Below are positions 1 through 64,000 of a DNA stretch of 64,000 nucleotides, piece by piece. This stretch comes from Trichodelitschia bisporula. Lineage: Eukaryota. The stretch's first letter is position 1, and each line of letters starts with the position of its first letter. The notes under the pieces were generated by a model. It ran no database searches. It was not told the DNA's origin and saw only the letters and a program-made list of their open reading frames with translations. The translations under genes and the position numbers were made by a program. The stretch spans positions 700,691 through 764,690 of the forward strand of contig ML996689.1 of assembly GCA_010356995.1 (NCBI GenBank). The letters run 5' to 3'.

Positions 1-782
1 GGTCCGAGAGGGAACTCTTCGCAGACCATTTGAGAATATTGGGTCGAGGCGTGCAGCGGTATCTTTCACTGGAGACTGCGAGCGCCCATGGTTCGGAATG
101 GTGAACCCCAGCGCTCGAGGAGGAGCGGGCGGTAAAGGAGCGGGATGAAGAGGTCTACGGTCACGCCCCGGCTGTGACGAAGTACGCGGGGGAATGTTTT
201 CAGGGCGCACCCTGTGCTCTGTAGAGCTATTAGGGAGAAGGGTGGGAATCGGCTCAAGTCCGAGGGGGAGCTCCTGGCGTCCACTACCCTTGCTCCTCTG
301 CGAGTCTCTCCTACTCAGGGAAGCCCGACGACTATGGGAGCTGCGGGCCGATGGCCTGCGGTTCAGGTCTAGGTTGAGCCGGTTCGTGATCTCAGCAAGA
401 CTCGGCTCCGTGAGCTCTCGAATATCGGACAGCGGGCGCGACTGAGTGGACCAGGGCGGTATTGCGGCAGTGGACCAAGGGGGTGGAACTCGTTGGTTAA
501 AGAGAGGACGGGCGTCCATGGGCTCCCCGTGGTAAGCGCCGGCTGAGCGATGGTTGCGGTCCTGCTGGTCGAACGAGGCGCGCCCGAACGGCGGGCCTTT
601 CTCAGGCGGAGACTGGACGAAGCCTAGATGGGCATCAGAATTGCGGATGTAGAGTGCCTCGAAGCAATAGCGTTACCAGCGCCGCCGGAGTGCCAGTGAT
701 GTACCGATTGGTAAGCGTTTTCCGGACTAACAGTAAGGTATTCCACCTGATGCTTGTATTCAGAATTGGGATTGCGCGAGAA
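1..782 (-). CDS. Partial gene running off the left edge; low-complexity Ser/Arg/Pro-rich N-terminal region of an unknown protein
   Basis: Stop-free frame from 623 to 1 (FVQSPPEKGPPFGRASF...SRPLSDIRELTEPSLAEIT...LRRVPSRT). Intron 624-676 (GTAACG...CTGAT...TAG) joins it in phase to exon 677-782. Start is uncertain; the first in-frame ATG is at 519. Confidence 0.55.
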
Positions 783-2368
783 CTAGGAGCCTACAGGAAG
801 TATAGGTGGATCCATAACATGACCGGCGTTTGATTGTTGGTAGTTGTTGGTACTGTGGATACAGTGAGGGAGGACAAACCTCGAGGATGTCGACGAGAGG
901 AGGTACTGATGGAAGGCATGGCTGGACAAGATTGGGGGGGTTGCGACTGCTTGCACGAGTGGAACACGACTTTGACCAAGGGCTTTCACATTGGATATCG
1001 AGATGTCTACGGTAGGTACTTTGCTACTGGGCGCCGATGAGCAACGCAGAGAGGAAATATTGATGTCAAAAGGGAGTTGGATGGTAGATACTTGCCATGC
1101 AAAGGCTTAGGGAGAGTTATGAGATGCGATGGGAGATGGTGTTGCTCTCTTCAGAAGAAGCACATAGGGACAAGCGGCCGATATCGCTCCTTGGCGGAAT
1201 CAGCCACAATGACGCCACGACCGCAGATCAGATGACCAGGGCCAGTGAGCGATGACGGAGCGATGAGCGAACGGTGAACTCCGGGATGGCACGTGACTAC
1301 AGGGCGGGAGATGCAGCGGCAAGCGGCAAAGGCACAATGCGGCAGTGCGGCGTGGCTGACCATTGGCTGACTGACCCAGCCCAACAGACCGGACCCCCTT
1401 CCCACGCCGCCATCACAGCCTTCAAATCAATCCACTCGGCATTCGTCAACCCACTCTTTTTTGCACCCCATGAGATGCGGAGAATGCGCGCCGTTCGTGG
1501 TTGAGCGACACGGGGCAACACGCGCGACACGAAGAGAGGACACACCGATCCCATCGTTCTGGGCATAACGATCCGAATGCAGGGCGATGCCGGAGTCGCA
1601 ATAATTGGCAGACCGTGTGGCTTTGACCGACATGGGCAAAAAGGAAATGGGTGAGAGATTTTGTGTATCTTCCCCCACGGCACAGCCTTGCCATATCTAC
1701 GGCGCTCATGGAGAATTCCGGGGGATGTTCGTAAGGGATATGACCTGTTTTGGCCGGTCCGGAAGAGCTGTCCAAGTGGAGTTGGGTCCGCTGGAGGAAG
1801 AAACTGGGGAATGCAGTACCGCACGGTAGATGGAGTGTCGCCTTCAGTGATCAGGAGTCTTCGCTTTTCGCCACGATCACACTCGATCTCAAGACGGAGC
1901 CAGTTCCGCATCTTCTCCTCGCTTCTCTTCGATCTCTTTGCAATCAGTCACTTCCTCGGAGATGCTTGACAGGCCAAGCGGCTGGCTGGCGGGAAGGTGG
2001 GAGAGGCGCCGCTCCAAGCCCTGGCCTGCTGACTCTCGCCGCGGCCAAGGCTTCGGTAGCTGCACACTCTGCCAATGGACGCCGCCTCAACCAGGAAAGA
2101 CTTGCCTGAAAGGTGACGAGAAGTCGGCATCCTGCATCGCTTGCATCGGTGAGAATGGGATCGTGGAGCTTGAGCGCCTAGATGAGATCATTTCAGTTTG
2201 CTGTTGATGGTACAGAGATGAAGAGGTTCGGGCCGGTTATATCTGTTTCCGTTAAGACATTGAGCCGAGCCGTGGTCCGGATGGTTTCGAAGGCGAACCG
2301 AAGCCGAAGTTCGTGTGGAGGCGTCCAGGTTACGGTATATCGACCAACCAAGTGAGGGCTGCCTGAGT

Positions 2369-2448
<80 letters not shown>
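2369..2448 (+). repeat. Poly-G homopolymer, 80 nt
   Basis: Uninterrupted G run read directly from the sequence. Confidence 0.95.
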
Positions 2449-2449
<1 letters not shown>

Positions 2450-2996
2450 GGTGAGGCGGGGGGAAAAGGATTGGGAGGGAAAATCTCAAGGAGTCGAGAA
2501 GAGGAGAAGTGAAGAGCGGGGAGGGTGAAAATGTTTTTTATGTCTTCGGCCGTTTTCCTCCCCACATTGTGCCCTTTGAGCCCTTTTCCCCCAGTCTTTC
2601 CACTCCCCCCCAGTTGTTCCCCTTCCCACACAACCCAATAACCCCCATTACCCCATTAACCCCAGTGTCCCCCCTCCTAAAAACCCATTTCCATTACCCA
2701 ACCTCTTATTCATACCTCCATCCTCACTTATCAAACTTCATCCTCCCAATCTTCCCCAGTCCCTCTGGCTGCCCCTCCATCTGTCACATTAATCTAATTC
2801 GGTCCCTGGTCCCACTCCAACGGTGCCGCCAGTGCGCAAGCCGCGTCTGTTGCGCTTGTCGGAACCACTGCCTCGTCGCCGATCCAAGCACCTCGAGTTC
2901 TTCGTACGTGATACTTATTCAATCCCTCGACTCCAAACGACCCAAACAAACACCCTCCCCACACCCCGCTATTGTTCCCGGGGTGGGTACCTGCAG

Positions 2997-3981
2997 ATGG
3001 GAGATAACGCTGCGACGATTGCCAATATCCACGACTCAATGACCGACAACGACGTGGGCAAGGTCGAAGACCCTAACGCCCAACATGAACGCGATTACTC
3101 CTCTGAAGGCTCGTCGCCCGAGAACGAGCAAGATCGCGAACTCGACCAGCAAGAGCGCCAGCAACAGGACAGCAACCCACAGCAACAGCAGAAGCGCAAA
3201 GGCGGTCGCAAGCCCGTACGTTATTCCTTCTTTTCTTCCCCACCTTCTGGCCCCTCTTCCCCTCCCCCCTCTTTGCCTAGTAATAGCCCGCTTCTCGCCA
3301 CGCCGTCATGTCGCGTCAACCGCCGCTGACGAAACGCTCAAAGATCTATGCCACGTCCGAAGAGCGCAAGCAGCGCAATCGCCAGGCCCAGGCGGCCTTC
3401 CGCGAGCGCCGCACCGAGTATATCAAGCAGCTGGAAAGCACGATAAAGCTCCACGAGGAGACGCTACAGAACTTGCAGCAGAGCCACCGGACAGCAGCCG
3501 ATGAGTGTCTGATGCTGCGATACAAGAACTCGCTGTTGGAGCGGATATTGTTGGAGAAGGGTGCGTTAGGCTCTTCGTCGTCTGGTTCCGTCCTAACCCT
3601 TCCAGGCATCGATGTCCAGGCCGAACTGCGCGCAAAGGGTGGCAGCCCCAACCTCTCCGCTACCCGCGTCCCTACATCGAGCGCGCCCCTTGCGCAACCC
3701 ATCCAGCGCTACGCCGTAAACAAATACGCCCACCACGCGCGCCGCTCGCTCTCAGGCCTAGCAACCAAGGCCGACGGGCTGCCACAGCTGCACGCGGAGA
3801 GCATGATGAGCCACCACCGGTCGCCGCTCTCGCAGCAGCCAACACCCACATCGCACGCCTCTTCCCCCGCGACCTCGACGACCAAATCACCCAACTTTCT
3901 CCCTCAAGGTGGGGCAATGTCGCCGTCCTTCGCACCCGTAGCTCAGCAAGCCCAGCAGCTGCAGCGCCAGCCCCCGCCTTT

Positions 3982-4014
<33 letters not shown>

Positions 4015-4632
4015 GCGCCCCCTCCAACCCTTCGCCTCACCGCAGCGCCCCGCCCTCGTCGGCAGCGCAACCTACCCCCTCGCCAACAGCGCAGGCGGGC
4101 CAAGCGGCAGCACCGGCGCCGGCGCGCCCACCGCCACGTCCGGCCCAAGTTACTACCCGTCTCCCTTCCAGACGCATTATGACCAACTCGGCAAGTTGTC
4201 CCCTCTCGTTTGCGTCTCATGTTAGACATAGAGCTGTGTTCGTCCTAGATTAATTCCGTGAGTACAGAGCAGGAGTACGACGCGCAAGCCGACATGCTCG
4301 ATGCCGAAGATGCGAATGAAGCCTCTGCGGGCCCCGGCCCTTTCCCGCCGCCTTTTGCGCCCGCGGTGCAGCAGGCGCCGCCGCATGATGTGCGCATGCA
4401 GGGCCCGCCACAGCACGTGCAGAACGGTATCCATCACCATGCCGCTGTGCAGCACCCTGAGAGTGGGTACGGTGGGGGTGCGGGCGGCGCAGGGGGCGCC
4501 GGTCCGTCTGGCGCGCAGGCGGCTGGCGGCGGGATGTTCGATCCCTACGATCCGATGCTTGATGCCGATCCGTTCGGCTTGAGTGCCAGCATGCACTTCC
4601 CGACGCAGTTTTCGTTCAACGCGGCGCAGTGA
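2997..4632 (+). CDS. rsmA: Yap-like bZIP transcription factor (RsmA/Fcr3 type)
   Basis: Exons 2997-3215, 3344-3560, 3606-4190, 4268-4632. Spliced basic region KRKGGRKPIYATSEERKQRNRQAQAAFRERRTEYIKQLE, followed by a leucine zipper, poly-Gln and the C-terminal motif DPFGLSASMHFPTQF. Confidence 0.85.
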
Positions 4633-5351
4633 AGGGTCACGCGGTAGCGTCTAAGAGACGGAAGGGATGACCTGAAGAGACGGGATTTTGGAGAAAGAGA
4701 TGGATCCAGGGACCAAGGGCCACGCGAAAGGGTCGTGGCTGTTCCCCGTGTGCCAGGACGCACCGGCTACGCGGCTGCGGTCTTTTCGAGTGGTCTTGGC
4801 ATTCACGACTGAAGGTACGCACGCAGCGAGCTACGGGTAATTTTGGATTAGGCGCTTGAGGCTGGGCGATTATGAAAGGAAGTGGGCGATACCACGGGAC
4901 GAAATACTCCGGGGCGCAAAGAGATTGGGGTGTTCAGTTGGCTTTTTGCGGAGAGGATACTCTTGGACAAAGGGCTGAGTGTTGGGGATGGATTCGTAAA
5001 AAGCGGTGCTGGGAGGGGATTTGGCTCTTTTTGATGATGTTGCTTTCGTTTCTCCTGTGGATTGGTTTTGTGTGCGGGGGGGTTCGTGTATATAGAGCGA
5101 GTGTGGAGGAGGGAATGTGAGAAATGGAAATCTGCGCGCTGGCGTGGGTGATGAGCGCCTAGATACACCCTCCTCGGTTCGGCAAGCCGCTCCCCCCCCC
5201 CCGCTCTATGAATCGAGGGAGGAGGGGGAAAGAGCGATTTGAGAGGTCCAGACGCCCTTCTCACGAAAGCCGACAATGTTATCCCCGCCGAGCCTCACTA
5301 CGGTACGGTACGCCCGCAACCGGGGATAACCACTCCGAGATTCCCACCCCG

Positions 5352-5388
<37 letters not shown>
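5352..5388 (+). repeat. Poly-C homopolymer, 37 nt
   Basis: Uninterrupted C run upstream of the HSP20 gene. Confidence 0.95.
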
Positions 5389-5389
<1 letters not shown>

Positions 5390-5497
5390 TCCCGCCGAAG
5401 TCTCCGAGCCCCCCGCCCCACGTGCCGCGGAACCGCCCGAGTCTCCGCCCGCCCCCCCTCCCCCCCCCCTTCGCGCCCAAATCCCAAACCCTAACCC

Positions 5498-5802
5498 TTC
5501 CAGAACCTCACCGACCCTGCGCCAACGGGCGCCCCGACCTCAATGCCATGTTCGCGCCGCGGCACGCTTGCTGAACATGGGAAAGGCGGGGGGGGGGGTG
5601 CGGGGTGCGGGGTGCATAATGGACGCGTGGGAGGTGCGGCGCGATGTCACGCCATGCAGATTGTCGGAGGACTCGGGATCGGTTGTTGGAGGGACTGGTG
5701 GTTTGGGTGAGGGGGGAGAGTGTGTGGAGTGATGTAACGCGATGGCGATGGGTCTGGATCTGGGGATGGGGTTGTGGGTTTGTATAAAAGGGACTTGAGG
5801 GG
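5498..5802 (+). promoter_or_regulatory. Putative HSP20 promoter elements: minimal HSE-like TTCcaGAA, STRE-like AGGGG sites and a TATA box
   Basis: TTCCAGAA at 5498-5505, AGGGG near 5710 and 5798, TATAAAAG at 5783-5790, about 170 nt upstream of the ATG. Confidence 0.45.
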
Positions 5803-5954
5803 CGGTGGGATCGGGTCTCCACTTCGACATCAGAGTCTCATCATCCGAACAACATCATCACGATTGGACACCAATCAAACCACCACCACCACCACCACCA
5901 CCACCAATTCACCAAACCCCCCCATCAAACCAACCCCTCCACCCTCCCACCGCA

Positions 5955-6629
5955 ATGGAGTTCTACTTCGCCTACCCCCCCCCAGTCCCGTACACAACAA
6001 CCTACCTCCACGGCCCCCGCCAGCATCCCGCCCTCTCACACATCCCCCACCCGCACATCCCAGGCCTACCTCACCTCCCGCACCTCCTCCCCTCCCTCCC
6101 CTCCCACAACCCAGACCTCGAAATCCACACTCCGCGTGCCGACGTCCGCGAATCGGCCTCCGCCTACGTGCTCGACATCGAATTGCCGGGCGTGCACCGC
6201 AGGGAGGACCTCGAGCTCAAGTGGTTGAACCGGCGCGCGCTGTTGCTGAAGGCTAGCGTGGTGAGGCCGGAGATTCCGGAGGAGGCGGCGGCGGCGGCGG
6301 CGGCGGCGGCGCCGGGCGGGGCTGGGGAGACGAGCATTACTACTCCCGCTGCTCCCGCGGCTGAGGCGCTGAAGGGGGGAGAGGCCCCGGTGGAGGAGAA
6401 GAAGAAGGAGGAGAAAGAGGAGGCCAAGGCTGAAGCCTCAGTACACCTCACGCTGCGCGAGCGCAAAATCGGGACTCTGGAACGGGCGTTTGATTTCCCG
6501 GTTGATGTGGATCATGCGGGGCTTATTGCGAAGCTGCAGTATGGTGTTTTGAGGATTGTGTTGCCGAAGGTTGGGCATGAGGCGGCGCATGGGCTTGGGC
6601 AGGTGGAGGTTGAGCATACGGGGCAGTAG
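5955..6629 (+). CDS. Small heat-shock protein (HSP20/alpha-crystallin domain)
   Basis: Intronless ORF from ATG 5955. Contains PRADVRESASAYVLDIELPGV and ERKIGTLERAFDFPVDVDHAGLIAKLQYGVLRIVLPK, which are alpha-crystallin-domain signatures. Confidence 0.9.
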   Translation: MEFYFAYPPPVPYTTTYLHGPRQHPALSHIPHPHIPGLPHLPHLLPSLPSHNPDLEIHTPRADVRESASAYVLDIELPGVHRREDLELKWLNRRALLLKASVVRPEIPEEAAAAAAAAAPGGAGETSITTPAAPAAEALKGGEAPVEEKKKEEKEEAKAEASVHLTLRERKIGTLERAFDFPVDVDHAGLIAKLQYGVLRIVLPKVGHEAAHGLGQVEVEHTGQ

Positions 6630-7041
6630 GAGGGATGAGGAGGAAGGCTTGTATTTGTGCTTTTTTGCTGTGCTGTGCTGGCGCTGGGTGATGGGGATGT
6701 AGGTAGCGGGGTTGCGTATGTGGGGAGATATACCTGTTCATTGTCTTCTTGTCGTCGGTTGTTTCAACGTGCCAACGCGTAATGGAAGCAAAGGATCTTC
6801 ATCTGCAGAGGGCGACTGTGAAGACTGAAGTTGAAGTGAAAGGCGAAGAGGAAGAGAGGAAGACACTCTCAACAATAAATACCCGATGATGCCAGGTATC
6901 CTCCTATGCTCCTTCCTTCCATTATGCGCACATTACATCAGGTCCCTTCCTTAGACAAGTATGCTCCTTCCAGACATAACAATAATGCTCTTGCCTCACA
7001 TCCCCATCCCCATCCCCCAGCACCCCCCCCCCCCCCAATCA

Positions 7042-8607
7042 CTACTTCCTCTTCAACCCCCCCCTCCTCCGTCCAGCCGCATCCCTCCCCTCCCCAATCG
7101 CAATCGCCGCCTCCCTCTTCCGCTCCCCCACAACCTTCAACCCCTCCCTCACAACCCTCCCCTCAATACTAACCCCCTCCTCCTCATACTCCACCATCTC
7201 CCTCCCACACCGCTCCTCAATAGCCCGCACAAGCTCCACATCCCTCTGTCCCACGAACGTAACCGCGTCGCCACCGCGGCCCGCGCGAGCTGTTCGGCCC
7301 ACCCTGTGCACGTAATCGTCTGGGTCGCGGGGGACGTCGTAGTTTACTACGAGCTCGACGGCGGGGATGTCGAGACCGCGCGCCGCGACGTCAGTCGCAA
7401 TGAGGACGCGGGCCGCGCGGGCGCGGAAGCGGGCTAGATTCGCGGTGCGGACCGGTTGTGGAAGTCCGGAGTGCAGCGCCGTGACGCGGTGGCCGAGCAG
7501 GCGAAGTAAATGCTCCAGGAACGTGGCCGTAGCCGTGCGGTTGGTGAATACGATAGTCGACTTCGGCTCATTGGCCGGCGTGCCGAGCAGCACGTGCAGG
7601 AAGGACTCGCGCTGCGTCACCGGCACCAAAATGTAATGCTGACTGAGCTGGGGCGGGATAGCAAGGGTAGCAGTGTCAACCTCGCAGACAAACACGGGGG
7701 GCCGCGAAGCCGGCCTCGGACGCTCCTTCAGGGCGCGCACTTCGGGCGTTACGGTTGCGGTGAAGAGGCATGTTTGCCGTGCTTCTGGCGGGGGGAGGAT
7801 GGATAGGCAGGTCTCGACGTCGGGGAGCATGCTGCCGGGTCCCGTGGCTAGGAGCCGGTCTGCTTCGTCGAGGACGACAAAACGAACGCGTCGCAGGCCG
7901 CAGATGGTGTCTTCGCCTGAGTTGGCGATGTGGTCGGCTAGCCGGCCGGGGGTGGCGATGACGACGTGCGGCCTGTTGGCGAGGGCGAGGGCTTGGGGGC
8001 GCATTTCGGCGCCGCCAGTTATGAGGAGGGGTTTTAGGGATTGGGGGGCGGAGATGGCTTTGAATTGCTCGAAGATTTGGAGGGCGAGTTCGCTGCGTGG
8101 GTTAGTCGGGAGTTTGGGGTATATGTTGGGGGGGAGGGGGTACCGGGTGGGTGTCAGGACGACGGCGAAGATGCCAAAGGGATCTTGGGCCCATTTTTGT
8201 AGAATGGGTACGGCAAAGGCAATTGTTTTGCCGGACCCGGTGCGGCTGCCGCCTATGCAGTCGTGGCCTTGGAGGATGGCGGGGATGCAGCCTTGTTGGA
8301 TGCCCGTCGGCCGTGTGATGGCGAGGTTCGCGAGCGAGCCCACGAGCCAGGGATCGACGTTCAGCTCGGCGAAGGATTTCTTCTCTTTTGGCAGAGCCAC
8401 TCCGCCATTGTGAGTTGTAGAAGTAGCAGTCTTCTTCGCCTTGACGCGGGAGAGCGTGGTTTGTGAAAGGTACGAGGGGGGTGCGGCGGGTTTCGCGGGA
8501 GGGGGTGAGAGCTTTCTGCGCTTGCGGGGCTCGGGGTCGATTTGTTTGTCGTCGCTGGAGAGGTCCCAGGTTTCGTTTTGGGAGGTTTCGGAGGCGGGAG
8601 GAGACAT
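7042..8607 (-). CDS. DBP8: DEAD-box RNA helicase Dbp8 (40S biogenesis)
   Basis: Motifs [16 protein letters not shown] (after removing the 51-nt intron 8093-8143), DEAD, TAT, RGLDIP and [11 protein letters not shown] in motif III and [10 protein letters not shown] fit Dbp8. Confidence 0.9.
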
Positions 8608-9751
8608 GGTGGGGAGGAGTGTGGTTGTTCACGGCTTCACATGTCGCGATACTAAATTTTTGAGGATGAGAGATGCGCCGGAGGAGCGTCGGCCCGGGTT
8701 GCGGGTGTCGGACCTGGCGCCGGTTCACTCATTCCCCGCCCCCACCATGGCCTCGCTCGATGCTCATCCAAGATGGTACAAGCATTCGGCACGCTATTTT
8801 ATGGCTGGGCGCATCAATGGTGGGTTCGCTGAGCTAACCATTAACTTCTCAACAGCTTGATATAGAACAAAGCGCGTCCCTGTCTAGCCCAGACATCGAA
8901 GCGATATGAGTTGACCCATCTGCTAGAATGGAGCGATTCCATTCGCTTTCAAGCCTGTCGCTACTGCTCAGCTTTCATCATTGCTGACGGGACATCGGCC
9001 CGATTATCATGGGATTGCGGAATGGCGAGTGAAGCCCAACACGTGATATTGATATTGATATTGCTCCTTCGTCACAAGAGGAAGCTCTCGCCTTTCCCGT
9101 CGATCAAGCAGACAGGCAGAGAGTACGTCGTACAGAGAAGAGAAAAGGGAAGGCGAGAAGCTGCAACTCCTCTTCCACGGCATTCTAGCCCGCGCCCGCA
9201 TTCCACTCCATTGCAGATCAGATCCTTCGGAGTCGGTTGCTGGCCCTGGCGAAAGATGGACGGCATGCCTACGGTAAGGTGATGTGGCAGACAGCAGCGA
9301 TTGGCGAAGGAACCTCGACAAACCAACATCCAACACCGCATCCAACGCACAGCAGCAGCATGCATATTGGTGAGAAAAAAAAAACCCCCCTTCAGGAGCC
9401 TGCAGAGCAACTAGCCTAGGGGATTGGGGACCTTAATGAACAGCTTCTGATGTCAGGATTGTCAGCTTATCCTTCCTTTGTAACTGCTCTGCTCCTCTCG
9501 TCTTCGCTTCCGACGTCCGATCTGTCGCCCCAGGTCTTCAGCCGCACGCAGCTAAGCCATGCTACTTGTAACTGGCGGTGATGGCACAGCGTCAGGCTCA
9601 GGCTCGTTTCTCCTACGGTACTTGATGGAAATTTGGGGGTCCGCGTTTCAATGGGGGCTATGGAGCTACGGCCCGTTGTTGGACCCTGTGGGGTCGAGGG
9701 CTTTGAGTGCAATGGGGCCGTTGGCCTGTGGGGCGGACCGTTGAAGCAGAA

Positions 9752-9936
9752 GAGAGAGAGAGGGTGAGAGAATGGGAGAGAGAGGGTGAGAGAATGGGAG
9801 AGAGAGGGTGAGAGAATGGGAGATAGAGGGTGAGAGAATGGGAGATAGAGGGTGAGAGAATGGGAGAGAGAGAGTGAGAGAGTGAGAGAATGGCAGAGAG
9901 AGAGTGAGAGAATGGGAGAGAGAGAAGCGAGAATGG
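9752..9936 (+). repeat. Purine-rich minisatellite, ~22-bp unit GAGA(G/T)AGAGGGTGAGAGAATGG, about 8 imperfect copies
   Basis: Direct tandem repeats visible in the sequence. Confidence 0.9.
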
Positions 9937-10196
9937 AGAACAAACCAGGGAGATGGAGAAAGACTAGACGACGGAAGAAGAAGTGCAATGGTACGTCCTA
10001 TTATCCTGTTAGTCCACTAGACTCTTAAGCCCAGCCTTTGACCTCGAAGTACATGCAAAAAGCTTGTCGAAGGCACATTTGCATTGAAGTGTGTTTGGCC
10101 ACCGGGAAGTGTTTGGAGTGAAGCAAGCAGCGACGGCGGTTAATGAAACAATCATAGCCCACTCCCTCCCCTCCCTCCCACAAGCCTCTTTTCTGT

Positions 10197-10221
10197 GCCT
10201 CTCTCTCTTCTCTCTCTCTCT

Positions 10222-10289
<68 letters not shown>

Positions 10290-10300
10290 ACTCTCTCTGC
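10197..10300 (+). repeat. (CT)n microsatellite / polypyrimidine tract
   Basis: Long CT dinucleotide run with few interruptions. Confidence 0.95.
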
Positions 10301-11095
10301 ACTGCTCTCTGCTGTCTTCTCTCTCGGTCACTGAGGATCCTTCTCATCTCTCACGTTCTCCCGGCCTCAGCTCCTTCTCCTCTCTTCTCCAATCCCAGCC
10401 CCAGTCCCTGTTCTCTCTCGCGGCTTTTCCCCCTCTCCTCCCCTCCCCTCTCCTCCCCTCCCCTCCCCTCCCCGGCTCGAGAGACAAGACTTGCAACTCA
10501 GGACCCTGCACTGCCCTGGACACCCATCACACTCATCACACACCCAACTCACCTTCACACATCCTCTTCTTCCATCAGCTCTGCTCCTTGGACTTCTCGT
10601 CTCATCCTCTCCGACCTTCTTCATCCTCAACACCATCGCATCCCATCTAGCATCACGCACAGCTTCCCCACCTACCCGCCCCTCTGCCCCTCGGGACATG
10701 CCCCAGGCCGCCCGCAGAAGGGCATCACCACACCTCATCACCTGCCTCCCACCGACACAGCGCCCACTCCTCCCTCTCCGCCACATCTGCGCCTAACCAT
10801 CTTCCTTCCATCCCTATCTCCTCCTCTACCCCACCAGATAATCCCGCCCACGGGTCAACACCGTTGAACCCCACGGTCGACCCTCTCTTCACCCCACACC
10901 AGCTGAACGGCGCCCAGCGTGCACACACTCTCGATTGCGCATCCTCCATCAACCTCTTCGCCTCCTCTTTCTGACAAGCAGGCGGTATTCTCCTCTCCTG
11001 CCACTTGCGCATAACCGCCACACTCTTTCTCTCCCGACCTCTCACTTGAACACCTTCCCTCCCTCACCCACAACAACAGGCAGTCACCAACAACC

Positions 11096-12676
11096 ATGTC
11101 ATCCCCCGCCCCCCTCATCCGCCCACCCATCCCAGGCTCCCGCAACACAACCCCCCGCGTCCCCCGCCTCGGCCTCGCCATCCCCCCCTCGCCCAACGCC
11201 CGACCCATAAACGACCAAGCCGCAGGCTCGGTCCCGCAACTCGGGCCAGCGCGCCCCGCCCTCCCCGCCCTCCGCCTCAAGACCCCGCTTGGCACTTTGC
11301 AAACACCCAGCGAGCTGCAAGGCGGGCCCGGCGGGCCGGCGCGCACGCAGCCGCGCCTGCCGCCGCTGCAGATCGGCGTGCTGGGCGGTGCGTCGGCGGT
11401 GAGCGGGAGCAGTGCGAATAGCGATGCGCACTCGCGCAGTGGCAGTTTTGGCGATCATGGTGGCGGCGGGTCGGTTAGTACGACGAGTAGTATGAGTGCG
11501 GCGCTGGGGTTTGCGAATCCGATTTCGGCGGGCAGTAATGCGAGTCCGTCGCTCGGGGGTTCGGCGATGGAGCGGGAGAATAGTATGAGTGCTTTGCCGG
11601 ATTTGAATAAGTTGCGCTTGGAGAAGGGGCGGGAGTTGGATGTGGAGGATTTGGATGATGCGGGGTGGAAGGCGGCGGGGATTCAGGGGAAGATTATTGA
11701 ACTGGGGAGTTTGGGCGAGGGAGCCGGGGGTGCGGTGACGAGGTGCATTCTTGAGGGGGGGAAGACGGTGTTTGCGCTCAAGGTATGTGGGGGCTCTTTT
11801 GGTTCCTTTGTGACAATGCTAATGATGACGTAGATCATCACCACCAACCCCGACCAAGCGGTCAAGAAGCAGATTGTACGCGAACTCAACTTCAACAAGA
11901 ACTGCGCCTCGGACCATATCTGCCGGTACTACGGCGCCTTTGACGACGACAGCACGGGCACGATCAGCATTGCGATGGAGCTGTGCGAAGGCGGGTCGCT
12001 CGACAGCGTGTACCGCGAGGTGCAAACGCTCGGCGGCCGGACGGGCGAGAAAGTGCTGGGCAAGGTGGCTGAGGGCGTGCTCAACGGCCTCACGTACCTG
12101 CACAAGCACCGCATCATCCATCGCGACATCAAGCCGTCCAACATCCTCCTCTGCCGCAACGGCCAGGTCAAGTTGTGCGACTTTGGCGTCAGTGGCGAGT
12201 TTGGGACTAAGGGCGATGCGAATACGTTCATTGGGACCAGCTACTACATGGCGCCGGAGCGGATTACGGGGCAGAGTTACACGATTACGAGCGATGTGTG
12301 GAGTCTCGGCGTGACGCTGCTTGAGGTTGCGCAACACCGGTTTCCGTTCCCGGCGGATGGGACGGAGATGCAGCCCCGTGCGGGTCTGATCGATCTCTTG
12401 ACGTATATTGTCCGACAACCGATTCCGAAGCTTAAGGATGAGCCGGAGAATGGGATTAAGTGGAGTGATAACTTTAAGTACTTCATTGAGTGCTGGTAGG
12501 TTTTTTTTTGGTTTTGGGGATGGGGCTGTGCTAATGGTGATGCTAGTTTGGAGAAGGATCCGCCTCGTCGTGCGACCCCGTGGCGTATGCTGGATCATCC
12601 GTGGATGGTGGAGATGAGGGCGAAGAAGGTTAATATGGCGCATTTTTTGAAGCAGGTTTGGGACTGGAAGGACTAG
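11096..12676 (+). CDS. MKK2: MAP kinase kinase of the cell-wall-integrity pathway (Mkk1/Mkk2/Pek1 type)
   Basis: Exons 11096-11782, 11834-12495, 12547-12676. Motifs [45 protein letters not shown]; ends KQVWDWKD*. Confidence 0.92.
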
Positions 12677-13290
12677 ATCTTGCTTTGGAATTGGAATGAG
12701 AGGGCGAGCAGCAAGAGAGCAGCAAGAGCAAGGTGGCGGTCCGCGAATCGCTGGAATTTTGGGGGGAGGACGGATAGCATCAGTCTTACGTGCGGCGGTT
12801 AGCGGCTGGTATTTGCGTGTATATGATGGACGAGGCGGGATGGGATCTGGATCTACGAGAAGCGGTGGTGGTTGGAGCGTGCACCGGAAGGGAAAGCGGG
12901 TGGGAATACCAGCCTGCAAGAAGCATCTGTGGGATTTGATATGGCGAGAGTGAAGAAGTTAGGGATTCATGAGCACTGCAACAGTTTCATTGCCTTTTTC
13001 GTGGGATGAGGTTGGGATGGGTTGGGAACCAGGGACGTGTTGGGATAGGATGGGATGGGGATTTGGGCGGTTTCATGTCTTTACTCCCGATGCTCGTCGT
13101 TCTCTCGCCCCTTTTTCGTCCACGTAACCGTTCCCCTTTCCCATCACACTGGAGGAATTAGGCCCCATTGCATTCCCGGCGTCCGGTAGTCACTAGTCAC
13201 GACAGAAGCAGGATAGGGGTAATGAACTCTTCATCAGCAACAGTCATACACTCTAACATACCCAACGCCCGCTCTACCTCAATATCAAAA

Positions 13291-15373
13291 TCACAACCGC
13301 ACCCGTCCCTCACCAGGCCGTCCAAACCAACTCCTCCAAGCCGGGCTCTCTTCCTCATCACCCCCCCTTCTCGCACCAGCACCCCTCGCCGTGTCTCCCC
13401 CACCAAACCACCCCGGCCCCTCCACGCCCTCGAACGTATTCCGCACCCGATGCGCGAAGTCGGCGAAGAAACCCTCCGGTTCCTCGTCCTCCACCACCGG
13501 CTGTCGTGCCCTCGGGCGCGCTTCTCGCGGAGCCGGCGCCTCACGGGCCGAACGGGGCTCGGGCGGTCCATCAACAGCGACCAACGGCTCGCGCTCCCCC
13601 CCCCTCGGGCGGGCAGGAACGCGGCTCAAACTCCCAGCAAGCCCCCTCGCCTCGCGCTCCACCAACGCGCGCCCCTCGCGCCACCCGCCCTCCTCCGGGT
13701 CCTGCTCGTCGATAACCACATCCCCGAACCCCACCCAACCACCGACTTTCCTGTACAACCCGGCATAGGCCGCAATAACCGGCAGGAGGATGAGGGCGGG
13801 GAACCAGCGATCAAACCCCTCCCCAAGATGCGTCAAGTCTATCAGTCGGCCGAGAAACCCGTAGAACACGCTCGCGCGAAATACCGTCGGCGGAACGAAA
13901 CCCCCGAAATTATACGCCAACGGCACACTCAACCGCGCCACATAACTCGCGTACCACGCCGCGCTTTCCGCGTATGTAGCCCGGCGGACGAGCGCGCGGT
14001 TGCCCCATACTTTTACGCTGGAGATGGAGAAGAGCGCGCAGGTGAACATATACCCCAACCATAAGGAAGCGATGACTTGGCCCGCGAAGCCGATTTGCCC
14101 CCTGCTGGAGGAGGGGTGGTGTACGATTGTCAGCCCGACGAGGGAGAGTTTGGGGGCTAGGGGTTTTGTGGTTTCGGACCAGAGGATGCAGGCAGACGCC
14201 AAAGCACACATCCCGGCGCCGGCGTAATAGAGCGCAGGGAGGACATGGGTGTAAAGATGGAAGCGGGCGCGGGGATTGAGCAGCACCGCCCGATCCAGAA
14301 ATCCAGCGTACGGCGACGGGCCCGCGAACGTGAGTTTCTGGGTGCTCGCGGCGTCGAGAGTGGTCTGTGTGCGCACGGCCGCGTCGACGAGATGTGTCCA
14401 CTCGCTCGCATACCGCGTCTTCTTATGCCTTGCGCGCTTCAGCCGCCGCGTCAAGTCCGCAAGATACCGCTCCGTGATCACAGGCGGCGGGGCCGTGACC
14501 GCGCGGGGCAGGACGGCGGCGGCGGAGGGCGGGAGGCGCGCATCTGGCAGGGAGCGGCACATGTCGTCCAGCTCGTCGATCCAGTCCTTGAATGCGAGTG
14601 CGCTGCCTTGTTTCCTCAACTTCAGCTGCGCGACGGCTTGCTCGTACCCATCCAGCTCGTCCGCGGCGTCCATGAGGCTATCATGTATCTTCGGCGCTGC
14701 GATGTACAGACCCCTGAGCCGGCGCGCTGGGGAAGCGGTGGCGTACAGCCGGCGGGGGAGCGCGACGAGCCCGTGCCCCATGAGGAAGACGGCGAGGATG
14801 AGACCCCAGGCGTAGGCTAGGGCCATGATTAGGGCTTTTAGGGACTCGAAGTGGAAGCCTTGGGTTAGGAAGAAGTAGACTGCGCCGAGGGAGGCGAGGG
14901 TCAGGACGGTGAGTTGGTAGCGCGCGTTGGATTGGAGGGCGTCGAGGAGGCGGTCCTTGGGGTCGCGGTAGCCGGAGTCGGAGTATGAGCCTAGGAGGGG
15001 GAGGACGATCCTAGGAGTGTTAGGGACGGAGGTTAGGGACGTAGGTTGGGGACGGAAAGGGAATGCTAGATCTTGCGTACCATGTCAAGACAAACGTGAG
15101 CCAGTATGAGATTCGCCATCCCACGAGTAGCGCGCGGCCAGGCAGCCAGATGCCCCTCGCGACGCCGGTCTCTGAGCTGGCATTTGAGGCGAGGTCGATG
15201 GGGACGAGGAGGATGATGGTCGCTGGTATGGCGAGGGCTAGGAACACGGGGACGAGGAGGTATGCGGGTGTGGTGCGCAGCGGGAGGTAGTACCGGAGGA
15301 GGAGGAGGACGATGGCGGCGATGAAGGTGATGGCGAGGGCGACGAAGATGGACGATCCAACGGGCGCCGCCAT
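13291..15373 (-). CDS. LMBR1-family multi-pass membrane protein
   Basis: First exon MAAPVGSSIF...LLVPIDLAS...WRISYWLTFVLTW, an intron at ~15011-15080, then a long exon with ALAYAWGLILAVFLMGHGLVALPR and RLSVPLAYNF. Confidence 0.85.
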
Positions 15374-15897
15374 GGTTCCCTGCATCTATCGTGTCATGGA
15401 TGGGGAGTGTGGTTGCGGTATCCTGCTTAGCAACAATCTAGGTACCCGGACCAAGATCCAGAGATTAGAAATCGGCCGTTACAGTGCGTGTGTCTTGATG
15501 ATATGAAGTTGTTGGCGTTGAGTATTTGACACAGGCCTCACCCAAGCCGAATCCGCTCCGCATCCCGGCCACCCCGGAGCTTAGTAACGGTGTATTGCCG
15601 CTCACGGGCGCAAAGCGCAAAGAATGATTGCATCATCGGACCGGGCAGCTCTATCCTCTTCCACCCTTTCGGAGCGGCCCGCCGAAAGCGACTTCCTACC
15701 GTAAGCAAAAAAAAAAGGTCCCTAGTCTCGACTCCTACCCCAGTGACGCTATTGACAAATCCATAGTAACACTGACGCCATATATACCCCTCAAGAGCCC
15801 CTCATACCCCTTCCGCTTAGCATCGCATCCGAAAAACACCGCCAAAATTTCCTTCTTACGCCGCTTTCTCTTTACTGGACCGACCATCCCTAACAGT

Positions 15898-16308
15898 ATG
15901 TCTGCCGCAAAGACCAAGGCCCAGGGCATCATTGACGCCAACCCCGTCGGTACGTACGCTGTTGACTTCGGCTGTGGGCGGCGCTAACGAACGCAGCTGT
16001 CTTCTCCAAGTCCTACTGCCCCTACTGCCGTGCCACGAAGCAGACGCTCAGCGAGTTGGGCGCGAAGTTCTACACCATTGAGTTGGACCAAGTTGGTACG
16101 TCGCGCATTCCGAGAACATATGGTGGTACATGAGGCTAATCAGCGCGTAGACGATGGTGCCGCCATCCAGGACGCCCTCGAGGAAATGACGGGCCAGCGC
16201 TCTGTCCCCAACATCTTCATTGACCAGAAGCACATTGGCGGCAACTCGGACTTGCAGGCTAAGAAGGCGCAGCTCCCGGAGCTGCTCAAGGAGGCCAACG
16301 CCATCTAG
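15898..16308 (+). CDS. grx1: Dithiol glutaredoxin (CPYC)
   Basis: Three exons (introns ~15950-15996 and ~16096-16150) give VFSKSYCPYC...GQRSVPNIFIDQKHIGGNSDL. TATATA near 15781. Confidence 0.95.
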
Positions 16309-19300
16309 ATCGGATGAGCAGGGAGTGTACGGGATGGGTATCATAGGAGAATTGAAGCGTAGGAATGATAAACGTTAGGAATTGGACTTTGCCCACGGCA
16401 TGCTTCGGTGTCGTTGGTATGAGCGGACCGATGACGAGATGTACTGGCCGAAAACGGCCCGCATTGCTTGAGGGGACAATGCCGTGAGATACGATGAAAC
16501 CGTTCGGTCCGTCATAGTCGTCTCAAGTAATCCGAGCGCCAAGTTCGATATTCCGACGGGTCCAGTCTGACGCTGCTCGAACCCATTCATTTATCGCGAA
16601 CCCATCTCCCGCCATCCCAACACATGCACTGGCTTAAGATCAGCACGTAGGTGCATCTTCTAGAAGCTATGGGCAGCAAGCCCTCACGCAGGGCCTATGA
16701 CGTCGATACCTCCAAATATACGATGCCGCCGTTGCATGAGAGCACCGACCACCAACCCGCACCTCATATCGACAAGGCGACGGCACTCTATCCGCATCCC
16801 AAGCAGCCTTGACGCCGGAGACAAGACCGATGACGCACACGGAGTGATAAGTTGACAGCGTCACCAGCACTTCGAAATCCACACGACGCTAACATCCACG
16901 ACCGGAACATGCCCCATCCGACTGAAATTCCAGTTCCTCGTCCCGCGGGACTTGTCTCGCGCAAATGACTGATCGCTGGCGGCAGCCTGACTATTTACCA
17001 TCAAATGTAGGCAGCGGGCTGAGTAAAGGTACTAATTTATAGGTCCCCGCTGAACACACTTCATTGGCCGTACACTTCTGGGGATAAGCCTCACCCGCTA
17101 TCTCGTATCCACGCCCTGAGGCTCGCGGCCTCGTTCCTCGTACCCGTATATGCCAGGTCCCCGCCGGCAAACTTAGAACGTGTCTCAGTCCCACAATTAC
17201 CGTAGAACGACGACAAACGCCGCCATACTTACAAGTCCCAAACCGCATCCACCGGGACCATCTCAGCGAGTACATAAATCTTGACCAACTCCATCCCGCC
17301 CTGATGTAAGCTGACCGCATCCTCCTCAAACACACCTACCAAGCAGAGCGCGCTGCTCCGCCCCCTCAAGGCCCGCGGCCAAGACACCCGCCCGTCTCAG
17401 CCTCCGTGTCACTGCGCTTGAGCGCAAGGGCGCCGGGAATATCCCAACCGCCGCGATGCCGACGGGCAAGAGCCGACGGCCGAGCGGAGGAGAAAGACTT
17501 CACTTGGTCTGCTTGCTCTTCTTGCTCTGCGTGCTCTGCTTGTTGTGAAAGGACGAATGCAGATGCAAAGAAACCAGCGTGCTGGCAAGCGCGGTGTGGC
17601 CGCGCGGTCGACTGCCCGGCTACTACGTACGGTACGTGATAAGTGGTTGGTAGGCGATGGCTCGGCGCACCACGGAGGGCTGGGTGCGGAATGTGTGATC
17701 TGCGGGGGAGGGGAATGCGGCTTGCGACTGCGAGGCTTCGTGGTCTGGGGAATGGGCGGACGCGTCATCGCCTAGGTACTGGTACAGTAGGAGAGCGAGA
17801 CGACCGAACGGGTCTTGGGATGTCGTGGTGGAGATGCGGTTAAGAATGCCAATCGCACGGGGTAGGATAGGCGCGATCAGTGCGAGGGGAGAGGGACGAT
17901 GCGAAGCCGCCTCGTCATTACCAAAGGGACGATCGCGCCATTGAAGTTTGCGAACAAGTTAACCTTCATATCCTTGGTGATCGGGTTCAGTACTTTCGGC
18001 CCGTTGTGGGTCGGCCGAGCACGCCAGCCGGGAAAGCTACGCAGTGGTGTCCGCGGCCTAATCCAACAACGCACACAGCTCAGCGTCGTCGTCGGCATCA
18101 TCTTCAGCACAGAAACACGTCTCCCGCAACAACAGCAACTCCGCCTCCCGCTGACAAAACTCCGCGGGAAACGCACCGCTTTAACATCCCATCTGCCCGC
18201 GGCACCCCTCCGGCGTCCGGCGCCCGTCGATCACACAGAAGTCCGCGGGGCGTGGTCCGCCGAGCAGCCCGCGATTTTTCTTGTCAGCCATGGCAACGCC
18301 TTTGCCGCAGCGATGGCGGCGGGGACGCGTGGACTTTGTGAAACGCATGAGACTTGTGCTGCATATCCTGCGTTGCCAGGATGGCGTCGAGGTAACATCA
18401 TGGCGGGACAACCTCTTGCTGCAGAGGACTGCGGGGTTGGGTGGTGATGGAGGGGAGGCGGGTGAGTGGGTGTAGTGCGAACTGCGAGGAATGCTTAACG
18501 GGGGTAGCCTTTCTCTTTTCTTTCTTTGCGTTGTGGACGTCGCAAGGACAAGTGTCGGAGGATGAAGGTATCGAGGCTCGCTCTGAAATGGGCTCGTGGT
18601 CATTGGCTGGAGCGTGGAGATAAGGCTGTCAGGTCTCGGTCTTGGATGCGCCAATCGTCCCAAGTCGGGCTTGGACGGTACTACGCGGTACACAGCCCCC
18701 ACGGTTCGCACCCCCCACCTCCCCCCTCCCCAAACCCGAACGCCGAATACCTCGATCAAAGCCAGAAGATGATGTACAAGCCCGCAACCGAGTCCACAAA
18801 CCCACGCCCTGAAGACAAACCACCCTGCTGGTTGGTGGGTGCGAAATCGTCATTGTGAATCCATCTCTCGCGATGTACGGATGTATTCCCCGCCCGTCCT
18901 CCTAGTACCACCCTCGCTTGCAATCAGTATTATGCCTAGAGAGTTGGAGCTAGTCACTGCAACCTTCCCCCCCACCAACAATCGACACTTCACAACCATC
19001 ACCAACCCACCAGGCCGCGTGTGCACGCATCACCATGAGTCCTCCAGCCCGCCTACGGTAGGTAGCTCCACCCCAACCGGACCATCCCGCGGCGCGCGCC
19101 GAGCACTCCAAGCAGCCCGGCTCCCCACCCTTAGCGCATCGTCGCCAAAAAAAACCACAGGCCCTGAAAGACCGCTCCAACGTACGTCGTAACACCGAGA
19201 ATGCGCAGCAGGGCCGAAAGGCACTGCGTCAAGGCCGCCGCACATTGGCCGTTTGATCCCCTCGGAGACCCGCTGAGGCTGGGGAGTGAGTGCTGGGCGA

Positions 19301-19882
19301 GTGCTTGCTCGTGCATCGAGAGCTGTGTGTTGCTGGGTACGCTGTGTTTCTTGCGTGGGGCCTGAGGTCCGCGCTTGGGAGGCCTGTATTGCATGCGCCC
19401 CTCCGGCGGGAGCTCAGTATCTGTCGCTCACTGACTTGACGCTCCGTTACCCCCGCTATGGGCTTGCGCATCGCTGCTGGGCGCCGGCCTGCCCAGCGGG
19501 CTGCATGGTGGGCGGAGGCGCTGCCGTGCTATACTTAAATCTGTTCACCCCTGTCGCCCCAAGCCCCCCTAGTTGTCAGCCGTGTTCGTTGACCTGCGCA
19601 ACCACGACTTTCACCCAGCCCCTAGCTGTGGTATATCATTGCGGTCTGCACCCCCTACCGCACCCAGATATACATAAGCCTTCCCTCGTCCTTTTAATCA
19701 AGGGTTTCTGGCCTTACGGTGGCTGTTCGACTTTCTTACATATTGTCCTTTGTTAGCCTTTGTTATCGAGGACCTTTAAGAGGGACGCTTTCAGCCTCGA
19801 CATCCCGCATTCCCCTTTCTCGTGCGGCTGAACCCTCGACATTCCCTCCGAGTCGACTCCCTGAGCACAACCATAATCCACG

Positions 19883-21492
19883 ATGCGATCCACAGCAGCC
19901 GCAGCCCTTCTGGGCCTTGGTAAGAACGCGTCGGATTATCGTGAATGAGCCCTAATGCAAGCTTAGGCTCGGTGGCATATGCCCAGAGCGCGCCCGTCGT
20001 AACACAAAAATCGGGCTCCATCAGCTACAGCTTCAACGTGCCGGATGCAACCACATCGTCAAGCGGCGACATTCTCTTCCAAATCAAGGGCCCGTCCAAT
20101 CTCGGATGGATCGCCCTCGGCCAGGGCAGCGGCATGAGCGGCGCTCAAATCTTCGTGATCTATACGTCCGCCGACGGCAAGAACGTGACACTCTCACCGC
20201 GCCTTGGTAGCGGCCACAACACGCCTTCGTATAACTCCAAGGCCCAAGTGACCCTTCTCGAGGGATCCGGAATCGTTGGTAGCGATATGATCGCGAATGT
20301 CCGGTGTATGTAGCCTCAAATGCTCAACCCTGATTCGAAACTAACGGCAGCAGGCTCAAGCTGTGCTTCCTGGAGCGGCGGGAGCATGGACCTGACGAGT
20401 GCGAGCAGCGGCTGGATCCACGCCTCACACAGTGGTCCGGCTCTGAACGACGACAGCCCGTCAGCGGGTATCAGCCAGCACGATCAGTCGTACGGAACGA
20501 TGAAGGTGGACCTGAGCAAGGCGAAGGGTGGCAGCGGTGATGCAAATGTGTTCAGCACCTCAACTTCGTCTTCTGGCACTTCTGGCACTTCTGGATCGGG
20601 CACCGGCTGCGGCTCGAAGACCACCGATACGTCGAGCAGTGATGACAGCTCAGCGAGCAGCACTTCCGCCGGCCCTCCTTTCGGTTTCCCCTTTGGTGGT
20701 TCGGCTCCGACGGGCACTGGGCGGCCGTACGCCCGGCCGTTCTCGAAGCGCAAGGACATCGGTGATGATGACAATTCCTGCACGGACGATGGTGGCAACA
20801 ACAGCAGCACCGGCAACCTGAACTCTTTCAGTTCGTTCAACATCAGCAGGCGCGAGAAGATGATTACAGCCCATGCCGTTCTCGCCTGCCTCGCGTTTGC
20901 GCTCTTCTTCCCGTTCGGTGGCATCGCCATTCGCCTGTTCTCGTTCCCGGGCGTCGTTCGGTTCCACGCGCTGTTCCAGGTCTTCGCGTACATCACCTAC
21001 ATTGTTGCGTTCGGTCTCGGCATCAACATCGCCAACCAGCTGGACTATGTGAGTATTTGGAGGCCCTACCTGCCTGAACATCGCTGACATATTTCGCAGC
21101 TGAACAAGGCGCATCCCATCATCGGCATCGTCCTCTTCATCGCACTCATCTTCCAGCCCATCCTCGGCTTCCTGCACCACTCCAACTTCCAGAAGTACCA
21201 AACCCGCACTGCGGTGTCATACGGCCATCTCTGGCTCGGCCGTATCGCCATCACCCTTGGTATTGTCAACGGCGGGCTGGGTCTGCAGCTGGCGGACGAG
21301 AAGAAGGGACCTTCCGTTGCGTACGCCATTCTCGCTGCCATCGTCTGGGTCGCCTACGTGGCGTCGATCTTGATTGGCGAGCGGAAGCGCGCCCGCAACA
21401 TGCCGCCCAAATACGCCGAGGCCGTGACGAGCTCACACTCGAACGCGCCTCGTCCTGGGGCTGGGCAGCAGGAGTACTACGCCCGGCAGTAG
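19883..21492 (+). CDS. Membrane protein with signal peptide, CDH-cytochrome/DOMON-like (iron reductase) domain and cytochrome b561 domain
   Basis: Exons 19883-19919, 19967-20304, ~20353-21048, 21100-21492. Contains GWIALGQGSGMSGAQIFVIY, VTLSPRLGSGH and QHD, a Ser/Thr linker, then TM helices with His residues (AHAVLA, FHALFQ, HPIIG, GHLWLGR). Confidence 0.85.
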
Positions 21493-22134
21493 ATGTTCGA
21501 GTCGTGAGGTTTAGCGGTCCTTTTTGCGTGTACAGGCATTCTGGCGTTAGATGAGTAGAGGAAATGGGCAGGAAACGACTGAGGGTGCAACGATAGCGTG
21601 GACATAAAGTTTGCAGGAAGGCTCCTCGAGGCCAGAGATTTGTGTGTTTTGGGAGGGTAGGCGCAGTTTGAGATATTGTCCCAGTGACTCTTAGGTTAAT
21701 CCGAAAATTCGATGATGATATATGTCAGGCAATTTTGGCAATCGTGAATGATGCTATGTCAGATGAAACATATGTTGATTATCAAGTTGTCAAGTTCCTC
21801 GTGCTCAAGAGTGTAGTTGCAGGGTGTGGTGATGGAGGTGGTTGTTCGTGAGGTCTTGGGTGGTTCTTGGTGGTCGGCAACCAGAACATAAATCCGACCC
21901 CGAACCCGTCTTAGTAAAGTGCCTCGCGCCTTTCCGACTAGGTAACAGCAAAGTGTCCATGATCGCCAGCGTCTCAAAGTTGACATCAAACACCAAGCGG
22001 ACCTTTATCCATCTCTCCCGTGATTGTACACCGCAACATTTTTCACCTTCTCACGCCCACTCACGACGCCTCCTTCTCCCAAGCAAAGCAGCTAGCACGT
22101 ACGCAAGCGCCCAGTGGCCCGACACCCCGCAAAC

Positions 22135-23232
22135 ATGGGAGAGTCAAGGTAACCTAAACCTTTTCCACACACCCCAGGCTGCATCGTCCCCGACAACAAA
22201 CAATAACCACCATAATCTGCACATGCTAACATGGCGGCCTACGGTAGACAAGAGCTCCTCGCATGGCTCAACAACCTCCTGCAATTGAACATCACCAAGA
22301 TCGAGCAATGCGGTACAGGGTACGCCTTTTCCACACCCATCACACTTCGACCTTACCTGGCGGGGTAAACGGTGATGAAGACAAGCCCGGCTGACGATCC
22401 TGCAGAGCGGCACTATGCCAGGTGTTTGACAGCATATTCTGTAAGTATCGGAGATGTATGTGGATGTATACTGTAGATGGCTGACAGGCGCGTAGTGGAC
22501 GTTCCCATGTCGAGAGTCAAGTTCAACGTCAACACCGAGTATGCATACATCCAGAACTTCAAGATCTTGCAGAGTACGCTGCCCACCCGACACCTCTCCG
22601 TATCCGTGTACACATTTCGCTAATCCCCACCGTAGACACCTTCACGCGCCACCACATCGAGAAGAATGTCCCCGTAGAGGCGCTGGTCAAGTGCAAGATG
22701 CAGGACAACCTCGAGTTCCTGCAGTGGAGCAAACGCTACTGGGATCAGCACTTCCCTGGCGACGAGTACGATGCCATCGGCCGGCGCAAGGCAGCCGGCG
22801 GCCCCGGTGCTGCTAGCGCACCTGCTCCTCGCGCGCCCTCGGCCTCGACAGGCGGTGCTCGTCGCAATGCACCGGCCGTAGCACCCCGCACTCGTACACC
22901 TAACACCGGAGCCGCCAGTGCCGTGCTACAGCAGGAGAACAATGCTCTCAAAGAGACGGTTGTGGGCCTCGAACGGGAGCGTGACTTCTACTTCAGCAAG
23001 CTGCGCGATATCGAGCTGCTGATCCAGCAAGCCATGGAGGCGGATCCGACCCTCGAGGCGGACGATGACAGTCTTCTCAAGCGCATCCAAGCTATCTTGT
23101 ACTCGACTGAGGTGAGTTGCGACATGCCGTGAGCGGTTGCTTTCGGAAGATCAGCATCTGACATCCTCTCAGGAAGGGTTCGAGATTCCGGCCGAGGGTG
23201 AAGAGGGGGCGGTCGAGGAGGAGACTTTCTAG
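22135..23232 (+). CDS. BIM1: EB1/Bim1 microtubule plus-end binding protein
   Basis: Spliced MGESRQELLAWLNNLLQLNITKIEQCGTG, KCKMQDNLEFLQW, LERERDFYFSKLRDIE; acidic EEETF* tail. Confidence 0.95.
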
Positions 23233-23908
23233 ACTATCTGGCAAATCACACTGCAGCGGGTCCGGTAATGGTGAATGGCTTCTTGGGGTGAGGCGCCAGG
23301 TCATGTATGGGGTCGTATACCCAGGTACACAGCATGTACTTTGAAGGATGCAATGATGGTGGATATGGGCTGAGGGAAAGGAAAACGTCTTGCACGGTTT
23401 CCGGGTAGATCGGCGGCTTAGTCTTAAAATGCGCCCATGGAATGGAATAAAGGCATTTTGTTCACATTGTTGAAGCGCCACTGAGTGATAGGTACTTCGT
23501 GCAACAAAAAGCCGGGCAGGTGAGTGCCCACTCACGATGTCATAAGGTGGCTTGTGCTCGGCACGCGCCCACCTCCGCCCTCCGCCTTCACTCTCACTCC
23601 GCTTCCCCGACTCCACCCTCTCTGCGGTACTTGAGAACTCCGAAGACACGCGCCCTACTGCTTCTTATTTGCTCTGAGTCTTTCTTCTGGGCCCTCACTT
23701 CCTCTTGACGTCTCAGCCTCCACATCGAGCCGCCACTCAACAGCCATTCCATACCTCACGCGGCGACGCCAAAGCTTCCCCACGTCATTCCCCCAGGCAA
23801 CCGTCATCGATAAAGAGTCGTCAATGCCTTCAACATTCTGAGGAGTCTCATTAATCGCCGTGTCTGGAAGCTAGCGTTATACTTGGAATCGTCTGCACCA
23901 CCGCCACA

Positions 23909-25068
23909 ATGCCTTACACTCTCACAATCCCCACGACGAGCACCGCCGTCGACGGCTCCACCTCCAAACCTTACACGCTCTACAACATCCACATTGCAAC
24001 TCCCCTACGCACTACAATCCTCGCAAAGCGCTACTCTGCCTTCGAACATATGCACGCCGCCATCACCGCCGCCGTCGGCTCTGCACCACCCACATCTCTC
24101 CCCTCGAAAGGCTGGTTTACACGCACAGTTGGCAATCCTGCACTCACAGAAGCCCGTCGACGGGGTCTGGAAGACTACCTACGAGCGATCGAGTACGCCG
24201 AAGACCCTCGGTGGCGTGAGAGCAGCGCATACCGTGAATTTTTGGGCCTTCAGAGCAAGAGCCGGGCCAGCAGCGTAGCAGGGACGGAGGACGAGGCACG
24301 GCCGGGCATGAGCGCGGCGCAGTGGTTGGACTTGCACTCGCAGCTCAAGAGCTTGATTCAGGATGCTAGGCTGCTGCTTGCGCGGCGCGAGAGGGCCGGC
24401 GATGCGGCGGCACAGCGTGAGGCGGGCACGGGGGCGAAGAAGGCACTTGTCAGGGCTGGGACACTTGTACTTAGGCTCGACGAGGGGCTGAGGGGGCTGG
24501 CTGATGGACGTGGTGGGGTGGAGAAACTGGGGGAGGGGGAGGTGCGGCGGAGGAGAGATCTGCTTGGACGGGCGAAGATGGAGAGGGAGGGTTTGGAGGG
24601 TGTGCTGAGTGCTTGGAGTGCGGTTGGGAGGGAAGCGGCTGGGGCGTCTGCTGGGGCGAGTGGGACGTATGGTGGTAATGGTAGCACGATGCCTGGTGCA
24701 TTTCCGGTTGGTCTGGCTACGGCACAGCCTGCTTTCAGTGGCAGGCGTGTGCTCGGAGGACCGCCCGCGAAGGAGACGGAGCGGACGAGGGAGAGGGATA
24801 ATGAGGGTGTCTTGATGCTCCAGAAGCAGATCATGCACGAGCAGGAGGAGGATGTTCAGGATCTGTCCAAGGTGGTTCGCCGGATGAAGGACATGGGTAT
24901 CGCCATCAATGAAGAGCTGGTCGAGCAAGGTGGGCTGATGGACATTCTGGATTCAGATATCGATCGGTACGTGCTTTCCTTTTTGCGTACACCGAGCCTT
25001 TCTAACTCTGATCTAGCGTCGGTGGGAAGATGGACGTTGCGAAGAGGCGCATCAAGAAACTCGGTTGA
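23909..25068 (+). CDS. VAM7: Vam7 vacuolar SNARE (PX domain + Qc-SNARE, no TM)
   Basis: PX motif KRYSAF...LPSKGWF...RRRGLEDYL and ETERTRERDNEGVLMLQKQIM SNARE region. Intron 24967-25016, then VGGKMDVAKRRIKKLG*. Confidence 0.9.
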
Positions 25069-26564
25069 TCGCTTTTGTCCTCGCCCCTTCGTCGATGCCG
25101 TCGATATCCCGCTGGTATTTGACTCAGTCGTTTGATTCTACGCAACACGATACCCGGTTAGGATTTTGTATATTGAGTGCGTGGTATGGTTGTTCCATGG
25201 AGCATTGCTGTTTATTCCGATTGTCATAATACTGAAATCGGGGTATCCGTGCTGGCTTTGTCTAGTTTTCGGTCAATCTTGCCGTCACCGGAGTGCTGCC
25301 TCCCTTTATCCGATCCATACTAATGACAGAAGCCCGATTCAACCTGGGATCAGGTTCACTTATCGACTTCGAGTCTTATCACCTTTTCATCGCAAGGCCG
25401 GTGAATGCAGAGTCCACGACGTGGGCTATGTCATCGGACTCACAGCCGCTGGCAAGAGGGCCAATACAGAAGCCCATCACAACGTCCGTAAGCTATCCGG
25501 AAGTCCAGGTGAGCGATTGGCCGTTCATCCGCCTCCAGCACCCAAGGCACCTTCAGGCTCCCACCATCCGTGCCTCCCCACACACGGCCCTTAGGCAGGA
25601 ATGTGCACTCGCCACGCGTCGGTCAAGCACGTCAACCCGCATCCACCCTTCCTCCGCCCTAACCACACCCCGACCCCAGATTCCACGAAGTCTGATCTAG
25701 ATTGCAAGAGGCAGGGGTAGCCCCGCAGCGCAATACATATAAACCCACAAACCTCTACGCTCCTTGGCGGCATATACTCGCGCCGGCGGCTCGAACAGTG
25801 AATTACTGGTTTTGCAGCCTGCGAGACCTGGCCCCTAGGCGATGCTCTGGCGCAGTGGCGCAGCGCCTCTACTAAGGTATAAGGATAGGGTTCGCGCTGC
25901 ACCCTTCTTTTGACCCGGGTTGCAGACAGGCACCGCGCAACCCTGTGCCCGCCGCTGCCCTGGCGCTATCCTGGCATCGGGCCGGGCTGCTCCCGCGAGC
26001 CCCGGCGGCGTGTCATGCTGCCGCTAGATGGGCCCGTGACGAAGGATCGGGAGGCGTGCGTTGGTACCTAGGCGTCTGCGTCGCGGTTTGCTTAAACGGG
26101 AATGGAATTCTAAGTAGGCTATGAATCTGCGCCGAAGGTTGAAGAGAGCGCTGATCGCCTGGTTTACTATCTCATCGCGGGCTGGAAGCGTGTGGGGTAC
26201 GCCCCGCGCTGCACATGGGAGTGCCCCCTCGCCCCCCCCTGTGCTGAGCGGGGCGGATCGACGCTATATGCGATATTGATGGTCCTGGCGGGGGCGGGCG
26301 ACGGGGATTGGCAAGCGAAGCAGGTTGTGGGTGTGCGGAGGGGTTGTGGGGATGGGGATTGGGGGCCGCGGATAGTGCCCAGCTGCGGGCGCAGAGTGCG
26401 TAGGTCAGATAGGTGAGCGGGGAGGTGATATATCGGCCGTGCTTCCCGGTGGGTTGGGGGCGGTTGCGGTGGTGAATGTGGAGGCTTTTTTGTTTGGCTT
26501 TTTTGAATCATTGACAGCGGTGAAGATTTGAGCTTGCTTTGCTTTTATGAAAGGATTTGAGATT

Positions 26565-28538
26565 ATGGCTAAGGAAGAAACTCAGAAGGTGCTGGTGCCG
26601 GAGGAGGGGGGGGTGGATTTGAAGGAGGTCATGGATGAGAAGGATAGGGTCAGGACGGTGGAGCACACGCCTAGCTTGGATGGAGAGGGGCTGGAGCCGG
26701 TGGAGACGAATGGTGGGATGACGAGAGCGAAGTGGTTGGCGTGCATCGCGCTGTGCTTTTCGTATACCACGTCCTTTCAGCAGAATTCGTGCACGGCGGC
26801 GATTCTGAAGCAGATCGACGAGGCGCTGGGTGAGTCCTGAGTCATTGATATGCCGGGCGAGGCTGACAGTACAGGTCCTACGACGTACTACAACTGGATG
26901 TTGACGGCGTACACGATTGCCGTCTCCGTGTCGCTTCCCATATCCGGTGGATTGTCTGATATCTTCGGCCGCAAGAAGTTTTTCCTCGTTGGGTGCACCA
27001 TCTCGCTCATCGGCACCGTCGTCGCGCTAGCATCGCAGAATGTCCCTATGATGATAGCAGCTATGGCGCTGAAGGGCATCGGCGCCGGAAGCCAACAACT
27101 AGCGTAAGCCCACCCCACCCCACCCGACCACCACACTCACACCCGCAGTCTCGCCGCCATCGCCGAAATCGTGCCTAACAAACACCGCGGCCACGCCCAA
27201 GCCGCGCTGGATATCGTCACCCTCCCCTGGGCGGTCTTCGGGCCTCTGACCGGTAACGCCATGGTCAAGTACCACAAGCTGAGCTTCCGGATCAATTTCA
27301 TCATCGGCGCTATCCTGAACGTTATTAGCATCGTGACTGCGATCTTGTGGTACCATCCACCGGCGGGCGGGCGCATCGTGGGTAAATCGCAGATCCGGCG
27401 CGTGCGCGAGTTAGACTGGATGGGCATCTTCCTCATGGCGGTAGGAATCGTACTCACGCTCATGGGGATCAATTTCGGCGGCGAAACCTTTCCCTGGAAA
27501 TCGGCGGGGGTTATAAGTCCTCTTGTTATCGGCCTGTTGTGTCTTGTAGCACTGGGCTTTTGGGAGTGGAAGGTTGCGACGAACCCGTTCTTTGCTCATG
27601 AGTTGTTTATCGGCAACGGGAGGACTTTCTCGCTGTTCTTGGTCATCACGTTTGTGGGCGGGATGAGCTTGTATGCCGCGGCTGCGTTCTGGACACAACA
27701 GTGCCAGGGCATGTTCTTCCGCGACCCGATCAAGATCGGCGTGAGCTCGATTCCCGGCGGTGTCGGCGGCGCTAGTAAGCCTCCGTCCCCCCCCCAAACC
27801 GCACTCTTCTAACAAGCCCCCAGTCGGCGGTTTCCTAGGCGGGATGCTCATCGGCAAAGTGCGCTTCCTAAGTTCAAACCTAATGCTCATGTACGGCGTC
27901 GCCATCAAAATGATTGCCGACGGCATCTTCATGACCATCACACCCCTGAAATTCAAACTCGCGCTGGGAGCCGGCTTCCTCGCCATGTTCGGCGTGGGCT
28001 TCATGCTTGTGGCGCTGATTGTGTGCACGCAGTTAGCGTGCAAGGACAAGAATATCGGTCTGGCGACGCTGGTGCTGGGGAGCGTGCGGGCGATGGGCGG
28101 CAGTGTCGCGGTTACGATTTTCACGTCTATTATTCATAACACCATTAAGGAAGATGCCGGGCCGCGGGTTGGGAAGGTGGTGGTGCCGATGGGCGTGCCG
28201 GTGTCGTCGCTCCCCGCGCTGGTTCCGCTGGTCATTGCTGGGAAGGACCAGAAGGCGGCGATGTTGGAGGGGCTTACGCCGGAGCTTGTCAAGGTGACGA
28301 GGGATACGCTTAAGTGGTCGTGGAGTTTGGCATTCCAGTAAGTTGCATTTGACTGGAGTGGGCTGGAGGTGCTGACGGGTGTAGGCGCATCTATGTGGCG
28401 GCTATAATCTTTTCGGCGGTTGCGCTTGTGGCGGCGTTTTTTGCGAGGGATGTGACGCATAACATGACGGACAATGTGGCTGTGCAGTTGCAGAATGATA
28501 CGCCGAATGAGAAGAAAAAGGAGGAGACGATGGCATAG
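26565..28538 (+). CDS. MFS drug/metabolite efflux transporter (TRI12/DHA2-like)
   Basis: Five exons; motif A GGLSDIFGRKKFFL, ELDWMGIFL, many TM segments. An alternative ATG lies at 26547. Confidence 0.85.
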
Positions 28539-29321
28539 TAGGGCGATAAAATGAGTTGAGAGTTGGACGAGGCGCACCGTGACCTTCAGGCTGGGGTGGA
28601 GTCGCAAGCTAGATGGGCAGAATGATCCATATGCAATATTGCTTTACATGGCTGCAAGAATAGGCGCCATGCGATACATCTGTACATCTGGTATGATTAG
28701 ATTCGTGGAGGGGTTAATGAGACGCGCGGGTCAATAATGTCTGTCTGTTGGTGATCGCAGATCTTTCCCATGTGACTTCAGCCTTACAGGATACCCCGTA
28801 GCCAGCCCCCAGCCCATTGGTTTGCAGTAGCCTTATCAGTTTGGCAACAGACAAGGGGGGCGACCGCAATCCACCGATCGATCGGCTTGCGTCTTACGCC
28901 TTGCATACTGTATTCATCCACAGAAGCGTGCCTTGCTAAACAAGTAACCCATACTCATACGGATGTAGAAAGAGCCCATCAAAGCGCAACCGAAGTAGCC
29001 GCCGTTTCGCAGCCCCCACTCCTTCCCAGCCCCTTAAACCCCGCGCCAGCCAAGCCCCCCGTTTGGGAGCCACGTCGCGCATCGCGAAACCGCGACCTTC
29101 ATGAACATGAAACGATCTCCACCGTGATCCACCTCGCAATGTGACCTCATCATCCGCACTTCTAGTCACTTGTTAGCCTGTCCATCATCTACTTACACCC
29201 ACGTTCTTATATTTCTTCCTTTACCCCAGAGTTAACCCGGCGGTCCGCACCCACCCTGGACCCTTACCGGTCTAGACTGTACCCTCCGCGAACTGCGTGG
29301 TACCGGCATCTGATCTGCGAA

Positions 29322-30677
29322 ATGCTGTACATGCCGTTCCGGCGTTCGCGTTCGCGCCGCGCCCGCCTCCGCAACGCCTTCGTTTTCCTCTTCCTCGCTT
29401 GGAATGTCGTCGAAGTGCTGCACGTGCGCTGGTGCATCCGCACCTCAGAAGCAAAGGCATCACGGGTCTACGCTCTATCACGTACAGACAAGGCCGGCTC
29501 ACGACACCACTCCCACGGCCACCACCGCCATGAGCACAGCCCCACCCCAAAAAAGCGCATCTACATCGCCTCCCAACTTTGGAACAGCGCCCACCTAATG
29601 CACACAGCCTGGAACGCCGAACTCCTCGCCCTAATCCGCGACCTCGGCGTCGAAAACGTATATCTCACCATCCTGGAAAGCGGCAGCTACGACGACACAA
29701 AGGAAGTCCTAACCGCCCTCGACGCCGACCTCGAAACCCTCGGCGTCCGCCGCACAGTCACCATGGAAGACGAATCCCACGCCGATCTCATCGCCCAGCC
29801 GCCCGGAGACGAGGGGTGGGTCACCGCGCGCGACGGCACGCCGCACATGCGCCGCATACCCTTCCTGGCTAAGCTGCGCAACCGTACTCTTGAGCCGCTC
29901 CGTGCGCTCTGGGAGGAGGGCGAGCGCTTCGATCTCGTGCTTTTCCTCGGGGACGTTGTCTTCACTGTAACGCGCCCCCCCCCCTTCCATCCCTCCCATT
30001 TTCGTATTCCCTAACCCCAGCAGCCCCAAGACGTGCACACCCTCCTCTCCACCAACAGCGGGACCTACGCCGCTGCCTGCGCGCTGGACTTCTCCCACCC
30101 GCCCCTCTTCTACGACTCCTTCGCCACGCGCGACGCCTCCGCCTCGCCGCACCTCATGCAGACATGGCCGTACTTCCGCAGTGCCGTCTCGCGGGCCGCG
30201 ATTAAGCGCGGTGAGCCTGTCCCGGTTGCGAGTTGTTGGAACGGACTGGTGGTCATGCCGGCCGCGCCGTTTGCGACTGGGGATTTGGGGTTTCGCGCGC
30301 TGCCGGATAAGCTGGCGGGGGCGCATCTCGAGGCGAGCGAGTGCTGTCTTGTGCATGGGGATAATCCGCTGAAGGGCACCGCGCCGGTGTTGATGAACCC
30401 CGTGGTTAGGGTTGGGTATAGTATGGGGGCGTATGAGGCGGTGCATGATGCGGGGGGCGGGGCGTGGTTGTCTGCTTACGAGATATGGGTCGGGTTGTGG
30501 GCGAATCGGGTGCGCAGGTGGGTTAGCTGGGGGTTTGGGAGTGATTCGGGGAGGCAGATGGCGGTGCTGGGGAGGTTGAGGAGGGAGGTGGGGAGGACGG
30601 GGGTGGGGGAGGGGGTGGGGTGGTGTGTGGTTGATGAGATGCAGGTGCTGGAGTCGTATGGGTGGAGGCATGTTTGA
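29322..30677 (+). CDS. Glycosyltransferase family 69 (CAP59/Cmt1-like mannosyltransferase)
   Basis: Type II membrane anchor; ESGSYDDTK, RRIPFLAKLRNRTLEPL, AACALDF, YDSFATRD, SCWNG, EASECCLVH. Intron from 29967 to ~30020/30023. Confidence 0.88.
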
Positions 30678-32115
30678 GGGCGTACTGGGGCAAAATGGGA
30701 GCGGATACTATGCATTCATCTTAGAGCGAGCTTCATTTGAAGTGAAGGAATTGGGAGGCCTACATCCGTAGACTAGGGTCATTGAGCGCCTGGTCGGGTG
30801 AGTTTAGGTACTGGGCGGGCGACGTGCTTATCAGCCTTGCTGTATTCGAGCATCTGGATAGCCAAGCAACGTCGCTACCGCTAGCCGGCCACGACATATA
30901 CCTGGCCTCTTTGGTCTGGTCGTTCGTACCTCGTTGTGTGTGCTTTGAATTGGAGAGCCTACCGCGTCACTGGGGGGTGCGACGTACTTATCAGCCTTGC
31001 CATATCCGAGCCATCGGGTAGCCAAACAACCGCACTACCTTTTAAACCGGTTCCGTCCATGCAGGTCTCGTTCATCGGGCCGTAGGCTCAAAACGAATGG
31101 CAGACGATGCATATCGGGCAAGGCTGACCAGCTTCCCGCGTTTCAGCGCAACGCATCTCCATTTGTCCGTCCGAGTCCGAGTCCGCAACGCGCCGTTTCC
31201 ACAAGAGTAGTTCTAGGGCAAGAACCTTTGAGGATACTGCATCCTCATCAACTCTCAGGTATTCCTCCCTCGACCCCAAAGCCACCAATCCACAGCACAA
31301 AATTCCCATCCTCGTCCTCTCAATCACGGCCTTCCCACCACACCTTAATCTCACCCTCCCGCAGCACCCCAGTCCCAACCAATCCCACCCGTCCCCCTTT
31401 TCGCCCGCCTGCCGGCACCGCAATCTGGCCCGAGCAAAGTCGTTCGCCGCACCGCACCGCACAGGCTGCGTGTCATTCCCGGGACGCGGCGCGCCGATCC
31501 AGACGCAAGCAGCCAGCGAAGCTCGCTGCATCTGCATCTCCCATGCATCTCATGCATTTCTCGTCCATCGTCTCCTCCTGCAGGTAAACTTTAGTCCCGC
31601 ACTCCGCTTCTGCAGCCTTGGATCGCGTATCGCATCGGCTTCAGTATCGACGTCTGCATCAGTGCCCGTGCACGCCGACTACCCATCGACTTCACTCCTT
31701 TACCTGTTTTACGCGTCGCCGTCGCCTTACTCGAGTCCGTCGAGATACGTACCCGTACCTTTTGGGACGAGAGAGAGTTTTCTTCACCGCGCCGCCCGCG
31801 ACGTCGAGGCCTGCACCCCAGCACACCACCAGCACCTCACCGCCATCTCGCTCACCCGTCGCGAACCAACCACGCGCCGTCGCTAGACCCGTCTCGTTTC
31901 GCTAGTTATAGGTCTTCGCCCGCCTGGGACAGGAGCCCGACTCATCGCCGTCTTCCATCTTGCTCTCATCGTCATTTCATCGCTAGCTTCGCGGCGCTCG
32001 CATCGCACATCCATCCAGCTGCACAAAACACCAGCCACGAACTCCGCCCTAATCCGATCTGCGAACTACCGTTCTCCAACCCATAATCCCGCGCACATCC
32101 CAACCCACACACAAC

Positions 32116-32802
32116 ATGTTCTCCTCCACCCCCCGCCGCACAACCACAAAACCCAGCAAACCATCCTCCCCCTCCCGCCCCTCGAAGGACAAATCCTCCC
32201 GCGACGAAAAGGACAAGGACCGGCCCCGCACCGACAAGGACAAGGACCGCGACAAGAGCGACAAAGACAAATCCTCCCGCCACAAGCACAAACGCCGCAC
32301 TTCCCCGGCACCCCGAAGCGGGTCAAGCAAAGAACGCGCCGCCGTCTCCAAGCCCAAACTCTCGAGCAGGACGCGCACAGCGCCTACGTCTTCGAAGAAG
32401 AAAACCGCTCTCCCGGAGGCGCCTACCGTGCCTTCAGGCGGCACCTCCGCCGGGCCTGGGCTATCCATCAAGGGGGCCGCGGCCGCAGCGGGGAAGTTCG
32501 CGCGCCCGACTGGAGGCGGGTCCAGCGCGGAGGGGATCCACACCCGTGATAGGATCATCCAGCGCCTTGTCCGGGCACTGCAGAGCACGATTGACGCGCA
32601 GGAGGATGCGTTGGGGCAGAATAAGCGGCTGATGGCGGAGGTGAAGGCGTGGTTGATTGAGCAGCGGCAGGCGAGTGCGAAGAGGGAGGGGGGGGGGGAG
32701 GAGAGTAGTAGTAGTGAGGAGAGTGATGAGGATGAGGAGGGGAAGGGGAAGGGGTGGCGGTGGGGGATTTTTAGGGGGAGTGGGGGGAGTGAGAGTACGT
32801 AG
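32116..32802 (+). CDS. Hypothetical Lys/Ser/Asp-rich protein with a C-terminal coiled-coil-like segment
   Basis: 228-aa ORF with ACAACATG start context. It shows the same C-rich to G-rich gradient as neighbouring real genes. No recognisable domain. Confidence 0.55.
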   Translation: MFSSTPRRTTTKPSKPSSPSRPSKDKSSRDEKDKDRPRTDKDKDRDKSDKDKSSRHKHKRRTSPAPRSGSSKERAAVSKPKLSSRTRTAPTSSKKKTALPEAPTVPSGGTSAGPGLSIKGAAAAAGKFARPTGGGSSAEGIHTRDRIIQRLVRALQSTIDAQEDALGQNKRLMAEVKAWLIEQRQASAKREGGGEESSSSEESDEDEEGKGKGWRWGIFRGSGGSEST

Positions 32803-33474
32803 GGTGTGAGAAGGTGGTGGTGAGGATGTAATATTGTGTGACACTTGGATTTGGTTTGGTATCGGGGACGGAGTTGGTGTAATTCTTGGGGCTTTTTTTA
32901 CTATTGGGGATTCTGGGACGGGGACTCGGACTGGGACCGGAAATAGGACTGGACTGGACCTGGGTTGTTGTTCGGTTTGCGGGCTTCTTGCGGGCGCGGA
33001 TCTCGGGTTCCTCTCCTCTTGGTTGCTTTTTTTTTGGGGTGGTTGGTTGGAAGACGGAGTTCAAATGTGGGAGGTGTGCTATCTACTTCGTTGGTTTTTT
33101 GTGTGTGCTGCTGGATTTCTCTCTTTGGCTTCGATGCTTTCGAACCTCCACTCTATGCAAATATACCCCCCTTGCATTGACAAACTCCCGTCCGTTCACT
33201 GATGAAGATGCGATGCCGCCGTGTACACACCACCTCAGTTCTACCCAAAAAGCCGCCCGGATTTCACTCAGAAGGTCCAACCCACAGGGGCCGATTGACA
33301 GTAGCACAACGCAAAGCAACGCCGAACCCGTACACCGTCAGATCCAGCCGCCATCTACTACGCACAGAAGCATACCAAAAACGCCAACATCACAATACCA
33401 ACGTCACAAAAGACAACAAGACCTAACAATGCATGGACCCAATGGCCGAGAAAACGATAACTACCAAACCTCCC

Positions 33475-36400
33475 TTACGCCTTCATAGTCGCCAGGAACG
33501 AGTCCAGGTTGTATTCCTCCTCGTACTGCTTCTCGTCCCACAGATCGCCAATCTCATCTAGGAAGCCGCGCTTACCAACTTGCCGTAGCTCGCCAGTAGC
33601 ATCGACGGCGTCTTCCTCAGATATCTTTTCTGGATCGGCGGCGGGTAGAGGGGGCGCAGCATCGGCGGCGTCGGTGGATATGTTGAAGAGATCGAGGATT
33701 TGGTCCGTTTGCATGCTGCCCAGGCCCGCGTTTTGTTGATTGACGACCGTGCTGGCGACGTCAATCTTGAAGCGCTGGAGGCTACGAAAGGTTAGAACGT
33801 GCAAGTTCAAGTGCAAGTTGCCCGAGTTCAAACTCAAGCTGCTCGGACAATTCACGTTGCACGGAAGGGTATACGAACCTGAGAATCTTCTCCTCCAGCG
33901 TGCCGCGCGTGACGATGCGGTATACGTTGACGACCTTCTTCTGCCCGATGCGATGAGCGCGGTCCATGGCCTGCATATCCTTCTGCGGATTCCAGTCGTG
34001 CTCGACGAAGATAACGGTATCAGCGCCCGTCAGATTGAGACCCAAACCACCGACACTCGTCGTCAGGAGCAAGACATCGTAGCTCGGGTCATTATTGAAC
34101 CGGTTCACAATATCCTGGCGCTTGCTCGCCTCGACACCGCCGTCCAGACGCAGGTACTGTACGCCCTTGAGCTGGTCGCCCAGCACATGCTGCTGCACCA
34201 TATCGAGCATCTCCTTCATCTGGCAGAAGATAAGCGCGCGGTGCTGGCTGACCGCTTCAACTGGATTCGAATCCGACTCGGCACTAGCATCCGTGCCGAT
34301 CCCGCAATCGAGCAGCAAGTCGCGCAGCGCGCGCAGCTTGGGTGCATGCTGAATGTCGTCGAGGCGCGTCTTGCGCGTCGCCAGCTCGCGCACCAGCGAG
34401 TCGTACTGCTTGTGCGTGGGCTTGACGGCGAGCGCGGGGGAGTTGCACAGCTTGCGCATATACTGCAGGGCCTGGAAGATGTGGGCCTTGCCCTCCTTGC
34501 TCGAGTCCGAGGCGGCGTCGGCGATGGCGCGGCCCTCCTTCTTATGAAAGTCCTCGAAGAGACGGCGCTGCAGGTCCGAGAGGTCGCAGTAGTAGTTCTG
34601 CAGGATTTTGGGCGGGAGGTCGTTAAGGACTTCTTCCTTGAGGCGGCGGAGGAGGAAGGGGAGAACTTGCTTGTGGAGCGCTTCGATGGCGAGGGCACCG
34701 GCTTCTTGTTCCTTGCTGTTGGCCTTGGCGTTACGGGATGCGGCGATGGGTTTGGAGAAGCGGTCTTTGAACACCTTCTCCGTGCCGAGGAAACCCGGCA
34801 TCAGGAAGTCGAAGAGCGACCACAGCTCCAGCACATTATTTTGAATCGGAGTTCCGGACAGGATAAGGCGGTGGTAGCTCTTGAGGCGCTTGACGGCCTT
34901 GGTGGCGCGGGTGTGGGCGTTCTTGATAAGATGCCCCTCGTCTAGCACGCAGTAGTTGTAGTCGAGCGTCTCAAGGAAGTCAATATCGTTGCGGCACACA
35001 TCGTACGACGTGATGATGATGTCAGCGTCCTTGAGCTTAGGCCGATTCTTCATCCGCTCTGTGCTGCTACCAACAAAGGCAACATACTTCAGAAACGGCG
35101 CATACATCGTCATCTCTTGCTGCCAGTGGCCAGACAAACTCGGTGGGCAGACAATGACCGATGGGAGAGGCCGCTTGTCCGGGGAGTTGGTCTTGGCGTA
35201 CTCTTCAGCACGCATATGATGGTCGCTGGCAACCATGCACAGCGTCTGCAGCGTCTTGCCGAGACCCATGTCGTCGCAAAGGATGCCGTGCAGGTTGAAG
35301 CGGTTGAGGAACGCCAGCCAGTTAACGCCATCCTGCTGGTACGGCCGCAGCTCGGCCCGAATGGCAACCGGAATCGGGAAGTCCTCCACCTTTTTGGGGT
35401 CGAGCATCTGCGAGATGAACTGGCGCTCGCGCTCGCGGCCCTGCAGCAGCTTCTCGGAGAGGCCAGGAGGATCCGGAATACCGGCCTCGAGCGGGACGAG
35501 CTTGACTAGCGTCGCAAAGGTTGTCGTTGCAATCAGACGGACGTCGTTGTCGGAATCGCTCATGCGGCCCAAGACAGGTACGATGAGGAAGACGACATAC
35601 GGCAGTATACGCTCCTCCATGACATGGATTAGGTGGTAGACGCACTCGATGGCACCTTGCCGGCAGTGGACATCCAGAGCATTGCTGATAGCAGGCAGAA
35701 CATGCTCGACCAGCATGGTGATGCCACTAACTGTCATGACACTGCAAATGGTCGCAAAGCACTTGGCAGCGGCGTAGCGGAAAACACCGAGCTTAGAAAC
35801 AAGCGCCTTCGTAACCAGCGGCATAATCTCATCGACAAAGGGGTGGAGACCGGCAGTGAACTTCGGTACCAAGGCTCGCAGGATTGAGAGGGCATCGACG
35901 ACTGCTTGACCTCCCTTGCCTTCGTTAATTTCAGTGCTAGTAACGTCCTCTGGTAGCTCGTCGGGCGTAAAGGCCTGGCGGATAGGAGTTTCGATATTAT
36001 CCCGCAACGTCGGCACACGGGTGAAGAGATCCGTTCCGAACGTGGAGACAAGTTGCTCCAGCGCCTCTTTGGCACCACGGCGGGTGATCCGCGCAGCTTT
36101 GGCGTCTCGCTCGAACTTGGCTTGATCGGCATGGTCGCGAACGTCCTCTTCCTTTCCAAGAGACAGGATACCAGTCACCATGGCGGCATTGTGAACAAAC
36201 TCAGGAGTCTCGGCGGTTTCCATGCAGTAAAAGAGGGTCAGGTTGTTAACAACCTTCCTCACCACGGTCTGCTTGCCAGCAGCGCTCAGGCGGTCGATCA
36301 GGACTGCGATTTCGGCGGCCGACCTCCTCTGCAGCTCGGCGTTTTCTTCCATTTTGATGCTGTCCATCAGCCCGCGGATAATGAGAGCCTGTTTCGTCCC

Positions 36401-39400
36401 TGAGGCGTTGAGAGCGACAGTGGCCGCTGCTGCGGCAGCGCGCACACGTACATCACGCTGGTTCTTGATAGTGCTGGCCTCCTCGATTGCCTTCTCAGCT
36501 TCCTCCTTCGCGTTCTGCAGAACCTTGCTAGCCGTAAGGCGCTGAGCGGGTGCGAGACCCTTCTTCAATCGCTCGTAGTCGGTGCTGACGATCCGCTCCG
36601 CGTCGGCGATAGAAAACGCGTATTGGCTAGCGTTCACATCACCTTGCACCACCGGGGCAATGGTGGGAAGTTTGGTTTGTCCGACATGCGCTGTATCGCG
36701 GAATGCGTTGAGCAAAGACTGGCATTGAGCACGAACAACCTGCATATAGCTGGTGAGATCGCTGTAGTAGCCCGGCCGCTCGCCCTCCACAATTTGACGG
36801 AGGTGAGGAGACAGGCTCTGTGCAAGCTGCTTGCCTGATCCTGCGTGTTTGGCGTACTCTTCAACAACCATTGCCGAGATGAATTGAGTTGAAGAGTACG
36901 AAGATGAGAGACCGGATACGATGGGATTGCCAAAGACTTCGAGCTTTTCCACTTCAGGCCACAAAGCAATCGCTTTGCCGAGGGCTTGTGCGGCAAAGAT
37001 CTTTGATCGAGTCAACACGTCAACTCCAACAAGGTCGACATCGCCCTGCATCATGTGGCCGTCAACATTGTGGGCAGACGTCTGTGGAATTTCGGGTTCC
37101 TTCTTGGTCTCCGTCTTCCGGCGCTTCTTCGGAGGTTCGGCCTGGTTGTTGGCCGCCGGAAGCTTGAAGTGTTGCAGGCTGAACGTCTGTCCAGAAGGCC
37201 GCATGAAGAGAGTTGGATCCATTGGGATGGGATGCCGTGAGACCCCGATCGGATGCATGGTCAGGCTGAGCAGTGCTCCAACGTGCGGCTTGAACTCCTG
37301 GGCGAAGATAACAGGATCCCGGGACACCAGCGCATCGACCAAAGCATTGGCAACTTCAAGAGAGAGCTGAAGCACCTTCTCGTCGCGCTCGACGAGGAGA
37401 TTCTGGAAGAGCAGCCGCAGCGCCTTCCCATTGATCCAGTCCTGGGTCCCTTCGCCTTGAATATTCATAAAGGTTCGAAGAGCACGCAGGACAGCCCGCC
37501 GCACCGTGGTGATCGTATGCCGGAGGAAGGGGAAAAGTCGTGGGACCAGCTGGGCGAAAGAGAGCTCTGGGTTCTTGGACGCATTCCGCTTCATGGCATC
37601 AAGGACTTCCTGGAAGCTGCAGAGCGCCGCAAGAAGATCCATGACAGAGCCGGTGCTGGCGCTCAAATCGTCGCTCAGGTTGGACAGGCAGTTCCATACA
37701 ATCAGAATCAGCTCGTCAAGCATTGCTGGCCGCGTTGCAACGATCTCTTTGGCAATGGGTATCAAAGTCGCCGCGCTGACAGCGCGAACGTCATCGTCGT
37801 TGTTACCCAGACACTGAATAACGGTGTTAAGGACGCCATCCAGAAGCTCGGGCTCTTTGAGCAAGAGATCGTTGCGAACAGCAACCAAGTACTTCATGCC
37901 CAAAATCCCGCCGTGACAGGGTTGCCAGGCTGTTGTCTCAGCATTTTCTTCGTCCTGTGTTGCGACTAATTTCCGCAAAACTTCAAACACAGCCTTGACA
38001 GAAGCTGGCGGTGAGTATTGCAGAACAGCGCCCAATGCTTGACCTGCCGTTTCCCGAACGGGCAGCACCACATTGTCGGAGACATAGTCACCAAAGCGAT
38101 CCAACATGAAAACGCAGCACAAGCGGCAGGAGAGATCATCAAGCCAGCGCCTGTTCAGGATGTCGTTCTGCTTGCGAGTCTTGCCACGCACACGCCCAGC
38201 ACCGGCACCTTGAACGCGAATGACCTCGCGGACGCCCATGGCCGCGCCATGGCGGACTTCCCACGCGTGGTCAAACAAGTCTACAGTGAGATACTCGAAC
38301 AACTTGTCGAAAGGCCATTCGCAACCGTTCTTCTCAGCTTCAGTCTGGAATGCTGAGGTTTCAGGGAGCTCAACGCCTTTGAACTCGGATACGAGCTTTG
38401 TCTCATCATCTTCTCCGGTACGTTCCAGCGAGAAGTAGTCGTTGATCCCGTTCGCAGACTCCTCCGTCTTGATCTCGGATTTTACAGGAATAGCCTGAGG
38501 AATGGAAGGAGTTTGCGGCGTTTCGGCAACACTGGATTTGCGATCCGCAAAATCAACAATGCGGACTTTGTTTGCCTGCTGCGAGAGCTCTTTCTTCTTT
38601 TTCCTCTTGAGCATATTCAGTTGCCGAGGAGTCAATTTTTCATCAGTTGGGGTTCCCGGGGGCGCCGTGCTCGGTGAGTTCACGACAAGAGGGCCGACGA
38701 GGCCGCCAACTTTGGCGACAGAGGTATCGATCTTCGGCACGTCCTGTGGCAGAGGATGGGGCGTTTCCAGATCCTTGGATGAGATGAGTTCATCTTCAAT
38801 ATATTCACCACCGAGTCCGAGGCGGGCAGCAAGTGTTTTCTTCTGAACGGCCAATCGCTGGGTTGCGTCCAGGCCAGCAAACTTGTAGTCATACTCCCTA
38901 CCTGCGCTGCCAGCTAGAGGTTTTCCATTTTTTAGGATGGCCTGAACAGCCAAGGTTTCTAGCTGCAGCTGTTCCTCATTGAGAGGCAGCTCAGCTTCTT
39001 CCCCGCCATTGCTAATACCGTTGGAATGACCGTTTGTGATGAGGCCAGGGTCGTCATCCTCGTTCGGATCGTACAAAGGCGCGTTTTCGACTATTCCGCC
39101 AAGCGCCTTGGCGGCAGCAACACGTGTTTCCCACGACTTGGAGCGCAGGTAGGGGATGATTCGGGTGATAAGGTTGAACAGTTCATCAGGATGCTGCTTC
39201 TGAATATCGGCGAGTTGTAGGGCAGCAGTTTGGCGAATATGGCTATTATGGCCCGTGTCGATAAGGCTAGAAGTGGAGGTCAGCAAACCGCATCATTTAG
39301 AGCTGGGCGCCAAGAGCCAGGGGTGTTGAAAGCGACCGGCGCCGCTGGAGGCAGGCCCGCATCTCAACCCACTGTTCATTCGCTGGAACGACGCGGCAAC

Positions 39401-39504
39401 GGAGAAAGCCTTACACCACAAGTCTGTCAAGCCTGCGATTTGACACAAATTAGCGGCAAGCCAAGGATGATCACGGATTTTGGTTCTCACCGAGTGGCAG
39501 ACAT
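33475..39504 (-). CDS. MOT1: Mot1/BTAF1 TBP-associated Swi2/Snf2 ATPase
   Basis: Exons 39491-39504, 39415-39432, 33879-39266, 33475-33781. Starts MSATRLDRLVVLIDTG, then a HEAT region, GILCDDMGLGKTLQ, DEGH, SGTPIQNN, QAMDRAHRIGQ; ends YEEEYNLDSFLATMKA*. Confidence 0.97.
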
Positions 39505-40920
39505 TGCTGCAGATGTCCCCCCCAAGGAACTGTACTAGTTACTTTTAACGGAGAGAAGCACAATGCAACGCCACGCCCATGACGCCGGAGAGGTGGTTCG
39601 TAAGAGGAGGTTGACGGAGGGCAAACAAATTTTGAAGGAAGGCCTTGCCGCGTTTTGATGAGCGGCGCAACCTATTTTTCAAGTTTCGATTTGCGCGATG
39701 AAGAAGGTAGTTGAAAAAGATAAAAAAGGTAGATGAGGGAGATGGAAGGTGGGGTGGTTAGGTAAGTTAGGTGGAAGAAGGGCGAAAGAAGTTTAGCGCG
39801 TGATCGGTGATCACGGGCTTTGCACTGGGGGGGGGGTATGGCGATGTTTTTCGGTGTTGCGGTTTTCGGGCGGGGGTTATGCCGTGATAGCAGCAGAGAC
39901 GTGGGTTGGGGCGCTGGGCAGCGCGCAGCCAGCGGCCACTTCTACTTAAATAAAACCAACGCCGGCAACTGAGCAACTCCCGCGCAGGGGTGCGAGTGGA
40001 GGGGGTAGGCGGGCTTGGCACAGAGATGTGTGGCCCTAGCTTCCGTTCTGCGTGGCTGGGCCCCAAAAACATACGCCAAGGAGCGTGCGTTACCTGCCTC
40101 CTTTCCTCTTTTCATCCATGAGAACCTTCAGGCTCTTACTCTCTCACTCTCTCCCTCACTCTTACGCCAGCAGCAACTCACGTTCTTCCTTTCTATGGCT
40201 TCCTCTGTGGCTGGCTAGAATGTATGCTCAGCTCTCTGCCTATTTGGCCGAGCACAAAGGCTGCTCCCTGCTAATCTACTTGCGGTATGGCTAGCTCCTT
40301 CCAGCTTCCCTCTTCAGGCCAGCCTGGACATCGTCAAACACGCAACACGTGGATATTATGGTAGTAGCTCTTCAGTTTCCGCTCTGAACAAAAGGCTTCT
40401 TCTTACTCAACTGCTTGCAGTTCGTACCTGGCCTTGGGAATGTGAGGGTACTGTGCGTTAACGTCGGAAAAGCTGAACGTGGCCTCTTTGGAGGGTTCAC
40501 CAACATACCGGCAGGCCCCGGCTCACCACCACCAAGCAACTGTGGCAGGCACTTTGCTCTTTGCCAACCAGTTGAGCCGCTGCGGAAAAGTCACTGGTGC
40601 CCTCCAGCCTTGTCCGGGTCGCCTTGCCCAACTGCACATCCGTCGACATGGTACCATCGATTGGTTTCTGCTGCAGCACCCCTCTCACTTCTTGCATCAA
40701 GGCAATAGCATAGACCATTGTTCTGAGAGACACGAGTTTTTAGACTTCACTAAAAATATATTAGCATTCACTATCCTCTGCTCCATTCCTCTGTCACTAT
40801 CCTCTTTCACTGTCCTCCATACATTCGCAGTATAAGTCACTCCCCACCCCTTCATCGAGTCCTCGATATATTCTCTTCGCGATGCACTGGGGATTTCTTC
40901 TTTTCCATCGGCGAGGCATC

Positions 40921-41550
40921 ATGTCGAGTACCCCGAGCCGGAGTGCCCGTAAGAAGTCGGCAGAGTTGTCGCCGACAGAAGCCGCACGCCTGAAGCCAAA
41001 GCCCCTCAAAGTCCGCAAAGGAAAAGACCAAACTTCTGATCCATATCCTCCACAAGTGCTCCATCCTTGGGAACACGCTGTGTCTCTTTACAGCCACGAC
41101 GCCTTCCCGATGGCTCTGACAGAGTTTGAGCGCATGTTGGAGGTGTATGAGCCCGCAACTGCAGTAAGCGAGCTTTGGGCCAATGTCGGCATCATCTCAG
41201 CTCGGCTCGGTGAGAACACCAAAGCCCTCAAGGCCCTTACTCACGCTCTAAAACTCGCTCCCGAATGCTCGATTTACTGGTTCCTCGCTGGGATCTGTGC
41301 CTGTAACCTCGGACAGTACCGTCGCGCGAAGGCCCTGTTCGAATGCTGCGAGCACAGCTTCCCAGATGGGGCCAAACGGGTGGACTACAAGCTAACTGGT
41401 TTAGACTTTGTTCTACTGCGGGATGACGTATTCAACTATGTGCGGAATGCGTTTGAGCTACAGCATGCCGAGAAGCATGGCCTTCCCCTGCCGAAGGTCA
41501 AGATCAAGAGCATCAAGAGTCTGCTGCGTGGACAGATCTTCAAGCCATAA
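40921..41550 (+). CDS. Divergent NoxR/p67phox-like TPR protein, apparently C-terminally truncated (possible pseudogene)
   Basis: WEHAVSLYSHDAFPMALTEF, LWANVGIISARLGE, FLAGIC..LGQY, VDYKLTGLDFVL and GQIFKP are colinear with the TPR region of fungal NoxR as I recall it. Confidence 0.65.
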   Translation: MSSTPSRSARKKSAELSPTEAARLKPKPLKVRKGKDQTSDPYPPQVLHPWEHAVSLYSHDAFPMALTEFERMLEVYEPATAVSELWANVGIISARLGENTKALKALTHALKLAPECSIYWFLAGICACNLGQYRRAKALFECCEHSFPDGAKRVDYKLTGLDFVLLRDDVFNYVRNAFELQHAEKHGLPLPKVKIKSIKSLLRGQIFKP

Positions 41551-42408
41551 CAGGCTGCAATCGAATTCCGCCGAGAGGTGAGTGCGGTAAGCTTTGGGGC
41601 CGTGAACGAAAGAGACAGCTGGATAGTGTCTTCCGCGTACTATTTCCCAGGCATCGTAGAGGCAGCAGCCTAGGCATCAAGTGCAACGAAGCGCAGGTAA
41701 GGCAGCCGTATAATGTAATCGTTGACTCCGAAAATCCATCTCCTCCATAAGTGACCCCGTGATTCACTTTGCCAAGTATAACACCCAAGAGATCTGAACA
41801 TCCGATTGAAGCCTAGATAGTTCCGAGCAAGTGAAGCCCCCGAGTTCGTAGATCCTCGACCGCTGGAACAGGTTCGAGATATACGCAGCTTGAGTTCCCA
41901 TAGAGAACCAGGCATCAACGGTTGACCAGCAGCGTCGTTGCATCAAGGGAATGCCAGCCCGTAGTACGCGGCGAGCCGCAGCGCCGGCCCGGGCCCGCAG
42001 GAAAGCTGCGGAAGATTTCCTTTGTGCCTGAAGATCCAAGATGCCGGCGAACATGCAGCAAATTGCGGACGTACAAAGTGAAATGAGCACGACAGGGAAA
42101 AGGCCGCTTCCCCGCGGGTACTTCATCGTCAACAGCGGAATAGATCTGCTGCGTTACCTGTTGCACCATACCGGGGAACGATGGTGATTCAATATCGGCA
42201 TCGCAATGGCCAGATTAAGCCACATGCAATCAGATTTTAAACCCAAACCCAAATCCGACTTCAGATGACCAAATTTTCTGCCTTAGGCGCAAAGTTGCTC
42301 TGGTGAGGCATCAGCGGCGCTGTCTGCCAAGCATCACTCAGCGAGCTCTCAACCTCACATCACGACTCCGCAACGCAACTTCACTCACGTCACCGACTGC
42401 GACTCACA

Positions 42409-42920
42409 ATGGCCTCCGGATTCGGTCTCAACGGAGGTCTGTCCTCTCCTTGCCTATGGCCGCCATTCGCACCCTCAATTGGGCCGCAATAGCGCCCTGG
42501 CGTCTCCGCACTCGAGCCCGCAAACTGACAACCTGGCGCAGGTCCCTCCCGCTGCTTTCCGTTCTGGCAGGAAGTCCTCGCCTGCTACACGGTGAACACG
42601 AACACTGATGACGACTCCGGGAAGAAGAAGTGCGCTCCTGCGCTGGAAGATTATATGGAGTGCTTGCACCATAAGAAAGAGGTACGGGAGCGAACACCAA
42701 GTGTTGTGACTTCGGAGGATACGTACTGACACACTCCCTCGTTTAGGCAGCACGAGTGCAGGCAATCCAGGCCGCGTACCGCAAGAAGCAGGCCGAAGAC
42801 CCCCGGTCCGACGCTCCCACAGCCGGCCAGATTCGCAGTTTAGGGCTGATTGAGGCGACGCTGGAGGAGAAGAACATTAAGCCGTCCAAGTGGCTTCCGC
42901 ACGTGAAGGACAACTTTTAG
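42409..42920 (+). CDS. NDUFS5: Complex I accessory subunit NDUFS5-like (11.5/15 kDa, four Cys)
   Basis: Three exons give MASGFGLNGGPSRCFPFWQEVLACY...KKKCAPALEDYMECLHHKKE...DNF*. Missed by the ORF track because of introns. Confidence 0.9.
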
Positions 42921-43026
42921 ATGAGATGTTGTGTTCTGGTGTAATTCAATGGGGATCAGAATCACGTCTCGCCTATGGTTTTGGAACGATGTGATTATTT
43001 CTTACTACATCACGATCTGAATGCGC

Positions 43027-44329
43027 CTAGAAAGCATCCTCCAGTTGGATTCCGCCCTTCACTGTGAAGGCACCGAAGTTACCCACCCGCTGGTCCCATC
43101 GGTCCGAAAGAACCTCCAGGATGTTCACGAGCTCCGCGCGGTGTTTGGAGCCCAGTTCTGTGTTGTAGAACATGTCTGCATCGCGTTTGTGTTTGGGCAG
43201 CATATGCGCTAAGAGGTAAAGATCCACAGCATTGCTCAACGTCTTGCCCAGTGCTGGTCGGACAGTAGCAGACTCGAAGATTGAGATACTCTCAAGTTGG
43301 CTCGAAAGCGAGCTCATCTCTTCTGGTGATGGGTGGTCTAGCATCTGCGTGGACTTCTTTACACTTACGGTATGGTTGGATCTTGGAGACATTGCCGTGT
43401 TGATGAGCAATATGCACATATTGCTAGATCGTGCCAGTTGGGATAGAGCGCGTAGTACTTCTGTGAGCTGGGCTTGTGCTGGGAGGCTTTAGCAAGCTCT
43501 GTCAGCATGCCGGCGCTTTACCTTGGACATAGTTTCTCTTCAGCAGCGGGTTGATCACTGATGTGATGTTGTCAATTACAAGCAACCCTTCCTTGGCAGC
43601 GGCCTCTCCAGGGAGATTTGTCATGTCGCTGGGGGATGGCTCCAGCGGTGAGACTTCGTCAAACAACATTTCGTCTCCTTCATCTTCCGAGTCGGGGATT
43701 TCGAGCTGCTTATCAGTGGCAGCGTCATTCCTCAATTTCCGCAGGTCGTCCAATGCACTCTCTGTTTCTGTTTTCAGCTCATCCAGAGCTTCGAGCAGGC
43801 CTTCAATGTCGAAGACTCTCATGAGCTTCACTCTGTCGAGGATCTCATCCTCGGGTACGCGCTCCGTGGTAACTCCGGCATCCGTGTGCGTTTGTTTCGT
43901 TTCATCATGCTGCCCCATGTCTCTCAATCTCGAGAGAACAACCTCTTGCAACCTAAACACATCAAACGTGCCAACCGAGTCGATAACAGTCGCCTGCACC
44001 TCCCTCCCGGACACGAGATGCTTAGCAATAAAATGCAGCGCCAGCTACCCCACAAAACGCCTATCAGCGATCTACCACATGCAAAGGGGGAAACCCAACG
44101 CCGCCGGACTAAATGCCCCGCGCAAAGACCGATCACCTACCAACGTCTTCCCCACCCCGCCCTCCCCACTGATGCAGCTCACCCGTCCGTACTCCAGCCC
44201 CCCATCCAGCGCGGCATCAACGGCGGCACACCCCGAGCCCAATCTCCTCCGCGTAGCGGATCCGGAATCGCTCCGTAGCACCTGCGACGCCAGGTGCGGG
44301 GATGCCGGTTCCGCCTCCGTCGTAGCCAT
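43027..44329 (-). CDS. RecA/RAD51 paralogue (RAD51D/Rad55-like)
   Basis: Exons 44141-44329, 43522-44044, 43027-43478. GSGCAAVDAALDGG, Walker A GEGGVGKT, VIDSVGTF, Walker B LLVIDNI, RPALGKT. Confidence 0.8.
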
Positions 44330-45072
44330 GGCTGCCCAATGGACCTATGTACCTGCAGGCGGATCGCTGCGGCGGCAGGCGGGCATGCTCCCCGCTTGGC
44401 GATGACGCTGGCACGGCTGAGGCGATTTGCTTGTTTTGATGTGCTGGTCGGATTAATACGAAATGCGATTTGAAGTTGCCAGGGAGGTATTGTGATTAAT
44501 AAACGATTCTGAAGAACGTGGATGGCGGGGCGGCGAAGCGATGCACGACGGTTAAAGACGGGTTCGGCGTCATTGGCTGGTCATGGAAGTTCGGGAACAC
44601 GAGGCGGTTTGACTTTGGCCCTGAAGGCCTTGGTGCCTGGGTTTCCTCCGCACAAATTTGAGGTTGGGAGTGCGGGGTCGGAGAAAAGTCTTGTTAAACT
44701 TCGGCAAGCGGTGAGATAATTTCGTCCGCCCTAGTTGTTCACCCTATCAACGCGGATACGCTGTTCCCCGCAGGAGGTCGTAAAGTCAAATCATGGTCTC
44801 AACTAGCACTCCCAAAGAGGAAAGCTATCGGTCAGCAACATCCGTTTGTCAGCCGGTGGAACCCCATCGGTGAGTTCCTGCTTCTTCCGATATCGAAAGG
44901 CTATGCAGAAGGCTGGAGAACAATGTAGAGCTCGGTACCCGATGGCCAGATAAATAGCCTAGTAATGCCTCCGGATTTAAGCATCCAACCTCAAGCATTC
45001 CAACTGCACCTCCAGTTCCATCAGCCCACCTCAAACTTTCAAAGCCCATTCCATTGTCCTCCAAACTTCATC

Positions 45073-45579
45073 ATGGTTTCACTCTACGACATCATCGTCC
45101 CGACCTACATCAATGGTCTGAAGAACCTCGCCCACATCGTCAAGAAGGGTGAAGCCTGGGCCAAGGAGAACAACGTCGCCGAGACCGACATCACCAGCCT
45201 GCGCCTGCACCCCGACATGCTCCCCTTCACCTTCCAGATCCAGTGCGCATCCAACGGCGCAAAGAACTTCGTGTCCCGCGCCCTCGGCGAGACGGTTGAA
45301 TCGTGGGCGGACGATGAGACGACCTTTGCGGAGCTCCAGGCTCGCATCGCCAAGACGATCGCCTTGTTTGAGAGCCTGGATGCAAGCAAGTTCGATGGCC
45401 TCGAGACAAAGGAGGTTGTCATGACGATCAGAGGAGAGGAGCACAAGTTCACCGGCCTCACCTTCTGGCTGAGGTTTGCGCAGCCGAACTTCTTTTTCCA
45501 CGTCACTACTGCCTACGACATTCTCCGGAACAAGGGCGTTCCCCTTGGGAAGCTGGACTACCTCCGTGGCGGTCTCTAG
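45073..45579 (+). CDS. DUF1993 family protein (DinB/YfiT-like superfamily)
   Basis: Intronless; RLHPDMLPFTFQIQ, DDETTFAELQARIAKT, PNFFFHVTTAYDILRNKGVPLGKLDYL. Confidence 0.85.
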   Translation: MVSLYDIIVPTYINGLKNLAHIVKKGEAWAKENNVAETDITSLRLHPDMLPFTFQIQCASNGAKNFVSRALGETVESWADDETTFAELQARIAKTIALFESLDASKFDGLETKEVVMTIRGEEHKFTGLTFWLRFAQPNFFFHVTTAYDILRNKGVPLGKLDYLRGGL

Positions 45580-45825
45580 GTCCGATGGCTCAAGCTCCAG
45601 GATTGTGGCAGGTACCTTGGCGGGGTTTGAATTTGGTGAAGGAAAATATCTTGCTTGCCAGGGGACGATGTAATAGTCCTTAAAATAGCGCAATGAGATA
45701 TGGCGACTGAAGCTGATGTCGTCTTCATTCCTACTAAAATGGTGACATCTGATTTAGCGTCTTGGTACGCAGTGACTCCGAAGTCGATTCTATGATCGTG
45801 AATTTTAAGCTCAAATCCGGCGTAT

Positions 45826-47273
45826 TTAAGCGCGCCTTCCGATGACACTTGGACCCTGCTCTCTTTCCCGAGGTCCAGCGGTACTTGGGCGGCCTAGTTC
45901 CAAGGTGAATGTATCATCTACGTTCCTAACCCAACCTTTAAGCGCATGTTCCTTGACGTCGTTCTTGACTCCCGCCCTTTCCGAAAGGATTCGATGGCTC
46001 TTGAAATCTCGATAGGACGCCTGGCTTAACGACTCAGCCAGGGAAGGGAGTGGTACCAAGGTTGCAACTTCAACAGCGGCTGCCCACATGCTCTTTCTAC
46101 TTATGACGCTTGCACCTTGAGGATCGTACTGCTTCCGTCCCTGGAGAGTACCACCGACGAGAGTCTCTTGGGTATGTGGAGTGTAGACAGCGCTCACGTT
46201 ACTGGGGACTAAACGCTGATCTTGAGAACCGCTCCGACGGGAAAATGCGAACTCCAGGTCCGTGGTCCCAATTTCGAATGGGCGGAAGGCGTATCCCGAG
46301 TTCCACTGGCCAGTGATGCGACTATTCAACGCTGACATACGGCCCGTGGGACCGAACGCCCGGACGACAGCTTCGGGGACGCATTGGGACTCGGGAAGAA
46401 TGAGAGTATGGATGTATGCGTGATCCGGACGCACGAGTGTCGAGCAAACAGAACCCAGTAATGACGTGCACTGGTACATCGTTAGCTTGTCGGAGCAGGA
46501 TTTGCTAAGTGTCTGTGGGGCGTCGGGTCGAGCTGATCGCAGTGAGAACGTGTTCAACTTTTTGGTTATCCCATGCAGCCTACCGGGTTTGCGCCGCACG
46601 ATACCCAGCTCCGAGAAGTATCCTCGCCCCCTCAACTCATCCTGACTGGTCTCCGCCCGTGGGACGTCAGACAGAGGGGGTAAGTGCCACGGAGTGGCAT
46701 CCTCCTGAGAGCGCATGACTAGCTCCATGCTTGCATCACCGCATGGTGCCTCGGAGCAGTACATATAAACTCGAACGTCCTCCAGGATTGAAAATGGTTG
46801 AGGGGACCCATCCCGCAGTTCATCAGGCGAGCACCGGCGGAGATATGCAGACGTTCCTGCGCCAGTTTTGGCTAGAATGGCGCATTCCTGGAGGAGAAAA
46901 CGGTTGAAGGCTCGAACGGCAACGATCTCGGCATGCCAGTCGTGGAGGACTACGCCTTTTGCTCGCTCAACCTTTGATACTGGAAGGCACTTCATCCCGG
47001 TTCTGGACTGCGGTGAGTGACTGCTGGAAGCGCTATTACGGACTCACCCAAGGGATACGCAAGTCATTGGGCCGTTGCCTTACTGAGTGTTCAGCTGGAG
47101 CCAAGCACGTCAAGATGGTTCAACTTACCTCTTGTCAGTACTATCCCACTCAAAGGCACCCATTCACGCACACCGTTTCCTCTGGGAAGCGGCTTCCGCT
47201 TCGCTGGCAACGTCTCGAAAGCACGTAGTACGCAACGTGCGACATCGTTTCCGGTTACGGCAAAGGACGCCAT
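45826..47273 (-). CDS. TAD1: tRNA-specific adenosine-37 deaminase Tad1/ADAT1
   Basis: Spliced CVSLGTGMKCL, LHDWHAEIVA, YCSEAPCGDAS, RRKPARPDAP (51-nt intron 46533-46583) and SKSCSDKL deaminase motifs. Confidence 0.9.
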
Positions 47274-47957
47274 ATCTCGCTAAATGGGCAGTAAGCCATC
47301 TGCGGGTCTACGATAGTTGATGCTATGAGGTTGAGCTCCTTTCTGCATCGGGCCGTCACAGCTTCCGTTGGCCTCGTGCGGGCGAGACTTGGGAAAGGTC
47401 CAAATCTCTCACTCCCTGGACATTGTTCCTGCTTCGGGATATTTGAGCATGGGAAATGATCTGTTCCTGCGCTCTGACAGGCTAGCCATCCCCTCTCAGC
47501 CTTGCAGTAAGGCTTACAATTTTAGCATGTGACAAGATGCAAGATATCAAGATTATGATGTGATTGTCCCAACGTGGGAATTAACCCTATACCGACGATG
47601 TCGATCAATCTAGGTAGACGAATTGGCGTCTAGCCGGTACATGCATTTTGCATCTTAGTGTAAACATTCAACAGTACTGTAGCATGGTATTTACGGATGC
47701 GTATAATGTTGGATGTTGATGGGGAAGTTGCTGCATCACTTTGAGCTTGGAGACTCGGACCCGGATGAACTGTCGCCGTGCCAAGCCTGGAGACATGTCA
47801 AGGAACATGGATGTTTCCAGCAGCCCGTCAGGCTAACGAACGAATACAGGGGGTTGAGGGGAGCGTTCCAACCATGACGAACCTGGGGATACTACCCGAA
47901 CTGCACCTGCCCGACGATTCACCGACACATGCGCGTCAGCTGGGGGAACCGTTCACC

Positions 47958-49334
47958 ATGCAAGCTTTTGGTGAGAGGGACCGCCGTAGCCCATGGCTAA
48001 CTTTCGCCGGGCATCCGTCATTCTGGCACCCGAAGCGCTGACCGGGTTAACAGTGCCAAAGAACCGCAAGGTAAGAATGCTAGATCGCCTTCGTTCGCGC
48101 GCAGCTCGGCTGACTGTGACATCAGCCTAAGTTCGAGCTGCTGTTAAAGGTACGACTCCCACCGCGGATTCGCGCCCATCGCATTCGCACTGACCAGCGC
48201 GCTTTAGATCATCGACTTGAACAATGTTCCATACGTAACAGGGAAATTCTTTATCAAATGGCAACTCCCGCAATCTACCGCTGCAGAACACCGGGGACGA
48301 ACGCATGGGTTCAGCATCAAAGACCATCGGGTCACATTCCATTACGAGCAGCGCATTCCCGTTCGCATGGTCATTGAAAAAAATGGCATGCTCCAAGAGA
48401 CTCAGATCCAGTTTGAGGTGATGCACGAGGTCATGAATGCCGGGAAAGCAGAACGAATATTGCTCGGTAATGTCAAGCTCAATCTTGCCGAGTATGTTGA
48501 GGCAAGCGAGCACGAGGGTGAAGATGCGGTTAGCAGGCGATACTTGTTGCAAGACAGCAAGATCAATAGCACAGTCAAGGTATATTGCAAGTCGAGCGCT
48601 TATACCAGGTCACTAATGCATTGGAAGATCACTCTCTACACGAAGCAGGTGGAAGGAGATAGGAACTTCATACCGTAAGCACAAGCCGCTGCACCGTTTT
48701 CGACGGAACAGACGCTGACACGGGCAGACCGCCGCTGAAAACAGCTCCCGTATTCACCGGCATTGCCGGTTTGCGGGCCGGTGAACAGGGCGACTTGGAA
48801 GATGCTGGCTGTACGTAGCCTTATGTTGCAGTTGGATTAAGCTGATTTGTTTTAGCCGTCCCTACTATGCAAAGCAAGACGAGGGAAACCGGCGATGAGC
48901 TCCGCGACTTATATGCCAGGACTCTTGCCGCACAGTGGACCTGCCAACCTGGGGAGCTTAGCGCGGACAAATGCATCGAGGATATATTTGCGGGCGGCGA
49001 CGGATGGGGAAGCAAGGTCGGTGGATCGGACGGCGGCGTTCGATTTGAAGGCGGAGGGCCCAGAGATGACATCCTCAGCGATAGCGAGGTGCGCCCGAGA
49101 AGCAAGCGAGGCAACAACTGGTCATCGGGAAGGAGACATGATATCCGAAAGGTGTCTCGCGAAAGCTTGAGCAACAGGCGGGATGATCTTGACATGCACA
49201 GCGTGCCTCGGGCGCGAGCGAGTTTCGAGCAACAAGCCCAGCACTCGAACTCCGACCCTCGAATACTGAACCTGGAAGTGGACGAATTCGACGTCAGGGA
49301 GGATCTTCGTAGCTGGAAGAGTGTCATAGGATAG
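47958..49334 (+). CDS. NT-C2 (EEIG1/EHBP1 N-terminal C2) domain protein
   Basis: Microexons 47958-47970, 48054-48070, 48126-48149, then IIDLNNVPYVTG..IKW, LGNVKLNLAEYV, RRYLLQDSKINSTVK, CIEDIFAGGDGW; ends EFDVREDLRSW. Confidence 0.85.
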
Positions 49335-49555
49335 TCTACCTTGTTAAACAATGCATAAATTGATGTTGCGTACTTCTTACTGTATGCCTGAGGCTTAAGC
49401 CTTCAACCTATAAGATCTGAAGCTAGTGCCGGATTGTCGGGAGCTAAGGGCTCGCAGGCCTGACATAGCGCCAAGCATGTGAACTGGAAAAAAGTGGAAG
49501 TTCAGCCACGAGAAGCAACAGCATTCATCAGCCATCCCGCCTTTCAGGACTTTAC

Positions 49556-52242
49556 ATGACGACGCGCACCATTCCCGGCGCCTTCGTCTGCCTACAATGC
49601 CGACTTCGACATCTCCGTCCTCGTGAGTTCCGGGCACCGTTTGAAGCCTTCCGGCAGGCCGGTCCCCGTCACCTCCGGTTCGCATCCTCCCAACCAGACG
49701 CCGCCCCAGATGCGAAGCCTCCTTCACCCCCAGAGCTCAAACCGAAACGCCCGCGGAAGCCGAGGAAGAAGTCAGCTCCGCCGCCAGACAATACCGAAGG
49801 AAGTCCAGCTGGGGTCGCAGTACTAGATGCTGGAGGAACGCAGGAGACACCGCACGTCGATGGAACCAACGAGGCCGGCGTCGGCAGTGTTCTAGGATCG
49901 AACCGCGATGCTATTTTGGGATACCTTAAGGACAAAGGTGGTGGACCAAGTGAGGATGCAACATATGAGATGATCGACAAGCTATTGTCAAGTCATACAC
50001 AAACTGTTCCCGGACATATATCCCAGCAGGAATATCTCGATATGGTGAAAGACTTGAAGGAGGGCTTCACAAATAAGCAGTTGCAAAAGTACGCTTCACG
50101 AAAAGATGCTCAGGAACTCTCTGCGAATCTGAAAGGGCCTATATGGGTCCCCTTTACCGCATCGAAGTGGAAGCCGAAATCGAAAGAATCTTATGCCGAC
50201 AGGATCATCAAGCGGTGCTGGGGCTTGACCGTGGACGATCAGGGTGACCTGGGCCATATTGATGTTCCCTTGAAACATTTCGAGCACGGGTTGCTGAGCG
50301 TTGGATGTATGTTCATGGACCCTGACTTGCGACATTTCATTAACGCCGTGCAGCGCCTTCGGACATCGAGCAGCTTTCAGCAAGAAAGAATGTCCAAATT
50401 GAAGCTACTGGAGATAAGTTGAGAATCATTGGCACTCATGGAGCTGCGGAGGATGCGATGGCAGCTCTCACAGAATTGAGGTCGACGATAATCAACAAAA
50501 CGGTTTGGATCAATCATCTTTTTCCACTACGAACCAGGATTCCTAACCGTCCTCACGTATCGTCTCGGGATCTGAAAGCGGTGGGCGACTTGACTGGCAG
50601 CACAATTACGGCCACACCCGCCCCGCATATTTATGTCATTCGGTCGACCAACGAAACTGACTGGTACGATGCGAGGCGAGCTCTAGTAGCTCTCATGTCA
50701 CCGATGCACCTGTCGACAACTGCTACCCTTGCCGACATCCAGGACACATCCAAGCTTTCATTGACGAACTTCTCGATGTTCCAGTATTTGCCATTTCGGT
50801 ACCGAAGTTCTAAATGGTTTCGCATCGCTTCTCCTGTCCCGAGGGTCGATGGGGCCTCGACTAAGTCTGACGAGGAAACTATAGAAAGCAAGGCAGATCC
50901 CGTGGTCCCGCCTGGGCTCAGAAATGGCGTCGACTCCGCGCTCAATCGTGGCCCAGTCATTTCGCGGCTTACGGATTTGTTAGGAACCAAGGGGGTGCGC
51001 AATTCAGTCCGATTTGGTTCTGTATTGCATACCGGAGCGGCAAATGACATCCTTGAATCCGTTCAAGCGCCGGACCAGAAGTTTAACGTCATGAATATCT
51101 TCGCGCAAGCGATCCCGGGCTTGTCTCGTGTCCTTCCGTACCTCAAACTCCGGGAAGACAAGCACAAGACGCAAATGGATGTTCTGTCCTTTACCCTTTT
51201 TCCGAGCAAGAAGCCGCCGAAGGATGGATCCGTCCCCACGACCATAAAAGTGTACCCCCGAGTATGCGTGGAGTTCTTCGTCAGCGGCTTTGGACAGCCT
51301 CAGCAAGTCGTAGAGTTTTCACGAATCTGCGCTGTTGCCGACCACGCAACGTATGTCTGCACGCCCGCACGCGCGGTTGACATGGAGCTCGCAACGACGG
51401 CCACGTCAACTATTGTGGAAGACCTTAAGACTGCCTCCCCGGCTGTGCGCGACTTCGTGGAGCAGACCAAAGCCAACATCATTGGCGGTGGGCTGCTGCG
51501 CGCCCCACATGCTGTTTCCCTCCCGATCATTGCCAGCCCCGGTAAGGATGACATCGAGGTCGAGTACATGTTCACCAGCGTAGAGCACCAGGAGATCGTG
51601 CCTCTAAAGTTTGAAGGCTTTCCCGTGTCCTACACCAGCATGACGGCTGGTAATCTGGGCGGACGACAGAGCGGACTCAGTTTACGGATGCCCGGGGCTG
51701 GTGAATACGGCGATGGAAAGACGCGGGGCGAATTCATTGAGGCTGCTTTCAAGTTGCAGCATCTAATCGATGAGGCTGCTCACGGCCGGCTGGCCGAACC
51801 ACCGGGGTTGATACGATCTCTGCCTGTTGAGGGGCTGCCGACGACCACGGAGTGGGTGACCAAGGCTAAACGGGCTCGTCCGGTTTTCACCCCATTTGTC
51901 AAGACTTCGAGGGGGGAGTCACCGTCGGAAGTAGTTTTCAGATCGATATTGAAGTCGACTGCTATGACCGGAGCCGGTGATGCAGAGCCGGTCGTAGCTT
52001 CCGAGGCTGCAGTTGGTTCTGCTGACAATTCGCTTCCCGAGCGGAGTGCGGTCAACGCGGAAACCGGCGACACACCTAGAACCGATGAAATTGAAGCTAG
52101 GAATGGCGTCGGAGTTGAAGGAAACGGAAAGGACGGTGATGGACCTGCCACCATGGAGGGAACACGACCCGAAGATCGCTCGGGAGTCAATGATGATATG
52201 GAGCATGGGGGTGACAGCACTGGACTGAAGCAGACAGGCTGA
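49556..52242 (+). CDS. Probable mitochondrial inner-membrane-bound regulator (Sls1-like)
   Basis: Presequence-like N-terminus with VCLQCRLR; GFTNKQLQKY and RIIKRCWGL motifs. Intron 50307-50353 joins the 288-aa and 607-aa ORFs in frame. Confidence 0.6.
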
Positions 52243-53404
52243 AGGTCTATCTGTCTTGTATATAATTATGTATCAGTACAGGAATACCCTCCGCTTATCG
52301 GAACCTAATGACGATTGGATCGAGACTCGCTGGCCGAATCTGTCGTTTGGGCTTAGGGCTGATGAACGGCTACGGAATTCACTACATTTCGGGCCGAGCA
52401 CTAGGCATTCGGCATGACGTGCTCGGAATGCCAATGAGCCTGATAGACGGCGATTGTCGGAGGTTGAGGCCGTCCCCGCGATCGCAGGTCCAGCCTTCTT
52501 GCCAAGTGCTGTCGCCAAGAAATGATATCATATTGTCTCGGGACCACAGGCCTGGGGAAGCTGAGAGCTGCAAGACTGTGGAGAAGTGAAACAGATGAGA
52601 ATTCTCTCCAACCCAGGCTTCTTAACGGGCTTTCTGAGTGCCGCCACGTACATCAAGTCACGGGAAAACAGGAAATCTCGGCGGGCGCAAGACAGGTTAA
52701 CAGCCCAACCCCAAACCAGCGTTGAAGCCATGACGGACGCGCAGATCACGAATCTGTGGCGCGACGACGTTTCTTGCGCCGCATTTTTGGTCGCTGTTGG
52801 GAAGGGATCGGCGGGTTTTGAGAGCGGGTAAAGGATCTGGGCGTCACTTGTTCATCGCAGGAAGGGCGATTGATGAGCGACTATCGCAATTGCAGACAAG
52901 GCTGGACCCTTGATAAGCGGCATAAGCTTTTTTGAGGTCGGCGACTTTCCAACGTTAGCCCGTGCTTTGCTCAGCCTTTGGAAGCGGGTCTGGGGAAGGG
53001 CGAAAGATGCGGTACGGTAGGTCCCCGCTTTAAAGCGGACGCGGCTGGTGATCAGGCTTTGTCATTTGGCATGATCAAGTGGAATCTCAAGGGCCATTCC
53101 CCGCGTTGTTGCGGGTGGTCGCGGTGCTGTGGCCGACGCTTCCGCGGCCATCTGACGTCACTTCATATCCTGGAACGTACGCACCTGCGCTTCTCCGTTC
53201 GTGACGGCCATTGCACACCACAATCAACTCCTACACCTTCCGTTTCACCGTTCTCACATACACCCCGCCATCCTCCCCCCTCCTCTTAATTCGCAAAGTA
53301 TCCTCACCATAGCCTCCCTTGTCGAATATCGTACCGACTCTCCATTCCATCGCCATCTTCATTCTTCCCCCATACTCCGTCACCGACGGACAAAGCTTAA
53401 CACA

Positions 53405-54429
53405 ATGACGGTGATATGGGGACTCGACCTCAAGGAGATACAATGGAGCAAGTTCAAGAACTCCAACATGTGGAATAACATGTACTATCGCCGTCGCACC
53501 AAGTTCGGCGTCTACCAGCTCGCGATGATCCTGTGCGTGGTGTCCGAGTCACTGGGCACCGACGCCCTTTCCCGTAAGCAAAGCACCCGAATCCCACTCA
53601 CGCGCACCCTAGCCCATTCCAGGCTCGTCACTACACCAGTAGAACTAACCCCTGCCCCCTCACATAGAATACCTCGACCAGAAGAGGTTGGTAGCAGCCA
53701 CCCTCCCGCGCCTGCCGAATGGCGAGCCAGTGAGGGAGTACAACCGCGACATCGTCGGCAGCTTCAGCTACAACATCTTCGCCGGCGTCTTCGTGGCGAC
53801 CATCTTCGGCGCCGCCTTCTTCTTCGATCTCTTCTGGCCCGAGCGCCGTGAGTCCAAAGCCGTCAAGCTAGCGTGGCGCATCTGCTCCGTGCTCGCCAGC
53901 ATCTTCGCCCTCTCCAGCGCCATAAACCTAACCGTCATCCTCGTCACCCGCCGTGCGCGCCTCTCCACCCCCTCCATGGAGAAAGCAATCACCGTCAAAC
54001 CCGCGCTCACGTACCGCAAGAACGGAGAGGCCGTTGCATCTGTCGTGCTCATCTGGCTCGGGTGGTTGGCCACCGTCTGGGCGTGAGTGTCGCCCCCCCT
54101 GAGCGTCTCGGCTGCTCATCCGAAGCTAACTGGGTGCCAGCACCGTCCTGATGTGGCGATGCATCTCCCACATTGACCGCTATGGACCCTTCTCCAAGCA
54201 TGCCCGCCCAATGGAGCCGAAGCCCACAGACCATGCCGCCAGGCTCAGTGATGACGTCCCCGTCGCCAGCGAGTCAAACCCGCATACCCACGAGGCGCAG
54301 CCCGAGCTCGCGAAACCAACGGAGGCTGCGAGACCTGGCGAGGGGGTGAGGGTGGCAGACAATGGGTATGCGCATCAGCCCAATAGCTCGCTGAACAGGC
54401 ATGCAACTGCACATCACCCTGGGTACTAA
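53405..54429 (+). CDS. Fungal hypothetical membrane protein with about 4 TM segments
   Basis: Three exons (introns ~53574-53667 and ~54083-54140): MTVIWGLDLKEIQWSKFK...YQLAMILCVVSESLGT...FVATIFGAAFFFDLFWPERRES...GPFSKHAR. Confidence 0.8.
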
Positions 54430-55385
54430 ACAGGGCGCTGTAGGGACCAAAGTCATTACGTGACGCCAGCATCCACCGCGCTTCCTGAGAGTACGGACAA
54501 CGCCGGCGGACACTAATTATAATTCTGCATTGCGACGATCATATCTGCTCAGGGAGGTTTGCGCAGGGAGTCCGGAGTTTGGATAGCAGTGCTGGAGCGA
54601 TTCGACGAAAACCGCAAAATTGAATTGTTTGACGGGAATTCCGAACCCACGAAGTGCTGCAGTAACCTGAAGCTGCGAATTGGTTCCGACATCCGTTCGT
54701 TGTGTGGGTGAATTTTTTTTCGTGGGGCGGACGGATCGGGGCTGGCGTGGTAGCCGTCACCGTTGGCCACGTACATGCGCACCTTCGTTGGGGACGCACT
54801 TCGCTGTGCATATCTGCATCCTGCACGTCCAACATATAGGGTTTTCCGGGGTTGAAGCTTTCGTTGCGGTGAGTGGAAGGCTTTTTTTTTCGCCCCAAGT
54901 AGCGGTGGATTATGCCATTGCGCGAGCGAGTTAGTGGTTGTTCCTGCGATCGTGTACATTCGCCGTAGGAGCTGCCGCGGTTATGTTTTAATGTCTTTTC
55001 CCTGTCTAGTTGGTGTGCTTTCAGCATACACTACTGGGTCCATCAGTAGGGTATCTTTGGGACTTGTAGCTGTGAAGTGACATGATGAGTGTTTGTTCAA
55101 TTGGGTACCTCAGACTGCAAACCTGTCGGCCAGTCAGGGTTAGAAAGCCGGCAGAGATTTCACCAAAAGGGAGGGACATGAAGCTCTAGTTGTAAGTCTT
55201 TAGTTGATAAACCTGCGAGCACAAAGATGTGCGGCTGGCCTCGCTTTGTTGTCCTCAATAGGCTTTGCTCAAAATACGCTCCTGCTCCAAAGGCTGTACA
55301 CTGAACCGACGAGTACTCTGCACGCTCGCAATACGAGGGCATTCAGGCAGCGTTGATCGTCGCAAGGAAGGTCGCATAGGCCGCA

Positions 55386-57029
55386 TCAAACCGTGCGGCG
55401 ATCCGTCATGACGCGCGCGATGCTACCCGGGCCCGCGATCTCTACGACCTGGATATGATCGTTAGCATCCCATTCGCTAGGTTTATGATCTACTGAGACT
55501 GATGGATAGGACATAATCGCTTAAGTATCGTGCAGCTCCCGTAACCAGTCTCGCGAGCGCAGACAAAGAAAAGAAAAGCGGAACGGAACGGACCTTCTCA
55601 TGCCAGCTGAGCAGCACGCTCATCGCCTGGCCACTAGTATCACCACCGAGCGAGCGATGTGAGATCTGCGAGAAGCCCGTGGGTTGTGGCGAAATAGCCT
55701 TAGGGCCAGAAGGCGTGTGGGATGAGTTGAGGGCCATCCCGCGGTAGCTGCGACATGAGGTGGTTAGTGACATGAAGATTAGGTGGGGGAAAGACCTGAG
55801 GAAATGAGAAGATTGGAAAGGCGGGATGAAATGTAGGGACATGTTTCTGAAGGACAAAGACGTATGTGTGTGGGAATATGCGATAGCGATTTCGCGATGG
55901 TGGCGCGTGAGCGCGGCTAATCCCGACCCCAGCCTCACGGCCCTAGACTCCAAAGACAGACGTCGGAGCAAGCCTTACACGTGGAAACGCCACTGTGACA
56001 TTAGGGTGGGGGTTGAGAATGGGGGGTGAGACGGAGATATATCGAGTTGGGAAGGACCGATGCCGGAAATCAAGGAGTCTCATACATGTACTTCATCAGT
56101 GTATCCAAGACCTCCGACCCGCCTTCGCTCTGGTATATCCGGCTCAGAATTGGCGACATCTCCGACTGGCGGATAGACTGTAGAATCTCGATGACGGTCG
56201 CGAGGTGAATTTCCTGTGACATTCCTAGTTAGTAGACCGTACAAGGTTCCCAGCCTTGATTCAGCTTCGTAATCCGATGCCAAGCCATAGCGGACGCTGA
56301 TAGACTCTACGCGCATTGGACAAAAACGCCGAAAGACGAAGAATGGAGATTGAGAAAGCAATGCGAGAAACCCGTATTATCAAACAGAAAGCCACAAGAC
56401 CAAACGCCACACGATACAAAGCCCGGCGAACAAGAAACTTGCGACATGTCTATCGGCTCAGACGAATGACGAGACAGCAATATGGTATTTGCCGCTGGGA
56501 AGAAACCCCACAAAATTCGCCCCTAGGCAGCCATCGATGGAGCAACAGGGCTGTTACCAATAGCAACCTCAGCATGAGGAAGCGAGAAAGGGAGGAGAGG
56601 ACGTTGGAGTGCCAATTTGCTTTTTGGAACCCCCCATGCCTGTCATCCAACACCCACGCGCCAAGGCCCCCCAATCGTAACGTCAACTCATATCATAACC
56701 CAGGGAGACAAGAAGGTTAGAGAACCAAGGGGAGCGTAACATCCCAAGGTAGGATGACTGTTGCCCAAAGCATGCAAAGGGAAAAAAGACCCACGCACCT
56801 TGCCTCGTCCGTCCGCACCGTACGGTGCAGTGTCCAGGGCGCCTCGGAGCGCACCCTCAAAGTCACCCCCGCGTAGCAACTGCCGTATCTGGGCCGTAAG
56901 CGCCTGGACGTCGGCTGTCGCAACGGAGGGCGCAGAGGGTGTAAGAGTGGAAAGGTCGAAGTTTGCCGGCGAGTCCGGGTCGAGCGCGTCGACATTGATG
57001 GTGCGCCAGTTCTGCTGGACCGATGTCAT
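55386..57029 (-). CDS. ARC15: Arp2/3 complex subunit ARPC5/Arc15
   Basis: Exons 56799-57029, 56086-56213, 55594-55747, 55386-55448. WRTINVDALDPD, ALDTAPYG, LDTLMKYIYRGM, SVLLSWHEKVVEIAGPGSIARVMTDRRTV*. Confidence 0.95.
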
Positions 57030-58939
57030 GGCTGCGGCTGGTAGAAACGGAGGTCACTCGGGGAGGTGCGGGGCGAGACCTTCTCGGGATTCGGCAACGT
57101 CGTGGAGGGCGGTGCTGTGCGCTGGATGTCAGGTGGCGCCGTTGTATAGGCGATTTATTTCGGATGAGTAGAGGCGGGGGGGGTTGTGCTGCTGTCTGAA
57201 GGGTTGACGGAGGAGGGGGCTGAGCAAGCGGGATGCGTGTGGAAATGCCAGCGGGTGGTGGTGCGGCTCAAGCTGAGGTGAATGGCTTGTGTACAGTAAG
57301 ATGTGATGATGGCAGGCCGGGGTGGGGAGCTCTTGGGTGGGTGGAGTGGATTTGGGACGTGGGGGGAGGAAAGGTGGGAGGCGGAGGAGCTCTTGTTGCC
57401 AAGAATACGGGATGACAGCGTTTGGGAAACCGCGAAGCAAGTGGGGGGGGCAGGGGTGGTTGACATGGGATTTGCGCGGGGGAGGAGCGACCTATGTCGA
57501 TGCCTCATCGTTGCCTCATTAGCTAAACCATCAGGGAAAAAGTGGCCGACGAAGAAAGAGGAGAGGAGAAGACAAGAGCTGCAAGGCTTGCACATCCACC
57601 CGACCAACCTGGTGTGCGATCATGCAAGGCTCGACGGCTTAATCAGAGTCCTTCCAGGTCCAGCATGGTTACAACGTCCAACGCACCTAGCGCTGCAGCG
57701 GGAGACGCCTCCCGCTTCGCTCGTGTGATGGCTGCAGACCAAATGGGCGAATACCGTGCTCATGAAATGCATCACATCGCCGAGAACCGGCGCACAAAGA
57801 GTTCCCACAATGTGCAATATTAGAAGTCAGGCATATTTTTGGTGATGGTGATGAACGACGTGGGAATCACGATACTACACGTACAACGCTTCTTCGCTGC
57901 GGAAAGGTTCCAATGTCAATGTTGCGCTAGTACACCTAGTCCTGAGAAACAGCATTCCGCGACCAAGCCAGGATCGCTCCAGTACACTGGGCATAATTAA
58001 GCCATAAGACAACCGCCCACAACCTTGGGAAAAACTCCCTCCCAAGTGCCACATTGGTATGAGAAACGAGGAAAAAAACACGTCCCAGATGCGCCATACT
58101 GCCGAAGAGATGGAGCGCGTACTCCTCGATCTCCGACCCACATCTAGTAATACATGTCTGTTCCAAAAAGAGCCAAAAGCCAAACACTAAAAGTGGTGAT
58201 GTCCTTGCGCGAGCAAGTCAAAAGTCTATAAGCATACCAAGAGAAGAGAAGTGCGTGAACCAGATAACAACCAACCCAGTTTTTGGTATCTCGTGCCCGA
58301 GCCCCCCTTCCCAATCTTTCTGAACGCCGAACTTTTTGTATCCAGAGAAACGAGCTGAACAACCCAAGGAATGCAAGGAGACAGGCAGCCGAGAGACAAG
58401 AATGCTGCGGGATGATGATGATACAGGGGAATTTTGCTGAGAAAAGGTCGTAGCAAGGAGGAAAAAGTCTATCATGTCGCAGTCGAAGGGTGATCGCTCA
58501 GACGCTGAAGGTGATCGCCACTCGAACGGCCGACAAAGGAACACTTGCGCCCCCCAAAAAAATGTCGACATTAGAAAAAGGCGTACAGGGTATCCGAAAA
58601 GGTCGTCCAAGAAGGCGAAGAGGAGAGAGATTAGATGTAATCGGAGGCGATGACTGAAAGAGTACGCGGCTTCGGATGCCTGCAGCGGGGCGCGACTCCG
58701 TCAGTCACCCATCCTGGCTCGTTGCACGTAGGGTTACCGCGCGACGAGGAAGGTGTTGCGCGGCAGGGGTTGCCGCGCGGATCGATGCCCTTTTGACGTA
58801 CTGTGCAGCACCAACACCATCCTTCTCGCGCGCCAGGGGAAGGAGACTGGATAGTGAGCCCGAACCGACACAGCATCGTCCAAAGATCGTGAGGCGATCC
58901 ACCGGCCCTGTGCGCAAAAAAGGGAAAAAAGGTAATCGA

Positions 58940-59041
58940 CTACCGCCGCTTTGGAGGCGGTGGTGGCGGCTTCGGCGTGCCCGTCGTATCGTACGCTCCA
59001 CGACCCATATGAATGCACGGGTAGATTTCCCTGACGATCAT
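58940..59041 (-). CDS. Candidate 33-aa micropeptide MIVREIYPCIHMGRGAYDTTGTPKPPPPPPKRR
   Basis: ATG in a strong TTCAAAATG context, 19 nt after a canonical intron 3' end (GCTAAT branch, TATAG acceptor at 59061). Upstream donors GTGAGT (59154) and GTAAGC (59116). Confidence 0.55.
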   Translation of the reverse strand: MIVREIYPCIHMGRGAYDTTGTPKPPPPPPKRR

Positions 59042-62000
59042 TTTGAAGGACTCTGGAGACCTATATATCAAGATACCAAATTAGCATCACGGCGGAACCA
59101 TTTTTCCACGGCTTACGCCGTTCTGACGGCGCAGGTCATGCTTAGGTGACTCACTCTTGCAGGCAGTAGACTTGGAGCCCGGGGTACTCCGTACTTCGTG
59201 GGGGACTCTCAGTGGAGAGTAGGGGACTGCGGCAATGCGCGTAAACGTGGCGCGGTAGCTGGCTGGTTGGTACGAGAGAGCGGTGGGCCGACAGGTCGGG
59301 GTCCGGGGCAGAGAACCGTCTTGGTAGGGGAAGCGGAATGCGTAGTCCGTCTCGGGGAAACGTGGGGAGAAGGGTGCGGTGACGAAGGTGAGAGTCGAGG
59401 TCGCAAGGACGTGGGCGTTGCTTTCGTTATGTAGTCGTTGGACCGGCAAGCATTTGAAAGCAAGCGGGCAGGCAGTGGTGAGCAATCGCAGGCGGAGAGA
59501 CGGATATGGGCAGGCTGTTGGTGGTCAGGAGAATGTGGCGCCCAATGTGATGGTGACGGCGTGGGGTGAATGTGATGGAATGATGGGGGCGGATGGGATG
59601 TCTTGCGCCAGGGGAGAGGGCGAAGCAAGTCCTTTATGAAGGAGTATGGAAGTGGAGAGAGAAGAGGAGATGTGTGTGGAAGATGGTTTGTATGGAGGAG
59701 AGCACGATTAGAAAAAGTTGACGGGATGTGTGGACATGAAATAATAAGAGCAAGGCCCCTTTCTTACTGTGCAAGGTACATGGTCCGTGAAGGGAGGGGT
59801 GTGTGGATGGGATGGTAGACAAAACCGAGACAATCTGGAAATTGATTTTTGACAATGACCACCATGACGTGCCCGGAGGGAGGCCGACAAGCACTCTAGT
59901 CGGGTTGTTTCGAAAGAGAAGCCCTGCCCCATACCGTGAGCGCCCCCATGAGTCCGTGAGTCTGTGAGTCCGTGAGACTGTGACTTTTAGTGAAGCTGGG
60001 AGCCTGGAAAGGGAAAAGGAAGACAGGGCCTGTGTGAGGCTTCTAGGCCCAAGCCAGTTGGAGAGAGAGAGGAGGCCGACAAAGAATGGGCAATAGAGTG
60101 ATAGTGATGGGCCGGTCTTGCCTGAGCGAGTTGTGAAGCCTATCCCTTTTTGGGGAGAGGAGACCATTCTTCTTTGCTTTCAAGAAAAAAAGGTTGGGTC
60201 GATACAATTCCAGCGAATAGGTTCACGCTCCACACCCTTGCAGTGGCTTGCTAGGCTTGGGGACGGGGGTGGCAGTTGTGGAAGGGGTGGGAGTTGGTGG
60301 GAAGTTAGGTGGGAGGTGGACTGGGGGGAGGAGGATTGAGAGCGATTGGGAGTGATTGGGAGCGACCAGGAGGTGGCATGGTTAGCATGGAAGGCTGGAG
60401 GGGATGGGCTTGCGGCGTTGCCCTGCCGCCCTGCAGGTACCAGAAGGAGACAACGATACTTCTTTTTCATAGAGGACTGAAAGCCAAAAGGTGACCCTAA
60501 AATCCAAAGGCTAGCCGCGGACTTCTCTCTAACCAAAGCCACTTGCCTCTAGTTCTACCGTAGCCTTGAGGAAAGCCTTGTCTCCCGTCTCTTGGAGCCC
60601 CACTGCGTACGTTGGATACTGTGGTCCGTAGACACTTGTACTATGCCACGCTATGAATTTTCCCTAGTCAACCTCATCTCTTGTCAATGCACCGTTGGGC
60701 CTTCAAAGGAATAGATCATCCTCTCTAACCTAGTGATCCTCCCTCAACGTTGTTGTCGTCGTACAATAGCCCTTTCCATCCTTTCTCGAAGGGCCTGTCG
60801 TTTGTATCCTAACCACTTCCTATCAAACGCAGGTCCCGCAAGGACACATACATTTGCGCGACTTGTAACGTCCCCGATCCCTCTTCTCAGCTCCTCCAAG
60901 CCCTGTAATTCAATATGCTTGGGCTCCTTTCTCATCGCCGCATCGGCCGTTATGGATGTGGTTGTCGCCGCCCCATCGCCGAGCTTCCCACCGGCCGCTT
61001 AGCTTCGCCGTACATCCTCCTCCGCCTACCCCCAAGGGTGGTTGGCACTGCACATCAACAGGCCTAGTCTGGTATCCGAACACACAAAAACACGAACAAA
61101 GAAGGAGAGTGAGAAGCAAACTGGATTACCGGACCGTGCGCGCGATGTCGCCCGCCGTGCCCGTCGGGCCATCCTGCCACTAGTGCTGGGCTTGGGCTTG
61201 GGCTGCTCTTTCCCCTCCCCAGCTTGGTGTCGTATCCGCCATCCCATCAGCTGTGTTAAGGGGTGCTCCCCTGGATACGTCCCTTTTTTCCCCTTCAAAG
61301 CGGCCACCCTTCGTGGAATTCGTGCCATCCCGCACGCCGTAAAAGAAAAAAGTCACGCCTACGAGCCTATCACGACGGCCTACTCATCCGCTGTGCCCGA
61401 TTTCCAAAATCTCACTCCTGCGACTGGTGTGACAGAAAGTTTAGTCGGAGGCCACAACCATATCGCCTTTCCTTTCTGCTCCTCCGATATGACGCAGCGT
61501 TGAGCGAGATAGGCAACTGCATTATGGTTCTGGCCGGACTGAGTATCGCACACAATTCAGCTGCCCGTAGGCCTCCAGAGCAGAGTAGGGAGAGTAACAC
61601 ATCCATTTCCCAATATAGATGGGATAGTGGATGGGGGTGGAGGACGCCGCTTCGCGCCTCTTCTGGGCGCTGTCTGTTACTAGCTGGCCTCGCATTATCC
61701 CACCCTTCCCCGTCGACTCAACCAGACGAGTCAGGTCTAGTTCAAGAGGCCGAATGGAGGTTAATCACACATACGGGATACCTTGCGGCTTTGACGTTGC
61801 TTGAGGCGCGCGCATCGTATCCGCGCGCCCACGAAGAATCATGCGAGACGCAGCAGTCAACAAAAGCGGGTCGGCGGATGAGTCGACAACTTTCGGCGAA
61901 GGGCAACGTTGAGAAATGTGCCGATGAGCCTTCTTGAAAATGCAACGGCCGTGTAAATCTGCGAGCGGGACGGTAGCGCAACAAGGCGCGGCGGCGGCAC

Positions 62001-64000
62001 GTCGGGGAAGACATCCCGCGCGTCTGGAAGAGAAACAGCTTCTGTTGCATTTTAGCGTCCACTTCCGGGTTTCCGGTAAGCCAGCCCCACAAGTGAGCCC
62101 AGTGCCGTGGTGCGAACAACCCAGTTCCTTCAAACCACCCCCGCCCCCTTTTGCTTTTGCGATGCGCGCGGCAGTTAATCGGCGAGGCTGAATGAGTTAT
62201 CGGCCGTGGATGACATTGCTACGCGATTTTACACTAGGTTTCGCCGAACGTCAGATAGTGTCCACCTTACGCGCGGACACGCCCGCGTTGACGCGGCGGT
62301 TGCCAGGGCATCTCGCAATCACGTGCTCAAAATTAGGTGTACCCCACGTCTGTCAGGACTCCTACTTTCACCACTCCCACCAGCGCCATCTGCTATCCGC
62401 AATCCGAAACTAATGGTGCGCATTTTACTCTGCTCTGCGAATTTCCGAAGACGGTTTGTTTGGTGAATGCTTTCGGCGTTCCCAGGTGCATGTAACACAG
62501 AGGAAGCAACGCCTTCCTGCGATTACCCTTGTCGTGATGACGTTCGGCCTCCATAATTTAGAGGGAAGGGCCGATGACCATCGCAACTCAGCTCCATCTC
62601 CGAACGATCAACCCTGTGCCTCTTGTCAAACAAACAACCATCCGAGAAAAGGATTGCGGCTATTCGATGAGGTATTGTACTACCGCCTCCCATCGCACAG
62701 CCTGCGCTGGTCCTATTCTTGTTCCTAGGCGATAAGTTCCGCGCCTGCGCTCCTGCGCGTCGATAGGCGTCGTGCGTGGGAGCCCTGTCCTCTCCTGCAT
62801 GATGCAGCCTTACAGTAACTGTTAAACGCAGCGAACACTTTCTGAGCAGGCTCCCAAACGCGCAGCCGCACCGAACACTAGCTAATCGAAGCCCGATCCG
62901 ATTCTACGTATCGCACATAGCACAAGCGCCTACGGATGCAGCCACCGAAGTACGGTAAACGCGGAGGCAGCATCGGGTCAGAAATCAGGTGCTTGTATCA
63001 TGAGCTCTTCCCTCGGCTCGCAGTTGCGGTACGCTAAACCGTTGCCTGGGAGAACAAGCTGGAGTCGTTTGAGCTAAGATGAGGGCAGCAAAGCTGAACA
63101 AGGGGGTGGCCAGTAACAGCAAGCGCGGAAAGGAGCCGAGGGCCCGAGGCGCCGCCCTTGTGCAGCGCTAACAACCCGCGGCTTCTGGAAGCGCACTAGA
63201 AGAATATGGAGAATGCTGGCCCAAACTCCCCAAAAAAGCGAAATCCGCGCTCATCCTGTTTGATCGTCCCATCCTAGCCGCGTTTGGCTTTATCCGCTCG
63301 GGTTGCACCTTTCTGCCGCGTCGCAAGTACTCCGAAACGATTTAATATACAGGCTTGCGATCACAGGACCGCTTCACAGCAGAAAAGAAGTCCCGGCCGG
63401 AAGGCGACGGACTGACGCGTGTACGAGTTCTTGCAAACAGCTTCCCGGGCTCCTCACAGCGCAGCCGTGGTGACATTCGGAAACGCTCGCCTCTCTAATT
63501 TGCAGCGTTCGCCGCCAGCTGACGAGGCGCCTCGTACCACTATTGGCCTCGGACGGGCTGCATAGGATCGCCGTACTGGCCCACTCAAGTTCGGGCAGCC
63601 TTTCCGAGTGCAATTACGGGGCCCGCCTCCCAACGGGCGCCGTGCAGGGATACATACGCCTTGGCAAGCCAGGACTCGAGAGCATGTCGTCGTTGAGGCC
63701 GTTGCTCACAGCGTCTCTTCGATCGTGAAGATGGCGAAAACATCACAGTCATGGGCAGCGGCAATCGGGATGGCCGACAAACAGGCAGCGCACGCAGCCA
63801 CGATCCTATCCGTGCTTGCACACGGTACCGTACTCAATGGCCTCCAAACAAGGTGCGAGGCCACTGATGTTGATGCGCGCCTTGCTTTAATGACTCGCCA
63901 AGAGGCGTCTCTTCACGCGCGCTCCCCCAGTCAAATAGGCTTTCCGCGATGGCGATCCGCGCGGCCGTCTGGAGCAGGCGACAAACGGTCGCAATGATGC

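Follow-up and report, generated by a model that had tools for sequence, protein, structure and literature searches.

A conserved 33-residue peptide and its candidate spliced gene upstream of ARPC5 in Pezizomycotina

The arginine attenuator peptide (AAP) of fungal arg-2/CPA1 is encoded by about 24 codons in the leader directly before the main ORF and acts in cis by ribosome stalling; it is its peptide, not its RNA, that is conserved across distant fungi. The tiny peptides of Drosophila tarsal-less/polished-rice are encoded by an RNA that looks non-coding and act in trans on a conserved protein. Each copy is an sORF of its own on a shared RNA, and the peptides are limited to arthropods. Lipopeptide pheromone precursors of the Neurospora mfa-1 type are encoded by a very short ORF whose transcript is far longer and includes an extended 3′ UTR, and they carry a CaaX end.

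The 64,000-nucleotide stretch of DNA analysed here (the window) contains, on its minus strand, an sORF that resembles each of these systems in part. It shares with the AAP that a short fungal reading frame is conserved as peptide sequence rather than RNA, but here the next ORF lies 1.1–2.4 kb away behind 9–31 AUGs and is missing in two lineages, and the sORF module can be tandemly duplicated. As in tarsal-less/polished-rice, one short conserved motif occurs in several copies, although these form one to three in-frame modules of a single ORF, and no sequence kinship is claimed. The likeness to the mfa-1 type lies in a tiny ORF within a far longer transcript with a long 3′ UTR; the sORF family, in contrast, ends in K/R-rich residues and not in CaaX. 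Few peptides of some 30 residues are deeply conserved, and automatic annotation tends to miss those that are. We consider the best explanation of the locus to be a transcribed, spliced coding gene for a 33-residue peptide that acts in trans as a free linear motif, with a probability of roughly 60% for this explanation as a whole.

Transcript structure and start codon

The initial annotation had described a hidden spliced micropeptide gene with alternative donors in an apparent gene desert. All of its sequence motifs (GTGAGT at 59154, GTAAGC at 59116, ATG at 59139, the acceptor at 59061 and the CAAAATG context) lie where it had placed them, and the 33-residue translation is as quoted. The A of the start codon is at 59041 and the TAG stop at 58942–58940, and the branch point and acceptor read GATGCTAATTTGGTATCTTGATATATAG, ending at 59061 on the minus strand (Table 1). 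The sORF is missing from the window's own gene set and is thus unannotated.

Table 1. Features of the sORF locus and its downstream neighbour, in window coordinates.
Feature	Position	Strand	Basis
sORF, 33 codons + stop, MIVREIYPCIHMGRGAYDTTGTPKPPPPPPKRR*	58940..59041	−	Sequence read and translation
Exon 2 leader, 19 nt, A at −3 of the AUG	59042..59060	−	Sequence and RNA contigs
5′-UTR intron, 94 nt, GTGAGT...GCTAAT...TATAG	59061..59154	−	Removed in contigs of both runs
Inner GTAAGC donor suggested in the initial annotation; use unsupported	59111..59116	−	Sequence only
Exon 1, non-coding leader	59155..60414	−	RNA contigs
3′ UTR, about 1 kb, genome-collinear	57898..58939	−	RNA contigs
Likely counterpart of upstream block U1, GAAACAACCC ... 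CACGTCATG	59863..59911	−	Pattern search
ARPC5, four coding exons, downstream neighbour	55386..57029	−	Contigs and protein identity

The sole source of RNA evidence was a set of contigs from two runs (X1 and X2) of one sample in one study, and their RNA origin was judged solely from intron-skipping joints. Contigs of both runs join 59058 to 59153, skipping 94 nt with ends CT..AC on the plus strand (cut +2), which corresponds to the minus-strand intron 59154..59061 and to the junction that had been named as a check. The same contigs remove all three ARPC5 introns (56798>56212, 56086>55747 and 55591>55445) and reproduce protein P0159; they therefore derive from RNA. Around the sORF, a minus-strand transcript, likewise called for by the initial annotation, is covered over about 2.4 kb (57898–60414) by contigs of the two runs. 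Their 3′ segments are collinear with the genome (57921–58921 in X1, 57898–58900 in X2), so that the downstream kilobase taken to be 3′ UTR-like is indeed transcribed (57898–58939), but its T content of only 27% does not bear out the description as U-rich. The upstream reach of the contigs, to 60130 (X1) and 60414 (X2), makes part of the supposed gene desert exon 1 of the sORF gene itself.

Two isoforms had also been proposed, in which the 94-nt intron yields the 33-residue peptide and a 56-nt intron a 47-residue one. We regard this as very improbable. The GTAAGC donor at 59116 and the in-frame ATG at 59139 do exist, and the arithmetic of the 47-residue form is right, but the inner-donor splicing on which it depends has no counterpart in the contigs, whose sole joint at this site is that of the 94-nt intron. 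Neither X1 nor X2 contigs contain a joint at 59116 (rare isoforms could escape contigs), 59117–59154 is uncovered in both runs, and the depth in the bin 58978–59211 equals that of the spliced contig alone (643 × 140/234 = 384.6). Among related loci the positions of intronic ATGs differ from locus to locus, and the in-frame residues upstream form no conserved extension. The internal Met, suggested as a further start, is not supported as one, since many relatives have another residue (F, W, Y, Q or T) there.

Three ATGs (59139, 59101 and 59087) lie in the 94-nt intron, and none in the proximal 298 nt of exon 1 (59452..59155); the exon 1 ATGs in the window are at 59453, 59737, 59781 and 59865, with others further up. 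In the spliced RNA the sORF AUG, which sits in a good context, is thus preceded by at least 317 nt without any AUG. As the initial annotation had expected, the intron is conserved: it is visible at the equivalent position in most related loci, and 14–53 nt separate its end from the AUG in those relatives whose intron was found by pattern. All ATGs within 270–600 nt upstream of the sORF AUG are intronic, one of them overlapping the donor. Over the 300 nt before the donor, 9 ATGs were observed vs 63.6 expected (7410 nt, 25 loci), and permuted triplets occur 30–51 times in the same 7410 nt, the counts being non-independent because many loci are close relatives. ATG is not depleted 3′ of the sORF. 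With an AUG-poor leader in 25 loci and the intronic ATGs removed, the start codon should be reachable by scanning, and we infer that the sORF is translated. The locus illustrates a compact gene design, in which a 5′-UTR intron clears upstream AUGs and the tiny ORF thereby becomes the first ORF in a long leader. Splicing removes the nearby upstream AUGs; extension of the contigs to 60130/60414 would place up to 10 AUGs before the sORF.

The peptide family and its constraint

On sequence comparison, MIVREIYPCIHMGRGAYDTTGTPKPPPPPPKRR is the founder of a family not described before and widely distributed in Pezizomycotina. A profile search retrieved 200 protein clusters at E ≤ 1e-3, 58 of them at E ≤ 1e-10. 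The named members belong to Dothideomycetes, Sordariomycetes and Leotiomycetes and are all labelled ‘hypothetical’; in some genomes the peptide is instead fused onto a spurious longer model, as in Neurospora tetrasperma, where the model has 320 aa. A protein search gave 17 candidates of 25–81 aa, all 17 with the core. None is identical to the window's peptide, the best matching at 49–100% over part of the query, which together with the RNA contigs and the intron joint upholds the proposal of an unannotated spliced small-peptide gene. Among 36 metagenome loci found by a DNA scan, 35 have the exact core and one has MARGAYDTTGT. The core is kept across three fungal classes, the peptide-level conservation that the initial annotation had asked for, although its invariance is partly ascertainment because the scan pattern, GAYDTTGT, and the HMM search favour similar sequences. 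Comparison with known families gave no match in Pfam, one match at E = 1.4 among PDB sequences and no usable match in the ESM Atlas. Literature searches by core motif strings and six locus tags returned no paper, and GRGAYD and YDTTG are absent from three of the supplementary files of PMC7394265.

The constrained module is [M/F/W/Y]-G-R-G-[A/S]-Y-D-T-T-G-[T/V/L]-x-K-P together with the short basic tail, rich in Pro and Lys, that comes after it; the N-terminal M-I-x-R is constrained to a lesser degree. The family peptides end soon after the module, with 129 of 157 matches stopping at most 24 residues after the Tyr. Members from Xylariales carry two to three tandem copies of the motif within one ORF (Xylaria, Rostrohypoxylon, Annulohypoxylon and, with two genes, Anthostomella).

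The proposed dN/dS check was made on 27 distinct sequences. The pN/pS ratio was 0 for the residues of the search pattern, 0.011 for MGR, which lies outside that pattern, and 0.21 on either flank (the opening four codons and the three that follow the core). At a pS of 0.65–0.72, synonymous sites are near saturation. All four bases occur at fourfold sites, and Arg codons switch between CGN and AGA. By blastn, only the ORF (59067/59050..58938) resembles relatives as DNA, and the 3′ UTR gave no match to them. These comparisons show that it is the amino-acid sequence, not the RNA, that is under selection. In 19 related loci an upstream block, U1, precedes the AUG by 390–740 nt; the window was not among the nhmmer matches to the U1, D1 and D2 blocks.

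The same data bear on the notion of a non-coding RNA in which the 33-codon ORF is incidental. The transcript of about 2.4 kb does lack a long ORF, and the sORF does not stand out by its codon score of 0.078 (top 16% among 147 small ORFs), a measure that is not decisive on 33 codons. The ORFs of 81, 117, 48 and 53 aa in the 3′ UTR all score negatively and have no Pfam match. Rfam and tRNA scans gave nothing relevant, and since no Rfam family matched, this would be a new RNA. Against this notion, conservation is limited to the ORF and follows a codon pattern, the start, frame and approximate end of the ORF are kept in 34 loci and about 150 database proteins, and the leader is depleted of AUG. 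We find it scarcely credible.

That the core is unchanged over three fungal classes implies that the partner or process it serves is important and just as conserved. Model fungi and major crop pathogens are among the species with the family, so genetics offers a direct way to test its function.

The ARPC5 neighbourhood

ARPC5, an actin-nucleation gene, shares the strand of the sORF, and its exon 1 begins at 57029; in the window it is 100% identical to the annotated ARPC5, P0159. The suggested synteny holds in part of the family: ARPC5 lies downstream on the same strand in 12 of the 20 informative loci (those whose downstream flank is 1.5 kb or longer), one of them from Helotiales. The other eight, from two lineages, have different, convergent genes in its place, and no recurrent partner gene was found at these loci, where neighbours differ between lineages. 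The gap between sORF and ARPC5 measures 1108–2331 nt (about 1.1–2.4 kb). In the window, a contig gap at 57594–57898 separates the sORF transcript from the ARPC5 contig and bears neither way on read-through.

This arrangement raises the question of a cis-acting regulatory ORF, in which the nascent peptide would slow or arrest the ribosome and so decide what becomes of its own RNA, or regulate ARPC5 transcription or translation downstream, the free peptide having no role. Its layout would suit an arrest peptide, as the conserved core lies 7–22 residues ahead of the stop and prolines occur close to the end. The 12 loci with ARPC5, including the Helotiales contig, also speak for it, as do seven lineages with a conserved post-stop block that resembles a 3′-UTR intron and could couple termination to mRNA decay. 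We nevertheless consider such an ORF unlikely. From the sORF stop to the ARPC5 AUG there are 9–31 AUGs, undepleted, and eight loci have convergent genes downstream in place of ARPC5; on the same two counts, the initial idea of a regulatory uORF of ARPC5 is not supported. In addition, members differ in their last residues and in the distance to the stop, three-proline runs are absent in several members, and tandem duplication of the whole module within one ORF is unexpected for a single arrest site.

The sORF does not fit the class of conserved-peptide uORFs: the distance and the ATGs before ARPC5 do not correspond to a leader placement with reinitiation or leaky scanning, and a constant link to one main ORF is lacking with ARPC5 at 12/20 loci. 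An eIF5A-dependent polyproline stall is likewise not supported, as at least three consecutive prolines do not occur in all members.

The neighbourhood could also point to function. The peptide might be a pan-Pezizomycotina micro-regulator or accessory subunit of Arp2/3 and the actin-patch machinery, which we rate as rather improbable. The invariant GRGAYDTTG and the Pro/Lys tail would then bind a core actin-assembly protein, the adjacency to ARPC5 would predate the split of Dothideomycetes and Leotiomycetes, and it would have lasted because the two genes are co-regulated. A complex prediction of ARPC5 with the peptide scored 0.00, bearing neither way. Given the tandem arrangement with ARPC5 in Dothideomycetes and the Helotiales contig, Arp2/3 and the actin patch are the first place to look.

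Shape of the peptide and mode of action

An AlphaFold model of the peptide is without helix or sheet, its only turn being at Y17–P23 (pLDDT 77). We tentatively favour, at slightly less than even odds, a free, unfolded linear-motif ligand that acts in trans on its own. The docking site would be a highly conserved cellular protein, contacted by the turn of the invariant GRGAYDTTG and by the Pro/Lys tail in extended form, and the two to three tandem modules in Xylariales would raise valency. An unfolded peptide of 33 residues may be short-lived, which counts against a free peptide.

The initial annotation had likened the polyproline tail to SH3/profilin ligands or a ribosome-stalling sequence. 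The window's tail, TPKPPPPPPKRR, does have PxxP with flanking basic residues, and the AlphaFold model is extended. However, the tail spacing varies and the proline run is not conserved (PPP is absent in locus L001, Zymoseptoria, Bipolaris, Pyrenophora and the KPKPKP tails of Xylariales), and the invariant part of the family is the non-proline core. Neither the profilin idea nor polyproline as the key feature is supported. Ribosome-arrest peptides, too, combine a conserved core with a Pro-rich end, which counts against the free ligand.

Alternatively, the ORF might encode a precursor of a processed or exported peptide, for signalling or modified in a RiPP-like way, with the core as its mature part. 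The repeated cores of Xylariales, separated by acidic linkers, recall multi-copy peptide precursors, many members end in KRR or KR, and leaderless fungal peptide precursors are of similar size. Yet the peptide has neither a signal peptide, as judged by eye, nor a CaaX end, dibasic sites flank the core inconsistently, and no modifying-enzyme or transporter gene recurs next to it across lineages. Invariance of the core over three classes would also be unusual for a secreted signal, and we hold a precursor to be distinctly improbable.

Two specific kinds of precursor do not fit the family. A lipopeptide pheromone precursor would have a C-terminal CaaX box, whereas the family ends in K, KRR, KPR, SK and similar residues. 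The only CaaX-like ORF in the transcript, of 48 aa (58143..57997, ending ...CLMA), has a negative codon score and is not conserved. For a Kex2-processed repeat or RiPP precursor, inspection by eye showed no hydrophobic N-terminus, and the linkers are without regular KR sites. An example peptide of the sORF product for mass spectrometry is GAYDTTGTPKPPPPPPK.

Conservation of the sORF peptide

The initial annotation proposed an unannotated small-peptide gene on the minus strand, upstream of the actin-nucleation gene ARPC5. Its splice donors, acceptor, ATG context and 33-codon open reading frame (sORF) were all confirmed letter by letter. The finding is real and its central reading is right: the sORF is best described as representing a new, deeply conserved fungal micropeptide gene family, and we put the probability of a translated, selected peptide gene at about 0.9. 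ARPC5 starts at 57029 on the same strand, and its first exon shows 100% identity to P0159, a database protein from Trichodelitschia bisporula (a Dothideomycete) named ARPC5.

Features of the sORF gene in the window
Feature	Position	Strand	Basis
Outer donor GTGAGT	59154	minus	sequence
Inner donor-like GTAAGC	59116	minus	sequence
Branch site/acceptor GCTAAT...TATATAG	acceptor end 59061	minus	sequence
Start context CAAAATG, A of ATG	59041	minus	sequence
33-codon sORF, stop TAG	end 58940	minus	sequence
Likely counterpart of upstream block U1	59863-59911	minus	pattern only

A protein search with the 46-codon stop-to-stop frame around the sORF returned 17 candidates, all of them small proteins containing (M)GRGAYDTTGTPKP and most beginning with MIxRE. 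Using the alignment of these candidates and the search pattern GAYDTTGT, a metagenome scan yielded 111 pattern matches, 43 of which were confirmed, in 36 loci. The exact core was present in 35 loci, the remaining one reading MARGAYDTTGT; this invariance is partly ascertainment, because the metagenome and profile searches both seek the core. Searching 1.84 billion representatives with a profile gave 200 proteins at E<=1e-3, of which 58 reached E<=1e-10. Rare variants of the core are GRGS, GRGG, ARGA, YDIT and YDNT. In 129 of 157 motif-bearing proteins a stop follows within 24 residues of the Tyr; in longer ones the peptide comes last, after an implausible upstream extension.

Together with the window, 34 loci provided 29 distinct sORF DNA sequences; the loci encode 22 distinct peptides. 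The residues are unchanged even though all possible third-position bases are used and Arg is encoded by either CGN or AGA. Across 27 distinct sequences, pS was 0.65-0.72 and pN/pS was 0 for the search-pattern residues, 0.011 for M-G-R, which lies outside the search pattern, and 0.21 both for codons 1-4 and for the three codons that follow the core. At the DNA level, matches between the window and its relatives were confined to 59067/59050 to 58938, plus three weak low-complexity hits. The peptide-level conservation that had been suggested as a check was thus found in database proteins and metagenome loci, with low pN/pS.

Names came from 30 looked-up proteins (12 without a name) and the protein-search candidates. 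Named members belong to the Dothideomycetes (Saccharata, Venturia, Microthyrium, Alternaria, Aureobasidium, Cercospora, Zymoseptoria, Bipolaris, Pyrenophora), the Sordariomycetes (Xylaria, Rostrohypoxylon, Anthostomella, Annulohypoxylon, Eutypa, Thermothelomyces, Trichoderma, Colletotrichum, Neurospora, Purpureocillium) and the Leotiomycetes (Sclerotinia); none is from the Eurotiomycetes, with 12 of the 30 looked-up proteins nameless. All are annotated as hypothetical or predicted proteins. The window's own peptide was absent from the protein collection at 25-81 aa and is therefore unannotated there, as first proposed. No paper mentioning the peptide motif or six member locus tags was found, and the peptide does not appear in the passages and three supplements consulted from a conserved fungal sORF survey (PMC7394265). 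Annotations of several public genomes include the peptide solely as the C terminus of a long and implausible 'hypothetical protein' (P0060, P0096, P0042, P0047 and others; 320 aa in Neurospora tetrasperma, 614 aa in another record). These models look like gene-model errors.

Transcript, intron and AUG-free leader

RNA evidence was taken from assembled contigs of two sequencing runs of a single sample, X1 and X2, placed on 55000-62000; such contigs are blind to transcript starts, ends and rare isoforms. Five contig joints had CT..AC ends on the plus strand, corresponding to GT..AG introns on the minus strand. Three are ARPC5 introns whose removal reproduces the annotated ARPC5 protein, and the contigs are therefore RNA-derived. 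The joint 59058>59153 (94 nt, cut +2) corresponds to the outer intron, 59154..59061, and occurs in both runs, bearing out the 94-nt intron first predicted. Around the sORF, contigs cover 58925-60130 and 57921-58921 in X1, and 59153-60414 and 57898-58900 in X2. The proposed use of alternative donors found no counterpart: no joint in X1 or X2 uses the inner donor, and the intron-containing bin has exactly the depth of the spliced contig, which means that 59117-59154 is retained in none of the assembled forms.

The spliced transcript contains no long credible open reading frame. Its 177-, 117-, 81- and 74-aa frames had negative codon scores and no conserved DNA was found for them in relatives; the first three had no Pfam match. 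Rfam and tRNA scans found nothing. At 61716-61775, a low-depth X2 contig skips 58 nt with CT..AC ends, which suggests that the upstream 'desert' holds a further minus-strand transcript, spliced and weakly expressed.

The intron is conserved. Most loci show a donor, a CTRAC branch site and an acceptor immediately upstream of the sORF, with 14-53 nt between the acceptor and the AUG. With a strict pattern the intron was detected in 19 of 29 distinct upstream sequences; visual inspection revealed it in most of the others, where donors are unusual or acceptors read AAG, and one metagenome locus (L001) showed none. In the 270-600 nt preceding the sORF AUG, all ATGs are intronic (in locus L032, overlapping the donor). 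In the 300-nt stretch ahead of the donor, 9 ATGs occur in 7410 nt (25 loci, not all independent), against 63.6 expected from base composition and 30-51 occurrences of permuted triplets in the same leaders, whereas ATG is not depleted downstream of the ORF (9-31 before ARPC5). Splicing therefore produces a long AUG-free leader in which the sORF AUG comes first. In the window this stretch spans 59452..59155, with upstream ATGs at 59453, 59737, 59781 and 59865; the contigs extend upstream beyond it and do not fix the productive start site. The donor, in the window (59154-59147) and relatives, often reads GTGAGTCA(ACC), containing TGAGTCA, and the intron 3' end is often CTGACATATAAAGCAG, within which a TATA-like element lies about 30 nt ahead of the AUG. 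These sequences could reflect splice-site preference or an internal promoter.

Neighbouring genes and conserved noncoding blocks

Synteny was scored in the 20 loci whose downstream flank was 1.5 kb or longer. The proposed link to ARPC5 held in part: ARPC5 lies downstream on the same strand in 12 loci (10 distinct sORF sequences), at a spacing of 1108-2331 nt in nine distinct loci measured, versus 1910 nt in the window. One of these ARPC5 genes (locus L007) shares 87-90% identity with Helotiales proteins, so the arrangement is common to two classes. The other eight loci, forming two sequence groups, have different, convergent neighbours (a 2OG-Fe(II) oxygenase, a glyoxalase-like gene and SRP40), and the sORF gene is therefore an independent unit. 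One ARPC5-less group matches a protein named Aureobasidium. In the window, the ARPC5 contig reaches 565 nt upstream of the ARPC5 AUG (57029-57594), the 400 nt preceding this AUG lack ATG, and the first ARPC5 intron measures 585 nt (56798..56213).

An upstream block, U1 (TTGAAACAGCCCCGAAAGA ... CCGGCACGTCATG), was found by nhmmer in 19 loci, 390-740 nt before the AUG. It holds an ACGTCA core, a sequence typical of bZIP sites. As U1 lies near the beginning of the AUG-free leader in relatives, it may be a promoter element. Block D1 follows the stop in seven lineages (L010, L011, L017, L018, L020, L021, L036), at +170..+420 nt from the sORF AUG. It consists of a small hairpin (GTTCC-gtt-GGGAAC) and a 3'-UTR-intron-like sequence, CGTCGTAAGT ... 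CTGACTAAC ... CTGCAG. About 100 nt further on lies D2, containing TTTTAATAATCAGCG; neither D1 nor D2 was found in the window. In Neurospora, a spliced 3'-UTR intron can expose an mRNA to nonsense-mediated decay. If the putative intron in D1 is spliced, the mRNA could be a target of this pathway.

Motif anatomy and possible modes of action

GRG is preceded by M, F, W or Y, occasionally by Q, T or S. Since this position varies, the internal Met, once considered an alternative start, is not a conserved one. The Pro/Lys-rich tail after the core varies in length and sequence, and several members lack PPP. This variation counts against the conserved property being polyproline stalling or profilin binding, the roles first suggested for the PKPPPPPPKRR tail. 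Xylariales genes encode two or three complete modules in one frame, separated by acidic linkers. Such tandem modules are easier to reconcile with a peptide product than with a single arrest site. A frame acting in cis as a regulatory element is rated as unlikely. A peptide acting in trans through a linear motif is our tentative preference, at somewhat below even odds, while a processed or exported peptide seems improbable, more so than the cis-acting frame. AlphaFold, run on the alignment, predicts an extended peptide containing one turn (pLDDT 77).

The sole PDB sequence match (peptide residues 13-22, window 59013-58984) was yeast SLH1 (E=1.4), whose GRPAYDTTGT aligns with GRGAYDTTGT of the peptide. 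SLH1 is a helicase of the ribosome-quality-control trigger complex, which is curious given the stall-like tail; the match is probably due to chance. Where most members have P-K-P after Tyr-Asp, P0076, P0082 and similar database proteins have TTGVKKP, which to our eye resembles the histone H3 stretch around K36 (TGGVKKP).
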